Shown here one piece after another: positions 1 to 64,000 of a DNA stretch of 64,000 nt. Both the position numbers and the translations under genes were made by a program. Position 1 is the stretch's first letter, and every line of letters starts with the position of its first letter. The notes beneath the pieces are model-generated. The model was not told the origin of the DNA. It did not search any database and saw only the letters and a list, made by a program, of their open reading frames with translations. The stretch is from Desulfomicrobium sp. (lineage in GTDB: Bacteria; Desulfobacterota; Desulfovibrionia; Desulfovibrionales; Desulfomicrobiaceae), in NCBI GenBank assembly GCA_040768745.1, contig JAXGMI010000002.1, forward strand, positions 128,001 through 192,000. The letters are read 5' to 3'.

Positions 1-337
1 TTGGGGCCATGCGGCCTGCCGGGCTTGCGCACTGCGAGCAGGTTGTTCTCTCTCATGATCCGAAGCGTTCGCAGGGGGACGTTCTGATGCCCTCAAAACG
101 CAACCTGGCCCACACTTTCCGATAGCCTTCACCAGTAAAAGGGGAGTTCTGGATGCATGCCACGATGTGCCCGAACAACTCCCCATCACTGTGGAAGCCA
201 ATAGGGCCTCGGCGGCTTGGTGTGCCCTCATTCGCAACCTTGCGTGCATAATGCGTGGACCTGGGGAGATTCCAGACCCGGCAAACCAGCACCAGCCCAT
301 ACGTCTGACCAGTGGAGGGCGAGGTGGACCGGCTCAT
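1..337 (-). pseudogene. IS3-family transposase OrfB N-terminal part, frameshifted near 74-78
   Basis: GYRKVWARLR motif. The reading continues in another frame as LRTLRIMRENNLLAVRKPGRPHGP after a G5 run. Confidence 0.7.
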
Positions 338-723
338 TTCCTCGACCTCCGCAACCCCAAAGGGTCTTTTGCCTCCATCATTCGGATCTTCTCGCGGAGC
401 AGTTCTATCTCCATGGTCTGCTCGCCGATTTTCTCATTGAGGCGCTTGTATTCGGCCTCCTCCGCCGGAGAGCGTTTTTTGAGACTATCCGCGCCACCGG
501 CCAGAAAGGCATCTCTCCATTGTGAGAGCGTGGCAGCCGTCACGCCGAGTTCCCGACTGAGCGTTTCGATGTCTTCACCACGCAGAAGCCGGAGGACGGC
601 CTCGGTCTTGTGCTGTGCCCAGAATCGCTTGGGAGTTGCCTTCGTCTCCCCGGTTCCAGTCGGCCTACGGCCTCCCTCCACCGGGGAGACGGCTGAAATA
701 TCCTTGTCGCTTTGTTTGCTCAT
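334..723 (-). CDS. IS3-family transposase OrfA (HTH)
   Basis: KTEAVLRLLRGEDIETLSRELGVTAATLSQWRDAFLAGG HTH followed by a coiled coil; GAGG RBS upstream. Confidence 0.85.
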   Translation of the reverse strand: MSKQSDKDISAVSPVEGGRRPTGTGETKATPKRFWAQHKTEAVLRLLRGEDIETLSRELGVTAATLSQWRDAFLAGGADSLKKRSPAEEAEYKRLNEKIGEQTMEIELLREKIRMMEAKDPLGLRRSRK

Positions 724-803
724 GAATCACCTCATGGGGAGTCTCTCTACTCCCAATTTGGTGTCCAAGAAAACCCTATCCCAGAGGAAAGAACATAAAA
801 AAA

Positions 804-1316
804 AGCTGTGATTGTAAGTGTAAATTTACAAAATAAAATATGATTGACTTGATACATTGATTTTTTTTTGCAGAACATAAAACCTCCAAAATTATAAGTT
901 ATAAAAACAATTTTATTTGCTAGATTTTGGGTTATCAGTAGATGCATCCCAATCTTGGAGTTACATCTAGCCTATAGAAAAAAATGCGAGCGACAAGCCC
1001 CAGTTCTCGGGGAAATCGAAATTTCGATATTGTCCTCTAAAAATTTTGCATAATTTGTTCCAATAATTTTAGTATATTATTCTAAGTTGTTAAATGGGTT
1101 TGTGGATTAGCTGTGATTGTAAGTGTAAATTTTTCCGACAAGCTGAGTTGGATGGAGAACTCGCCTTCAAATAGACGTTGAGACCTTTTTTCTTGTGAAA
1201 GCTCAATTTCGATTTAAATAAATTAGATTCAAAATTGAAATCAGATAATTGCAGAAAATTAAAAAATTTTAAATTTGTCGGGCAGGTCATGTTTGGAAGT
1301 GTAAACTTTTCCGACA
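804..1316 (+). repeat. Dispersed direct repeats in AT-rich region
   Basis: AGCTGTGATTGTAAGTGTAAATTT is identical at 804-827 and 1109-1132. AAGTGTAAA(T/C)TTTTCCGACA occurs at 1121-1140 and 1297-1316. Confidence 0.85.
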
Positions 1317-1424
1317 CGTTTTCGAATATTATTCCATTTTGGAATGGCGAGATGCTTTAAGCTCGAATAAACGTCGAATAAAATTGGCTATAAAAAACAT
1401 AGGTCATGGTTAGAACAGCGGATA
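941..1424 (+). mobile_element. Fragmented IS1595-like remnant (or chimeric consensus)
   Basis: 985-1020 is identical (36 bp) to 42428-42463, with further colinear short matches. 1402-1424 matches the IS left end 42206-42228 at 21/23. Confidence 0.6.
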
Positions 1425-1650
1425 CATGCTGCGGAAGGGCTCACGGCAAGGTGGGGCTGCTGCCAAAGACCAGGGGCATGATGGAAGAGGTGGCGCCAGA
1501 GCGTGGGCGCAGCGGCAGGAGAGTCGCCGGCAGACGGTTTGGGAGTCCTTCCACCGGGCATGCAGCGCACCTTCAGCTGAAAAAGCGATACTGCAGTCCA
1601 TTCCCGGCGGTCCCGGCGTGGGCAGCCTTGTTGCTGCCCCGGTCAGGGAT

Positions 1651-3057
1651 TCAGAGCGAACACGTTCCAGGCTGGGTCATGCACAGCGCCGCATGCAGGG
1701 ATATCTGGGCCTGGGCGAACTGTTCCCGCTCAACCACGAATTGCATGTTGGTCTGCCTCGCGGTCTGGGACACGGCCAGGATGTTGATGTTGTCCCTGGC
1801 CAGGGCTCCGGCGGCCTTGGCCAGGATGCCGGGCTGGGCGATGTTGGAGCCGATGGCGCAGACAATGGCCACCTTGCGCAGGGTGATATGCTCGAATCTG
1901 TCGTGCAGCTCCGCGACCAGCGCATCTGTGCAGTCCCGATCGTTGATGATCATGCCGATGGTGTTGGCGTTGGTGGACTTGCTGATATAGGAAATCTGGT
2001 GTTTGGCCAAAATCTGCATGATGCGCAGATCGAATCCGACTTCACCGACCATGCGCGTGTCATGGACTTCCAGGCTGGTGACCTTGTCGGAACCGGTCAC
2101 AATCTCGACCATGGATTGCGGGGCGATGAAATCCTTGCTGATGAGGGTGCCGCCATGATCCGGGTCAAAGGCATTTTTGACCCGAATGGGAATATTGTTG
2201 ATTTCCAGCGGTTTGGATGCCTTGGGATGAATGGCCTCCATGCCCACGTCGGCCAGCTGGTCGGCCACGTCGAAGTTGGTGTTGCACAGGGGGTGGATGT
2301 TGTTTTCGCCAATGAGAACCGGATCGCCTGAACAGAGGTGGTATTCCTTGTGGATGATGGCCTCCTTGGCGCCCAGCAGCACCGCGACCTTGGAAAAGGT
2401 CACTTCCGAATAGCCCCGGTCGAATTCGCGCATGATGCCTTCGGTGCCCTTGGTGTAACCTGTGGCGAAACAGATGGTGGAAAACGGGTCTATCCCCTGG
2501 AAGCTGTCCTTGATGCGTTCGTCGATGGTCAACTGCCGGCTGTCTTCCCATCCGCTCAAGTCCACGAACGTGGCGTTGTATCCCCTGTTGCCCAGAATGT
2601 TGGCGGAATTGAACGCGCTGTGCATTTCACCCAGGGAGGCGAGCAGCTCACGCGCGGCCAGCAGCAACGCCTTGCGTGAGATGTAGCCAGAGGCCAGGAC
2701 GTTTTCCATGCTGCGCAGGATATTGATGGACTGGTCGATGTGGTCGCCGATGAAGTCATTGGCCTCGTCCAGGTTCAATCCGGCCGCCACAAAAGTCTGG
2801 TTCAGTTCGAAAAGGTGGTCGCGCAGGGTCAGCATCTTCCTGGCATAGTTTTCCTGGCTCCGAAAAAGCTGGTATATGCCTGGCTGACCTGTTTTCTTGT
2901 GTTCCAGAAGTTCGTTGGTGATCCCGCCATATGCGGAAACCACGTAAATGCGGCCATACACGTCATCCGGGCTCCGCAGGATGACGTTGTCGATGATTTC
3001 CGGGAACCGTGACATGGATGTCCCGCCGATCTTTTCGATTCTCAGAAAACCTTTCAT
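1651..3057 (-). CDS. ask: Aspartate kinase, ectoine-associated (Ask_Ect-like) type
   Basis: EKIGGTSM N-terminal motif, VVSAYGGITNELLEHKK, DRGYSE, EAIHP and C-terminal ACT domains. Start placed at MKGFLR. Confidence 0.9.
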   Translation of the reverse strand: MKGFLRIEKIGGTSMSRFPEIIDNVILRSPDDVYGRIYVVSAYGGITNELLEHKKTGQPGIYQLFRSQENYARKMLTLRDHLFELNQTFVAAGLNLDEANDFIGDHIDQSINILRSMENVLASGYISRKALLLAARELLASLGEMHSAFNSANILGNRGYNATFVDLSGWEDSRQLTIDERIKDSFQGIDPFSTICFATGYTKGTEGIMREFDRGYSEVTFSKVAVLLGAKEAIIHKEYHLCSGDPVLIGENNIHPLCNTNFDVADQLADVGMEAIHPKASKPLEINNIPIRVKNAFDPDHGGTLISKDFIAPQSMVEIVTGSDKVTSLEVHDTRMVGEVGFDLRIMQILAKHQISYISKSTNANTIGMIINDRDCTDALVAELHDRFEHITLRKVAIVCAIGSNIAQPGILAKAAGALARDNINILAVSQTARQTNMQFVVEREQFAQAQISLHAALCMTQPGTCSL

Positions 3058-3277
3058 GAGCAATCCCGATGTTCTTGAAGTTTGCCGAACGGTTACTGCG
3101 GCATATGCATATCGGCCTAGTTTTTTAGGCGATAGGTCCGAAGAAGGTGCAGCGTCAATACGTGATGAACCGGAAAATCGATTTCCATTGCCTGGTTTGG
3201 CATTGGGGCTGGCCGGTTTGACGGTCCGGACGGGTGCAGCTAGAAGGGCGAAAAACAGGCAGTTCGGCAGGTTCAGC

Positions 3278-5086
3278 ATGAAGCATCTTCTTCTTTTTCT
3301 TTTTTTTCTGTCCGCAGTTCAGCCCGCCCTGGCCGGTGGCGTGCACGCCCTGGCCATGAACGGCCAGCCCAAGTACGGCCCGGGTTTCACCCACTTCGAT
3401 TATGCAAACCCCGACGCCCCCAAGGGCGGGACCGTGCGCCTGGCGGCCACGGGCACCTTCGACAGCTTCAACCCCTTCATCGTCAAGGGCAATTCCGCCG
3501 ATGGCCTGGGTCTCCTGTTCGACACCTTGACCGAACAGTCCCTGGACGAGCCTTTCACGGAGTACGGGCTTCTGGCCGAGCGCATCGAACTGGCCCCGGA
3601 CCGGTCCTTCCTGACCTTCCAACTGCGCAAGGAGGCCCGTTTCCACGACGGCAGCCCCGTCAAGGCCGCCGACGTGGCCTTCACCTTCAGAACCCTGGTG
3701 GAGCAGGGCAACCCGCACTATGCCCAGTACTATGCCGACGTGGAGCGGGTCGAGACCAGCGGGCCCCTGACCGTGACCTTCTTTTTCAAGCCCCGGGCCA
3801 GCCAGGAGCTGCCCCTCATCCTCGGCCAACTGCCCGTCCTCCCGGAGAAATTCTGGCAGGGCCGGGATTTTTCCGTCTCGTCCCTGGACGTGCCCCTGGG
3901 CAGCGGGCCATACCGCATCGGGGAGTTCAAGGCTGGCCAGCGTCTGACCTTCGTGCGCGACCCAGGCTATTGGGGCCGCGACCTGCCCGTGAACAGGGGT
4001 CGGCACAACTTCGACACCATCGTCTACGACTACTACCGCGACCTGACGGTCACCTTGGAGGCCTTCAAGGCCGGGGAGTACGACTTCCGCCAGGAATACA
4101 ACTCCAAGCAATGGGCCACGGGCTATACTGGGCCGGCCGTGGAGCGGGGGCTGATCCGCACCGAGAACATCCCGCACAAGCTGTCCCAGGGCATGCAGTG
4201 CTTCGCCTTCAACACGCGTCGCGCCACCTTTTCTGACCCCCTGGTGCGCCGGGCCCTGAACCACGCCTTCGATTTCGAGTGGAGCAACAAGAACCTCTTC
4301 TACGGCCAGTACGCGCGCTCCACGAGCTTCTTCTCCAATTCCGACATGGCCTCTTCCGGCGCGCCGACGCCCGAAGAGAAGACCATCCTTGAATCCCTGG
4401 GCCTGCCCGCAGAGGTTTCCACACAGGCTTTCAGCCTGCCCGCCACCGACGGCAGCGGCAACATCCGCGACAACCTGCGCATTGCCGCGGAACTGCTCCG
4501 GCAGGCGGGTTGGGTCGTGCAGAGCGGGAAGCTCACGAAGGACGGGCAGCCCTTTGTCTTCGAGATGCTTCTGGTGCAGCCGGACTTCGAGCGCGTGGTC
4601 CTGCCCTTCCAGCGTAACCTGGCGCGCCTGGGCATCACCATGAGCGTGCGCATGGTCGACACGTCGCAATATCTGGAACGCCTGCGGGGCTTCGACTTCG
4701 ACATGATCGTGACCAGCTTCCCCCAGTCCCTGTCCCCGGGCAACGAGCAGCGCTCCTTCTGGCACTCGGCCTCGGCCGACATGCCCGGATCGCGCAACTA
4801 CTGCGGCATCAAGAATCCGGCCATAGACCGGCTTGTGGATCTGGTCATCGCCGCCCCGGACCGCGAGAGGCTGATTTTGCGCTGCAAAGCCCTGGACCGG
4901 GCCCTGCTGTGGGGCTGGTATGTCATCCCCCACTGGCACTCCACGTCCTGGCGCGTGGCCTACTGGGACAAGTTTGGGCTGCCGGGAAAGCTGGCCGACT
5001 ACGGGCTCGATTTCCAGTCCTGGTGGGTCGACCCGCAGAAGGAGAGGGAACTGGAGGGGAAAAGGAAGGGCGCGGGGCTGAAGTAG
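3278..5086 (+). CDS. yejA: Peptide/microcin C-type ABC transporter substrate-binding protein
   Basis: Signal peptide, [44 protein letters not shown]. Confidence 0.9.
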
Positions 5087-5116
5087 TCATGGCTTTCAAA
5101 CCATGGAATGTAAGGC

Positions 5117-5188
5117 ATGGATTGCCACGCTTCGCTCGCAATGGCTTACGTGCGCTTGCGTCATTGCGAGCGAAGCGTGGCAATCCAT
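5117..5188. repeat. Palindromic intergenic element (REP/RPE-like), 27-bp perfect inverted repeat
   Basis: ATGGATTGCCACGCTTCGCTCGCAATG (5117-5143) pairs with CATTGCGAGCGAAGCGTGGCAATCCAT (5162-5188). Confidence 0.9.
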
Positions 5189-5231
5189 CTTCAACCCCCA
5201 ACCTCGCACCCTGCGGTTTCACAACGAAATA

Positions 5232-6335
5232 ATGCTCGCCTACATACTGCGCCGTCTGGCCCTCATCCTCCCGACCCTGCTGGGCATCCTGACGCTCAAT
5301 TTCTTCATCATCCAGGCCGCGCCTGGCGGACCCGTGGAGCAGATGCTCGCGCGCCTGCAGGGCCTCGACGTGGCGGCCGCGGCCCGCGTCAGCGGTCCCG
5401 GCGGCGACGCGGCCGGGGGGTCACAGGCAGCCCAGGCGTCCTCCCGGTCGGCCTACCGTGGGGCCCAGGGCCTGGATCCCGATGTGGTGGCCCGCATCGA
5501 GCGCATGTACGGGTTCGACAAGCCGGTCTGGGAGCGCTATGTGCAGATGCTCGTCAATTACGCCACCTTTGACCTGGGCGAGAGCTTTTTCCGCAGCAAG
5601 GGGGTCCTCACGCTAATCGGCGAGAAGATCCCCGTTTCCCTGTCACTGGGTCTGTGGAGCACCCTCATCATCTACGCCCTGTCCATTCCGCTGGGGATCA
5701 TGAAGGCCGTGCGCCACGGTTCACGCTTCGACGTGTGGACCAGCACGGTCATGATTGTCGGCAACGCCGTCCCTGTCTTCCTCTTCGCCATCCTGCTCGT
5801 GGTGCTGTTCGCGGGTGGGAGCTACCTCGACTGGTTCCCCCTGCGCGGCCTGACCTCGCCGGGCTGGGAGGAATTCAGCCTGTGGCACAAGGTCACGGAC
5901 TACTTCTGGCACCTGGCCCTGCCCGTGACGGCCATGGTCATCGGAGGCTTCGCCACCCTGACCATGCTGACCAAGAACTCCTTCCTGGACGAGATCGGCA
6001 AACAATACGTGGTCACGGCCCGGGCCAAGGGCGTGACCGAGCGCGGCATCCTCTACGGCCACGTCTTCCGCAACGCCATGCTGCTGGTCATCGCCGGGTT
6101 TCCGGCGGCCTTCATCTCCATGTTCTTCACGGGGTCGCTCTTGATCGAGGTCATCTTCTCCCTGGACGGACTGGGCCTCCTGGGCTTCGAGGCGACCATC
6201 AGCCGCGACTACCCGGTCATGTTCGGGTCCCTCTACATCTTCACCCTCATGGGCCTGGTCACCAAGCTCATCTCGGATCTGACCTACGTGCTGGTGGACC
6301 CGCGCATCGACTTCGAAGGCAGGGAGGGCCGATGA
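5232..6335 (+). CDS. yejB: ABC transporter permease YejB
   Basis: [40 protein letters not shown]. Confidence 0.9.
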
Positions 6336-7348
6336 ATCCCATAGCCCGCCGCCGGCTGCGTGCCTTCCGGGCCAACAGGCGCGCCTTCTGGTCCGTGTGG
6401 ATTTTCCTGTTCATTTTTCTGGTCAGCCTGGGGGCGGAGCTTGTGGCCAACGACCGCCCGCTTCTGGTCCGATACGACGGCGGCTTCTACGCGCCAGTTC
6501 TGATGATATATCCTGAGACCACCTTCGGGGGGGACTTCGAGACCGAGGCCGTGTACCGCGATCCCTACGTCCAGGACCTGATCAACGCCAAAGGCTGGAT
6601 GCTCTGGCCGCCCATCCGCTACAGTTACAAGACCATCAACTACGACCTGCCCGTGCCCGCCCCGGCCCCACCCTCGGCCCAGAACTGGCTGGGCACCGAT
6701 GACCAGGGCCGCGACGTGCTGGCCCGCATCATCTACGGCGTGCGTCTGTCGGTCCTCTTCGGTCTGACCCTGACTCTGGGCAGTTCCCTCATCGGCGTCT
6801 GCGTGGGGGCGGCCCAGGGCTACTACGGAGGGCTGACGGATCTGGCCGGGCAACGCTTCATGGAGATCTGGTCGGGCATGCCCGGCCTGTTCATTCTCAT
6901 CATCCTGGCCTCCATGGTCGAGCCGGGCTTCTGGTGGCTCCTGGCCGTGACCATGCTCTTCTCGTGGATGAGCCTGGTGGACGTGGTCCGGGCCGAGTTC
7001 CTGCGCGGCCGCAACCTCGAGTACGTGCGCGCGGCCAGGGCGCTGGGCCTTTCCGACCGGGTCATCATGTTCCGGCACATCCTGCCCAACGCCATGATTG
7101 CCACCGTGACCTTCCTGCCCTTCATCGTCAGCGGATCCATCACCACGCTCACTTCCCTGGACTTCCTGGGCTTCGGCCTGCCGCCCGGCTCGCCGTCCCT
7201 GGGGGAGCTGCTGGCCCAGGGCAAGAACAACCTGCAGGCCCCCTGGCTCGGCCTCTCGGCCTTCGCCGTGCTCGGCACCATCCTGAGCCTGCTGGTCTTT
7301 ATCGGAGAAGGAGTGCGCGATGCCTTCGACCCGCGCCAAAGCGTCTGA
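6332..7348 (+). CDS. yejE: ABC transporter permease YejE
   Basis: [34 protein letters not shown] overlap with yejB. Confidence 0.9.
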
Positions 7349-7364
7349 GCCGGCCCCCGGCCCG

Positions 7365-8966
<1,602 letters not shown>

Positions 8967-8977
8967 AGGATCACAGC

Positions 8978-10330
8978 ATGGCCAACCACACAGAGAAATT
9001 CATTTCCCCAGCCTTTCTGCCCGTCTATTTCTTCGCCACGGTCATTCTCCTCGGTGGAGCTCTTCTCCACCATCCCATGAGCCTGCGCGACACCACTGTT
9101 TCGTGGCTGGACGCCATGTTCACTTCGGTTTCAGCCACGTGCGTGACAGGACTGACCGTGGTGGACACGGACTCCTCATATTCGACCACAGGCCAGGCCA
9201 TCATCGCCACCTTGATCCAGATCGGCGGCCTGGGCGTCATGACCTATACCAGTCTGGTCTTCTATCTTTTGCGCAGACGGATTTCCATGACCGACCGCAT
9301 TGCCGTGGGCCAATCCCTGCTGGGGGATCCTGCCTTTCATCTGGGAAAATTTCTGATCCAGATGGTTCTGGTCTGTCTGTGCATCGAGTCGGCCGGAGCC
9401 GTGGCCCTGCATGTGGCCAGTCTGGGCAGGATAGGCTGGTTCAGCGCCTTTTTCCATGCCGTTTCCGCCTTCTGCAACGCCGGATTCGCCCTTTTCCCTG
9501 ACAGTTTGATGGGTTTTGCCGGCAATTTGCCGGTGAATTTCATCATCATGTCCCTTATCATCCTGGGCGGTATCGGCTTCTATGTACTGGTGGAGGTGCC
9601 CGGATATCTCTGCCGCCTGCTGCGCAGGGACCGCGAGGCCAGACTGAGCTGGCAGAGCGCGGTGGTCATCCGCACCAGCGTATGGCTCATAGTGGCTGGC
9701 TGGGCCATATTCTTCTGGACAGAGTCAGAGCAGGGGCAGGCGCACCTGTTTGCCACCCTCCTGCAGACCTTGTTCCAGTCCGTCACTGCCCGCACGGCTG
9801 GATTCAATACCATGGACATCGGGGCCATGACCGACACTGCCCTTTTTGTCATGATCCTGCTCATGGTCATCGGTGGTTCCCCCGCCTCCTGCGCCGGCGG
9901 CATCAAGACCACGACCCTGCGCGTGCTGCTGTCTTTTGGCGTATCCCAGATCAAGGGCCGGGAGCAGGTCGTGGTGGACGGCCACGCCGTGGACAGCACG
10001 ACCCTGAACAAGGCCATGACCCTGTCCATCATGGCCTTTGTGCTCATCCTGTTTTCAGTCTTTGTCCTGACCGTCACCGAGGGCGCCAATGTCTCGCATC
10101 AGATGGTCCGAGGCAAGTTCATCGAGCTTTTTTTCGAGGCCACTTCGGCGTTCGGCACCGTCGGCCTGAGCACCGGTCTGACCCCGCACCTGTCCACCCC
10201 AGGGAAGCTGGTCATCATGCTGCTCATGTTCGTGGGGCGCTTGGGGCCCATTGTCTTTGTGACCATGCTGCAGGCTTGGCAGACCAGGGAACATTTCCGC
10301 AGGGCCGAAAAGAGCATGCTCATCGGGTAA
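8978..10330 (+). CDS. TrkH/KtrB family potassium uptake membrane protein
   Basis: SATCVTGL, SAFCNAGF, RTAGF and SAFGTVGLS pore-loop motifs; GGIKTT. Confidence 0.92.
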   Translation: MANHTEKFISPAFLPVYFFATVILLGGALLHHPMSLRDTTVSWLDAMFTSVSATCVTGLTVVDTDSSYSTTGQAIIATLIQIGGLGVMTYTSLVFYLLRRRISMTDRIAVGQSLLGDPAFHLGKFLIQMVLVCLCIESAGAVALHVASLGRIGWFSAFFHAVSAFCNAGFALFPDSLMGFAGNLPVNFIIMSLIILGGIGFYVLVEVPGYLCRLLRRDREARLSWQSAVVIRTSVWLIVAGWAIFFWTESEQGQAHLFATLLQTLFQSVTARTAGFNTMDIGAMTDTALFVMILLMVIGGSPASCAGGIKTTTLRVLLSFGVSQIKGREQVVVDGHAVDSTTLNKAMTLSIMAFVLILFSVFVLTVTEGANVSHQMVRGKFIELFFEATSAFGTVGLSTGLTPHLSTPGKLVIMLLMFVGRLGPIVFVTMLQAWQTREHFRRAEKSMLIG

Positions 10331-10339
10331 GGAGGAACT

Positions 10340-11002
10340 ATGCAGAAACTCAAGAAATATGAATTCGGCATCATTGGACTGGGTAAATTCGGCATGAGCC
10401 TGGGCCGGGCCTTGCGCAGTCACGGTCAGGTTGTGGTGGGGGTGGACAGCGATCCCGAGAAGGTCAAGACCGCAGCCGAGATTCTGACTCAGGCCTTCCA
10501 GGCTGAAGCCATGGACAAAACGGCATTGCAGCAGCTGGGGTTTGCCGACTTCAGTGAGGTTATCGTCAGTACAGGCCATTCCATGGAGGCGAGCATCCTC
10601 ATCACTCTTTTTTTGAAGGAATTGGGGTGCCCCAGAGTCACGGTCAAGGCGATCAGCCGGGATCATGAAAAAGTCCTGCGCAAGGTCGGGGCCGATGAAG
10701 TCATTTTTCCCGAACGCTACGCTGCAGAACAGCTGGCGGCCAAGTTGGCCGTGCCGGGCCTCATCGACTACCTTCCCCTGGGGTACAATGTCATTCTGAA
10801 GGAACTGACCGTGGAGCGCTGGACCGGCAAGACCCTGCGTGAACTCAATCTGACCAACGCCTTCGGACTGCAGGTCGTGGCGGTGAGGATCGAAGGGGAG
10901 AAGCAATTCGAGTTTGTACCCCGGGCCGACCGTCCCCTGCAACGTGGTGACATCCTGGCAGTCATCGGCAAAAGTGAAAATTTGGTGGGTTTGAACCCCT
11001 GA
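10340..11002 (+). CDS. TrkA/KtrA family K+ uptake regulatory (RCK) protein
   Basis: IIGLGKFG Rossmann motif, KVGADEVIFPE, TrkA-C domain; AAGGAGG RBS. Confidence 0.92.
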   Translation: MQKLKKYEFGIIGLGKFGMSLGRALRSHGQVVVGVDSDPEKVKTAAEILTQAFQAEAMDKTALQQLGFADFSEVIVSTGHSMEASILITLFLKELGCPRVTVKAISRDHEKVLRKVGADEVIFPERYAAEQLAAKLAVPGLIDYLPLGYNVILKELTVERWTGKTLRELNLTNAFGLQVVAVRIEGEKQFEFVPRADRPLQRGDILAVIGKSENLVGLNP

Positions 11003-11017
11003 ACAGCGGGATTGCAT

Positions 11018-11449
11018 ATGCCACGCATGCAGATTGACCTTCCCGAGGCCTGGCTGTTCCGGACTCGACTGACCGTGCGCGTCGGGGACGTGAACTACGG
11101 CGGTCACCTGGGCAACGACCGGGTGCTGGGGCTCGTGCACGAGGCGCGGGTGCGGTGGCTGGCGTCCTGCGGGCTGTCCGAGAAGGACGTGGGCGGGCCG
11201 GGGCTCATCATGGCCGACGCGGCCCTGGCCTTCCGCGGCGAGGCTTTTCTGGGGGACGAACTGGAGGTCGAGCTGGGCGCGACGGACGTGCGGCGCTCGG
11301 GGTTTGGGCTCGTGTACCGGCTGCGCCGGGTGGGCGACGGGGCAGACATCGCCCTGGTTTCAACGGGCATGGTCTGCTTCGACTACGCGGTGCGCAGGGT
11401 GGCGCGGGTGCCCGAAGCTTTCGCCCGGCTGCTCGGGGCAGGGTCGTGA
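11018..11449 (+). CDS. Hotdog-fold thioesterase (4HBT/YbgC-like)
   Basis: VRVGDVNYGGHLGND...EAR motif. Confidence 0.85.
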   Translation: MPRMQIDLPEAWLFRTRLTVRVGDVNYGGHLGNDRVLGLVHEARVRWLASCGLSEKDVGGPGLIMADAALAFRGEAFLGDELEVELGATDVRRSGFGLVYRLRRVGDGADIALVSTGMVCFDYAVRRVARVPEAFARLLGAGS

Positions 11450-12894
11450 TGCGCTGCCGGATCAGCCACAAGCTCTTTCTCTCGGAAATGCCAGAGGCCG
11501 TGAAAGAAAAGGTCATGGCCGAGCTGACCCTGGAGAACCCCAAGTGGCTCGAGAACCTGAAGATGGGGCGCACCAATTTCCGGGTCGCCCGTCACCTGAA
11601 ATACTACTCCACGCGCACATGCGGGGGGCTCATCGTGCCGCGCGGCTATGGCGAACGCCTGGCCCGTATCTGCGAAGACCTGGACGAAAAGGTGGAGTAC
11701 GAGGACCAGCGCCGCAGTCTGCCCGAGGTGGACTTCTCCTTCACCGGCGAGCTGCGCCCCTACCAGAGCGCGGCCTGCCAGGCCATGCTCCGCCGCCGCT
11801 TCGGCACCCTCTGCGCTCCCACCGGAGCGGGCAAGACCGTGTGCGGCCTGTACCTCGTCGCCGCCCGCCGCCAGCCGGCCTTGGTGGTCGTGCACACCCG
11901 GGACCTGGCCATGCAGTGGGTGGAGCGCATCGAGCAGTTTTTGGGCATCCCGGCCCGCGAGGTCGGCATGATCGGCAGCGGACAGAGTCGCCTGGGCGAG
12001 CGGGTCACAGTGGCCACGGTCCAATCGGTCTACGCCCGGGCCAAGGAACTGAAGAAACGTATCGGGCATCTCGTGGTTGACGAATGCCACCGAGCTCCGA
12101 GCCGGACCTTCACGGCCGCCGTGACGGCCTTTGACAGTGTCTACTCCCTTGGCCTCTCGGCCACGCCCTACCGCCGCGACGGGCTGACCCAGCTCATCTT
12201 CTGGCACCTGGGCGGGATGCACGCCCGCATCGACGCCGAGGACCTCATGGGCAGCGGGGCCATCCTGCGCCCGGAGATATGCATCCGCCACACGGACTTC
12301 CACACCCGCCGCGACTCCACCGAGGAATACGCCCAGATCATCGCCGATCTGACCGCGGACAGGGCGCGCAACGAGCTCATCGTCGACGAGGTCGGCCGCG
12401 AGGTGCACGGCGGCAGCGGCGTCGCCCTGGTCCTGTCCGACCGTAAGGGGCATTGCCGCGAGCTGCGGGCGCTGCTGTCCGAACGCCACGGCATCTCAGG
12501 CACGGTCTTGACGGGCGACACCCCCCTGCCCGAACGCAAGGACTTGGTCGCGCGCATCCAGGAAGGCCGCGAACAGGTCGTCTTCGCCACGGGGCAGCTC
12601 ATCGGCGAGGGCTTCGACGCCAGCAACCTGACCTCCCTCTTTCTGGCCACCCCGGTCAAGTTCAGCGGTCGCCTCATCCAGTATCTGGGCCGTGTCCTGC
12701 GACCGTGTGCAGGAAAAGTTCAACCGAAGGTTTATGATTTTGTGGACAATCGCGTGGGAGTCCTGGAGTCAGCGGGCAGGGCGAGAGGACTGGTCTACGC
12801 GGAGCTTGGAACGCAGAATGAGAAAGGTTGCGGATCTCAGGCAGAACACCGGATGGATACCGAACAGGACCGGCAAGAGACCGGTGACTGGTAA
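11449..12894 (+). CDS. SF2 DEAD/DEAH-box helicase (XPB/RadD/ResIII-like)
   Basis: LRPYQ, APTGAGKT, VDECH, GLSATPYRRDG, EGFD, IQYLGRVLR. Confidence 0.9.
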   Translation: MRCRISHKLFLSEMPEAVKEKVMAELTLENPKWLENLKMGRTNFRVARHLKYYSTRTCGGLIVPRGYGERLARICEDLDEKVEYEDQRRSLPEVDFSFTGELRPYQSAACQAMLRRRFGTLCAPTGAGKTVCGLYLVAARRQPALVVVHTRDLAMQWVERIEQFLGIPAREVGMIGSGQSRLGERVTVATVQSVYARAKELKKRIGHLVVDECHRAPSRTFTAAVTAFDSVYSLGLSATPYRRDGLTQLIFWHLGGMHARIDAEDLMGSGAILRPEICIRHTDFHTRRDSTEEYAQIIADLTADRARNELIVDEVGREVHGGSGVALVLSDRKGHCRELRALLSERHGISGTVLTGDTPLPERKDLVARIQEGREQVVFATGQLIGEGFDASNLTSLFLATPVKFSGRLIQYLGRVLRPCAGKVQPKVYDFVDNRVGVLESAGRARGLVYAELGTQNEKGCGSQAEHRMDTEQDRQETGDW

Positions 12895-12997
12895 GACCAG
12901 CGGTGTTGCCCGGTGGTCTGCATTTCCGGCATCCCTTCACCCGTGGTGCGTTTGCAGCCTTGAACCTGAACCCTAAAACGGCATGTGGTTTTACGGT

Positions 12998-13495
12998 ATG
13001 ACGTCATATACAACGCAAAAGCAGATCATCGGTCTTGTTGCCTGGCTCGCTGTCACTTTCGTTGCGGCAGGCATTGGTGGCGCCGCATCCATTGAGGCCG
13101 GTTCGTTCTATGCTCAACTGGTGCGGCCTGGCTGGGCACCCCCAGCAACGGTTTTTGGGCCGGTTTGGACCATTCTGTATTGCCTGATGGGTATCGCCGT
13201 GTGGCTGGTCTGGCGGGCAGACGGATTTCGTGTAGCCACACCCGCCCTGGCTTTGTTTCTCGTGCAACTCACACTCAATGCGCTGTGGACCTGGTTGTTT
13301 TTTGCGTGGAACTGCGGCGCATTGGCCTTCGCTGAGATCCTTCTCCTGTGGACGTTGGTCCTCGCAACCCTGGTCTCTTTCTGGCGGATCAGGCCATTGG
13401 CCGGCGCGTTGCTTGTTCCGTATCTGCTGTGGGTCAGTTTCGCTGCCACACTCAACTACGCTGTGTGGCAACTCAATCCGCAAGTTCTGGGGTAA
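12998..13495 (+). CDS. tspO: TspO/MBR family protein
   Basis: YAQLVRPGWAPPATVFGPVWTILY, QLTLNALWTWLFF, PYLLWVSFAATLN. Alternative start at 12983. Confidence 0.9.
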   Translation: MTSYTTQKQIIGLVAWLAVTFVAAGIGGAASIEAGSFYAQLVRPGWAPPATVFGPVWTILYCLMGIAVWLVWRADGFRVATPALALFLVQLTLNALWTWLFFAWNCGALAFAEILLLWTLVLATLVSFWRIRPLAGALLVPYLLWVSFAATLNYAVWQLNPQVLG

Positions 13496-13563
13496 TGCGT
13501 AAGCGCTCAGGCATCCGCATCTTCCTGGGACGTGCCTGTGATGTGTGATATGAGCAGAAGTCT

Positions 13564-15117
13564 TTACTTTTTGCGAGGCTTGGGCTTGGGAAGGCTTGGG
13601 AGAAGGGATTTGTCCACGTGCTGCGGCATGAGCGCCCGCATGTCTTCCGTGGTCCGTGCTGCGGGGAAGCGTTCGAAGAGGAATTTCAGGTAGGCTTGGG
13701 GCTCGATCTCGTTGGCCTTGGCGGTTTCCACCAGGGAAAAGAGCATGGCGCTGGCGTCAGCGCCCTTGGGGACTCCGGCAAAGAGCCAGTTCTTCCGGCC
13801 CAGGGCCACGGGGCGGATGGCGTTCTCGGCCGTGTTGTTGTCGGGCGTGAGCAATCCGCAGTCCACGTAGCGCACGGCCCGGCTCCACTGGTTTCGGGCG
13901 TAGGTCATGGCCTGTCCGAGCAGGCTTTTGGGCGGGACGTGGTCGATGCGCTCGTCGAGGATGGCCCGTATTGCGTTGAGGATGGGAACTGCTTGCTCCA
14001 AGCGCATTGGTACCTTTTCCTCCGGCTCCAGTTCTTTGATATTGTGCTCGACCTTGTAGAGCAGACCGATGAGATCCAGGATTTCCTTGGCCGTCCCGTG
14101 CGTGATCTTCTTTGAGGTCGCTTTCTGGACGTCCATGAACTTACGACGGATGTGGGCCATGCAACCGACATGGATGATGCCGTCCGATTCGCCGAGAGCC
14201 TGGTACCCGGAGTAGCCGTCGGTCTGGATGTAGCCCTTGTACTCGCCCAGATACTCCTTGGGGACAGAGCCCGACCTGGTCGGGTCGTAGCAATAGACCA
14301 CGGTCGGCCGATCTGGATTGCCGCCACGGAAGAGCCACAGATACGATGTGGAAGTATCGGATCGCCCTGGTTCGTTGAGTACTTGCAGTGTGGTTTCGTC
14401 CATGTTGATGACCGGGCCGGAGCGGATTTCCGCCTGGAACAGTTCATGGAGCGGCTCCAGCGCCTTGGCCACGGCCATGGCCCATCCGGACATGGAATGA
14501 CGCGGGATGTCCACGCCCAAGCGGGCAAACTGCTTGGTCTGGCGGTAGAACGGCATGGCATCGACGAACTTGGCGGTAATGACCTGGGCCAAGAGGCTCG
14601 GCGTGGCGATGCCCTTGGGGATGATCTGCGGCGGCATGGGTGCGATACGCACCACCGGCATACCCTCCTCTCCGTCGCAGGCCGGACAGGCGTACTTCGG
14701 GCGGATATGGCGTTCTACCCGCATGACGGCCGGGACGTAATCGAGCTTTTCGGAGACTTCTTCGCCGATGCGCTTCAGGCAGGCTCCGCAAGAGCAGAGT
14801 TTCTGGTCTTCGGGCAGATCGTGAACGACTTCGATGCGCGGCAGGTGATCCGGCAGAGGCTTGCGTCCCCGCTTGGCTCTGGTGTGGGCCGGGACTTCGA
14901 CGACGGGCATTTCCGCAGGCTTCGCCTCTGCGATCCTAACCAAGGGCAGAGGTAGGATGCCTTGGTAGAGGTCTTTGGATTTCTCGGACTTGGGAGCATA
15001 CAGGGCGGCCTGCAACAGGGCCACGCGATCCTGGAGATGGCGGTTTTGCTGGTAGTAATCCCAGACCAGATGCTTGAGTTGCCCGATGTCATCGGGAAGG
15101 TTCTCGATGTCTCCCAT
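13564..15117 (-). CDS. tnpC: IS66 transposase TnpC
   Basis: RKPLPDHLPR, CSCG...CPAC zinc finger, DET, QTDGY, CMAHIRRKF, DNNTAENAIRP...GRKNWLF. Confidence 0.93.
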   Translation of the reverse strand: MGDIENLPDDIGQLKHLVWDYYQQNRHLQDRVALLQAALYAPKSEKSKDLYQGILPLPLVRIAEAKPAEMPVVEVPAHTRAKRGRKPLPDHLPRIEVVHDLPEDQKLCSCGACLKRIGEEVSEKLDYVPAVMRVERHIRPKYACPACDGEEGMPVVRIAPMPPQIIPKGIATPSLLAQVITAKFVDAMPFYRQTKQFARLGVDIPRHSMSGWAMAVAKALEPLHELFQAEIRSGPVINMDETTLQVLNEPGRSDTSTSYLWLFRGGNPDRPTVVYCYDPTRSGSVPKEYLGEYKGYIQTDGYSGYQALGESDGIIHVGCMAHIRRKFMDVQKATSKKITHGTAKEILDLIGLLYKVEHNIKELEPEEKVPMRLEQAVPILNAIRAILDERIDHVPPKSLLGQAMTYARNQWSRAVRYVDCGLLTPDNNTAENAIRPVALGRKNWLFAGVPKGADASAMLFSLVETAKANEIEPQAYLKFLFERFPAARTTEDMRALMPQHVDKSLLPSLPKPKPRKK

Positions 15118-15164
15118 GCAAGAATATTTAGCAATAATATCTTGAAATAGCAAGATATTTGTCA

Positions 15165-15515
15165 CTATAGAACCGATCTGTAGTACAACCGCTGATGTGC
15201 TCCTTGCGGCGTGAGCGTGAGTCCATCGAGGAGCCAGCCAAGCTGTTGCGGGGTGATATTCATGACCTCTGACGCCCGCTCGGGCCAGCAGAATCGATGC
15301 TTCTCCAGGCGCTTGTGCCAGAGGCAGAAGCCGTTGCGATCCCAGTACAGCACCTTGATGGCGTCGCGCCTGCGGTTGCAGAAGACAAAGAGGTGTCCGG
15401 AAAAGGGGTCCAGATCGAGAATGCCCTGGGCCGTCATGCTCAGTCTGTCGATGCCGGCGCGCATGTCCGTGGTACCGGGGGCGAGATAGACCTTGGCCGC
15501 GGGCACCCTCAGCAT
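15165..15515 (-). CDS. tnpB: IS66 accessory protein TnpB
   Basis: TDMRAGIDRL, LFVFCNRRRDAIKVLYWDRNGFCLWHKRLEKHRFCWP. Confidence 0.93.
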   Translation of the reverse strand: MLRVPAAKVYLAPGTTDMRAGIDRLSMTAQGILDLDPFSGHLFVFCNRRRDAIKVLYWDRNGFCLWHKRLEKHRFCWPERASEVMNITPQQLGWLLDGLTLTPQGAHQRLYYRSVL

Positions 15516-15835
15516 CGGGCTTCCAGCACGGTCAGCAGCTTGGTCAGCGTGGCTTCGTCGAAGTCAGCCGGGATATCGAGAGCGTAACGCTTACCGACCA
15601 GCAGGCCAATGGACGGGGCTTTCGAGGCGAACGTAAGCGGCAACGCCACAAGAGCAGGAATTGAGGTGGATTCGCCACCAGAAGATGATCGGGACTTTGT
15701 TATCCAGTATTGGAACGTGCTCAAAGCCAAACCATTTTCGCGACAGTATCGGGTCTTGCCGAGGCCACTCTCCCGCCATTGCCGGACATGCGCCATCCAG
15801 CGTGCCGCGTGATTCTGTGCAAATTGAGATTTCAT
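15509..15835 (-). CDS. tnpA: IS66 accessory protein TnpA
   Basis: WRESGLGKTRYCRENGLALSTFQYW HTH; AAGGAGG RBS. Confidence 0.88.
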   Translation of the reverse strand: MKSQFAQNHAARWMAHVRQWRESGLGKTRYCRENGLALSTFQYWITKSRSSSGGESTSIPALVALPLTFASKAPSIGLLVGKRYALDIPADFDEATLTKLLTVLEARC

Positions 15836-16150
15836 GAAGACCTCCTTGAATTGGAGGCCCATTATCTCACATGAAAAATTTATGGATAGATGCGGACAGG
15901 TGAGCGCTTACGGGGTAATGCAGCCGCTGTCTGAGGCCTCATCAGCGAACGCGGTATTTTCATGACAGGCTGATTTTGTTGTTGCCTGCGTTGCCATTGG
16001 TTTTGTTGCGCGCTGATCAGCGAAATGCAGGGCGGTGTTTCGGGCATTTCTGACGTGGCGGGTTTGGAGAACGGTCTGGTGCAAGCGTTGGCTGGTCCAC
16101 AATGCCGGACCTGTGCCCAGCGATGGCAGGGTGCGCCGCAGGCTTTGGAA

Positions 16151-16194
16151 ACAAAAACGCCTCCGCCCATATGCCTGGGTCGAGGCGCTTTTGT
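16151..16194. terminator. Rho-independent terminator downstream of glpX
   Basis: ACAAAAACGCCTC...GAGGCGCTTTTGT hairpin with U-tracts on both strands. Confidence 0.65.
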
Positions 16195-16210
16195 GGGATT
16201 CTGCTGGGGA

Positions 16211-17191
16211 TCAGTACTTGATGGAGGAGAAACGCAACAGTTTGTTCCATTGGTGGGTGGACGTGATGCGGCGGATGGTCCCGGTCTTCCCCCGCAGGAC
16301 CAGGGAATGGGTGGTGGCTCCAGTGCCGGTGTATTCGACGCCCCCCAGGAAGGTGCCCCCGGAGATGCCCGTGGCCGCGAAAAAGACGTTTTCATCTCGG
16401 ACCAGGGTGTCCGTACTCAGCACCTCATCCAGATCCAGGCCAAAATCGAGCACCCGTTTGCGTTCTTCGTCTGACTGCGGATCGAACTTGGCCAGGATCT
16501 CCCCACCCAAAGCCTTGATGGCGCAGGCCGCGAGAACTCCCTCCGGGGTTCCGCCAGTGCCCAGCATCATATCCACGGATGAGGAAGGGTCCACGGCCAT
16601 GAGAGCCCCGGCCACGTCGCCATCTGTGTGCAGCTGGATGCGCGCCCCGGCGACGCGGATCTGCGCGATGAGATCCTTGTGCCGGGTTTTGTCCAGCACA
16701 AAGACAACCAGATCCTCGACCTTCTTGCCCAAGGCCGTGGCTGTGGCCTTCAGATTGTGGGCCACAGGCGCATTGATATCCACCACGCCCCTTGCTGGTG
16801 CGGGAACAACCAGTTTTTTCATGTAATAGCTGGGCCCTGGGTTGAACATGGTCCCGGCCGGGGCCAGCCCAACCACGGCGATGGCGTTGGGCCGTCCGTA
16901 GGCCAGGAGATTTGTTCCCTCCACCGGATCGACGGCCACGTCCACGGCCGCTCCCCGGCCCGTGCCCACCCGTTCGCCGTTGTAGAGCATGGGGGCCTCG
17001 TCCTTTTCCCCTTCGCCAATCACGATACGTCCATCGATATCCAGGGTGTTGAAGGACAGGCGCATGGCGTCCACGGCTGCACCGTCCCCTTCGTTCTTGG
17101 CCCCCTTGCCCAGCCAGCGTGCCGAAGCCAGGGCCGCTGCTTCCGTGACCCGGACCAGATCCAAGGCCAGATTGCGTTGTGGAGCTTCCAT
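16211..17191 (-). CDS. glpX: Fructose-1,6-bisphosphatase class II
   Basis: RVTEAAA, VIGEGEKDEAPMLY, DPVEGT, GGTPEGV. Confidence 0.95.
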   Translation of the reverse strand: MEAPQRNLALDLVRVTEAAALASARWLGKGAKNEGDGAAVDAMRLSFNTLDIDGRIVIGEGEKDEAPMLYNGERVGTGRGAAVDVAVDPVEGTNLLAYGRPNAIAVVGLAPAGTMFNPGPSYYMKKLVVPAPARGVVDINAPVAHNLKATATALGKKVEDLVVFVLDKTRHKDLIAQIRVAGARIQLHTDGDVAGALMAVDPSSSVDMMLGTGGTPEGVLAACAIKALGGEILAKFDPQSDEERKRVLDFGLDLDEVLSTDTLVRDENVFFAATGISGGTFLGGVEYTGTGATTHSLVLRGKTGTIRRITSTHQWNKLLRFSSIKY

Positions 17192-17192
17192 A

Positions 17193-19166
17193 CTACCCCT
17201 TGATGAAATTGATCAGGTTGGCCGAGGTGAATCCGTATTTTTCCTTGAGCACAGCGGCCGGCGCCGACGCGCCGAAATGGTCGATGCCCCAGACTTTGCC
17301 GTCCAGGCCGACGTATTTGTACCAGATGTCGCTGCGTCCGGCCTCGATGGCCACGCGCTGTACAATGGTCCGGGGCAGGACGGAATCGCGGTATTCAGCA
17401 CTTTGCTCGTCGAAGAGCTCCATGCTGGGCACGGACACGACGCGGATTTTTCTCTCCGGCATGGCCTTGGCAGCCTCCAGGGCCAAATGCACCTCAGAGC
17501 CAGAGGCCAGGAGAAGCATCTCCGGGGCTCCGTCTTCGGGGTCGCGGACCACATAAGCGCCTTTGGCTACGTGCGCCTCCAGGGGTTGCGGCAGATCAAG
17601 CACGGGCAGTCCCTGCCTGGTGAACACGAGCACCGAAGGCCTGGACTTCTGCTTCAGGGCCACGGCCATGCAGGCAGCGCTCTCCCGGGCGTCGGCCGGA
17701 CGCAGAACAAGGAGGTTCGGGATGAGACGCAGGGAGCTGACGTGTTCGATGGGCTGATGGGTCGGGCCGTCCTCGCCGACGAAGAAGGAGTCGTGGGTGA
17801 AGACGTGCAGGACCGGCAGATGCTGCAGGGCCGACATGCGGATTGCGTTGCGTTCGTAGTCCGAGAAGACGAGGAAGGTCGCGCCGAAGGGCACGATGCC
17901 GCCATGCAGGGCCAGGCCGTTCAGGATGGCGCCCATGGGAAACTCACGCACGCCGAAGCAGAGATTGCGGCCCAGGGGATTGGTCTGGGCGTTGAAGACC
18001 CCGGCTGCCTCGCGGAATTTGACGGTCTGGTTGGACGGGTCGAGGTCGGCCGAGCCGCCCATGAGGGTCGGCAGCTGCTCCATCATGGCGTTCAGGCAGG
18101 CGCCGAAGGCCTTGCGTGTGGCCACGCCGGACCCGGTCTCGAACCCGGGCCAGGTCAGGCTGCGCTCGCAGACCGGCTGCGTGGCGTTTTTCCACCTGGC
18201 TGCGAAGACAGGATCGGCCAGCCGGGCGGCCAGGGCCTGATCCCAGGACGCACGAGCCGCGCTCAAGGAGGCAAAGCGGCCCTGAAAATGGCGGATCACG
18301 TCCTCAGGCAGGTAGAATCCCTGGTCCGGCAGCCCCAGTTTGGTCTTGGTGGCCAGGATTTCCTCGGGAGGCAAGGGCGAACCGTGGGTGGCTTCGCTGC
18401 CTTCCAGGGTGGCTGCACCCTTGGCCATGGTTGTGTGCCCGATGATCAGCGTGGGTCTGCCTGTCTCGGCGTGTGCAGCTTTGATGGCTGCCCGGATCTG
18501 TTCGTGATCATGCCCGTCGATCTCCAGCACGTGCCAGTGCATGCTTTCGAAAAGTGCCCTGTGGTTGACATTGTCGACCCGACAGGTGGGACCGGCCAGC
18601 TGGATCTTGTTGCTGTCATAGTACACGATAAGCCTGCCCAGCCCCCATTGCCCAAAAAGGGCTGCACTGCCCAGACAGATGGGCTCCTGGATGTCTCCGT
18701 CCGAGGCCAGGACATAGGTGAAATGTCCGGCTGTGGCGTCATCCAGGTAAGCGGACAGGAAGCTTTCTGCTGCAGCCATGCCGCCGGCCATGGCAAAGCC
18801 CTGGCCCAGGGGGCCTGTGGTGGCCTCCACTCCATCGGTCATGTCCTGCTCAGGGTGGCCTGGGGTCTTGCTGCCGAACTGGCGGAAGGCCTTCAGGTCG
18901 TCGAAGGTCAGGATGCCGCGCATGGTCAGCAGGACATACAGCAGGGCGGATTCGTGACCTGCGGAAAGCACAAAACGGTCCCGCTTGAACCATTTGGAGT
19001 CAGCCGGATCGAAGTTCAGAAAATCTTTGAACAGGACATAGGCGAAGTCGGCCGAGGACATGGCTCCTCCGGGATGACCGGAGTTGGCGGCCCGGACAGT
19101 GTCCATGATCAGACCCTTGATGACGTGAACCGATTTTTGGTCGAGAGAGGAAGCAGTAGTGGTCAT
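17193..19166 (-). CDS. tkt: Transketolase
   Basis: SGHPGG, RDRFVLSAGH, TGPLGQG, GVREF, THDSFFVGEDGPTHQP. Confidence 0.96.
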   Translation of the reverse strand: MTTTASSLDQKSVHVIKGLIMDTVRAANSGHPGGAMSSADFAYVLFKDFLNFDPADSKWFKRDRFVLSAGHESALLYVLLTMRGILTFDDLKAFRQFGSKTPGHPEQDMTDGVEATTGPLGQGFAMAGGMAAAESFLSAYLDDATAGHFTYVLASDGDIQEPICLGSAALFGQWGLGRLIVYYDSNKIQLAGPTCRVDNVNHRALFESMHWHVLEIDGHDHEQIRAAIKAAHAETGRPTLIIGHTTMAKGAATLEGSEATHGSPLPPEEILATKTKLGLPDQGFYLPEDVIRHFQGRFASLSAARASWDQALAARLADPVFAARWKNATQPVCERSLTWPGFETGSGVATRKAFGACLNAMMEQLPTLMGGSADLDPSNQTVKFREAAGVFNAQTNPLGRNLCFGVREFPMGAILNGLALHGGIVPFGATFLVFSDYERNAIRMSALQHLPVLHVFTHDSFFVGEDGPTHQPIEHVSSLRLIPNLLVLRPADARESAACMAVALKQKSRPSVLVFTRQGLPVLDLPQPLEAHVAKGAYVVRDPEDGAPEMLLLASGSEVHLALEAAKAMPERKIRVVSVPSMELFDEQSAEYRDSVLPRTIVQRVAIEAGRSDIWYKYVGLDGKVWGIDHFGASAPAAVLKEKYGFTSANLINFIKG

Positions 19167-19199
19167 GGTGATTCTCGCAGTATGACAGAATTGAAGGCG

Positions 19200-19649
19200 C
19201 TAGGGTTGATGTGTGACGGGGAGCAGCGAGTCCATGAGGTCCACCCGGCGCTGATGGCGGCCTTCCTGGAACTCAGCGGTCAGGAAGGCGTCCAGGATGG
19301 CCTTGGCCAAATCCACACCGATGATGCGCTCGCCCAGGCACAGTACGTTGGCGTTGTTGTGCATGCGGCTCATGCGGGCCATATATTCATTGGTGCACAG
19401 GGCGGCGCGGATGCCTGCAAAACGGTTGGCTGCCATGGACATCCCAATTCCTGAGCCGCAGATGAGGACGCCTCTGCTGTTGCGGGACAGCACTTCGGCG
19501 ACGAGTTTCTCAGCGATGCGGGGATAGTCGCAGCTTTCTTGGGAATGGGTGCCTGCGTCCACGACTTCGAATTGTCCGGACACATGGTCCATGAGGATGC
19601 GTTTGAGGCCCAATCCGGCATGGTCGGCACCGAAGATGATGACTCCCAT
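19200..19649 (-). CDS. rpiB: Ribose-5-phosphate isomerase B
   Basis: ADHAG, ICGSGIGMSMAAN, HNNANVL, GRHQRRV. Confidence 0.95.
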   Translation of the reverse strand: MGVIIFGADHAGLGLKRILMDHVSGQFEVVDAGTHSQESCDYPRIAEKLVAEVLSRNSRGVLICGSGIGMSMAANRFAGIRAALCTNEYMARMSRMHNNANVLCLGERIIGVDLAKAILDAFLTAEFQEGRHQRRVDLMDSLLPVTHQP

Positions 19650-19653
19650 GGTT

Positions 19654-19980
19654 TCACGCCTCGCTGTCGCCCGAGCGATTGTGGACATATTCCGCCCTGG
19701 TGGCGGCGAGTTCCTTTTCCAGATGATCGATTTCTTGCTGCAGGAAGCTGATCTGTTTCAGGATAAGATCGTTGTCGCTTGTCGTGGGATCAAAGAGTTC
19801 GGCCCTGCTTTGTGCATCGGCGAACGCCTTGCCCAGGGTCTGGAGTTCCTCGCCCAGGCGTTTGCGCAGCTGTCGGATCTCCCAGGAACGGAGGCATTTG
19901 ATGACAACCCATTTGGCCTCGCTGGCCATCAGCTTGAATCCGTTGAGAACTGGCTTCAGTGCATTTTGCAGCATGTTCAT
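19654..19980 (-). CDS. Hypothetical coiled-coil protein
   Basis: Operon-embedded ORF with GGGGA RBS and a coiled coil (QISFLQQEIDHLEKEL). Confidence 0.7.
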   Translation of the reverse strand: MNMLQNALKPVLNGFKLMASEAKWVVIKCLRSWEIRQLRKRLGEELQTLGKAFADAQSRAELFDPTTSDNDLILKQISFLQQEIDHLEKELAATRAEYVHNRSGDSEA

Positions 19981-19995
19981 CCCCTGGTTTTGTGG

Positions 19996-20775
19996 TCAGT
20001 TGTAGTGAGGACCTGAGATAATGCGCATCCATTGGACGTCGTGGGGCAGATTCAGATCCAGATCCGAGAATTGCCATTCCCCCCCTGGCTCCAGCGATTT
20101 GACCCGGAGCACGGCCTTGCCTTCCTCAGGGGAGGAAAAGGTGAATTTTTCAAACAGTCTGTGCCCGGCAAAGGCCTGGGACTCGTAGGGTTTTTCACAA
20201 ACGAGGGTCCACCCTTTCTGACCGTGCAGAACCAGGGATTCAAGGTCTTCGCTGGCTTCAACAGCAGAAATATCCCCTGCAGCAAAGTTGAATCGTATCC
20301 TGCCGTCCCGGGTCCCGTGCACAGATGTGTATGTCTGGCCCAGCACAGCATCGAGGTTTCCGATGATGAGATTGCTTATTTGCTTGGAGTTGAATGGCAC
20401 AGGGATCTGGAAAAGGGCCAGTCCAACCTGCGCGTTGGCATGGCGGTAGGCCTTGTTTTCCGAGGGGATATATGCTGTCCAGAGCTCCGGAGTCTCCCGG
20501 ATCATGGCCACCGACGCTCCGGTGCCGGAAGCGAGATCCAGTCGGAGGACCGAGGATGAAAATCCCCACAGCTGCCCGACCAACCTGCCTGTCCTCTCCT
20601 TGGTCTCCACCTGCAGGGAAAAGTGGGCCGTGATACGTTCATCCTTCCTTTCCTGTGGATGCAGGGCCGACCATACGTGGGCGACAGTCTCTGGGCTGTG
20701 CAGCTGTATTTTCGGGGCGCAACCGACCAGGAACAGGAATGCGGTCAGAATAACGGAGAATGCTCCATGAATCAT
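19996..20775 (-). CDS. Putative lipoprotein (LolB-like fold possible)
   Basis: Lipobox FLVGC; overlaps the TPR gene. The TPR-lolB gene order is an analogy only. Confidence 0.65.
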   Translation of the reverse strand: MIHGAFSVILTAFLFLVGCAPKIQLHSPETVAHVWSALHPQERKDERITAHFSLQVETKERTGRLVGQLWGFSSSVLRLDLASGTGASVAMIRETPELWTAYIPSENKAYRHANAQVGLALFQIPVPFNSKQISNLIIGNLDAVLGQTYTSVHGTRDGRIRFNFAAGDISAVEASEDLESLVLHGQKGWTLVCEKPYESQAFAGHRLFEKFTFSSPEEGKAVLRVKSLEPGGEWQFSDLDLNLPHDVQWMRIISGPHYN

Positions 20776-22472
20776 CGGCGGAATCCCAGCTTGTTGATCT
20801 TGATTTTCACGGCTTCGGCATTTTCTCCCTGGAGCTCCAGTGCCTTGGTGTACCCCTTGTGGGCTTCTCCGTTGAAGCCAAGGGCACGGGCGATGTCCCC
20901 GTAGTGTTCCCAGATAATCGGGTCATTGTCGACAAAGTTCACGGCCTGCTTGATCTCCTGCCAGGCGAGACGCGTGCGGCCTTGCTTGAGATAGACCCAG
21001 GCCAGGGAATCGATGAAATACCCGTTGTCGGGTTTGGTTTTCAGGGCGTTTTTGACCAGGATTTCGGCACGTTCCAGGTCACGGCCCAGCTCCGCCAGCG
21101 TATAGCCCAGGTAGTTGAGGGCTTCGGCGTGCTCGGGATTCTGGGCGATGACTTTTTCCATGATGACCATGGCCTGGTCCTGGTCTTTCATGCGATCATA
21201 GAGCAGACCCAAACGGTAGAGGATGGTCATGTTCTGGGGCCACTCCGCATTGGCTTTGAGCAGGAGGTCCAGACTGGCCTGATGGTTCCCTTCCCGTTCG
21301 TAAATCTCGGCCAGAACTATCCGGAATTCCGGCTGCCGGGGAAACATGGTCGTGGCCGAAAGACACAACTGTTTCGCCTCGTCCTTCTGTCCTCCCTGAT
21401 AGAGGAGATGGATGCGGAAGACCAGACTGCGTTCATGGTGGGGATGACCTGCGGGGATTGACCCCAGGTAGTTGAGTGCCTTGTCGGGTTCGTTTCGACC
21501 CTCGTATTCCAGAATGGCCAGGTAATAGAGTGCGTTCAGAGGTACGGGATTCTCCTGGGCCAGCGGGTCGAGCAGTTGAGCTGCATGATCGTAAAATCCC
21601 TGAGTGAGGAAAAGGTTGGCGGCTTCCAGGGTCAACGCCTCGTCTTCCTGATACTCCAGCAAATGCGAAAGGGCCTTGTCCGGATTGTTGAGCTTCAAAT
21701 TGAGGTCCACCAGGCGAAAGATGATCTGTTGGCTCTCAACTCCCGAATCGACAAGCTGGGCAAAAATCCGCTCGGCATCAATGTAGTTTTTCTGTGCTTC
21801 GTAGGTCAGACCCAGTTCCACCCAGGCGTCGAAATATTCAGGTTCAGCGGCGACGACCTGTTGGAACGAGATGATGGCCTTGTCGGTGAGACCCAGGCCA
21901 AAAAAGGCCTTGCCCATGAGGAATGTCGTGGTGGTCGTGGCTTTGTCTTTGGGAATGGCCGCAAGTCTGTCAACGGCATCGCCGAACTGTCGCTGTTCCA
22001 TGCGGTATATGGCGGTTTCGTGGACAAGATCGATCTCGTCCGGATGGGCTTTGCGGTAGTCGTCCAGGGTCAGCACGGCGTCGTCGAATCGTCCCTGGGC
22101 CGCATAGGTCTTGGCCAAGGTACTCAGCAAAAGTCGTGATTCAGGATACTTGTCAAGCCCCTGTTTGAGAACGACCAGGGCATCCGAAAAGCGTGAGGCC
22201 CGCCAATACAGATTGCCCAGCTCAAGATACAGTTCAGGTGTGGGTGCAAGGGCAATGGCCCGTTCCATGGCCTGCGCAGCCTCATCGGTTTTGTGCTGTT
22301 GCAAGTATTCCCGGTAGGCGAGATAGGCGTAAATGGCCTGGGCTTCAGCAGACTCTGCCGGCCTGGAGGGCTCATTGGGCGTGGGCTGGGGAGGAGGAGC
22401 CGAAGCTGCACAGGACAGGCTCAGCATCACAACGCCAACGAGTACAGTACGGAGCATGCGCGTCAACATCAT
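20772..22472 (-). CDS. Tetratricopeptide-repeat lipoprotein
   Basis: Lipobox LSLSC; multiple TPRs; C-terminal ALNYLGYTLAE...YFIDSLAWVY...EHYGD. Confidence 0.88.
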   Translation of the reverse strand: MMLTRMLRTVLVGVVMLSLSCAASAPPPQPTPNEPSRPAESAEAQAIYAYLAYREYLQQHKTDEAAQAMERAIALAPTPELYLELGNLYWRASRFSDALVVLKQGLDKYPESRLLLSTLAKTYAAQGRFDDAVLTLDDYRKAHPDEIDLVHETAIYRMEQRQFGDAVDRLAAIPKDKATTTTTFLMGKAFFGLGLTDKAIISFQQVVAAEPEYFDAWVELGLTYEAQKNYIDAERIFAQLVDSGVESQQIIFRLVDLNLKLNNPDKALSHLLEYQEDEALTLEAANLFLTQGFYDHAAQLLDPLAQENPVPLNALYYLAILEYEGRNEPDKALNYLGSIPAGHPHHERSLVFRIHLLYQGGQKDEAKQLCLSATTMFPRQPEFRIVLAEIYEREGNHQASLDLLLKANAEWPQNMTILYRLGLLYDRMKDQDQAMVIMEKVIAQNPEHAEALNYLGYTLAELGRDLERAEILVKNALKTKPDNGYFIDSLAWVYLKQGRTRLAWQEIKQAVNFVDNDPIIWEHYGDIARALGFNGEAHKGYTKALELQGENAEAVKIKINKLGFRR

Positions 22473-23242
22473 AGGATTTTGTTTCCCGAACAGTCATTCT
22501 GCGCGCAATATGACTGAATTTTTTGGTAGATCTTTTTACCAATCGTCAGGCCAATATCAATGAATTCAGGACCATAAATTTTACCTGCAGCAGTGCGGAA
22601 GGTGTTCTGCACCGACGCGATGACTTCAAGTCCCGCTGGAAATCTGTCCAAAATCTGTTGCAGGGTCCAGTCGTGGTAGTTGCAGATTTCCCAAAGGGTG
22701 GTGACGAAATTGTCCGGCCCCCACCGAAACTTGTCGGCATCATAGAGGGAATCGGCCAAAATCTGTGTTGCTGCATGCTCAAAGCGGACATGCTTTGAAA
22801 AAGCTTCGTGACAGCGGATGGCATCGGCTATCATTGCCTTTTCCTCGTCATGCAATGGGTAGTCCTGCAGGATGAGCAGGGACAACTCCGCTCCGCGGGA
22901 GGCGTGCTCGCCCTCAAGGCGACAGGTGTCGTGCAGCAATCCGGAAAGCATGGCCAGCAGGCTCAGCCGTCTGGCCCTTTCAAACTCCAGATGTTTGGCC
23001 TCGCTGAGGACCAGAGCGCAGGCCTCAACGGCCACCTTTTTGGCGTGTTCGATGCCATGTCCGAAATCGTCGTTCAAAAAAGGGAGCACATCCTCCCGGC
23101 ATCGATGGACCAAGGGATGTGAGAAAAAGGAGTCCCGGGCAAAGGCCAGTTCAGCGTCCATGACGGCGTAGAAGCTGGGTACTGCTCCAGGCAGGATCGT
23201 GGCACTCTCCTGCTTGAAGCGTCGTAGAATGCTAGCCTTCAT
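22469..23242 (-). CDS. HD-domain phosphohydrolase
   Basis: HGIEHAKKVA, LLHD, H...DADK. Confidence 0.8.
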   Translation of the reverse strand: MKASILRRFKQESATILPGAVPSFYAVMDAELAFARDSFFSHPLVHRCREDVLPFLNDDFGHGIEHAKKVAVEACALVLSEAKHLEFERARRLSLLAMLSGLLHDTCRLEGEHASRGAELSLLILQDYPLHDEEKAMIADAIRCHEAFSKHVRFEHAATQILADSLYDADKFRWGPDNFVTTLWEICNYHDWTLQQILDRFPAGLEVIASVQNTFRTAAGKIYGPEFIDIGLTIGKKIYQKIQSYCAQNDCSGNKIL

Positions 23243-24233
23243 GCTCTATCCATTCCTCGGAAAAATCTTGGATGGCGCTGGACATCTGGTTTTTGATTTT
23301 TTGCAGGAGCCGGGCTTCGATCTGGCGCACCCGTTCCCTGGTGATGCCGTATTTGTCGCCAATTTCCCGCAGCGTGATGGGCGTGTCCGCCAGAAGCCTC
23401 TGCTCCAGGATATCGAGCTCCTTTTCGTTCAAGCCTGCCCGGATGGCATCAATGTTGTCGTGGATGAGCAGGCTCATCTCATCGGCCGCCATGCGCTCTT
23501 CAATACCGGATTCAAGGGCTGGAATAAAATCCAAGGGTGTGAAGCTCGAATCGTCATTGATCTGCATGTCCAGGGAAACGTCGTGCTGGCCCAAGCGCTG
23601 GCCCATCTCCACGATATCGTTTTCCGAAACCTGGAGGTTTTTGGACAGGGTGGATGTGTCGGCGTCGTACCCCTGGGCCTGCAGACGCTGGCGCTCTTTG
23701 CCCAGGTTGTAAAACAATTTCCGCTGGGCCTGGGTAGTGCCGATCTTGACCATTCTCCAGTTGTCCATGATGAATTTGAGAATGTAGGCCTTGATCCAGA
23801 AGGATGCATAATAGGAAAATTTGATGCCCTTGTCCGGATCAAATTTCTGTACGGCCTTCATGAGCCCCACATTGCCTTCCTGAATCAGGTCCAGGACATT
23901 CTTCATCCATCTGCGCTGGAAATCCATCGCTATCTTGACAACCAGGCGCAGATTGGACGTGATGAGAACAAAAGCGGCCTCTTCCTCCTTGTCATCCCGG
24001 TAACGCCGAGCCAGATCGAATTCCTCGTCTGGCTCAAGGGAGCGAAAACGCTTGATTTCCTGAAGATAAATATGGAGCGGATCAAGCGTGCCGACTTCGC
24101 GCCGGGCCGGGGTGGAGAGAACTAGCGGGGCAATATCCATCGGTTCATTGTCAGACTCGTCTTCTGCAGGCCGGGTGGTGTCCACATCTTCTCTGTCCAG
24201 GGTATCGTCGTCGGGTGACTGGTTGAAACTCAT
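23232..24233 (-). CDS. rpoH: RNA polymerase sigma-32 family factor
   Basis: DLIQEGNVGLMKAV, RpoH box TTQAQRKLFYNL, TRERVRQIE. Start is uncertain. Confidence 0.88.
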   Translation of the reverse strand: MSFNQSPDDDTLDREDVDTTRPAEDESDNEPMDIAPLVLSTPARREVGTLDPLHIYLQEIKRFRSLEPDEEFDLARRYRDDKEEEAAFVLITSNLRLVVKIAMDFQRRWMKNVLDLIQEGNVGLMKAVQKFDPDKGIKFSYYASFWIKAYILKFIMDNWRMVKIGTTQAQRKLFYNLGKERQRLQAQGYDADTSTLSKNLQVSENDIVEMGQRLGQHDVSLDMQINDDSSFTPLDFIPALESGIEERMAADEMSLLIHDNIDAIRAGLNEKELDILEQRLLADTPITLREIGDKYGITRERVRQIEARLLQKIKNQMSSAIQDFSEEWIEHEG

Positions 24234-24438
24234 TATGGTGTGTACTCTGCAGCAGTCCAGCATGTCACGTACATGCGGGGGAAGTGGTGACAATGGTGCT
24301 GCTGCGCTTGAGGTGGAGCAGGGTCATTCCGTTATTCTGAAGATTTCCTTCATAGAGTTTTTGTTTGTTTTTTTCAATGATTTTAAGTAGGATATTTTGT
24401 TAAACCGATGAGGGTGAGAGAACAAGCAAGGGGTCGAG

Positions 24439-26856
24439 ATGCGTGATTTTCGGCGTACGCTCAGGGACGCGACAATACTGATTTTTGACGGGGGAATGGG
24501 CAGCCTGCTTCAGCGCCGGGGATTGAAACCCGGTCAGTCTCCAGAGCAATTCGGCATGACACATCCCGAAGTCGTGGCGACCATTCATAAAGAATATATT
24601 CAGGCCGGAGCCCGGGTGATTACGACCAATACATTCGGCGCCACCAGCTACAAGCTGCCGCGGGATCTGGGTGTGTTCGAGACCAACGAAACCATGGCCC
24701 GCATCGCGCGCCAAGCCGCCGGGGGCAATGCGCTCGTAGCCGGGAGTGTCGGTCCCACCGGCAGGATGGTCGCCCCCCTGGGCGATGTTTCATTCCGGGA
24801 ATTGGTCGACGTCTTCAAGGAACAGATCAAGGGTCTGCTCAGCGGCGGGGTGGATCTGATCCTGGGTGAGACGCATTACGACTTGGCTGAAGCCCGGGCT
24901 GTGGTTGTGGCTGCCCGGGAGGTCTGCGACCTGCCAGTGGGCATCAGCATGACCTTTGAGGGGGGGCTCAGCCTGACCGGGACCACGCCCGAGGTCTTTG
25001 CATTGACCATGGGCAACATGGGCATCGATCTGCTTGCATCCAACTGCAGTGCCGGTCCTGAGGAGCTCGTTCTGGTGGCCCGGGCCATGCTGCGTGTGAC
25101 AGACATCCCGGTCTTGATCGAACCCAACGCCGGCTTGCCTGAACTGGTGGATGGAGCCACTGTCTTCCGCCTTCCTCCGGACCCGTTCGCCTCGGCAGTG
25201 GCGGTTCTGGCTGCCGAGGGTGTGTCCTGCCTGGGGGGATGCTGCGGGACCACGCCGGACCATATCCGCGCCCTGGCCGCCACATGCTCGGGAAAGTCTG
25301 TGTACCGTCGCGAAGCTCCGGGCAAACCCTGTCCGGTGGTCACATCCCGGACCATGTCAGTCGAAGTTGGCTTTGACAGTCCCTGCCGTCTCATCGGCGA
25401 ACGGATCAATCCCACGGGTAAACCGGCGTTGACCGAAGAGCTACAGCGTTTCGAAACGCGCAGAATCATCAGTCTGGCCGAGGAGCAGGTTGTTCAGGGC
25501 GCAGATCTGCTGGATGTCAATGTCGGCGCACCCATGGTGGATGAGGCGCGCATGCTGCCGTTGGCCGTCACGGCCTTGACCCGCGCATTGTCCACACCGC
25601 TCTGCCTCGATTCGAGCAGTGTCGAGGCCATTCGCGCGGGACTGGAGGCCTATCCAGGATCGGCCCTGGTCAATTCCATCAGCGGAGAGGCAGAGCGCAT
25701 GGACCTTCTGGGCGCTTTGTGTCGTGATTATGGGGCCCCGTTCATCCTGCTGCCCATCAAGGGGCGGAACCTTCCGGTCACTGCGCCGGAGCGCCTGGCC
25801 ATCATCGAGGAACTGCTGATCAAGGCGGAGAGCCTGCGGATTCCCCGGCGTCTCATTCTGGTCGACGCCCTGGCTCTGACCGTTTCCTCCAAGCCCGAGG
25901 CTGCCAGAGCCTGCCTGGAGGTCATCCGTCATTGCCGTGATAAATGGGGTCTTGCGTCGACTGTAGGTCTGTCCAATATTTCCTTTGGACTTCCCGCGCG
26001 CGATTTGGTCAATTCGACCTTTCTGGCCATGGCCATGGGCGCAGGAATAACCACGTTCATCGCCAACCCCAACGCCGGGCGCATCCAGGAGAGCCTTGCC
26101 GCAGCCGAGGTGCTTCTGGGGCGCGACCGCCAGGCAGCGCATTTCATCTCAGTCTATGCCGGATGGACTCCGGACGCCGGCCCGGATTTGCCAGCAGTTC
26201 AAAAATGTGATGAAGAAGGCGGCCCCGTGGCCGTGGCTGTCATTAAGGGACACAAGGACCGCATCGCAGAGCTGTTGCGCGAGCGCCTGGATGCCGGAGT
26301 TGACCCGTTCACGCTGGTTGACACGGAGATGATTCCGGCCATTGCCAAGGTAGGCGAAAAATACGAAAAGCGGGAATATTTTTTGCCGCAGCTGCTTCTT
26401 TGCGCCGAAACCATGCAGGTCGGCTTCGACTCCATCAAGCATCTTCTCCAGCGCGATGGAGCCCATGCCAGGGACACCATTATCATGGCCACGGTGGAAG
26501 GGGATATCCACGATATCGGCAAGAACATTGTCTGCCTCATGCTCAAAAACTTCGGGTATACCGTGGTGGACTTGGGCAAGGACGTACGGGCCGCGGACAT
26601 CGTCGACGCAGCCGTCAGGCATAAGGCCTCGGTCATTGGCCTGTCCGCCCTGATGACCACGACCATGGTGCACATGGAAGACACGGTGCGCCTTGTCCGG
26701 GAGCAAGGGCTGGACTGTCGGATCATGGTCGGTGGGGCCGTGGTCAGTCAGGCCTATGCGGATCTCATCGGAGCCCACGGTTATGCGGACGATGCCGTGG
26801 CCGCAGTACGCGTGGCCACGAAACTCTGCTCCGAAGTCGCCGGACATCGTTCCTGA
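24439..26856 (+). CDS. metH: Cobalamin-dependent methionine synthase (Hcy, pterin, cap and B12 domains; no reactivation domain)
   Basis: DGGMG, GGCCGTTPDHI, IGERINPTGK, GLSNISFG, GDIHDIGKN, SALMTTT. Confidence 0.9.
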   Translation: MRDFRRTLRDATILIFDGGMGSLLQRRGLKPGQSPEQFGMTHPEVVATIHKEYIQAGARVITTNTFGATSYKLPRDLGVFETNETMARIARQAAGGNALVAGSVGPTGRMVAPLGDVSFRELVDVFKEQIKGLLSGGVDLILGETHYDLAEARAVVVAAREVCDLPVGISMTFEGGLSLTGTTPEVFALTMGNMGIDLLASNCSAGPEELVLVARAMLRVTDIPVLIEPNAGLPELVDGATVFRLPPDPFASAVAVLAAEGVSCLGGCCGTTPDHIRALAATCSGKSVYRREAPGKPCPVVTSRTMSVEVGFDSPCRLIGERINPTGKPALTEELQRFETRRIISLAEEQVVQGADLLDVNVGAPMVDEARMLPLAVTALTRALSTPLCLDSSSVEAIRAGLEAYPGSALVNSISGEAERMDLLGALCRDYGAPFILLPIKGRNLPVTAPERLAIIEELLIKAESLRIPRRLILVDALALTVSSKPEAARACLEVIRHCRDKWGLASTVGLSNISFGLPARDLVNSTFLAMAMGAGITTFIANPNAGRIQESLAAAEVLLGRDRQAAHFISVYAGWTPDAGPDLPAVQKCDEEGGPVAVAVIKGHKDRIAELLRERLDAGVDPFTLVDTEMIPAIAKVGEKYEKREYFLPQLLLCAETMQVGFDSIKHLLQRDGAHARDTIIMATVEGDIHDIGKNIVCLMLKNFGYTVVDLGKDVRAADIVDAAVRHKASVIGLSALMTTTMVHMEDTVRLVREQGLDCRIMVGGAVVSQAYADLIGAHGYADDAVAAVRVATKLCSEVAGHRS

Positions 26857-26889
26857 GCGCGAACCAAACCACATTACCCGGGGACTTTC

Positions 26890-27357
26890 ATGGCTCATTT
26901 CGAACTCAGAAAGGCGACTATCGCCGACGTCAAACCCATCCACAAACTCCTGATGGACTGCGCTTCCAAACGTCTGCTTCTACCCAGATCCTTCAATGAC
27001 CTCTATTCCCATCTGCGTGACTTCATCGTGGCGGTTGACCGTGACACGGGAGTGGTGGCCGGTTGCTGCGCCCTGACCATCACCTGGGAGGCCCTGGCCG
27101 AGGTCCGCTCCCTGGTGGTGGACGAAAGCTTCCAGGGTCAAGGGCTTGGACGGCGGCTGGTGGAGTTCTGCGTCAGTGATGCCCTGACCTTCGGCATTTA
27201 CAAGGTTTTCACCTTGACATATCAGGTCCCCTTTTTCCAGAAACTTGGCTTTGTCGAAGTCAGCAAGGATGTCTTGCCGCAAAAGGTCTGGGCTGACTGC
27301 CTCAAGTGTCCCCAGTTTCCGGAATGCGACGAGGTCGCCATGATGATTGAACTTTAG
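26890..27357 (+). CDS. argA: Short GNAT N-acetyltransferase (N-acetylglutamate synthase-like)
   Basis: LLPRS, LAEVRSL, QGQGLG, LPQKVWADCLKCP. Confidence 0.8.
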   Translation: MAHFELRKATIADVKPIHKLLMDCASKRLLLPRSFNDLYSHLRDFIVAVDRDTGVVAGCCALTITWEALAEVRSLVVDESFQGQGLGRRLVEFCVSDALTFGIYKVFTLTYQVPFFQKLGFVEVSKDVLPQKVWADCLKCPQFPECDEVAMMIEL

Positions 27358-27381
27358 GTTCATGACACGAGAGGAGAGCAC

Positions 27382-27906
27382 GTGAAATTCATCAAGCTTT
27401 TTGACCGCACCCAGATCGAGGCCCGCACCCGGGAGCTTGGGCGTCAAATCTCCGAACACTATGGAGATGAACCACTGGTCTGCGTCTGCGTGCTGAAAGG
27501 GGCCTATGCGTTTTTTGCGGACCTGATGCGCAATTTGACCATTCATCCCTTCATCGATTTTGTCCGCCTGTCCAGCTATGCCGACAAGACTTCCCGCCAA
27601 TCCAAGACGGTCTTTTCCAAGGATATGGAGATCGACATCAAGGACAAGCACGTCCTCGTGGTGGAAGATATCGTCGACACGGGACACTCTATGCAGTATT
27701 TGGTCAACGTCCTGAAAATCCGTGGTCCCAGGTCCATCAGAATCGCAGCCATGATCGACAAGGCAGAGCGGCGCGAAGTGGATATTGCCGTGGATTTCGT
27801 CGGTTTTCCTCTGGATAAAGGCTATATCGTCGGCTATGGGCTTGACTACGCCGAACAGTACAGGGAACTGGACAGCATCTACGATCTGCAGTTTTCCAAG
27901 GCGTGA
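27382..27906 (+). CDS. hpt: Hypoxanthine phosphoribosyltransferase
   Basis: VLKGA, VLVVEDIVDTG PRPP motif, VGYGLDYAEQYR. Confidence 0.93.
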   Translation: MKFIKLFDRTQIEARTRELGRQISEHYGDEPLVCVCVLKGAYAFFADLMRNLTIHPFIDFVRLSSYADKTSRQSKTVFSKDMEIDIKDKHVLVVEDIVDTGHSMQYLVNVLKIRGPRSIRIAAMIDKAERREVDIAVDFVGFPLDKGYIVGYGLDYAEQYRELDSIYDLQFSKA

Positions 27907-27948
27907 CCTAACCTTCTCGATCAAGTTCCCATTCTATAAGGAAAAACT

Positions 27949-28845
27949 ATGCGTGTTCAATGCCCTGAGTGCAACACCAAGTATAATCTGGATGAACAAA
28001 GGCTCGGCCCTGGCGGCAGCAAAGTGCGATGCACACGGTGTCAGCATGTGTTCATGGCCTTCAAGCCCGGCATGCCCGTGGATGAACCCAAGGCTGCGTC
28101 GCAGTCCACAAAATCCACAATCAGCGATTCCTTCGAAGACGAATTGGCTGCCATGTTTGAGCACAAAAAGCCGGCCCCTGCAGCCAAGGCGCCGGTGGAC
28201 GAAAAAATGCTCGCCGACCTGCAAGGTGCTTTCCAGCAGCCGCTCATTGAATCCACCGGCAAACACGATGGGCTTGATGAGGACCAGCAGCCCCAAAAAA
28301 ACAAATCTGGCAAAGTATGGTCTGTCCTTTTTGTTCTCCTTGCGCTGCTGCTTGCAGCTGGAGCGGGAATCTATTTTCTGAAACCGTCCCTCATCGGTCT
28401 GCCCACTCCTGACCCGACAGCTCCGGTCCAGCCAGAGGCCCCCACAAAGGAGGGCGTGGCCCAGATTGCCCTGGAAAACGTGCGTCAGTATTTTGTGCCC
28501 AATGACAAGGAAGGCCAGCTTTTCATCATCGAAGGCAAGGCCGTGAACCGTTTTGCCGAGCCCAGAGAGCTGATTCGTCTCAAGGCCTCGCTTTTTGACA
28601 AGCAGGGTGTGGAGGTTGCCGCGCAGGAATTTATGTGCGGGAATGTTGTTTCCCTGTACCAGCTCCAGGTCTCAACCCGGCAGGACATTGAGGCCGCCCT
28701 TGCGGCCAAGGTCGGCATCTTGACCAACAACACCAATGTCCAGCCCGGATCTTCAGTCCCGTTTATGGTTGTATTTTTCAAGGCCCCTGATTCAGTCGAA
28801 GAATTCGGGTTGGAGGTGATCCAATCAAGTTCTCCGCAAAAATAG
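27949..28845 (+). CDS. MJ0042-type zinc-ribbon / DUF3426-like membrane protein
   Basis: CPEC...VRCTRC, acidic linker, one TM helix, C-terminal PFMVVF. Confidence 0.8.
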   Translation: MRVQCPECNTKYNLDEQRLGPGGSKVRCTRCQHVFMAFKPGMPVDEPKAASQSTKSTISDSFEDELAAMFEHKKPAPAAKAPVDEKMLADLQGAFQQPLIESTGKHDGLDEDQQPQKNKSGKVWSVLFVLLALLLAAGAGIYFLKPSLIGLPTPDPTAPVQPEAPTKEGVAQIALENVRQYFVPNDKEGQLFIIEGKAVNRFAEPRELIRLKASLFDKQGVEVAAQEFMCGNVVSLYQLQVSTRQDIEAALAAKVGILTNNTNVQPGSSVPFMVVFFKAPDSVEEFGLEVIQSSSPQK

Positions 28846-28879
28846 GCATGTGGCAGGCTCCAGCCTGCCATTCTTTTTT

Positions 28880-30232
28880 ATGAAGCAAAAAACCGTGTAC
28901 GTCTGCTCTGCCTGCAGCGCGGTGACCCCACGCTGGCAGGGGCAGTGCGCCAAATGCCAGTCCTGGAACACCCTGCAAGCCGTGGCGCAGAATGTGGCGC
29001 CTTTGCAAGGCCTGACCTCCAACCGACCCGTGGACCTGCGCCATCTTCCCCCCCATCAGGAGACCAGGATCGGCTCCGAGCTTTCAGGCCTTGATGGGAT
29101 TCTGGGAAGTGGTTTTGTTCCTGGTGGTGTCATCCTGCTGGGCGGTGAGCCGGGCATCGGAAAATCCACGCTGCTCTTGCAGGTGACTTCCTCCATGGAG
29201 CAGTCTGGCAAGGCCGTCGTCTATGTGTCAGGAGAGGAGTCTCTCTCCCAGATCCGCAGCCGGGCGGAACGCCTGGGCATGCTTGGCAGCAGTCTGACCG
29301 CCATGGCCACGAATCAGGTTGACGACATTTTGAACTGCATGGAAGACCGGCCGGACCTTCTTGTCGTGGATTCCGTCCAGACCATGGCTTCATCCAAGGC
29401 AGAGGGTCTGCCCGGTTCCGTCAGCCAGGTTCGGGCCGTCTCTACAGCTCTGGTGGAACGTGCCAAACAGACCGGAGTCCCGGTCATCCTTGTGGGTCAC
29501 GTGACCAAGGATGGGCAGATAGCGGGGCCGAAATTGTTGGAACATATGGTGGATACAGTGCTCTATCTGGAGGGAGACAAAGAGCATCTGTTCCGCATCC
29601 TGCGCGTGGTCAAGAACCGCTTCGGGCCATCCAATGAACTCCTCCTTTTTGAGATGAAAGAGAAGGGCATGATGGTCATCGAAGACCCTTCCACTTTTTT
29701 TCTGCAGGCCCGGGATACGGCCCTGTCCGGCACAGCCCTGGTCATGTCCATGGAGTCCCAGCGGCCTTTCGTGGTCGAGGTGCAGGCCCTGGTTACCCGC
29801 ACCTTCCTGGCTTTTCCCCGGCGCACCGCCCTTGGCTTTGACGCCAATCGTCTGCACCTGCTCATCGCGGTGATGGAGAAACGTCTGCAGGTCAATTTCG
29901 GGCAAATGGATGTCTATGCCAAGGTTGGTGGGGGGTTGCGCATGAAGGATCCAGGCCTGGACTTGGGCATCGTGGCGGCCATCCTATCCTCATTGCACGA
30001 CCGTGCGTTGCCCGAAGGGGCGGTTTTCTGGGGGGAGGTGGACCTGAATGGGCAGATCAGGCCGGTCAGCGGGCACGAGGTGAGACTGAGGCAGGCCGCG
30101 AATCTGGGGTACGCGCCGGTGGTCCACCCCAAAAGCGGGGATAAAAAAAGCTCTGGATGGACCCGGATTGCCGATGTCCAGCAGACACTTTTCGGTGCGA
30201 GGGACGGGAAGATGGGGCAGAGGGTGGACTAG
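28880..30232 (+). CDS. radA: DNA repair protein RadA/Sms
   Basis: C4 zinc finger, GGEPGIGKSTLL, KNRFG. Confidence 0.95.
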   Translation: MKQKTVYVCSACSAVTPRWQGQCAKCQSWNTLQAVAQNVAPLQGLTSNRPVDLRHLPPHQETRIGSELSGLDGILGSGFVPGGVILLGGEPGIGKSTLLLQVTSSMEQSGKAVVYVSGEESLSQIRSRAERLGMLGSSLTAMATNQVDDILNCMEDRPDLLVVDSVQTMASSKAEGLPGSVSQVRAVSTALVERAKQTGVPVILVGHVTKDGQIAGPKLLEHMVDTVLYLEGDKEHLFRILRVVKNRFGPSNELLLFEMKEKGMMVIEDPSTFFLQARDTALSGTALVMSMESQRPFVVEVQALVTRTFLAFPRRTALGFDANRLHLLIAVMEKRLQVNFGQMDVYAKVGGGLRMKDPGLDLGIVAAILSSLHDRALPEGAVFWGEVDLNGQIRPVSGHEVRLRQAANLGYAPVVHPKSGDKKSSGWTRIADVQQTLFGARDGKMGQRVD

Positions 30233-31497
30233 TCGGTCCAGTCCTTGCTGTCTTTGCCACGCGGTTTGGCCCGCGTAGCCTTGATCTTGCGCAGCCAGAG
30301 ATTCAGACGCTCTTCATGACCCAGCGCCTTGGCCTGATAGAATATTCTGCCTTTGAGTTCAGGGGGCAGGTAGTCTTGTTCTGTCCAGCCTTCCGGGTAG
30401 GCATGCGGATATTTGTAGCCCTGCCCGTAGCCCCACTCCTTTTGCAGGCTGGTGGAGGCGTTGCGCAGGTGCAGAGGCACGGGCCGGGGGCCGTTGGAGC
30501 GGATCTCCTTTAATGCCGACAGGTAGCCCGCGTATGCAGAATTACTCTTCGGGGCCAGGGCCAGATAGACCGTGGTCTCGGCCATGGGGATCCAGCCTTC
30601 GGGCATACCGATGCGGTCCACAGCCTGTTCGCAGGCCACGGCCAGGGGCATGGCCATGGGGTCGGCCAAGCCCACGTCTTCAGAAGCAGAAAGGATCAGA
30701 CGGCGGCAGATGAAGCGGGGATCCTCGCCTGTTTCCACCAGGCAGGCCAGATAGTAGAGAGCCGCGTCAGGATCTGATCCGCGGATGGATTTGATCAGGG
30801 CCGAGGCCAGTTCATAATGAGAGTCACCTTCCCGGTCTCCCCGCAGCACCAGCTCCGGCAGCCTGCCTTTGAGATGTTCAGGGTCCAGTTCCCTGTCCTC
30901 AAGTCCTGAGGCGAACTCGACCAGGTTGAGCATGGTCCGGGCATCACCCCCCGCCAATGTGGCCAGAAGCTCCAGGCTCTTTTCCGGAAGGTTCCGTTGG
31001 AGCCTCTCCATGCCACGCTTTCCCACGTCGATGAGCTCCATCATGCCCAACGATCTCAGTCGGAGCACGTGCAGCCTGGACAGCAGTTGCCGGGTTACGC
31101 TGAAGGACGGATTTTCCGTGGTCGTGGCGATGAGGGTCAATTCCCCGGTTTCGAGCAGGGGCAGGAAAAAATCCTGCTGCACCTTGGAGTAGCGATGCAG
31201 TTCGTCCAGGATGAGGATCTCCTTTTCCTGGATCTGCTTGCGCAGGGCGGTAATGCCCACGTCCGGAGCGCTGACCCTCACGAAGGATTTGCCGCTGTGC
31301 TTGGCGAGCAGAAGGGCCACCGTGGACTTGCCGCACCCTGGGGGGCCGAAGAGAAGCAGGCTCGGCAGGTCCTTGGATTGCATCAGGGTACGCAGGCGCT
31401 GCCGAAAGTGGCTTTGCCCGATGAAGTCGTCGAGGGATTGGGGCCGCAGGGACTCGGCCAGGGGACGTTTCGGGGACACAGTCCCTTCTTTGCTCAT
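30229..31497 (-). CDS. rarA: Replication-associated recombination protein A (RarA/MgsA)
   Basis: PLAESLRP, GPPGCGKST, ATTENPSF, SALIKSIRGSDPDAA. Confidence 0.93.
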   Translation of the reverse strand: MSKEGTVSPKRPLAESLRPQSLDDFIGQSHFRQRLRTLMQSKDLPSLLLFGPPGCGKSTVALLLAKHSGKSFVRVSAPDVGITALRKQIQEKEILILDELHRYSKVQQDFFLPLLETGELTLIATTTENPSFSVTRQLLSRLHVLRLRSLGMMELIDVGKRGMERLQRNLPEKSLELLATLAGGDARTMLNLVEFASGLEDRELDPEHLKGRLPELVLRGDREGDSHYELASALIKSIRGSDPDAALYYLACLVETGEDPRFICRRLILSASEDVGLADPMAMPLAVACEQAVDRIGMPEGWIPMAETTVYLALAPKSNSAYAGYLSALKEIRSNGPRPVPLHLRNASTSLQKEWGYGQGYKYPHAYPEGWTEQDYLPPELKGRIFYQAKALGHEERLNLWLRKIKATRAKPRGKDSKDWTD

Positions 31498-31973
31498 GAG
31501 GCGGCAAAAGCTGCGCCGACGCATTGAAGCAGGAGGAGGGCTTCAGGGCCATGGGCCGAAAGGTCCACGGTACGTGTTTCCCCTGACACGGACCAGGCCA
31601 TGTCGATGCGGGAGTCAGGCAGGATGTCTGCCGGCAGATGTTCGGCCCATTCCACAATGCAAAAATGGTCGGGTGCACAGAGGATCTCCTCCAGGTCGGA
31701 TCCAAATCCTTGTCCTTCTGTGCGGTACAGGTCGAAATGTCCCACAAGCGGGGTAGTGGGATAGAGGTTGAGGATATTGAAGCTCGGGCTGCTGACTTCC
31801 GACCCTGCGCTGCCGGGCAGCTCCTGCACCAGGGAACGCACAAAGGTCGTCTTGCCGGCCCCCAGCTGGCCACGCATGAGTACAGGGGGGAAGGAGGAAC
31901 CTTTCGTGATACACGCGGCAAATGCCTTGGCCAGGTTCGCCGTCGCCCCCAAGGAGTTCAGGATCAGGATCAT
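31494..31973 (-). CDS. tsaE: tRNA t6A biosynthesis ATPase TsaE
   Basis: GQLGAGKTT, VSSPSF, HFDLYR, VEWAE. Confidence 0.92.
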   Translation of the reverse strand: MILILNSLGATANLAKAFAACITKGSSFPPVLMRGQLGAGKTTFVRSLVQELPGSAGSEVSSPSFNILNLYPTTPLVGHFDLYRTEGQGFGSDLEEILCAPDHFCIVEWAEHLPADILPDSRIDMAWSVSGETRTVDLSAHGPEALLLLQCVGAAFAAS

Positions 31974-32425
31974 GGGTTGGGGATCAACGTCTTGATGATG
32001 TCCTTTTTTCCGACGACACCCACAAGCCGGCCTTTCTCCACCACGGGCAGGGTGTGGAATTTCTTGTCCACCATGAGGGCAGCGATCTCATCCAGACCCA
32101 TGTCGCCGGGGATGGTCACGACCTTGCTGGTCATGGCATCGGAAACCTTGGATGCGGCGATGCGCTTGACCTCGGTTTCCAGCAGGGCCGTGGAGGACAA
32201 GGGCACGAATCCATCCAGCAGGGTGAACAGGGATGGGATGGGAAGGCTTTTCTGCATGCGGACGAGGTCGCTTTGGCAGATGATGCCGACCAGGTTGCCG
32301 CTTGCATCGATCACGGGCAGCCCGTTGATCTGCTTGTCCAGAAGCACTTTTGCGGCTTCCGTGATGTCTGCGTCAGGGGAGATGGTGAGAACCGATCTTG
32401 TCATGATATCCTGAGCTGTGCGCAT
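31970..32425 (-). CDS. CBS-domain protein
   Basis: Tandem CBS repeats (GLPVID...GII; LPVVE...GVV). Confidence 0.88.
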   Translation of the reverse strand: MRTAQDIMTRSVLTISPDADITEAAKVLLDKQINGLPVIDASGNLVGIICQSDLVRMQKSLPIPSLFTLLDGFVPLSSTALLETEVKRIAASKVSDAMTSKVVTIPGDMGLDEIAALMVDKKFHTLPVVEKGRLVGVVGKKDIIKTLIPNP

Positions 32426-33956
32426 TTTTCCACTCCTTCAGGGATGTTGGCAGATGGTCGGCGATTTCGAGAGGGGTATTGCCCCGGTACGGGAATATCC
32501 GTCCAAGGAGGGTCCCTGTATAGCCATGCCAGTACACGCCGATTTGGGCGGCGGTCAATGGCGGGTGACCCTGGGCCATGAGGCTGCCTATGACTCCGGC
32601 CAGCACGTCACCGGAACCGGCAACTGCCAGATTCGGGGCGCAAAACGGAGAAATGGCGATGGGATCCTCGTGTCCGGCCACGATGGTGGCCGCACCCTTG
32701 AGAACCAGGATGAGATTGTGTTTAAAGGAGAACATGCGGGCGTACCTGGCCCGTGCCAGATTGATCTCGTTCGGGGAGACGCCAAAGAAATTCGCCATCT
32801 CCCCGGGATGAGGCGTGAGCACAGCATGGTCGTTCAGTCGTTCCAGCAGGTCAGGATTCTGGGCCAAAAGAAACAAGGAATCAGCATCATAGAGTGTCTG
32901 TTCATGGGGAGCGGACAGGTAGCGTTCAAGGAATTCCCGGGCACCTGGCGTACGACCCAGGCCAGGACCGAAAACCACGGCCGAGAAACGCGAAAGGTGT
33001 TTGGCCAGATCCTCAAAACAGGCAGCGTTCCATTGGTCCGAATCTCCCAGGCCCAGGGTCATGACCTCCGGAAAATTGGCATATGCGGAGGTCAGCCCCA
33101 CGGGGCATGCGATGGTCGCCAGTCCACAGCCGGAGCGGTACCCGGCCCTGGCTGCGAGCAGGGGGGCACCTGTCATCCCGGGAGACCCGCCCAGAATGAG
33201 CAAGTGCCCGCTGCTGCCCTTGTGCATGGTCAAATAGGGGGCAGGGAGCAGGTGTTCAAGATTTGCTCCCAGGGCAACATGGGTGGCTGGATTGGCCTCC
33301 TTGATGTGCCTGGGGATGCCGATCTTCACGGTGGCCAATTTCCCGATGTACGGTTTGGCAGGAGGCAAGAACAGGCCAAGCTTGGCCTCCTCGAAGCTGA
33401 CGGTCAGATCAGCCTGGACAGCCAGGGGCATGGGTTCTCCCGTGGTGCCGTTCAAACCTGAGGGGATATCCAAGGAGAGCACGTAGGATTCTCCGCCCAT
33501 CTTGTTGATGGCCTTGATCCAGGACTGAAATCTGGGTCTGAGTTCACCTTGAAATCCGGTGCCCAGCAGGCCGTCTACAATCACGTCGATCCTGGGCAAT
33601 CCCTCCAGCTCGTATTCAGGCAGATAGGAGCAGGGGATGCCCATTTTCATGGCCAGACTCAGGTGATAGGCCGAGTCGTCGGTGTAATCGTGCTGCAGCT
33701 TGGCATGGAGAATGAGAACCTTCGCTCCGAGATTGACCAAATGTCTAGCCAGAGCGAAAGCATCGCCCCCATTGTTGCCAGGACCTGCAAAGACAATGGC
33801 GGACTTGTCGCGTACCGGCCCCAATTCCTTTTTCAGGATGAACAGCGCGCCTCGGCTGGCGTTTTCCATCAGGATCTTTCCGGAAAGGCCGAATTCTTCC
33901 ATGGTCAGCCTGTCCCATGTGGCCATTTCCGCGGGTGTTGGCAAAAGCGTAACCAT
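32373..33956 (-). CDS. nnr: Bifunctional NAD(P)H-hydrate epimerase/dehydratase
   Basis: LMENA, GPGNNGGD, DIPSG, HKG, GPGLG, TPHPGE, AGSGDVLAG. Confidence 0.93.
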   Translation of the reverse strand: MVTLLPTPAEMATWDRLTMEEFGLSGKILMENASRGALFILKKELGPVRDKSAIVFAGPGNNGGDAFALARHLVNLGAKVLILHAKLQHDYTDDSAYHLSLAMKMGIPCSYLPEYELEGLPRIDVIVDGLLGTGFQGELRPRFQSWIKAINKMGGESYVLSLDIPSGLNGTTGEPMPLAVQADLTVSFEEAKLGLFLPPAKPYIGKLATVKIGIPRHIKEANPATHVALGANLEHLLPAPYLTMHKGSSGHLLILGGSPGMTGAPLLAARAGYRSGCGLATIACPVGLTSAYANFPEVMTLGLGDSDQWNAACFEDLAKHLSRFSAVVFGPGLGRTPGAREFLERYLSAPHEQTLYDADSLFLLAQNPDLLERLNDHAVLTPHPGEMANFFGVSPNEINLARARYARMFSFKHNLILVLKGAATIVAGHEDPIAISPFCAPNLAVAGSGDVLAGVIGSLMAQGHPPLTAAQIGVYWHGYTGTLLGRIFPYRGNTPLEIADHLPTSLKEWKNAHSSGYHDKIGSHHLP

Positions 33957-34544
33957 AGACTCTCCTTAATTTTCGAGGACAGTAACCGCCACGGCGTTTT
34001 ACCGGCCGTGCGAAAGGGAGCATGAACGCTGGTCACTTAAAGACGCATGGTTTCCCGATCTGGTCGGAAAGGATTTCAAAATCCTGAAAAATGCTGTCGA
34101 GGTGGAACTCGGTGTCCAGCGCTGTGGCAGCAGCCTCTTCGGCCGCGAACCGAGAATCTGGAATCGGGATGGGATTTGCGTCCACCTCCGAACAGTTGCA
34201 TCGGGTCAGGACACATTGCCAAGGCGCTCCCCAGATTGTTTGAAGCCCGTTGTAGTGCTGGACAGTTCAACGATGTCGACCCTCGTACCAAAAATCATGA
34301 TGACGCGTCCTTTTGGGTCTGAGCGTAATTGTTTTTCAATTTCATTCAAAAATGGAAAGAATGTCAATGCACTGCCGTTCAAGTAAAAATGGGCGCCACG
34401 ATCATGTGGCATTGAGGTGGAGAAAGGATTGTCTTGCGCCGCCAAAGGGGAAAATTATTCTTGACTTTCCAGAGGTTCGTCTCGAAGAAAAGCGCTTGCT
34501 GAAGGTGCCGCCGCGCCTGGCAGCAATTCATGCCAGGAGGGGGA

Positions 34545-35690
34545 ATGAACGACGCCAACGTGTCAAGCCCGACCATCCCTGTGGTCAGTCTGCATGAGGT
34601 GAGCAAGGTCTATGACGGTCAGCATGCCCTGAATGGTGTATCCCTCGATGTCCAGCGCGGCGAATTTCTAACCATCCTAGGCCCTTCAGGTTGCGGCAAG
34701 ACCACCATTCTTCGTCTCATCGCAGGTTTCGAGAAAGTCACGTCCGGCAGGGTGTACATCGACGGACAGGACGTATCCGGCCTCCCTCCCGAGCGACGTA
34801 ACGTCAACACAGTATTCCAGAGTTATGCCCTGTTCCCGCACATGAACGTGTTCGAGAACGTGGCTTTCGGTCTGCGTATGAAGAAGCGAACCGAAGCCGA
34901 AATTGTCAGTTCCGTTGGAAAGGCGTTGCGCCTTGTTCAGCTGGACGGCTTCGAGAAACGCATGGTCGGCAATCTTTCGGGCGGCCAACAGCAGCGTGTG
35001 GCCATCGCCCGGGCTATCGTCAACCGGCCCCTTGTCCTTCTGCTGGACGAACCCCTCTCGGCCCTGGACTACCGCCTTCGCAAGCGGATGCAACTTGACC
35101 TGAAACATCTGCAGCGCAAGCTCGGCATCACCTTCGTCCTGGTCACCCACGATCAGGAAGAGGCCTTTTCCATGTCCGACCGGGTCGTGGTCATGAACGA
35201 CGGCCATATCGAGCAGATCGGTACGCCGGCGGGTATCTACGAGGAACCCCGCAATCTTTACGTGGCCCGATTCGTGGGCGAGATCAACATTCTCAACGCC
35301 GAGGTGGTGGAACAGTCCGAGGGAAGTGCGCGGGTCCGGGCCCAGGGGCTTGATGTGACCATGCGCACCAGATGCGCCTTCGCGCCGGGCGACAAGGTGC
35401 ACGTTCTGCTGCGCCCCGAGGATTTGCGGGTCGAGACCTTGAAGGATCTGGCCGAGGACCCGGAACTGGGAGACAGTTTCGCTGGCGGGCGATCCATGGT
35501 CGGCACGGTTGAGGAAACCATCTACAAGGGCGCTACCTACGATGTGGCCGTGCGCCTGGACAACGGCTCACAGGTCATGGCCACGGAGTTTTTCAACGAA
35601 GACGACGAGACCGTGTATTTCCGGGCCGGGGACCGTGTCGCAGTGAGCTGGGTCGAAGGCTGGGAAGTGGTGCTGCCGCATGAGGAGTGA
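34545..35690 (+). CDS. potA: Spermidine/putrescine ABC transporter ATPase
   Basis: [28 protein letters not shown]-terminus. Confidence 0.92.
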
Positions 35691-36534
35691 CGGATTCTTC
35701 AAGACGGCGGTCATTGTCGGGACCATCGCCTGGATGGCCCTTTTTGCGTTCGTGCCCAACGTACTGGTCTTTTTGGCCAGTTTCGGCTCAGCATCGCCGG
35801 AGAATTTCATCGAACCGGGGTTCTCGCTGCACAACTATGCCCGGCTCATGGACCGCTCCCATCTGGAGATCATGCTCTCCTCCCTGGAACTGTCCGGCCT
35901 GGTCACCCTCGTCTGCCTGCTGACGGCCTATCCTTTTGCCGCTATCCTGGCCCGCGCCCGCCAGCCCTGGCGCAGCTACATGCTCGTCCTGGTGGTCATT
36001 CCCTTTTGGACCAATTCCCTGGTGCGGACCTACGCCATGACGGCCATGCTCAACACCAGCGGCATCATCAATTCCGTGCTGCTTGGCCTGGGCATCGTCA
36101 AGGAACCCCTGGCCATGATGTACACTCCCGGGGCAGTGGTCCTGGGCTTGGCCTACACCTTGCTTCCTTTCATGATTCTGCCCCTGTACACGGCCCTTGA
36201 ACGGCTCGACCGCAGATACGTGGAGGCGTCCCGGGATCTTGGGGCGACGCCGATCAAGACCTTCTGGCGGGTGGTCGTGCCCTTGACCATGCCGGGCATT
36301 GTCTCGGGGTGCATGCTCGTCTTTCTGCCCGGCATCGGCATGTTCTACGTATCCGACGTGCTGGGCGGGGCCAAGGCGATGCTGCTCGGCAATTTTATCC
36401 GCGACCAGTTTTTGACCACCCGTGACTGGCCTCTGGGTGCGGCCGCCAGCGTGACCCTGACCGCGCTCATGGGCGTCATGCTCGTCCTGTACTGGAAGAG
36501 CTCCTCCCGCCTGAACGCCGGGAGTCAGGCATGA
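35680..36534 (+). CDS. potB: Spermidine/putrescine ABC permease
   Basis: [28 protein letters not shown]. Confidence 0.92.
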
Positions 36535-37298
36535 TGCGCTGGGTCCGCCGGCTCTATGTCGGGCTCATCTATCTTTTCCTCTACCTGCCGCTGGCGGTGA
36601 TGGTCGTTTATTCCTTCAACGCCTCCCGCTTTTCCATGGCCTGGAAAGGGGCGACGCTGGACTGGTACGTCAAGCTGCTCGGCAATACCGGCCTGATGCA
36701 GGCGGCCGCGCATTCGCTGCTCATCGCGATGGTGTCCGCGACCATTTCGAGTCTGCTGGGCACCTTCATCGCCATGGCCCTGCACCGCTGGCGTTTTCCG
36801 TCGCGCAAGGTCATCCACACGTCGCTTTTCGTGATGATGATGTCGCCAGACATCGTCATCGGCATTTCACTGCTGGTGCTGTTCATGGCCATGTCCCTGC
36901 CGCTGGGGTTCTGGACCCTGCTCATGGCCCATGTCACACTGTGCGTGCCTTTCGTGGCCATAACCGTCCACAGTCGTCTGCTGGGTTTCGACCGCCATGT
37001 AGTCGAGGCCGCACGGGATCTGGGCGCTGGCGAATACGAAGTTTTCCGCCATGTAGTCCTGCCCATGGTTTTTCCGGCGGTTTTGGCGGGATGGTTCATG
37101 AGTTTCACCCTGTCCATCGACGATGTCATCATCAGCTTTTTCACCACCGGCCCGACCTTCGAGGTCCTGCCGCTGCGCATCTATTCCATGGTCCGGCTCG
37201 GGCTCAAGCCCGAGGTCAACGCCCTTTGCGCCATCATGATCCTTGTAACCGCCGCGGCAGTCTTCCTGTCACAGCGCCTCTTGAAGGAGAAGCCATGA
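36531..37298 (+). CDS. potC: Spermidine/putrescine ABC permease
   Basis: YSFNAS, EAARDLGA, FTLSIDD, PEVNAL. Confidence 0.92.
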   Translation: MMRWVRRLYVGLIYLFLYLPLAVMVVYSFNASRFSMAWKGATLDWYVKLLGNTGLMQAAAHSLLIAMVSATISSLLGTFIAMALHRWRFPSRKVIHTSLFVMMMSPDIVIGISLLVLFMAMSLPLGFWTLLMAHVTLCVPFVAITVHSRLLGFDRHVVEAARDLGAGEYEVFRHVVLPMVFPAVLAGWFMSFTLSIDDVIISFFTTGPTFEVLPLRIYSMVRLGLKPEVNALCAIMILVTAAAVFLSQRLLKEKP

Positions 37299-38326
37299 AA
37301 CGTCTCTTCTTTTTCGTTGTAAGTGTATTCCTGGCCAGCCAGGCCTGGGCCGCCCCCAAGGAACTCTATGTGTACAACTGGTCGGAGTACATGCCGGAAA
37401 GCGTGCTGGAGGACTTCACCAAGGAGACCGGCGTCAAGGTCATCATGTCCACTTACGACAGCAACGAGGCCATGTACGCCAAAATCAAGATGGTCAATGC
37501 CAGGGGCTACGATATCATCGTGCCTTCCACGGATTTCGTATCGCGCATGAGCCGGGAGGGCCTGCTGCGTCCCCTGGACAAGACACGCTTGAAGAATTTC
37601 GCCAATCTGGATCCGTACCTGCTCAATCAGGCCTTTGATCCGGGCAATACGTTCAGCGTGCCCTACCTGTGGGGCTCCACGGTCATCGCCGTCAACGCCA
37701 AGGATCCGGCCGCGGCGGCCGTCACGTCCTTCGCAGACCTGTGGAAACCGGAGCTGAAGGGCAAATTGCTTCTTCCCAACGACATGCGCGGGGTACTGGG
37801 CATGGGCCTGAAACGTCTGGGATATTCGCTGAATGAAGCCGACCCGGCCAAGGTGGCCGAGGCCTGCGCGCTGCTCAAGCCCCTCATGCAGAACGTGCGG
37901 GTTTTCGATTCCGACTCGCCCAAGCAGGCTCTGCTCAACAACGAGGTTCAGGCTGCGGTGCTCTGGAATGGCGAAGCCTACATCGCCTCTGGGGAGAATC
38001 CGGACATCAAGTTTGTTTATCCGACCGAGGGTTTCAGTCTGTGGGTGGACAACCTGTGCATCCCCAAGAACGCTGTCAATGTCGACAGCGCCCATCTCTT
38101 CATCGACTACCTGCTGCGGCCGGAGGTCGCGGCACTCATCTGCCAGGAAATGGGGTACTCCTCGCCCAATCTGAAGGGCAAGGAGTCCCTGCCCGAGGAG
38201 GTCCGGACCAACGCCGTCGTTTATCCCGGCGATGCGGAGATGGAACGGGGCGAGTTCGAAACCGATCTCGGTCCGGCCGTGAAGACCTATGAAAAATGTT
38301 GGATGCAGCTCAAAATGGCACGCTGA
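37295..38326 (+). CDS. potD: Spermidine/putrescine-binding periplasmic protein
   Basis: Signal peptide, YNWSEY, YDSNEAMYAK, PYLWG, WNGEA. Confidence 0.92.
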   Translation: MKRLFFFVVSVFLASQAWAAPKELYVYNWSEYMPESVLEDFTKETGVKVIMSTYDSNEAMYAKIKMVNARGYDIIVPSTDFVSRMSREGLLRPLDKTRLKNFANLDPYLLNQAFDPGNTFSVPYLWGSTVIAVNAKDPAAAAVTSFADLWKPELKGKLLLPNDMRGVLGMGLKRLGYSLNEADPAKVAEACALLKPLMQNVRVFDSDSPKQALLNNEVQAAVLWNGEAYIASGENPDIKFVYPTEGFSLWVDNLCIPKNAVNVDSAHLFIDYLLRPEVAALICQEMGYSSPNLKGKESLPEEVRTNAVVYPGDAEMERGEFETDLGPAVKTYEKCWMQLKMAR

Positions 38327-38347
38327 GTCAGGTCAAAAAAGAATGTC

Positions 38348-38380
38348 AACGGCGCGCTTCGGCCGTTGCGCGCCGTTTTG
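38348..38380 (+). terminator. Rho-independent terminator after potD
   Basis: AACGGCGCGC-loop-GCGCGCCGTT followed by T residues. Confidence 0.65.
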
Positions 38381-38422
38381 TGTGGTCTTGTTTTTCGCTC
38401 CCGCCGGGAGCGCGGATCAGTT

Positions 38423-38617
38423 TCAGGAAAATCCGCCGCGCGGGGTGCAGGATGCCGCCGCTGTGACATTGCCCCGCACGGTGCAGGCCGAGATTTGTTT
38501 GGCCACGGCCTCGTTGGTGCCGCAGTGAGGACATTCGGGCAGGGTATCGTTGCTGGCGGGGAGGATCTCCTCGAAACAGAATCCACAGGTCTGGCATTGG
38601 AATTCGTAGATGGGCAT
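38423..38617 (-). CDS. FmdB-family zinc-ribbon protein
   Basis: MPIYEFQCQTCG...CPHCG. Confidence 0.88.
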   Translation of the reverse strand: MPIYEFQCQTCGFCFEEILPASNDTLPECPHCGTNEAVAKQISACTVRGNVTAAASCTPRGGFS

Positions 38618-38686
38618 GCTAGTTTTCCTGCACAAGGGCCGTAGGCCGACTATTGAAAAAGCACTTCAACGTCTTTGGAGGCAAGC

Positions 38687-38878
38687 ATGGAATCGCATGT
38701 GCGCAAGCGCCTGGATGATTTTTTTGATGTCGGGTTCGGAAAGTCCACGGGCATCGATACGGCCCTGGAGATCACCAAGATATATGCCGGCTCGGCCGGA
38801 GCGGACCCGGACAAGATTCCGGAACTTTTTCTGCACCTTGTGAAACTTTTTGAACCGCACCTGGACGAAAGGGAGTGA
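38687..38878 (+). CDS. Small hypothetical protein (63 aa)
   Basis: GGAGG RBS, host-like codon usage, divergent from the FmdB gene. Confidence 0.6.
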   Translation: MESHVRKRLDDFFDVGFGKSTGIDTALEITKIYAGSAGADPDKIPELFLHLVKLFEPHLDERE

Positions 38879-39159
38879 TCCGGCCTGGGCCGATTGACAG
38901 CCTCGGTGTATTTCTTCAAGACCCCAGCGGTGAACAGAATTTGATGCTGAGTGGGGTCTTTTCAGAGATTCTTTGCGCCAACAGGTGCTCCGGCCCTGTG
39001 TTGCATGGGGGATTGTGCCTTTTCCCGGAGAAATTTCAGGCTGTCGTGTTTGAGCGGAGCTGGCGCGATCAAAACCGAACGGGCCATGCTGACCAGAATG
39101 CCTGAGAATCGCTTTTTCTGACTCTCGCCCAACCGCTGAGATTAAGGAGCATTTGCCTA

Positions 39160-40485
39160 ATGAATATCTGCATTGTCGGCACGGGGTATGTTGGCCTTGT
39201 GTCTGCCGCGTGTTTCGCTGAAATGGGCAACACCGTGACATGTGTGGACATCAATCCGGAAGTGATCGCCAGGCTCAAAAAAGGCGAGGTCCATATTTAC
39301 GAGCCAGGACTGGAAGAGTTGGTCCGTCGCAACGCCAAAGAGGGACGGTTGGCGTTTACCACGGACCTGGCGGAGGGCATGCAGGACACCCTTTTTGTGT
39401 TCTGCTGTGTGGGAACTCCAGAAGGGGAGAATGGCACAGCTGACCTGCGTCACGTCAAGCAGGTGGCCAGCGAGGTGGGCAAAATCATTACCGGTTACAC
39501 GATTTTCGTGGACAAATCCACGGTGCCCGTCGGAACGGCCGACGCGGTGCGTGCCATTATCGAGGCCGAACTCAGCCAGCGCGGAGTGCAGGTGGAGTTT
39601 GACGTGGTCTCCAATCCGGAATTTCTGAAGGAAGGTGACGCGGTCAATGATTTCATGAAGCCTGACCGCGTGGTGGTGGGCACGGACAACGTGCGCACGG
39701 CCGAACTGCTGCGGACCCTATATTCCCCGTATGCCCGCAGTCGGGAAAAGCTGATCGTCATGGGCGTGCGCAGCGCTGAAATGACGAAATACGCGGCAAA
39801 TTGCATGCTGGCCACAAAAATTTCCTTCATCAACGAGATCGCCAATATTTGTGAACGGGTCGGGGCGGATGTGCGCGATGTGCGCCACGGTATCGGAGCT
39901 GACCACCGCATTGGCTATCAATTCATATACCCTGGTGTGGGTTATGGAGGATCGTGCTTCCCCAAGGATGTAAAGGCGTTGATCGGCACTGCCAAGGTCG
40001 CGGGCTATGATCCGCAGCTCCTGTCCGCCGTTGACGAGGTCAATGATCGGCAGAAGATGGTCATCGCCCACAAGATCGAGGCATATTTCAACCAGCAGGG
40101 AGGGGTGGGCGGCAAAACGTTGTCCCTGTGGGGGCTGGCATTCAAGGCCAACACGGATGACATGCGCGAGGCCCCTTCCCTGGCCATGATCCAGCGCTTG
40201 ACAGCCTTGGGCATGCGCATACGTGCGTTTGATCCAGCGGCCGGGGAAAATGCACGACGCATGCTGGCCAAAAATCATCTGGTGGAGATCTGCAACGATC
40301 AGTACGCCGCCTTAGACGGCGCTGAAGCCCTGGCCGTGGTCACCGAATGGAATCAGTTCCGAAATCCCGACTTCGGCAGGGTCAAAAAAGCCCTCAAGGC
40401 CCCTGTCCTGTTTGACGGGCGAAATCTGTATGCTCCCGCTCTCATGGCTGCCGAAGGGTTCGCCTATTTCTGCGTAGGCCGCTGA
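39160..40485 (+). CDS. ugd: UDP-glucose 6-dehydrogenase
   Basis: GTGYVG, SNPEFLKEG, GYGGSCFPKD, LAFKANTDDMR, DGRN. Confidence 0.95.
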   Translation: MNICIVGTGYVGLVSAACFAEMGNTVTCVDINPEVIARLKKGEVHIYEPGLEELVRRNAKEGRLAFTTDLAEGMQDTLFVFCCVGTPEGENGTADLRHVKQVASEVGKIITGYTIFVDKSTVPVGTADAVRAIIEAELSQRGVQVEFDVVSNPEFLKEGDAVNDFMKPDRVVVGTDNVRTAELLRTLYSPYARSREKLIVMGVRSAEMTKYAANCMLATKISFINEIANICERVGADVRDVRHGIGADHRIGYQFIYPGVGYGGSCFPKDVKALIGTAKVAGYDPQLLSAVDEVNDRQKMVIAHKIEAYFNQQGGVGGKTLSLWGLAFKANTDDMREAPSLAMIQRLTALGMRIRAFDPAAGENARRMLAKNHLVEICNDQYAALDGAEALAVVTEWNQFRNPDFGRVKKALKAPVLFDGRNLYAPALMAAEGFAYFCVGR

Positions 40486-40532
40486 CCAGGTCCGGCTGGG
40501 CCTTGGGTCCAGATCGTTGTTCAATCTGCATG

Positions 40533-40571
40533 ACCAGGGCGCGCTTTTCTGAAGGCGCGCCCTGGTTTTTT
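40533..40571 (+). terminator. Rho-independent terminator between convergent ugd and UGPase
   Basis: ACCAGGGCGCGC...GCGCGCCCTGGT followed by TTTTT. Confidence 0.75.
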
Positions 40572-40678
40572 GCATGGTTGAGCAAACAAGGGGGCATTGC
40601 AGGTGGCTGCGGGACAACCCTTGTCCACCGCAGGGTCTGCTGGATACTGATCGTCGGCGGACCTGTGCCCGGGGTGGT

Positions 40679-42127
40679 TCATTTGAACTTGACTTCCCCG
40701 TTCAATGTGGAACCGGCCTTGATTACGGCCTGGGTTCCTCCGGTGTTTGTTATCTTGACATCTCCGACACAACGCACGTTTTCCTGGAAAAGAACGTCCC
40801 CTTTGACGGACAAGCTGGTGCATTCCAGCAGAGATGGCGGATTCTTCGGGAAACGGGCCAGAAAAGAGTCAATCTTTTTGTAATAGTCCCCGTCAAGGTT
40901 AATTTGCGGCATGGGCATGGTTCGGGCAGGATTGGGGATAATCGTATCCCGATCAGACCTGATGAAGCAATCCGACATGACCTGCAGGAGGTCGTTCGTC
41001 GTCTTGACAGGGGCAAAGCGTTTTCTGGGCACAACAACTGCCTGTGCGTTGAAAAAATTGGTGATCGCCGATCCCATGGCTGTTTCCAGCTGAAAGACCT
41101 TGGGCGAAACCGGATCACGAGGATCCAGGTTCTTGGGATTGATGATCAGGTCCAGGGGCATCATCCGGTGTGCCACGAAGACTGCCTGCAGGACGCGCAG
41201 GTCCACCCATATGGAGTTGGTGTTGAAGAATTTGTATTTTTCTATGTCGCAAAATGACTTCATCTCCCTATCTGGGCACTGGGCCACCTCGCGCAGGGCA
41301 AATTGCTTGTTCTTTTTCAAACGGCAGAGGTGTCCGCCCTTTTTGTCCTGATCCGTGCGGCGGGCCACTTCCATGAGGAATGGCAGCTTGTGATGAACCA
41401 TGTACCCCAGCAGACGGCGGTTCATTATTGCCCCGAGGTTGTCCGAATTGGAAATGAAGGCATATTCATAGCCCTTGTCCAGAAGGGCATCGAGAATGCC
41501 TGACGTGACCATGGCTGTGTAAATGTCCCCATGTCCAGGGGGGTTCCATTCCAGCTCAGGATTTTGGGGCCAGGATGCCGGAGTGAAGTCTTTAGCGAGT
41601 ATCTTCGGATACTTATGCTGTAAAAACGCCAGGTCAATGCCTGTCAATCCATTATTGAAATCGCCAACCTTGAGCATGGTGTCCATGTGGGTCTTGAAAC
41701 TGTTCATGAACACCTGCGGGAATTCCACCCCGTAATGGGAACGCACGGTTTTGGCCTGAAGCAGGATGAGATCCAGAAAACTCAATCCGTCTTTGACCGG
41801 AATGAGCGATTTGGCCGTTTCCATACCCATGCTTGTCCCCAGACCACCGTTCAGCTTTATCACGGCTATTTTGTGCAGATTTTTTTCACCCAGTGCCTTG
41901 AACGATTCCATTTCCGTGTAGTCTGCCAGTTCCGTTTCAACTACAGGCTGGATCTCACGATCAGGGAGTTTGCCCTGGGCGCCGTAGAGAAATTGATTGA
42001 AGTAACACTTGAAGGTATTGATCACTATGGGCGGCAATCCCTGCTGTTCCATCTTCAAGGCAAAAGGGCGAAACAGGAGGGAGAGCTTTTGGTCGTCGAC
42101 AGTGAAGCAGCTTATTTTTGTGGCCAT
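40679..42127 (-). CDS. UTP-glucose-1-phosphate uridylyltransferase, eukaryote-type UDPGP family
   Basis: KLNGGLGTSMG, FMNSF, PPGHGD, SNSDNLGA, KKGG, FNTNSIW, RFAPVK, C-terminal beta-helix. Confidence 0.9.
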   Translation of the reverse strand: MATKISCFTVDDQKLSLLFRPFALKMEQQGLPPIVINTFKCYFNQFLYGAQGKLPDREIQPVVETELADYTEMESFKALGEKNLHKIAVIKLNGGLGTSMGMETAKSLIPVKDGLSFLDLILLQAKTVRSHYGVEFPQVFMNSFKTHMDTMLKVGDFNNGLTGIDLAFLQHKYPKILAKDFTPASWPQNPELEWNPPGHGDIYTAMVTSGILDALLDKGYEYAFISNSDNLGAIMNRRLLGYMVHHKLPFLMEVARRTDQDKKGGHLCRLKKNKQFALREVAQCPDREMKSFCDIEKYKFFNTNSIWVDLRVLQAVFVAHRMMPLDLIINPKNLDPRDPVSPKVFQLETAMGSAITNFFNAQAVVVPRKRFAPVKTTNDLLQVMSDCFIRSDRDTIIPNPARTMPMPQINLDGDYYKKIDSFLARFPKNPPSLLECTSLSVKGDVLFQENVRCVGDVKITNTGGTQAVIKAGSTLNGEVKFK

Positions 42128-42204
42128 GTGAAGTCCTTACTGTGACAGGTTGTGCTTCATCGCTGTTCCAGCGGTTACGTCAAGGGGATAACATTAAAAA
42201 TAAT

Positions 42205-42939
42205 GGGTCATGACTAGAACAGCGGATAACAAATCTGCTAGGATCGAGTCATGGCAAGGGTTAATAAGTACGCAAATCGTTCAAAAATTTCAGAGGCCAA
42301 ATTCAGGCAATTCTTGAAGCTCTTTTCCTTTGATCTGGATGCATCCCAGATCGCCCTGGTGACTGGCCTAAACAGAAATACCGTGAACAGGTATCTCATG
42401 GCCTTGCGCCAACGAATCGCTGAGTACTGCGAGCGACAAGCCCCAGTTCTCGGGGAAATCGAAGTTGATGAAAGCTACTTCGGGCCTCGCCGAGTCAAAG
42501 GACTCCGAGGTCGTGGCGCAAGCAGTAAAACCATTGTGTTTGGCATCTTCAAGCGCCAAGGCCAAGTCTATACCGAGATCGTGCCTGATTGCAGCCGTGC
42601 CACACTTCAGGCGGTTATCCGAGGTCGAGTCAGCGTCGAAAGCGTCATCCATTCCGATGGATGGCGCGGCTATAACGGCCTGGTGGATATAGGGTACCAG
42701 AAGCATTTCAGGGTCAACCACGGAGACAATGAATTTGCCAATGAACGTAGCCATATCAATGGCATAGAAAGCTTTTGGGGCTATTCGAAAACTCGCCTTG
42801 CCAAGTTCAGAGGTGTCAGCAAGGTAACCTTTTTCTTGCATTTGAAAGATGCGAATTTCGATTTAACAATAGGGGCCAGAACATCTATAAAGTCCTGCTC
42901 AAAATCATCAGGACAAACCCGCTGTTCTAGTCATGACCC
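42205..42939 (+). mobile_element. IS1595-family element (IS1016-like), 735 bp
   Basis: Perfect 21-bp IR GGGTCATGACTAGAACAGCGG; 8-bp TSD AAAATAAT at 42197-42204 and 42940-42947. Confidence 0.95.
42251..42930 (+). pseudogene. IS1595 transposase with -1 bp frameshift near 42848
   Basis: EVDESYFG, HSDGW and HINGIESFW are present. The expected KECEFRFN...PLF* lies in a shifted frame, and the called ORF runs out past the IR. Confidence 0.8.
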
Positions 42940-43052
42940 AAAATAATTTAGTCCATGACTCTGATTTCGTCCACAATATCTTGCAGAGAAAAAATATCGG
43001 ACCTGCCCAGGGGCTGGCTGGAGTGGAAGGCCCTTGATGTTCACATCTTGGA

Positions 43053-45009
43053 CAGGAGTTTCGAAAGTTTCTGGCCAAATGAATCGATTATCTCCAACAA
43101 TACAGCATATAGCTTTTGATTTTCTGTAAGACCCCACGCTCGACTTCATAGCCGAACGCAGCCAGGACCCTGGCCTGATCCGGCGTTGGCTCCTCGATCA
43201 TCCGCCATGCCTTTTCCTTCTCTCCGTTCCAGCACAGGCACGAATGCAGATTACGCATGAGGTCCATGGTCCGCTGCGCGGTCATATGGATGCCGGCGTC
43301 TTCCAGCTTCAGCTCGATCAGGCGCAGATAGGCCAAGGCTACGATGCAGCTCAGGAAATGGCACCTGATTTTCGAATCGGTCCAGTGCCGTATCGGGAAC
43401 ATGCTGACCAGGTCATCGTCCTTGGTCTGACGGAACGCCTGTTCCACGATGTATCTGTCCAGGCTGGCCTGGACGATCTCGTCCGTGCTCCAATCGGCGT
43501 GGTCGGTAATGAGGATGTTCTTGCCGAACCTGTCGATATGCCGGCTGATGCGGTAGTAGTTCTTGCGGAAACCCAGGATGGTCTGCCCGTCCTTGCGTTC
43601 AAAGGTCAGGTCGTACAGGTCCTTGGGCAGATGCAGGTCTTCGCAAACCTGTTCATACCGTTCCCGCACCTTGGCTTCCTGTCTCCAGCCCCGGGCATCC
43701 TCCCGGACCTTGCCCCGGATTTCGTACAGCGCGGCCTGGAGCTTTTGCAGCTTGGCTTCGAAGGCATATCGCTGCTTGGTCGCCGTGAGCGGGTTGTACG
43801 TCACGACGACGGTGCGTTCCCGGCCCCAGTATTCTCCGGTCGTGCGCCAGGCCGACAGGAGATCGTCCTCGCGGCCCTGGGCCTTGAGTTCCCGGTTGTG
43901 TACAGTCTCGACGGCCGAGAACTGGTCACGTCCGGCATGAATGAGTTCTTCGGCGAAATATGGGGAATACGTGGTGATGAAGTGGGCGCCGTCCGTGGCG
44001 TCAATGGCGCAGATGTTCTCCGGAGAGTTCATGCCCTTGTCGAAGACGATGGTCACGTCCTTTTGTCCGCAACCCTGCATTGTCGCGCAAACTTCGTCGA
44101 TGATCGACTGGAACAAGCGTGAATCATGTCGGTTGCCTTCGTATTCGCGGTAAAAGAACGGCAGCCGGGTTTGCCTGTCGACCAGCAGGGCCAGCCCGAC
44201 CTGCCTGGGCCAGTCCCGTCCTTCCTTGTTCTTGCCGCGTTTGGCCAGTTCCGACTCGGTATCGCTGGCCATGAACGTGAAGTAGTTGGTGGTGTCGAAC
44301 AGGAAGCATCCCGAGGTCGAAGGCCGCAGTTCCGCAATCCTGGCAAAGAGCTTCTGGGCGATGTCGCGCAGATGCTTCTCCTCCACCAATCCCCATTTGC
44401 GCCAATAGCCATCTGAATCCAGCGCCTGGATATCGGCGGCTCGAATGGACTGGATGGCCGTATGGGCGAACCATTCCGGCAGCGCCCGTTTGGACGTGGC
44501 GTCGACCATGCGGTTGAAGGCGGCGTAGAGAAAGTACTCACCGACGCTTGGCCCGGAATCCTTGGATTTCTGCGGGACGATCCCGTCAATGATCCCGGTC
44601 ACGCCGACCATCTTTTCGATCTCGTTTGCCAGCCACAACGCGCCGAACTCCTGGACCTGAATGCGACTCAGGTCCGTAGACTTCTGCCCAGTGACCAGGC
44701 TGAGAATCTTTTCCACTGTGCCGAGGTAGACCTGATTCACAACCTTGGGCTTGCCGTTCACACGGGCAATCTCGCGGATGTAGAAGTAGGGTCTTCCGTT
44801 TTTCATTTTCTTATGGAGGTGCGCCATGTCTCGGCCATACCATAAGGGTCTTATACATGCAATAAAAATCGTTCTTTTTTGGTGAAAAATCAGCAAGTTG
44901 TGTCGTGGAAAAACGGGAAAAGAAGAGGGTCTTACAGCAAATATAAAGATAATAGCCTGGAATTATGAAGAAAATAGACAAGGTTCAGGAGAATTTTTCG
45001 AAACTCCTG
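43053..45009 (-). mobile_element. IS1634-family element
   Basis: IR (GA)CAGGAGTTTCGAAA at 43051-43066 and TTTCGAAACTCCTG(TC) at 44996-45011. Symmetric internal IR GGGTCTTACAG about 71 bp inside each end. Exact ends are +/-2 bp. Confidence 0.85.
43088..44827 (-). CDS. IS1634-family DDE transposase
   Basis: LFDTTNY, RGKNKEGR, YEGNRHD, VFDKGM, VEQAFR, PIRHWTDSKIRCH. Confidence 0.9.
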   Translation of the reverse strand: MAHLHKKMKNGRPYFYIREIARVNGKPKVVNQVYLGTVEKILSLVTGQKSTDLSRIQVQEFGALWLANEIEKMVGVTGIIDGIVPQKSKDSGPSVGEYFLYAAFNRMVDATSKRALPEWFAHTAIQSIRAADIQALDSDGYWRKWGLVEEKHLRDIAQKLFARIAELRPSTSGCFLFDTTNYFTFMASDTESELAKRGKNKEGRDWPRQVGLALLVDRQTRLPFFYREYEGNRHDSRLFQSIIDEVCATMQGCGQKDVTIVFDKGMNSPENICAIDATDGAHFITTYSPYFAEELIHAGRDQFSAVETVHNRELKAQGREDDLLSAWRTTGEYWGRERTVVVTYNPLTATKQRYAFEAKLQKLQAALYEIRGKVREDARGWRQEAKVRERYEQVCEDLHLPKDLYDLTFERKDGQTILGFRKNYYRISRHIDRFGKNILITDHADWSTDEIVQASLDRYIVEQAFRQTKDDDLVSMFPIRHWTDSKIRCHFLSCIVALAYLRLIELKLEDAGIHMTAQRTMDLMRNLHSCLCWNGEKEKAWRMIEEPTPDQARVLAAFGYEVERGVLQKIKSYMLYCWR

Positions 45010-45507
45010 TCAGATCATCCCCGTTTTCTGCAGGGCCTTGGCTGCAAACAGCCCGCCCACGGCCCCGCCCACGGCCTGGATCAGGTTGGCCGGGATCTCG
45101 GCCACGGCACCCTGCAGTCCGATGTTGGGCATCAGCGTTTCCCCAATGAAATACACGGCCACCATGGCCGTCCCTCCGAGGCCCAGCAGCATGTAACGTC
45201 CAGTTCCGGTTCTGTTGGCGGCCATGGCCGCTGCAGCTGCTTCCGCGCCCTTGGCCATGAGGGTCAGGGGGGCGAAGACAGCGAAGCCGCCAAAGACGTC
45301 GGCCAGGGCTGAGCCGATGCCGGCCGCGCCAAAGGCCCACAGGATGCCCTGGCGCGGCTGCAGGAATCCCAGCACCAGACCGCCGAAGACCACCGCCACG
45401 TCCCCGACGTTAAAATACCCGCGGCTGGGCAGTGGCACGCGCACAAAGAGGGTGATCAGGCAGGTAAGGGCTACGATGGACAGGGCTGCGATGCGGATAT
45501 TCTTCAT
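45010..45507 (-). CDS. ECF transporter S component
   Basis: VPLPSRGYFNVGD, GIGSALAD...FAPLTLMAKG, EIPANLIQ; about 5-6 TM helices; GAGGA RBS. Confidence 0.85.
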   Translation of the reverse strand: MKNIRIAALSIVALTCLITLFVRVPLPSRGYFNVGDVAVVFGGLVLGFLQPRQGILWAFGAAGIGSALADVFGGFAVFAPLTLMAKGAEAAAAAMAANRTGTGRYMLLGLGGTAMVAVYFIGETLMPNIGLQGAVAEIPANLIQAVGGAVGGLFAAKALQKTGMI

Positions 45508-46100
45508 TGCTGTTTCCTCACATACGAACGTCGATGCTCTATGAGCGTCACGGTTTTTTCGGTTTCCCGGTACAGGCTGATGTACGCGGCCACAATGACC
45601 CCGCCTAGCCGCTGCAGCTTGGCCCAGCGCCTGCCTTCGAAATGAGGGGAAAGGTCCATGAAAAAGCGGTGCCGGTGCAGGACGGGAGTACATTTTTCCA
45701 TGACCGCCTTCAAGACGATGGCCAGGCGTCGTACCCTGTTGGGCAGGGGCAGGATGACAATGTCACGGAAAGTGATGGCCTGCAGGCAAAGCTTCACGGC
45801 CAGGACGGAATTGGGAAAGACCAAGGCCTTGATCAGGGAGTCCGCCAGCCAGTCCGATCGGCCCAAGAGTCCCATCCACTGGAAGAGGGCGCCGAAGGCC
45901 AGGAGAGAGAGGACAAAGGGCAGGACAAAACCGAAAACCTGCCGCGTGCCCTTTATTCCCCCCTTGAATGTGTTGATAACCAACAGTCCGATCAGCAACG
46001 CGGCTTGGATGTCGATGTGTTCATACCAGGGGCCATAGACCAGAAGCCTGAAATAGAGGCCCAGCGCAAGGAGGATGGCCGCGAGCTTGAGGACTACCAT
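45504..46100 (-). CDS. Divergent ECF transmembrane (EcfT/CbiQ-like) component
   Basis: N-terminal TM helices, then two amphipathic helices ending IEHRR, compared with the EcfT xRx motif. Position within the operon supports the call. Confidence 0.6.
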   Translation of the reverse strand: MVVLKLAAILLALGLYFRLLVYGPWYEHIDIQAALLIGLLVINTFKGGIKGTRQVFGFVLPFVLSLLAFGALFQWMGLLGRSDWLADSLIKALVFPNSVLAVKLCLQAITFRDIVILPLPNRVRRLAIVLKAVMEKCTPVLHRHRFFMDLSPHFEGRRWAKLQRLGGVIVAAYISLYRETEKTVTLIEHRRSYVRKQQ

Positions 46101-46609
46101 GCCTGCTCCAGGCGCACGTCCACGTCAGGGCCCGCGTTTGTGCGTTCGAAAAGGAGCCGGAACCCTCGCCTGTGCTGCGTCCTGGGCCGGGTTTCGCACA
46201 GGTGGGAAACTTTCACCACCCAGGAAAAGTCGAGCCGGTCCAAGGTCTCTCTCTGCTCTGGACGCAGGTATTTCTCGAATTCATCGAGAATGAGTGTGTC
46301 CCGGCTTGGGCAGGCCTGAATCCAGGCCAGGGCTAGGCTGGTGATGCCGACTGGAACCTCCTGTCCCAGCAGGGCCAGGGTCGCGGCCATGGTGTGGCGC
46401 TGCAGATCCATGTCCTGGGCCAGGTAGAGGATCCGGTGTGTGGATCGTGCTGACGGAATGAGCACGCGTTCCAAAAAAGTGCTCTTTCCTGCCCCGTTTT
46501 CACCGCACAGCACGAGCAGCGATCCGGAAGCCAGAGCCAGAGGTGCGGTCAGGTGGAAGCGCAGCCCGGCGTTTGCTGCTTCATGGATGCCTGCGGGAAG
46601 CTCAAGCAT
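46094..46609 (-). CDS. Truncated ABC ATPase: Walker A, Q-loop, Walker B and H-switch without signature
   Basis: GENGAGKST, YLAQD, LILDE, VSH; only 171 aa; no LSGG-like motif. Confidence 0.75.
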   Translation of the reverse strand: MLELPAGIHEAANAGLRFHLTAPLALASGSLLVLCGENGAGKSTFLERVLIPSARSTHRILYLAQDMDLQRHTMAATLALLGQEVPVGITSLALAWIQACPSRDTLILDEFEKYLRPEQRETLDRLDFSWVVKVSHLCETRPRTQHRRGFRLLFERTNAGPDVDVRLEQAW

Positions 46610-46997
46610 GGATGGCCCTTGGTCCGCTGGGTGTGAGGGTGAAAAGAGTGGCCGCCGGAAGCATGGTCGCGAATTTCAGGAGCAGGAGCTCTCGGTTCTT
46701 CGGGGACAGGGTTTCCAGCACACGGACCAGCATGATCTGCAGTGGATCCCGGGGCAGCAGGCGCATGAGCAGCAGGCAGCACAGTATGGCCTGTTCTCCC
46801 CCGGAGTAGGAATCGAGCCTGCGCCCGCGATCCGGCACAAAGCCGAAAGAAAGCGCATCGGTTTTCAGGTCCGCAAAAAGAGCATCTCCGGCTCCAAGGA
46901 CCAGGATCTCGTCTTCCAGGGTGGCGCAGACAAACAGGCTGTGGATGTCGATGACGCAGTATCCGGCGCCGAATTCCGCGATGGTGTCGTGAGTCAT
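46602..46997 (-). CDS. EcfA-derived helical-subdomain/signature protein lacking Walker A
   Basis: LFVCATLEDEI (cf. EcfA QLFxxTVEEEV), LDSYSGGEQ signature, LSPKNRELL (D-loop-like). Start may be 47006 or 47012. Confidence 0.65.
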   Translation of the reverse strand: MTHDTIAEFGAGYCVIDIHSLFVCATLEDEILVLGAGDALFADLKTDALSFGFVPDRGRRLDSYSGGEQAILCCLLLMRLLPRDPLQIMLVRVLETLSPKNRELLLLKFATMLPAATLFTLTPSGPRAIHA

Positions 46998-47065
46998 GCC
47001 GGGCATGTGCACTGCGTCCTGGTTGTGCTTGACGGGCTGAAAAAGGGATGCAAAAGACCTAGGCC

Positions 47066-47488
47066 ATGATCAAATACAGTGTCGAATGCTGGCTTTACAA
47101 CCCCCTGACCGACCGTTTTCTGCTCCTGCGCTGTCCCCAGACCTACCGCCATGACGAGTACTGGCAACCCGTGACCGGAGGGCGCGGTCCCGGAGAGCCC
47201 TGCATCGAGGCCTGCCTTCGGGAAGTGCAGGAGGAAACAGGGTTTGCCCTGGTTCCTGAGCAGTTGGAAGTGGTTATCCCCGAATTCACCTTCTGCATTC
47301 CCGATGCCCGCATCGAACTGCACAAGCCCGTCTATCTGGCCCGGGTCACAACCGAGCACGTGGTCATTTCCCCGGAGCATATCGCCTACTACTGGTTTGA
47401 CGCCGACCAGGTGGAGTCCCGTCTGCATTGGGATTCCAACCGGGAATCTTTTCGTCAGGTCCTGAACTATTCCCGCCTGCCTTGCTGA
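47066..47488 (+). CDS. NUDIX hydrolase (NudB-like)
   Basis: LLLR...WQPVTGG...GE...ACLREVQEETG, ISPEH..Y.W, SNR. Confidence 0.85.
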   Translation: MIKYSVECWLYNPLTDRFLLLRCPQTYRHDEYWQPVTGGRGPGEPCIEACLREVQEETGFALVPEQLEVVIPEFTFCIPDARIELHKPVYLARVTTEHVVISPEHIAYYWFDADQVESRLHWDSNRESFRQVLNYSRLPC

Positions 47489-48063
47489 CCATTCAGCAGT
47501 TCCTCCAGATACGCAACCACTTCGGGGGCATCCCACTGGGCCATGCCCGTGTGCTTGAATACCAGTCTCCCTTCCCGGTCGAAAATAAAGGTCGTGGGGA
47601 GGCCGGGGACCGTCAGCTCTGCAGGTACATCTGATGTGAAGACGTAGAGGGGCATGGCTACGGTCTTGGGAAAAGGATGGGAGCGGACATCCACGAGCAC
47701 CTCATCGCTGATACACAGAATGGCTATGTCCGGACGGTCGTGAAACCGTTTCCACAAATTTTCCAAGGACGGCATCTCCGCGCGGCACGGAGGGCACCAT
47801 GTGGCCCACAGGTTGAGCAGCACGACACTTCCGCGCAGGCTGTGCAGCCTGCGCGTCTGTCCTGCCAGGTCAGAAAATTCTGCCGCGAGCTCCCAGAGCC
47901 GCGAGCCGACAGGCACGGAGGATGCGCCCAGTGTCATTTCGGTGTTGCCTTCCTCCTGCGCGAAACTGCTCATGAACAGCAGCCCGGCCCCTGCTTCCAG
48001 CAGCAAAAGACAGAGGGCGCCGCTCAGGAATCCCGCGATGGATGTATTGGTGAAGATGGACAT
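47467..48063 (-). CDS. TlpA-family thiol:disulfide reductase
   Basis: NLWATWCPPCRAEMPSL, GLPTTFIFDREG. Confidence 0.9.
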   Translation of the reverse strand: MSIFTNTSIAGFLSGALCLLLLEAGAGLLFMSSFAQEEGNTEMTLGASSVPVGSRLWELAAEFSDLAGQTRRLHSLRGSVVLLNLWATWCPPCRAEMPSLENLWKRFHDRPDIAILCISDEVLVDVRSHPFPKTVAMPLYVFTSDVPAELTVPGLPTTFIFDREGRLVFKHTGMAQWDAPEVVAYLEELLNGQQGRRE

Positions 48064-48069
48064 AGGCGT

Positions 48070-48846
48070 TCAGGGGGTCGGTGGTTGAGATTCGGTCAAA
48101 CCAAGGTCAGCCTTGAGGGCGGCAACTTCCTCCTCAGCCAGGTGCCGCCATGCGCCGGGCTCCAGGTCGCCAAGCCGCAAGGGGCCGATGGCCACACGTC
48201 GCAGGCGCAGGATGGTCAGATGGAGATCCCGAAACATGCGTCGGATCTGCCGGTTTACTCCCTGGCGCAGGGTCAGGCGCAACAGGGTCTTGCCGTCAGG
48301 CTGGACCGAGGCCATGACCGCCACGGGGCTCAGCCGCTCGCCCTCCTGGAGGCGCATGCCCGAGCGCATGATCTTTTGGGCCTGTTCCGAAACGTGCTCC
48401 CGGACCAGGACCTCGTACACCTTGGGGTGCTCGTGGCGGGGGTGAGTCAGGCGCAGGGTGACCTCGCCATCGTTGGTCAGCAGCAGCAGCCCTTCGGACA
48501 TGTAGTCCAGGCGGCCCACAGGGAACAGCCGGAGGGCGCGCAGCTCGTCGGGCAACAGTTCCAGGACCGTGGGACGTCCCTGGGGGTCGCGGACTGTGGT
48601 CACGGTATGCACGGGTTTGTTCAGAATCACGTATTCCAGCTGTTTTCCGGCCAGGGGCGGATGGACTGTCTGACCGTTGACCTGGACCTTGTCCTGCATC
48701 GGCACAACCCGCACGCCCGGCTCGCGCTGGACGTGGCCGTTGACCTGCACGCGTCCGGCCAGGATCAGCTCGTCCGCACCGCGGCGGGAGGAAAGGCCGG
48801 CATCGGCCAGGAATTTGTTGAGGCGCACGGGGGTGTTGGCGGGCAT
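48070..48846 (-). CDS. rluB: rRNA pseudouridine synthase (RluB/RsuA family)
   Basis: RLNKFLA...SRR S4 domain, FPVGRLD, GLLLLTNDG, NRQIRRM. Confidence 0.88.
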   Translation of the reverse strand: MPANTPVRLNKFLADAGLSSRRGADELILAGRVQVNGHVQREPGVRVVPMQDKVQVNGQTVHPPLAGKQLEYVILNKPVHTVTTVRDPQGRPTVLELLPDELRALRLFPVGRLDYMSEGLLLLTNDGEVTLRLTHPRHEHPKVYEVLVREHVSEQAQKIMRSGMRLQEGERLSPVAVMASVQPDGKTLLRLTLRQGVNRQIRRMFRDLHLTILRLRRVAIGPLRLGDLEPGAWRHLAEEEVAALKADLGLTESQPPTP

Positions 48847-48923
48847 GGCGAAGCAATAGAGAGAACCCTGTTTCAGGGCAAGCAAAAAGCCGTGGAAAGT
48901 GCGCGTGCCAGGAGTAGGCAGGC

Positions 48924-49547
48924 TTATTTGTGATTGATGTCCGTTCCGCGATCCAGGTCGCGAAAGGTCTTTGGTTCCTCGGCGCTGCGGGTGATGCACA
49001 GATCATGGATCAGGCCGTTGGAAATGGAGTAGATCCAGCCGTGCAGGTAGAGGATCCGGCCCCGGTTCCAGGCTTTGCGCACGATGCTGTTCTGGGCCAG
49101 ATGGCGGACCTGCAGACGGACATTCAGTTCGCACAGATCATCCAGACTGGGATGGGAAGTCGCCTCCATGAGGTGCTTCACGTTTTCCAACCAATGTTCG
49201 AGCAGGCCGGTGGTTTGGTCCTTCATGACCGCCTCGATCCCCCCGCACCCGTAATGCCCGCAGACGATGATGTGCTTCACTCGCAGCACGTCAATGGCGT
49301 ATTGCAGGACGCACATGAGGTTGATGTCCGTGTTGATGACCTGGTTGGAGATGTTGCGGTGCACGAAGACCTCGCCCGGCATGACGCCGATGAGCTGGTC
49401 AGCGGGCACGCGGCTGTCGGAGCAGCCGATCCACAGGAACTTGGGCTTGTGCTGGTTCTCCAGCTTGCGGAAGAAGCCGGGAATGTTCTTTTCGACGTTC
49501 TGGGCCCAGATCCGGTTGTTGTCGAGCAGCTTGGCGATTTCTTTCAT
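48924..49547 (-). CDS. can: Beta-class carbonic anhydrase
   Basis: WIGCSDSRVP, VHRNI, CGHYGCGG. Confidence 0.93.
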   Translation of the reverse strand: MKEIAKLLDNNRIWAQNVEKNIPGFFRKLENQHKPKFLWIGCSDSRVPADQLIGVMPGEVFVHRNISNQVINTDINLMCVLQYAIDVLRVKHIIVCGHYGCGGIEAVMKDQTTGLLEHWLENVKHLMEATSHPSLDDLCELNVRLQVRHLAQNSIVRKAWNRGRILYLHGWIYSISNGLIHDLCITRSAEEPKTFRDLDRGTDINHK

Positions 49548-49806
49548 GTCATTCATCCGTTGGGGGCTGGTGCGTACTGATTGTTTACTCATTTTGTCCG
49601 GATCGCGCAATGCGTCTCCCGTACCCGGAAACGATCGGGGCGCACGGGTGGACCAAAAGCGCGGGTTGGGCTAGACTGGTAGTCTGCTGGAAGGAATCGT
49701 CATCTTATCCCGGCAGCGCCGCAGCCCCCTCCACGCCTTTGCATCATGCTCCCTTCCGCCGGCTACGGGCGTGGAACCCGTTCACCACAATCCCTGTGAG
49801 GTTGCA

Positions 49807-51597
49807 ATGAACCTGGACAGTTCACGATGGTGCGCGCGCACCTTCATCGCGGAACACGCCGGCGTCTTCGACGTGGTCAGGACCGCCCCCGACCTCGACG
49901 CGGCGCGCAAGGCGCTCTATCTTTTCGTGACCGAGCGTCAGTATCTGATCCTCTTCGACGACCGCCAGCACAACTCCTTCGAGATGACGGTGGCCCGGGA
50001 CTGCGCCCGCGTCCTGCGCGCGGTTCTGGCCAGAGGCTCCGACGCCCGGGCCGGCTTCAGCGTGGCCCAGACCCTGTGGGACCTGGCCCGCGGCGTGGAG
50101 CGCGCGGACCTGACGGTCGGCTTTTTCGCCGAGCTGTCGCACCTTTTCCACGGCCTGAACGGCACGCCCCTGGATGTAACCCCCGAACCCTCGGACCGGG
50201 ACGGGGTCAGCGGGCGCGAGGCCGCCGTGGCCAGGTCCCTTGAACTCGACCGCATCTGGGAGGGTATCGAGCAGGCCATGGCGCGCTACGAATCGGGCCT
50301 TGAACCGGCCTCCATGGACCGGCGCAGGCAGCGCAGGCAGGAGCTCCAGGCCCTGCTCGGGGCATCGGACCGCGAGTGGGAGGACTGGCGCTGGCAGGTG
50401 CGCAACATCATTGAGGACGCCGACGGCCTGGCTGCGGCCGTCAACCTGCGCGATGACGAGCGGGCCGCCGTAACGCAGGCGGTCCGGACGAAGCAGCCTT
50501 TCGGGATCACACCGTATTACTCCTCCCTCATGGACAACGACCCCGAAACCGGCCGCGACCGGGCCGTACGCTCCCAGGTCATCCCGCCGGTCTCCTACGT
50601 GAAGTGCATGGCCGCCCACGGCGACAGCCGGTCCGAGGCCTTCGACTTCATGCGCGAGGCCGACACGTCGCCCATTGATCTCGTCACGCGGCGCTACCCA
50701 GCAATCGTCATCCTCAAGCCCTTCAACACCTGTCCGCAGATCTGCGTCTACTGCCAGCGCAACTGGGAGATCGAGCGGGCCATGGCGCCGGGGGCCATGG
50801 CGTCCCGGGCCGACCTGGAGAGCGCCGTGGAGTGGGTCAGACGGCACCCGGCCATCAAGGAGGTCCTGGTCACGGGCGGCGACCCCCTGGCCATGGGCGA
50901 CGGTCCCCTGGATCGCATCCTGAAAAGCGTCGCGGACATCCCCCACGTGGAGCTCATCCGCATCGGCACGCGTACGCCCGTGACCCTGCCCATGCGCATC
51001 ACGCCGGGGCTGGCCCGCATGCTCGGCTCCTTCCGCGAGCCCGGGGTGCGCGACGTCTGCCTGGTCACCCACGTGGAGCATGTTTCGGAAGTGACGCCGG
51101 AATTCGTGACCGCCGTGGACAGGCTCAAACGGCAGGGCGTGAGCGTCTACAACCAGCTCGTCTTCACGTTTCACGTCTCCCGGCGCTTCGAGGCCGCGGC
51201 CCTGCGGCGGCTCCTGCGCAGATGCGGGGTGGAGCCCTATTACACCTTCGCGCCCAAGGGCAAGGAGGAGACGGAAGACTACCGCGTGCCCATCGCCCGC
51301 ATTCTGCAGGAGCAGCAGGAGGAGGCGCGCCTGCTGCCGGGCATGCGCCGCACCGACGCGCCCGTCTTCAACGTGCCGGGCCTGGGCAAGAACCACCTGC
51401 GCGCCGCCCAGAACCGCGACGTGGTGTCCATCCTGCCCGACGGCTCGCGGGTCTACGAGTTCCACCCGTGGGAGAAGAACATCGTCGAGCGCGACTCCTA
51501 CGTCGGTCAGGACGTGCCGATACTGACGTATCTTGAGCGCCTGGCCGCCATCGGTGAGGATCCGGACGAGTATTCGAGCATCTGGTACTATTATTAG
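49807..51597 (+). CDS. KamA-family radical SAM protein (lysine 2,3-aminomutase-like), long form
   Basis: WEDWRWQ, ITPYY, CPQICVYCQR, LVTGGDPL, RIGTRTP, PYY, PGLGK. Confidence 0.88.
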   Translation: MNLDSSRWCARTFIAEHAGVFDVVRTAPDLDAARKALYLFVTERQYLILFDDRQHNSFEMTVARDCARVLRAVLARGSDARAGFSVAQTLWDLARGVERADLTVGFFAELSHLFHGLNGTPLDVTPEPSDRDGVSGREAAVARSLELDRIWEGIEQAMARYESGLEPASMDRRRQRRQELQALLGASDREWEDWRWQVRNIIEDADGLAAAVNLRDDERAAVTQAVRTKQPFGITPYYSSLMDNDPETGRDRAVRSQVIPPVSYVKCMAAHGDSRSEAFDFMREADTSPIDLVTRRYPAIVILKPFNTCPQICVYCQRNWEIERAMAPGAMASRADLESAVEWVRRHPAIKEVLVTGGDPLAMGDGPLDRILKSVADIPHVELIRIGTRTPVTLPMRITPGLARMLGSFREPGVRDVCLVTHVEHVSEVTPEFVTAVDRLKRQGVSVYNQLVFTFHVSRRFEAAALRRLLRRCGVEPYYTFAPKGKEETEDYRVPIARILQEQQEEARLLPGMRRTDAPVFNVPGLGKNHLRAAQNRDVVSILPDGSRVYEFHPWEKNIVERDSYVGQDVPILTYLERLAAIGEDPDEYSSIWYYY

Positions 51598-51601
51598 GCC
51601 G

Positions 51602-51631
51602 AAAAAAAGCCTCCCCGGCGGGGGAGGCTTC
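51602..51631. terminator. Terminator hairpin between convergent KamA-like and liv genes
   Basis: A7-GCCTCCCC-loop-GGGGAGGC-TT. Confidence 0.7.
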
Positions 51632-51663
51632 GTGTCTCTCTGGAGTGCCCAACAGTCAAGGTG

Positions 51664-52821
51664 TCACTTGGCCATGACAAACTTGCCATTCTTGACCTGG
51701 ACCATGACCATGGAATCGACACCCAAACCGTTGTGGTCCTCTGGAGTCAGGTTGTAGGTGCCGGAAATGCCCACATAGTTCGTGGTCTTCTGGATGGCTG
51801 CGCGCAGGGCCTCAGGCTCGGTGCCCGCCGCCTTGATGGCATTGACCACAATCATGATGGCGTCCCAGGCATAGCCCGAATGGGTGTTGATGGGGAACTG
51901 CTTGTCGTAGCCCTTTTCGGTGTACAGCTTGATAAACTCCTTGATGACGGGCTTCTGCGGATCCGTGTCAGGAAGTTCGTCGGCCACCATGAGCTTGGTG
52001 GCGGGCATCAGATTGTCTTCGGCCGCGGGTCCGGCCAGCTCGATGTATTCGGGGGAAGGCTGTCCGTGGCATTGGAACATGGGCAGGTCGATGCCCAGCT
52101 GGGCTCTGTTCTTGGCCGCGATGGGCCCGGCCGGGCCCGTGGTCCAGACCACCAGGGCCTGGGGGGAGGCGTTCTTGGCCTTGGTCAGCTGGGCGGTCAT
52201 GTCCGTGTCCCGTGCGCCAAAGGATTCCTTGCTGACCAGCTCGATTCCGAATTGCGGACCCAGCTCTTCCATCCAGCGCAGTCCATCCTTGCCGAACCCG
52301 TCGTCAGCCGAAAGCAGGGCGATCTTGGTCAGCTTTTTTTCCTTCAGGTACATGAACAGGCGCTCCACAGCAGTCTTGGAGCGCTGGGGTGACTTGAAGA
52401 CCCAGTCGAAGGGGCCGAATTTGCCGCCCATGATGACCGGGTCCCCACCAACGGTCATGACGATGGGAGTCTTTCCCTCGTGCGCGATTTTTTTGACGTT
52501 CATGCCCGTGTCGGTCAGTGTCGGCCCGATGATGGCCACGACCTTGTCCTTGTGGATGAACTTGGTGGCAATGTTGGCCGCCTTGGCAGGATCGCCTTCG
52601 GTATCGCCAATGACGAGTTCCAGCTTTTTGCCGTTGATGCCTCCTTCGGCATTGAGCTTGTCCACGACCATCTCGGCTACCAGCTTGGTGGGTGTGCCGA
52701 TGACGGATGCGCGCCCCGACAGGTCGAAAAAGGCACCCAGTTTGATGGTGTCCGCCGCCAGGGCCGGTGCTGACAGCAGCACAAGGCCGGTCAGAATTCC
52801 AAAAATCGTGCGCATGTCCAT
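51664..52821 (-). CDS. Branched-chain amino acid-type ABC substrate-binding protein (LivK-like)
   Basis: Signal peptide, IKLG...LSG, GGINGKKLELV, DHNGL C-terminus. Confidence 0.9.
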   Translation of the reverse strand: MDMRTIFGILTGLVLLSAPALAADTIKLGAFFDLSGRASVIGTPTKLVAEMVVDKLNAEGGINGKKLELVIGDTEGDPAKAANIATKFIHKDKVVAIIGPTLTDTGMNVKKIAHEGKTPIVMTVGGDPVIMGGKFGPFDWVFKSPQRSKTAVERLFMYLKEKKLTKIALLSADDGFGKDGLRWMEELGPQFGIELVSKESFGARDTDMTAQLTKAKNASPQALVVWTTGPAGPIAAKNRAQLGIDLPMFQCHGQPSPEYIELAGPAAEDNLMPATKLMVADELPDTDPQKPVIKEFIKLYTEKGYDKQFPINTHSGYAWDAIMIVVNAIKAAGTEPEALRAAIQKTTNYVGISGTYNLTPEDHNGLGVDSMVMVQVKNGKFVMAK

Positions 52822-52868
52822 CTCTCCTCTGCTCTTGGTTGAGGTGATGAAGGGTTCAGCCTTGCCAA

Positions 52869-54956
52869 CTACACAATCTCATCCTGGATCCTGCTGTCGA
52901 AAACCCGCTGGCTCTTGCGTTCCGAGCGGGGCAGGCTGCCGTAGTCCACGATCTCGATGTCTGCCGTGACCAGCAGTTGCCGCTTGATCTGGTGCCCGGC
53001 CTCGTGGATCAGCTCGGGAGTGCGGCTTGCCTGCACGCCCTGGGCCCGCTCCACCACCAGGCGCATGTGTTCCCGGCCACTGCTGTCCCGGGTCAGATGG
53101 ATCTGGTACTCGGATCCCATGCCCGGCACAGACGAAAGAATGGTATCCACCGAACTGGGATAGATGTTCACCCCCCGGAACTTGATGGTGTCGTCGGAAC
53201 GGCCCCGGATGCGCGAGTGTTTGGGCATGAGGCTTCCGCACGTGCAGGGGCCGGGGATGATGCGGGTGATGTCCCGGGTGCGGTAGCGGATGAGGGGAGA
53301 CCCTTCCTTGCACAGGGAAGTGACCACCATTTCCCCCCATTCCCCGTCGGGCAGGGGTTGCAGGGTGTCCGGATCGAGGATCTCCAGCAGGTAGTAGTCC
53401 CCCCAGTAATGGATGCAATCGTGGTCAGGGCATTCTATGCCTGCCCCGGGACCGTAGAGTTCGGTCAGGCCGGTGATGTCGAAGAGTTCTGCCCCGCCGA
53501 AGAGCTCGGAAATTTTCCTGCGCATGCTGCGGCTGGAACGCTCGGATCCATAGATGATCTTCCGCACGGCGATCTTGTCGGCAACTCCGCGTTTGTGGAT
53601 CTCTTCGGCCATGAGCAGGGCCATGGAGGCCGTGGAGCAGAACACTGTGGATTGGAAGTCGAGCAGAAACTGGATCTGCATGTCGATGTTGCCTGGACCC
53701 ACAGGCACGGACAGAGCCCCGATTTTTTCGCATCCGAGTTGGAAGCCCATACCCGCTGTCCACACCCCATAGCCCACGGCCACCTGGACCCGGTCCAGGA
53801 CCGTGACCCCGGCCATTTGATAGCACCGGGCGAACATGTCGGTCCAGTCGTCCAGGTCCTTCTGGGTGTAGCAGAGAACCTTGCGCTTGCCCGTGGTCCC
53901 GGAACTGGCGTGGACGCGCACGAGCTGTTCGAAGGGCACGCTGCGCAGGGGAAAGGGATATCCGTCCCGGAGGTCCTCGGTGGTGGTGAAGGGCAGGCGC
54001 TGCAGGTCCTCCAGGGTGTGGATGGAATCAGGCCTGATACCGGCGGCATCGAGCTTGGCGCGGTAGGCCGAAGAGCCTTCATAGGCGTGTCGGACTGTCC
54101 ATTGCAGGCCCTGAATTTGGTGGGCACGCAGATCCTCGGCAGTTTTGAAGGTGGGCAGGAAGTTTTTGTTGTGCATTGCGGGTTTCTCCAGACGGATATT
54201 GGTCAGGCCGGCCGCCCCCAGGCGGCTGGAAGCGGGATTGTCGTGACTGGCCGCGCCCAGGAAGGCTGCGCGCAGGGTCGGATCAATGAGCAGGTCGCGG
54301 CTTTTGCCGTGCTCGACGATCCTTCCTCCGGCCAGCAGATAGGCCGTGTCCGAGGCCGAAAGGGCCCTGGCCGCGTTCTGCTCGACAATGAGGATGGTCG
54401 CCCCAGCCCGGCCCAGTTGATGGATGATGGAAAAAATTTCATCGGTGATGAGCGGGGCCAGGCCCAGGCTCGGTTCGTCCAGGAGGAGCAGCCGGGGATG
54501 GGCCATCAGCGCCCGGCCCATGGCCAGCATCTGCTGCTCGCCTCCGGACAGGGTCCCTGCCGTCTGTTGGCGCCGGTCCCTGAGTTTGGGGAAGCGGCCA
54601 AAGACCTCCTCCACGCGCCGGGCCTCTTCGGCCGAGGGCAGTTTCAGGGGAATGGCCCCGAGGCGCAGGTTGTCCAGAACAGACAGGGTGCCGAACACCT
54701 CCCGCCCCTCGGGCGAAAGGGCCAAGCCGGACTGGACCATGCGGGCCGGGGGCGCACCGGTCACGGCCGTGCCGTCCAGCAGAATCTCGCCGCCAGATGG
54801 CTTGACCAGGCCCATGAGACATTTGAGCAGGGTGCTCTTGCCCGCCCCGTTGGCTCCGACCAGGGCCACGGTTTCCCCGGCCCGCACCTCCATGTCGATG
54901 CCGAATAGGGCCTGGGCCGCACCGTAATGGGCTGTAAGGTTTCGTATGCTCAGCAT
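52869..54956 (-). CDS. Fusion of LivF-type ABC ATPase and phenylacetate-CoA ligase (PaaK-like)
   Basis: N-terminus has GANGAGKST, LSGGEQQM and LDEPSLGLAP. C-terminus (52869-54176) has HASSGTTGK, GLTE, PLIRYRTRD, GRSDD and RGVNIYP. There is no stop between them. Confidence 0.85.
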   Translation of the reverse strand: MLSIRNLTAHYGAAQALFGIDMEVRAGETVALVGANGAGKSTLLKCLMGLVKPSGGEILLDGTAVTGAPPARMVQSGLALSPEGREVFGTLSVLDNLRLGAIPLKLPSAEEARRVEEVFGRFPKLRDRRQQTAGTLSGGEQQMLAMGRALMAHPRLLLLDEPSLGLAPLITDEIFSIIHQLGRAGATILIVEQNAARALSASDTAYLLAGGRIVEHGKSRDLLIDPTLRAAFLGAASHDNPASSRLGAAGLTNIRLEKPAMHNKNFLPTFKTAEDLRAHQIQGLQWTVRHAYEGSSAYRAKLDAAGIRPDSIHTLEDLQRLPFTTTEDLRDGYPFPLRSVPFEQLVRVHASSGTTGKRKVLCYTQKDLDDWTDMFARCYQMAGVTVLDRVQVAVGYGVWTAGMGFQLGCEKIGALSVPVGPGNIDMQIQFLLDFQSTVFCSTASMALLMAEEIHKRGVADKIAVRKIIYGSERSSRSMRRKISELFGGAELFDITGLTELYGPGAGIECPDHDCIHYWGDYYLLEILDPDTLQPLPDGEWGEMVVTSLCKEGSPLIRYRTRDITRIIPGPCTCGSLMPKHSRIRGRSDDTIKFRGVNIYPSSVDTILSSVPGMGSEYQIHLTRDSSGREHMRLVVERAQGVQASRTPELIHEAGHQIKRQLLVTADIEIVDYGSLPRSERKSQRVFDSRIQDEIV

Positions 54957-55720
54957 CAGGCCGTGGCCTCCATGCGTCCCAGGTATGCTTCAAGCACCAG
55001 GGGATTTCTGCGGACCTCGTCCGGGGTGCCCGTAGCGATGCACTGCCCGCTGTCCAGAACCACGACGTGGTCGGCGATGTTCATGACCAGATCCATGTCA
55101 TGTTCAATCAGCAGAATGGTCTGTCCGGCCCGGCGCAGGGTGCGCAGCTGTTCGCCCACAGAAGCCGTTTCCTCGGCGTTGAGGCCGGCCACGGGCTCGT
55201 CCAGGAGAAGCAGCCGTGGATTGCCCACAGTGGCCCGGGCCAGTTCAACCCGTTTCTTGTCGCCGTAGGCCAGGACAGCCGCAGGCCAGCCCGCTTTGTC
55301 GGACAGGCCGAAGCGGTCCATGGCCTCCAGGGCCCGCAGCCTGAGCTGCCGTTCCCGATGGCGCAGAACCGGCAGGCGGAGCATGGCCATGCACATGGAC
55401 GTCCCACCTTCGCAGGTCAGCCCGGTGAGCACATTGTCCAGCACAGAGAGGCGAGGGAAGAGACGCAGATTCTGGAAGGTGCGGGTGATACCCAGGTGGG
55501 CGATGCGGTGAGCGGGCAGGCCGGAGATATCCACGCTCTCGAAATGAACCGACCCGCTGGTGGGGGGCAGCAAGCCGGTGACGCAGTTGATGAGCGTGCT
55601 CTTGCCTGCCCCATTGGGGCCGATGAGTGCTGTCAGACGCCCTTTCGGCACTCCGAAGGTGACGCTCTGGAGCGCCGGGAGCCCGCCGAAATTCTTGCTG
55701 ACCCCATCAAGCTGGAGCAT
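54956..55720 (-). CDS. livG: ABC ATPase LivG
   Basis: GPNGAGKST, RTFQN, LAYGDKKRVE, IEHDM, EAYLG. Confidence 0.88.
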   Translation of the reverse strand: MLQLDGVSKNFGGLPALQSVTFGVPKGRLTALIGPNGAGKSTLINCVTGLLPPTSGSVHFESVDISGLPAHRIAHLGITRTFQNLRLFPRLSVLDNVLTGLTCEGGTSMCMAMLRLPVLRHRERQLRLRALEAMDRFGLSDKAGWPAAVLAYGDKKRVELARATVGNPRLLLLDEPVAGLNAEETASVGEQLRTLRRAGQTILLIEHDMDLVMNIADHVVVLDSGQCIATGTPDEVRRNPLVLEAYLGRMEATA

Positions 55721-56705
55721 GCTCCCTCCTCCGCAACGCCAGCTTGATGCGGATGGCGTCCACGATACCCGTGATCAGGCCTTGGGGCAGGAACATGAGA
55801 ACCAGGACCAGGACGCCGCCGTGGACGAAATCCTTGTAGGTTTCGAACCAGTCCATCCATTCCGGGAGCAGGGTCAGAAATGCAGCGCCGAACAGTGAGC
55901 CCCAGATGGAACCCATGCCTCCGATCACGACCATGATGACCATGTCCGTGGAGGTGAAGATGCCGAAGGTGTCCGGACTGACATAGCAGAAGCAGTGGGC
56001 AAAGAGACTCCCGGCCAGGGCTGCCAGGACGGCCGAAAGAATGAAGATCTTGACCTTGGCCGTACGGGTGTCCACGCCCAGACTCGCAGCCGCGGTCTCA
56101 TCCCCGGCCAGGGCGGCCAAACCCCGGCCCACTCCGCTGCGAACCAGATTCAGGGACAGCAGCAGGCAGAGCATGGCGAATGTCCAGAGCAGATAGTGCA
56201 GTCGAAGGGGCGTGTCGAACGCGAATGTGCCGAGGTTCAAGGACGGAATGCCTGCGAATCCGCTCGGCCCGCCCGTGACTTCGTCCCACTGCAGGAGAAC
56301 TGTGTGCACGACGTAGTTCAGGCCCAGTGTGGCCATGGCCAGGTAGTGCCCTGACAGACGCAGGACCGGAATGCCCACAGCCAGGGCTACCAGGGCCACC
56401 AGTCCGGCCACCAGAAACATGGCTGGCCAGGGCGGCAGCCCGAAAGTCACCGTGGCGATGGCCGACCCATATGCCCCGAGCCCGAAAAAAGCGGCGTGGC
56501 CAAGGGAGATCTGCCCGGCATAGCCGATGAAGAGATTGAGGCCCAGGACCACGATGGCGTTGATGGCGATGAGGTTTGTCAGACCCAGGGTATAGGGATT
56601 GCTGTCCAGGAAAGGGAAAAGGATCAGGGCAAGGGCCAGGACTGTCACGCTCAACCCGGTTCGGTGCAGGGACAGAAAGTAGAGGATGTGCTGTTTGCCG
56701 GTCAT
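55707..56705 (-). CDS. livM: ABC permease LivM
   Basis: GYAGQISLGHAAFFG, YLAMATL, GGMGS, PQGL. Confidence 0.88.
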   Translation of the reverse strand: MTGKQHILYFLSLHRTGLSVTVLALALILFPFLDSNPYTLGLTNLIAINAIVVLGLNLFIGYAGQISLGHAAFFGLGAYGSAIATVTFGLPPWPAMFLVAGLVALVALAVGIPVLRLSGHYLAMATLGLNYVVHTVLLQWDEVTGGPSGFAGIPSLNLGTFAFDTPLRLHYLLWTFAMLCLLLSLNLVRSGVGRGLAALAGDETAAASLGVDTRTAKVKIFILSAVLAALAGSLFAHCFCYVSPDTFGIFTSTDMVIMVVIGGMGSIWGSLFGAAFLTLLPEWMDWFETYKDFVHGGVLVLVLMFLPQGLITGIVDAIRIKLALRRREHAPA

Positions 56706-56820
56706 GGAATTCCTTGTTGCCTGTCATCGGCCGGGTGGGGCGGCGGTGCCGGAAAAGTATAATCGATTTGTCCGGGGGTAAAGTCCGGAAATTTGTGTCT
56801 CATGTGAAGCGCGTCTTGCC

Positions 56821-56973
56821 GGGGTGGGCTTTCCACCCGCCTAAACTACTGCACCGGCCTTGTAACGTTGAACCATTGCCTGCCTCGATGACGCGGTCGT
56901 TCGCGTTGCGGGCAACGGTTCAACGAACGATGCCTGGCTCAGTCAGACAGTCGGCGGGCGGAAAGCCCACCCC
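56821..56973. repeat. Nested inverted-repeat (REP/REPIN-like) element
   Basis: Outer arms GGGGTGGGCTTTCCACCCGCC and GGCGGGCGGAAAGCCCACCCC (20/21); inner arms 56866-56883 and 56908-56925 (16/18). Confidence 0.8.
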
Positions 56974-57113
56974 AGCAATCCTTTGAGCACGTCCCGACGA
57001 CGGAGACCTGTCATGAGAAAGAACTCAGATGATATTAATGCCAAAAATCGCGGAAGATTCTTTGTCTGTTTGCCCTCCGTGTTGCCGGAACAGGCCCGGC
57101 CAGGAAGAAAGAC

Positions 57114-57191
57114 ATGGATTCTCCCCTTTGCGGGAATGACGCAACACCCGGACGTCACACAGATGTCATTCCCGCGAAGGCGGGAATCCAT
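57114..57191. repeat. Palindromic element with dRS3/RPE-like core
   Basis: 27-bp arms (24/27 match). The right arm contains ATTCCC-N8-GGGAAT. It translates to the MDSRLRGND and VIPAKG motifs. Confidence 0.85.
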
Positions 57192-57280
57192 CTTCGAGCC
57201 ATTGACAATTCGGATTTGTTGCAGGCGCTTCGGCAAAAAAATCAAGCAACACATGAGAACAGCCTGTAGCCCGAGGCATC

Positions 57281-58141
57281 CTATTTCCCCAGCAGACCCT
57301 TGGGGCGCACAAAGAGTACCAGCAGCAGGACCACGAAAGCCACCACGTCTTTGTAGGCGCTGGACAGGTATCCAGCGGACAGGGACTCGAGCAGTCCCAG
57401 GCCCAGACCACCGAGGATGGCTCCGGGGAAGGATCCGAAACCGCCCAGGATGGCGGCTGCAAAGCCCTTGAGCCCCATGAGCACGCCCACGTCATAGTTC
57501 AGAGTGGTGATGGGTGTAACCAGCACTCCGGCCAGGCCGCCCAGGGCTCCGGCAATGGCATAGCTGGCCAGACGGACGCGTCCTGCGGCAATGCCGACCA
57601 CGGCAGCTGCCGTGGGATTGGACGCAACTGCCCGCATGGACAGACCGAGGGCGGTTTTGCGGAAAAACCAAGTCAACACGACGATGGCCACCATGGTCAA
57701 TCCCAGAATCCACAAGGCCTGGGGCAAAAAACTCGCGCCGAGGATCTGGACGGGGACGTCCTGCGTCAAAGGCGGAAGGGCCATGCGGTTCTTGCCCCAG
57801 ACGGCCTTGATGATTCCTCGCAGGATGATGGACAGGCCCACGGTCAGGAATGTGAGGACCAGATGATCGGCCGTGCGTGCCGGCCGAAGGCCCAGACGCT
57901 CCACGACCATGGCCACGGTGGCCACGGCGCAGACAGCCAGGACCAAAGCCGGAATGGTGGGGAGGCCCAAGGCAAACAGGGCCGAGAACATGAACATGCC
58001 GCCCAGGGTGACGAAATCGACCTGGATGAAGTTGACGATGCCCATGGTGTTGCTGACCACGCAAAAACCAATGGCAATCAGGGCGTATATGGCTCCGCTG
58101 GTCAAGCCCCCGAAGAGATATTGCAGGAGATCGGTGTACAA
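57281..58141 (-). CDS. livH: ABC permease LivH
   Basis: GAIYALIAIGF, MRAVASN, KGFAAAILGG, RPKGLLG; TTG start. Confidence 0.88.
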   Translation of the reverse strand: MYTDLLQYLFGGLTSGAIYALIAIGFCVVSNTMGIVNFIQVDFVTLGGMFMFSALFALGLPTIPALVLAVCAVATVAMVVERLGLRPARTADHLVLTFLTVGLSIILRGIIKAVWGKNRMALPPLTQDVPVQILGASFLPQALWILGLTMVAIVVLTWFFRKTALGLSMRAVASNPTAAAVVGIAAGRVRLASYAIAGALGGLAGVLVTPITTLNYDVGVLMGLKGFAAAILGGFGSFPGAILGGLGLGLLESLSAGYLSSAYKDVVAFVVLLLVLFVRPKGLLGK

Positions 58142-58315
58142 AAAGTTTCCAACTGCTTGAAATTTCGAGATCGCGAACCATAGTCGAGATGAGGGTGAAT
58201 TTCAAGGACAGGGAAAGCCCCCTGCGTGGGAGAAAGAGGTGGCTGCCCGCCGTTAATGCGGCCAGGTTCGGACAGATGCGCAGGCCGGGTCGGGACACTC
58301 ACAGCCGATGAAGAC

Positions 58316-61300
58316 CTACTCCGGTTTGATGCCCGCGCTGGAGGCCGGGATGATCTTCACGAATCGAGTTTTGGCCTCATCGGCCAGAATCTGCACCGAT
58401 TCTGCCTCCCCGTTCTGGAAGCTGCCATGCAGGGCCGCAATGTACTTTCCGAGCAGTCCCTTCACCTGGACCTCGTCATCCTCGTCCAGTCCGCGGATGA
58501 CCACATGGGCTCCCCGGGCGAGGCGGCGGGTCAGGTTCTCGCGGCCGAAATTGAACTCAGGATACAGACACTGGTAGATGACGCCGCCTGTCATGCCCGC
58601 GCAGAGCCACGGCCCGGGATCGCCCAGGACCACGGCCCGGCCTCCGGTCATGTATTCGAAGGCGAAGCCCTTCAAGTGGGATCGCGAGGCAAGGTTGCCC
58701 AGATCGTCGCGGACCGGGGCGGTGATGCGTCCCCCGAAGATGGCGTCGGCTCCGGACATGCGTATGCAGGCCCGGGAGTCAGCCTGGTTCTGGACCATGA
58801 TCACACCGCTCAAAGCCCCATAGGCCAGGGATTTGCCGACGGATCCATCCACTCGCTGGCCCAGGATGTTGGCCCCTTTGAGAACGCAGACCAACCCGCC
58901 CTGGGCACCCTTGGCGATGCCATCCTGTCCACCGCCCTCGACCACCGTGCCGATACCATCCACGTTGAAGGCGCAAAGGCCGTTGCCCGGCACGGAGGAG
59001 GTCAGCAGAACGTCAACCTTGCCTCCGGCTGCCTTTGCCTCGCGGACCATGGCGCCGGCCAGATACGTGCCCACGGCCCGATCCACAGAGCGGACATTTT
59101 CCTCCTTGTACTGCACGTAGCCACAGCCCGCCATGAAACTGCTCATGGACAGGTCGGAGATGAGCCGGGTCAGATTGTCCAGGGGTTTTCTGGTGATGCG
59201 TGGCACAGGGCAGTAGGCCTTTTCTTCGTTCCTGGAAGCGGGCGAGAGCAGCTCCGTCAGGTCGATGCGGTCCAGTCCGCGGGTCTGGCGCAGCAAATCG
59301 GTCCGTCCCACCAGTTCGGTCAGGTTCCGTTCGCCCATGCCCGCCAGGATCCTCCGGATCTGATCGCCAAAGGCGCGCAGCAGCCTGGTCAGGTTTTCCG
59401 CCTCCACCGCCGGAAGCAGGGGTCTGAACAGTTTCACGCCCCGGGCGACCGCCTCTTCCGCCGTTCGGATCTGGGTCGAGATGCCGCGTGGACAGATGTC
59501 CAGATGGCACTGCTCGCAGCTGATGCATCCGACACCCATGAGGGCCACGGTGCCGATGCCGACACGGTTGGCCCCCAGGCAGATGAGCTTGACCACGTCC
59601 GCCCCAGATCTCACCCCTCCGTCGCACCACAGTTCCACCTGTTGCCGCAGGCCCGCCTCGGTCAGACCCCGGTGGGCCTGGGACACGCCGATCTCAACCG
59701 GCAGGCCGACATATTTCTTGGCGTGCTCCCTGGCCGCTCCTGTTCCGCCCTCGAATCCGCTGACGTTGACAACGTGCGCACCGGCCTTGGCCACGCCCAC
59801 GACAATGGTGGCCACGCCGCTGGTGACCGGAATCTTGACGGAAATGCGCGCCCCGGGGTTGGCCGTTTTCAGTTCAGTGATGATCTGACAGAGATCCTCA
59901 ATGGAGTAGATGTCATGGTGGTTGGAGGGGGAAATGAGGGCGATGCCCGGTTTGCAATGCCGCGCCTGGGCGACCATGGGAGTGACCTTGGAGCCTGGGA
60001 GATGGCCGCCTTCTCCGGGCTTGGCCCCCTGGCCGACCTTGATTTCCAGATATCGGGCGGAATTGAGCAGTTCCATGGACACGCCGAACCGGCCCGAGGC
60101 AACCTGCTGCCCACGGTTTTCCATGTATTTGCCGAGCATGTCCGGGATTTCCCCGCCCTCCCCATTCATGCAGATGATATTCGCCTTGCGGGCTGCCTCG
60201 GCATAGGCCCGGAAGGAATTTTCCCCCTGGGAGCCGAATGACATGGCCGAGATCAGCAGGGGCATGGCATGGCCTCCAATGGAAGTGTCCACGGATTCCA
60301 GGGGTAAGGGATCGGGGTGAAAGGAGGAAAAATCCAGCAGATGCCTGATCCCCACCGGATTTTCGGCGTCCAGTGCGGCCAGGGACTCGGCCATCTGCAC
60401 ATAGCCGGTCTTGCCTTCAGCCACGGAGCGCAAAATTTTTCCCACTTTGGCATTGCGCTTGGGCTCGGCGTAGAGCTTGCGCTCTTCGCCTTCCAGGACG
60501 AGAGCCAATCGGCGCCGACCCTGTTCCTCCAGCTCCACAAAACTCAATCCGGCAGTGACCGAGGAACAAAAATTGGCGCATCCGAACACTTCCTCCAAAT
60601 CCCTCTGCAGGCCAATGGATGCGAAGATGCGGCCATAACCGCACAGCTCGTGGATGCCCATGGTGGACATGACCTTCTCCACCCCGGTCTGCAAGGCCAT
60701 GAGGGTGTTGGACAGGGTCCTGTAGAGCCTGTCGGCGCTTTCGGCCTGGGCATAGGCCTGTTTCCAGAGCATGTACGGATTCACTGCTGCAGCCCCCAGA
60801 CCGAGGAGGAACATGATGTCGTGCAGGTTGCGGATGGCACCGCTGCGCACGATGACGGAGGGCAGGCGGGGAAGCCGCCCTTTTTCTGCGGCACGGGCCA
60901 GCCACGCCACGGCCAGGCCGGGATCGATAAAGACACGGCCATCGACGAAGCTTGCACAGTCGTCGAGGACCACCAGGGCTGCTCCCTCCTGGATGGATCG
61001 TCCGACTTCCGCCTCCAGCTGGCGGAGACGGGAGACCAAGCCCTGGTCCGGAACAAAGGTCGCATCAAGGATGGCGATGCGGCCCGGGTCGTGTTGCTGG
61101 GCCGTGAAGAAGTCCAGGACTTGTTCCAGGGTGTGGGTGCCGTGCTCCCGGCAGAGGGACAGAATGTCCAGGGAGGACAGGGCAGGGGAGAATTCGCCGC
61201 CGAGCAGGATGGGCGTCTCCAGACGCAGGGCCACGGGACTGGGTCGGCTGTCCGGCCGATCTCCCAGGATCACGGCGGTGGAGAAATGCTCGGCCTCGCG

Positions 61301-62863
61301 TTCGTGGTCAATGGCCGGATTGGTGACCACAGCCACCATTTCCTTGAAGAAATCCGAAATGTTGGAAAGGCTCTGCTCCGCCAAACAGGCCAAAGGTCCC
61401 TGATACCCCATGGAGCCGATGGGGCCTTTGCCCGTGGCTGCCACATGGCGGCGCATGTCCTGGTCGTATTTATGCCAGCCAAACGAGGCCAAAAGGCCCG
61501 AGGAGGATGTCCCGCCCAGATCAAGGATTGGCCGCCCGCTGAAGAAGCGGCGCAGGTCACGGCAGGCTTCATCGGAGCAGGCCAGGATGGGATCGGGAAT
61601 CTCGGCATGCAGGTTGCCGGACAGCCCCCTGAGTCGACCCTGACCGAAATGACGGACCAATCGTTCCTGGATCCCGCAATAATCAAGCACCTCGGCCTGT
61701 CTGCCCGGGCCGGACAAAATGGCGATTTTTTCGCCAGGGGCCAGGGGCCGGGGATCCTGAACGGTGTTTTCCAGATTGACCACGCCTTTTTCAGAGGAAA
61801 GGAAGAAGTCGTAATCGCTCTCGCCAAACCACAGGGGCCGCAGGCCCAAGGCGTCCACGCTCCCCATGCACGTGTCCCCGAAACGGCAGACCACGGCGGC
61901 CGGACCTTGAGCAGATGGCGGAAAAAACCAGCGGTACATGGCGTACATGCGCTGCAGGGACACAGGCATGCGTTCGACCTCGGAGTGAATGGCCGGAAAG
62001 GTCATCTCCAGCGCCTCCATGAAATCAAGACCATGGACGTGCACGAGGCCTTCCAAGATGCGGTTGAGGTCCTGGGAGTCGCTTCCTCCGGGCGTGGGCT
62101 CGATGCCCAAGGCCCTGGCAGAGCTGCGCAGCTTTTCAATGGTGTTGATTTCCCCGTTGTGCCCCAGCAGGGAAAAAGGCTGGGCGCGCTGGGCCGTTGG
62201 CAAGGTGTTGGTGGAGTAACGGCTGTGGCCCAATGTGAGGACGGACTTGGTCCGGGGATCTCGGAGCTCGGGATAGACGCGGGCCAGAAGGTCTGGGGTT
62301 CCGCGCAGCTTGTAGATGACGCTGTCCAGACTGAGGGAGCAGACATGCAGGTCCGGGATGGTCCGTTCCATCCCCATTTGTATGGTGAAAAGACGCCTGG
62401 CTCTTTCCTGCCGAGTTTCGTCGTGGACCAGTCCGGCGATCTGCCAGAAGAGAGGGGCCTCGGCCCTGGCCATGGGGCCCAGTTCCGGGACGTGCATCTG
62501 ATCGTCCTTTTCCAGCAGGATCTCCAGTCCGGCCTCGGCCATCAGGGCACGGGCCTGCAGTTTGATGGCCGATGCACGGGCAGTGTCTCCGGGAAGAAAA
62601 CAATGACCGACACAAAATCCCTTGCTGTCGCTCAAGTGGCGGCTGAGTCCTGCCGCGGGCAGACGTTCCGCCCAGACAGCCCGGGGAATGTCCGTCAGCA
62701 CGCCGCACCCGTCGCCTTCGCTGTTGATGTCGCCTGACCTGTGGGCCATTTTTTTCAAGGCGTCGATGGTTTTGACGATATTGGCGTGGCTGGCCCGGCC
62801 TCGCTTGTCCACGAAGGCGATGATGGCGCAGGCGTCGTGTTCTTTCACAAGGGGAGCGTGCAT
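58316..62863 (-). CDS. gltB: Glutamate synthase large subunit
   Basis: EHDAC N-terminal Cys, HSRYSTNT, HNGEINT, MSFGS, QVASGRFG, QGAKPGEGGHLP, EYMTGG. Confidence 0.92.
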   Translation of the reverse strand: MHAPLVKEHDACAIIAFVDKRGRASHANIVKTIDALKKMAHRSGDINSEGDGCGVLTDIPRAVWAERLPAAGLSRHLSDSKGFCVGHCFLPGDTARASAIKLQARALMAEAGLEILLEKDDQMHVPELGPMARAEAPLFWQIAGLVHDETRQERARRLFTIQMGMERTIPDLHVCSLSLDSVIYKLRGTPDLLARVYPELRDPRTKSVLTLGHSRYSTNTLPTAQRAQPFSLLGHNGEINTIEKLRSSARALGIEPTPGGSDSQDLNRILEGLVHVHGLDFMEALEMTFPAIHSEVERMPVSLQRMYAMYRWFFPPSAQGPAAVVCRFGDTCMGSVDALGLRPLWFGESDYDFFLSSEKGVVNLENTVQDPRPLAPGEKIAILSGPGRQAEVLDYCGIQERLVRHFGQGRLRGLSGNLHAEIPDPILACSDEACRDLRRFFSGRPILDLGGTSSSGLLASFGWHKYDQDMRRHVAATGKGPIGSMGYQGPLACLAEQSLSNISDFFKEMVAVVTNPAIDHEREAEHFSTAVILGDRPDSRPSPVALRLETPILLGGEFSPALSSLDILSLCREHGTHTLEQVLDFFTAQQHDPGRIAILDATFVPDQGLVSRLRQLEAEVGRSIQEGAALVVLDDCASFVDGRVFIDPGLAVAWLARAAEKGRLPRLPSVIVRSGAIRNLHDIMFLLGLGAAAVNPYMLWKQAYAQAESADRLYRTLSNTLMALQTGVEKVMSTMGIHELCGYGRIFASIGLQRDLEEVFGCANFCSSVTAGLSFVELEEQGRRRLALVLEGEERKLYAEPKRNAKVGKILRSVAEGKTGYVQMAESLAALDAENPVGIRHLLDFSSFHPDPLPLESVDTSIGGHAMPLLISAMSFGSQGENSFRAYAEAARKANIICMNGEGGEIPDMLGKYMENRGQQVASGRFGVSMELLNSARYLEIKVGQGAKPGEGGHLPGSKVTPMVAQARHCKPGIALISPSNHHDIYSIEDLCQIITELKTANPGARISVKIPVTSGVATIVVGVAKAGAHVVNVSGFEGGTGAAREHAKKYVGLPVEIGVSQAHRGLTEAGLRQQVELWCDGGVRSGADVVKLICLGANRVGIGTVALMGVGCISCEQCHLDICPRGISTQIRTAEEAVARGVKLFRPLLPAVEAENLTRLLRAFGDQIRRILAGMGERNLTELVGRTDLLRQTRGLDRIDLTELLSPASRNEEKAYCPVPRITRKPLDNLTRLISDLSMSSFMAGCGYVQYKEENVRSVDRAVGTYLAGAMVREAKAAGGKVDVLLTSSVPGNGLCAFNVDGIGTVVEGGGQDGIAKGAQGGLVCVLKGANILGQRVDGSVGKSLAYGALSGVIMVQNQADSRACIRMSGADAIFGGRITAPVRDDLGNLASRSHLKGFAFEYMTGGRAVVLGDPGPWLCAGMTGGVIYQCLYPEFNFGRENLTRRLARGAHVVIRGLDEDDEVQVKGLLGKYIAALHGSFQNGEAESVQILADEAKTRFVKIIPASSAGIKPE

Positions 62864-63037
62864 GGCTGTTCTCCGGGGCTGGGAGGGTCGAGGTGTTTCC
62901 CGTGGCGTTCGCAGTGGCCAAAACGTGTCAGGGAACGGTGCGCTGCCGTGATTATGACTCTTTACCAAAGGGGCTCTCTTGTCTATATGTCCGAACATAC
63001 AGAATTCATTTCTTCTTTTGCACAAATCGAGGCGTAC

Positions 63038-63340
63038 ATGGACAAGAACGATCTGGTGGAACGGCTGCAAGCGGAAATGGGGTACTCCGCGACGGAAGCG
63101 TCACGCATTGTGGACGCTTTGATGGAAAGCCTGACCGAGTCCCTGAGCAGCGGGGACAAGATCACCCTGCCGGGCATCGGGACCATGGCCGTGGTTGACC
63201 GGCCGTCACGCAGGGAGCGTCACCCCCAGCCGGGTCAGGAGCAGGAATTCTTAACCAGGCGCAAGGTCAAGTTTTCCCCTGGCAAACGACTGAAAGACGC
63301 CTTGATGTCCCTGGATTTCATCACCAGGGACTTGGAATAA
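63038..63340 (+). CDS. HU/IHF-family DNA-binding protein
   Basis: MDKNDLV, GDKITLPGIGT, RHPQPG, VKFSPGKRLKD. Confidence 0.88.
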   Translation: MDKNDLVERLQAEMGYSATEASRIVDALMESLTESLSSGDKITLPGIGTMAVVDRPSRRERHPQPGQEQEFLTRRKVKFSPGKRLKDALMSLDFITRDLE

Positions 63341-63451
63341 CGAAATCCCTTTTCCGACCACCAGACCCGGCTCCGGCCGGGTTCTTGAGGCTGGACTTCC
63401 GCCAAGGCATGGGCCATGGCCTTGGCAATGCGCATTCCGAAAGGGGGAGAA

Positions 63452-64000
63452 ATGAATATCGCGAACTCCATGACCGAACTGGTCGGCAACACACCTCTGG
63501 TCCGTCTCAATCGTCTGGCTCAGGATTGTGTGGCGGAGGTCGTGCTCAAACTCGAATTCTTCAATCCACTGTCCTCGGTCAAGGACCGCATTGCCCTGAA
63601 CATGATCGACGAGGCCGAACGTGAAGGCCGATTGCGGCCGGGAACAGTTGTTGTGGAGCCGACCAGCGGCAACACCGGCGTGGGTCTGGCCTTTGTCTGC
63701 GCTGTGCGCGGATACCGCCTCATCCTGACCATGCCCGAGTCCATGAGCGTGGAGCGGCGTATGCTCCTTGCTGCCCTTGGAGCGGAACTGGTGCTGACCC
63801 CGGCGGCCAGGGGCATGGCCGGGGCCGTGGCCGAGGCGGAGAAAATCCTGTCCTCTCATGACAACGCCCTCATGCCTGGCCAGTTCGTCAATCCGGCCAA
63901 CCCCGCCATGCATGAACGGACCACTGCCCAGGAGCTCTGGCAGGATACCGAAGGCCGCATCGACGTCCTGGTTGCAGGCGTGGGCACGGGTGGGACCATC
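63452..64000 (+). CDS. cysK: Cysteine synthase A (truncated by window end)
   Basis: [46 protein letters not shown]. Confidence 0.93.

Follow-up and report, generated by a model that had tools for sequence, protein, structure and literature searches.

Can two genes that each encode only part of an ABC ATPase together provide the motor of an ECF-type importer? The question is raised by a locus in a 64,000-nucleotide stretch of Desulfomicrobium sp. DNA (hereafter the window), in which four overlapping genes were found on the minus strand. We refer to the two ATPase-like genes as SIG (the signature half) and WA (the Walker half), and they are followed by a T-like gene and an S gene:

46602..46997, minus strand: SIG, 131 amino acids from an ATG; EcfA1 4huq_B matched with E 2.9e-5
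46094..46609, minus strand: WA, 171 amino acids, ABC-ATPase core; PF00005 matched with 26 bits
45504..46100, minus strand: T-like membrane protein (T), 198 amino acids; EcfT 5d3m_D matched with Z 7.2, a value below the tool's bar for helical proteins
45010..45507, minus strand: ECF S component (S), HmpT/PdxU2-like, 165 amino acids; PF07155 matched with E 1.5e-18

A previous interpretation made from the letters alone (the sequence-only reading) had taken SIG and WA for intact overlapping genes that also overlap the T-like and S genes. Both reading frames were indeed intact, and the overlaps amount to 8 nt for SIG/WA, 7 nt for WA/T and 4 nt for T/S. SIG may alternatively start at a GTG at 47012, giving 136 amino acids, where the ribosome-binding site looks better than at the ATG. 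As had been pointed out, the signature gene comes first, so the pair is not one ATPase split by a frameshift. The same four frames in the order SIG-WA-T-S recurred in 91 of 129 pooled loci (duplicates included), and the arrangement of the reading frames is therefore not due to chance. We consider that the operon probably (roughly three chances in four) encodes an ECF-type importer in which two ATPases have been cut to complementary halves that share a single ATP site. Each of the four genes is single-copy in the window genome.

The surroundings of the operon in the window were also inspected. A NUDIX hydrolase gene (47066-47488, plus strand) is divergent from SIG at a distance of 68 nt; it occupies this position in 19 of 52 other non-redundant loci, each of which belongs to the family-like clade. 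Directly downstream of S lie an IS1595-family transposase (42251-42946, plus strand) and a DDE transposase (43088-44896, minus strand). Farther away, a 608-residue radical SAM protein with a long N-terminal extension, which by eye we take to be KamA-like, is encoded at 49771-51597 on the plus strand. A 695-residue ORF at 52869-54956 on the minus strand joins an ABC ATPase (19-163) to an AMP-binding, phenylacetate-CoA-ligase-like domain (341-689) and has a binding-protein gene downstream.

For the conservation analysis, the 91 complete operons were reduced to 53 at less than 90% similarity and to 52 after one with a cut S gene had been dropped. The operon was detected in Thermodesulfobacteriota, Cloacimonadota and Moduliflexota. 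Within the genus SIG was detected in 23 of 24 genomes, and within the family in 29 of 34, one of these 29 being false (G026, a weak match with E 3e-4 and no operon, which was dropped); it was absent from all 26 genomes of other families in the order. The four-gene synteny, for which a search in other genomes had been proposed, was recovered in 18 of 20 family loci, the remaining two showing SIG-WA-T with S on another contig, and none of the genes. The former is G032, a 97% complete genome in which SIG-WA-T (L026, 3315-4827) and S (L041) are both intact.

Scanning genomes with the S alignment gave 80 loci. Among the best 28 of these, 26 had all four genes, one was cut by a contig end and one had S alone; the four-gene carriers included Desulforhopalus, several Cloacimonadota and Ca. 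Moduliflexus. SIG, WA and T were all absent from the other 52 genome loci, where S was at most 44% identical. The operon is present in a cultured named strain, Desulforhopalus vacuolatus DSM 9700 (L094). All four genes were found in 54 of 80 metagenome loci; among the 44 whose upstream sequence reaches 2.2 kb or more, 42 had them. In a sample of 400 genomes of the same phylum no SIG gene was seen among the 150 matches listed (a further 107 being unlisted), which were weak (E 2e-7 or worse) and in frames of at least 221 amino acids, and the spread of the system is therefore patchy. In the S-gene tree, which was midpoint-rooted, the operon-linked S genes formed one supported branch relative to eight outgroup rows.

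When the SIG profile was compared with 50%-identity representatives of all lengths, 49 matches were obtained, nearly all of 56-204 amino acids. The long ones were an SMC fragment, a 1691-residue protein (six partial matches) and P0082, a 267-residue join of SIG and WA on one contig in which both frames are left mid-way; the latter looks like a frameshift error and was rejected. Some loci carried parts of the operon, and the linkage thus has exceptions, as in G032. In L166, L167 and L176, T and S (about 2700-4000 in L167 and L176) occur with neither SIG nor WA nearby and lie behind an SppA-like gene, and S was found alone in L082 and L178. As a separate observation, a second ECF module with two short ATPases (217-231 amino acids) was found in Cloacimonadota (L234, L235, L236), and the signatures of both deviate (LSAGW/LSAGE and MSTGE/LSPGW).

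SIG corresponds to a fragment of an ABC ATPase that begins near the Q-loop strand and reaches the H-loop strand. The EcfA-like segment LFVCATLEDEI, the YSGGEQ signature and the D-loop-like segment attributed to it by the sequence-only reading were all located, the last as VLETLS at the Walker B/D-loop position. Two of its features are needed for the argument below:

46791..46808, minus strand: ABC signature YSGGEQ of SIG (residues 64-69); S65 in 52/52, G66 in 50/52 and G67 in 52/52 operons
46908..46910, minus strand: SIG Glu30, aligned with the acidic EcfA residue that binds an X-R-X arginine of EcfT; acidic in 52/52

Across the 52 operons the D-loop reads L, I or V followed mostly by S or D, and the Q-helix glutamine is absent while the downstream LFV..T..E-E segment is kept. 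The reported lack of Walker A and of an acidic Walker B extends to the whole family: the P-loop pattern was absent from all 91 SIG stop-to-stop frames, and a Walker B DE occurred in 0 of 52, a Q-loop glutamine in one and a switch-region histidine in three.

SIG matched no Pfam or NCBIfam family. A profile of 50 SIG proteins matched residues 91-197 of L. brevis EcfA1 (E 2.9e-5) as well as the signature halves of SMC/Rad50. In a profile comparison with ten canonical ECF-linked ATPases, SIG matched with 97% probability (E 6.5e-11). The AlphaFold model had a pLDDT of 96, and the 50 matches listed in a fold search with it were all ABC ATPases, with CbiO at the top (Z only 8.7, rmsd 3.7, 121 residues aligned); in Foldseek, EcfA chains were leading. 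SIG is thus predicted to have an ABC fold closest to CbiO/EcfA; the lack of such a fold had been singled out as a point on which the proposal could fail. The first SIG profile also gave TAL-effector matches, but these were summed chance hits on repeats and were gone with the wider profile.

WA is the reverse case. It carries Walker A (GENGAGKST, residues 36-44), Q-loop (YLAQD, 62-66), Walker B (LILDE, 106-110) and H-switch (VSH, 134-136), all at the motifs named previously:

46478..46504, minus strand: Walker A GENGAGKST of WA; G36, N38, G39, G41 and K42 each in 52/52
46280..46294, minus strand: Walker B LILDE of WA; D109 and E110 each in 52/52
46202..46204, minus strand: H-switch His136 of WA; 52/52

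Additionally, the Q-loop residue Q65 was found in 51 of 52 and an A-loop Tyr, His or Phe in 48 of 52. None of the 91 WA proteins contained the signature pattern, and the D-loop is degenerate. WA barely reached the cut-offs of ABC_tran (PF00005) and AAA_22, and its best PDB and Pfam matches were ABC-F proteins and AAA_22 instead of EcfA, which counts against the proposed importer. WA had been described as having no helical subdomain signature; the signature is absent indeed, and as a refinement a stub of the subdomain is retained, consisting of the first helix and the Q-helix residue Gln70 (50/52). The Q-helix of ECF ATPases is reported as X-P-D/E-X-Q-hydrophobic (PMC6828968), and of this motif only the Gln at +5 is kept in WA, again in 50 of 52. 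The distance from Q-loop to Walker B is 43-62 residues in WA versus 77 in canonical ECF ATPases, a value obtained from the 7 of 10 on which the pattern worked, and the deletion takes out the signature helix. The WA profile matched the ten canonical ECF-linked ATPases with 98% probability, and the SIG and WA profiles did not match each other.

T is the candidate for the coupling subunit. In its model (pLDDT 83) four hydrophobic membrane-type helices are followed by two long C-terminal coupling-type helices. One putative docking residue can be placed in it:

45531..45533, minus strand: T Arg190, in the register of the second X-R-X arginine of EcfT, an ungapped register read by eye; R in 49 and K in 3 of 52

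Arg190 is followed by 8 residues before the chain ends, and EcfT's last membrane helix therefore appears to be missing. The first X-R-X motif is replaced by x-x-Pro, with no R or K at 150-152 in any of 52 sequences and with R or K in 10 of 52 in the wider window 148-153. Full-length matches in the fold search were EcfT 5d3m_D (Z 7.2 at rmsd 8.2, 183 aligned, under the threshold that the tool sets for helical folds) and CbiQ (Z 6.2, rmsd 5.9, 183 aligned); almost all remaining matches cover one helix pair. Foldseek gave a TM of 0.54 (E 1.8) with 8bms_C, and the nearest named Atlas cluster was CbiQ at 0.87. By sequence, hhalign of T with EcfT gave E 0.035, and at best 23% probability with E 1.8e-4, and no significant match was obtained with one or eight EcfT sequences. 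T matched no Pfam or NCBIfam family and no EcfT sequence in the PDB, and PF02361 was unmatched in 25 T members. The T-like label has weaker evidence behind it than the sequence-only reading had implied; T is a likely coupling subunit, and the fold search, Foldseek, the Atlas and hhalign all lean towards EcfT/CbiQ, weakly or below significance.

In EcfA, an acidic residue located in the helical subdomain's first helix binds an X-R-X arginine of EcfT (PMC6828968). SIG keeps this acid as Glu30, and an acid at WA positions 74-80 was found in only 4 of 52. One anchor pair between T and the ATPases (SIG Glu30/T Arg190) may accordingly have been kept and the other lost on both sides. The signals for docking polarity conflict: in the L. 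delbrueckii ECF transporter coupling helix 2 binds EcfA and helix 3 binds EcfA' (PMC10368641; PMC4820897), and the best PDB match of SIG is EcfA1 (helix 2) while the surviving arginine of T is on helix 3.

WA kept the Walker, A, Q and H elements, and SIG kept the signature. The D-loop, of which SIG retains a segment, also acts across the ABC dimer. In an ABC dimer one subunit contributes the Walker motifs along with the A, Q and H loops, and its partner contributes the signature (PMC3971661); from the complementarity of motifs we infer a single composite ATP site. Mg-ATP would bind to WA, which would provide the cis elements, namely A-loop, P-loop, Q-loop, Glu110 and His136, and SIG would cover the gamma-phosphate with its SGG signature and its D-loop segment. 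The ancestral dimer's other site would have been deleted from both sides: no second site would be possible, because the P-loop lobe is deleted in SIG and the signature helix in WA. The two proteins are expected to dock on T through its two coupling helices, with the putative ionic pair of SIG Glu30 and T Arg190 as one anchor; the other would have lost its acid in WA and its arginine in T. As the site closes and opens, the coupling helices would be bent and the S component thereby reset. Both halves are without C-terminal dimerisation helices, which counts against this mechanism.

Another possibility is that WA works as a signature-independent ATPase, alone or as a homodimer, with SIG as a non-catalytic adaptor that holds T. 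The best Pfam match of WA is AAA_22, and its nearest named clusters in the Atlas were small AAA/ABC-like proteins; the T-docking acid retained by SIG would also suit an adaptor. However, an adaptor role gives no reason why S65 and G67 are invariant at 12-28% identity, and WA has neither the D-loop nor the signature, both of which a homodimer would need in trans. We regard this explanation as unlikely.

SIG and WA could also each have as partner a full-length ABC ATPase from another locus, such as CbiO, and the working motor would then extend beyond the operon. A CbiQ-family match was present in all six operon-bearing genomes searched. In the window genome this is the only CbiQ-family module, of CbiM type and located elsewhere, and its own CbiO-like ATPase gene adjoins it. 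On the other hand, wherever SIG is encoded WA is too, and vice versa, and their losses are complementary; correlations of 0.80-0.90 were obtained between the four genes' pairwise distances (kin being not independent). The T of ECF transporters offers two docking helices for ATPases (PMC10368641), which also argues against an outside partner, and we think it quite improbable that one is involved.

The S component matched PF07155 with 67.8 bits (cut-off 26.7), and its sole significant PDB match was L. brevis 4hzu_S (E 5.3e-9), which we take to be HmpT/PdxU2. For that protein pyridoxamine has been reported as ligand, with Glu41, His84, Gln87, Tyr120, Asn140 and Gln143 in the pocket (PMC4860826). 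The aligned positions of S are D36, K86, E89, Y119, N141 and Q144, each in 52 of 52, so that three are identical (Y119, N141, Q144) and three are changed (D36, K86, E89). A B6 vitamer or an HMP/thiamine precursor is, by a modest preference, the substrate we would expect.

The genomic context leans to thiamine, with vitamin-uptake settings in two lineages. In Desulforhopalus a TPP riboswitch and a gene for a binding protein come before the operon, and genes for an ABC permease and an ATPase come after it. In loci of a metagenome clade, the operon is preceded by an NMT1/THI5 gene (L170, L215, L220, L226), or its back-to-back neighbour is a cytosine/purine/thiamine permease gene (L182, L209) or a TPP element (L182, L212). 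A PF08543 kinase gene is downstream in the Cloacimonadota-like locus L154. A TPP element was found in 4 of 37 loci outside the window that were scanned with Rfam, and no Rfam riboswitch was found upstream in the Desulfomicrobiaceae or Cloacimonadota loci among those scanned; most other loci, and the window, had no comparable clue to the substrate in their context. Additional observations were made in Desulforhopalus, where the four genes sit between the binding-protein and permease genes of the TPP-riboswitch ABC operon (L094, 1198-8443, and L091) and are accompanied by a gene for a Vut_1 vitamin transporter in the opposite orientation. The S gene shows a loose grouping with the copies of Cloacimonadota and Moduliflexota, and the operon looks like an inserted cassette.

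These contexts bear on a further alternative, in which S would bind the vitamin in an ECF-derived sensor or facilitator and the single-site ATPase would be a switch instead of a motor. T apparently has neither the last membrane helix nor one of the X-R-X motifs, and S-component folds in receptors are reportedly the subject of a published paper (PMC11109136). No signalling or regulatory gene is conserved beside the operon, however, and together with the vitamin-uptake settings of two lineages this makes a sensor very unlikely.

As to whether the short genes are maintained, relatives with the operon keep the short forms and not full-length EcfA, with lengths of 122-154 amino acids for SIG and 161-206 for WA. 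The lowest identity across the 52 operons was 12% for SIG and 18% for WA, and the catalytic residues still hold. The dN/dS values (Nei-Gojobori, 142 pairs with dS 0.1-1.5 in all four genes) had medians of 0.31 for SIG, 0.29 for WA, 0.20 for T and 0.15 for S, where the pairs lack independence, dS approaches saturation and values of up to 1.1 occur in individual pairs. The values near 1 that pseudogenes would give were thus not seen in the medians, and with dN/dS of about 0.3 and invariant catalytic residues at 12-18% identity pseudogenes are excluded. The RNA-library contigs of a single study had a depth of 3-7 over S and over T's 3' part and left SIG and WA uncovered; such contigs cannot show transcription, and the gap proves nothing. 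That SIG and WA are decaying remnants of a normal ecfA pair hardly deserves any credence, since the dN/dS of both above that of S, the single pairs at 0.8-1.1 and the uninformative low-depth RNA contigs are set against short lengths and invariant catalytic residues in three phyla and the presence of SIG in 23 of 24 genomes of the genus.

A possible origin of the two complementary halves was found in archaeal outgroup loci. Three related loci (L099, L100, L111), which have the nearest outgroup S genes, about 38-44% identical, contain full-length ecfA1-ecfA2-ecfT-S at about 800-4470, and one ATP site of these modules is apparently degenerate. In all three, A1 has an intact LSGG[QE]K signature and the switch His changed to Arg, and A2 has P-loop, DE and His intact and L[RS]LG[ED]RR in place of the signature. 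The SIG profile scored A1 higher than A2 (22/15/11 versus 8/8/7 bits), and the WA profile A2 higher than A1 (27/19/19 versus 13/10/10). The archaeal modules share with the operon a related S, the gene order, a first ATPase with the signature only and a catalytic second one, so that gene order and polarity of degeneration of A1/A2 match SIG/WA. They differ in that both ATPases are 283-289 amino acids long and contain P-loops and Walker B, both Arg motifs are present in T, and S is fused behind a PKD domain. This lopsided full-length module is likely the precursor state, and the four-gene system likely descends from a full-length ecfA1-ecfA2-ecfT-S with one degenerate site; the descent is an inference because it draws on three related loci and no rooted ATPase tree.

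It is somewhat more plausible than the contrary that the operon represents the smallest natural ABC transport motor, with two incomplete NBD proteins, exactly one ATP site and a one-anchor T, as the end point of a path from two sites via a full-length degenerate pair to deletion. The number of ATPs per ABC/ECF cycle and the role of the second site are still open (PMC3971661), and since degenerate sites often still bind nucleotide, the answer on the second site is clouded. A natural ECF transporter with its second site removed would, if true, make the question testable in a system of four proteins and 665 residues. Three protein families that are now hypothetical would also gain names. The architecture had been called unfamiliar among described ECF systems, and in the full texts searched, which cover the literature in part, no ECF or ABC system came to light in which separate genes encode two domains with reciprocal deletions; supplementary operon lists could mention one.

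Compared with canonical ECF transporters (L. brevis 4HZU, L. delbrueckii ECF-FolT2), the operon has the four-gene composition and order in common, and it shares a PF07155 S component, the resemblance of SIG to EcfA1 91-197, the T-docking acid and one X-R-X arginine. It differs in total ATPase length (302 amino acids versus about 560, neither half being complete), in having one predicted site instead of two and in its T of 198 amino acids with one Arg motif. Of the features of group I ECF transporters, an S component is present and is encoded with a dedicated module (91 of 129 loci), whereas two complete ATPases with two sites and two X-R-X motifs were not found; the system would work like a group I ECF importer, but because these two defining features are lacking, we do not file it as a canonical group I ECF transporter. 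In the L. delbrueckii ECF transporter a Glu-to-Gln change of either single catalytic glutamate is reported to abolish ATPase activity and transport (PMC10368641), so that both are needed there; this counts against a single-site importer and argues that the loss of the second site would not have been trivial.

The SIG profile also matches the C-terminal signature head half of SMC/Rad50. SMC halves, however, split Walker A from signature and Walker B within one domain, whereas SIG and WA are two separate degenerate domains and not one split domain, because WA has both Walker A and Walker B and SIG is without an acidic Walker B. ABC motors with one consensus site have been reported in the fused ATPases RbsA/NupO (PMC11466899) and in heterodimeric exporters of the TM287/288 type, which have one degenerate site (PMC3971661). 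As proposed for SIG and WA, their catalytic site combines one domain's Walker motifs with the other domain's signature. Their degenerate site arose by point changes in full-size domains, and that of TM287/288 can still bind nucleotide. One-site ABC motors are thus known already with full-size domains, and what would be new in this operon is the truncated, reciprocally deleted pair.
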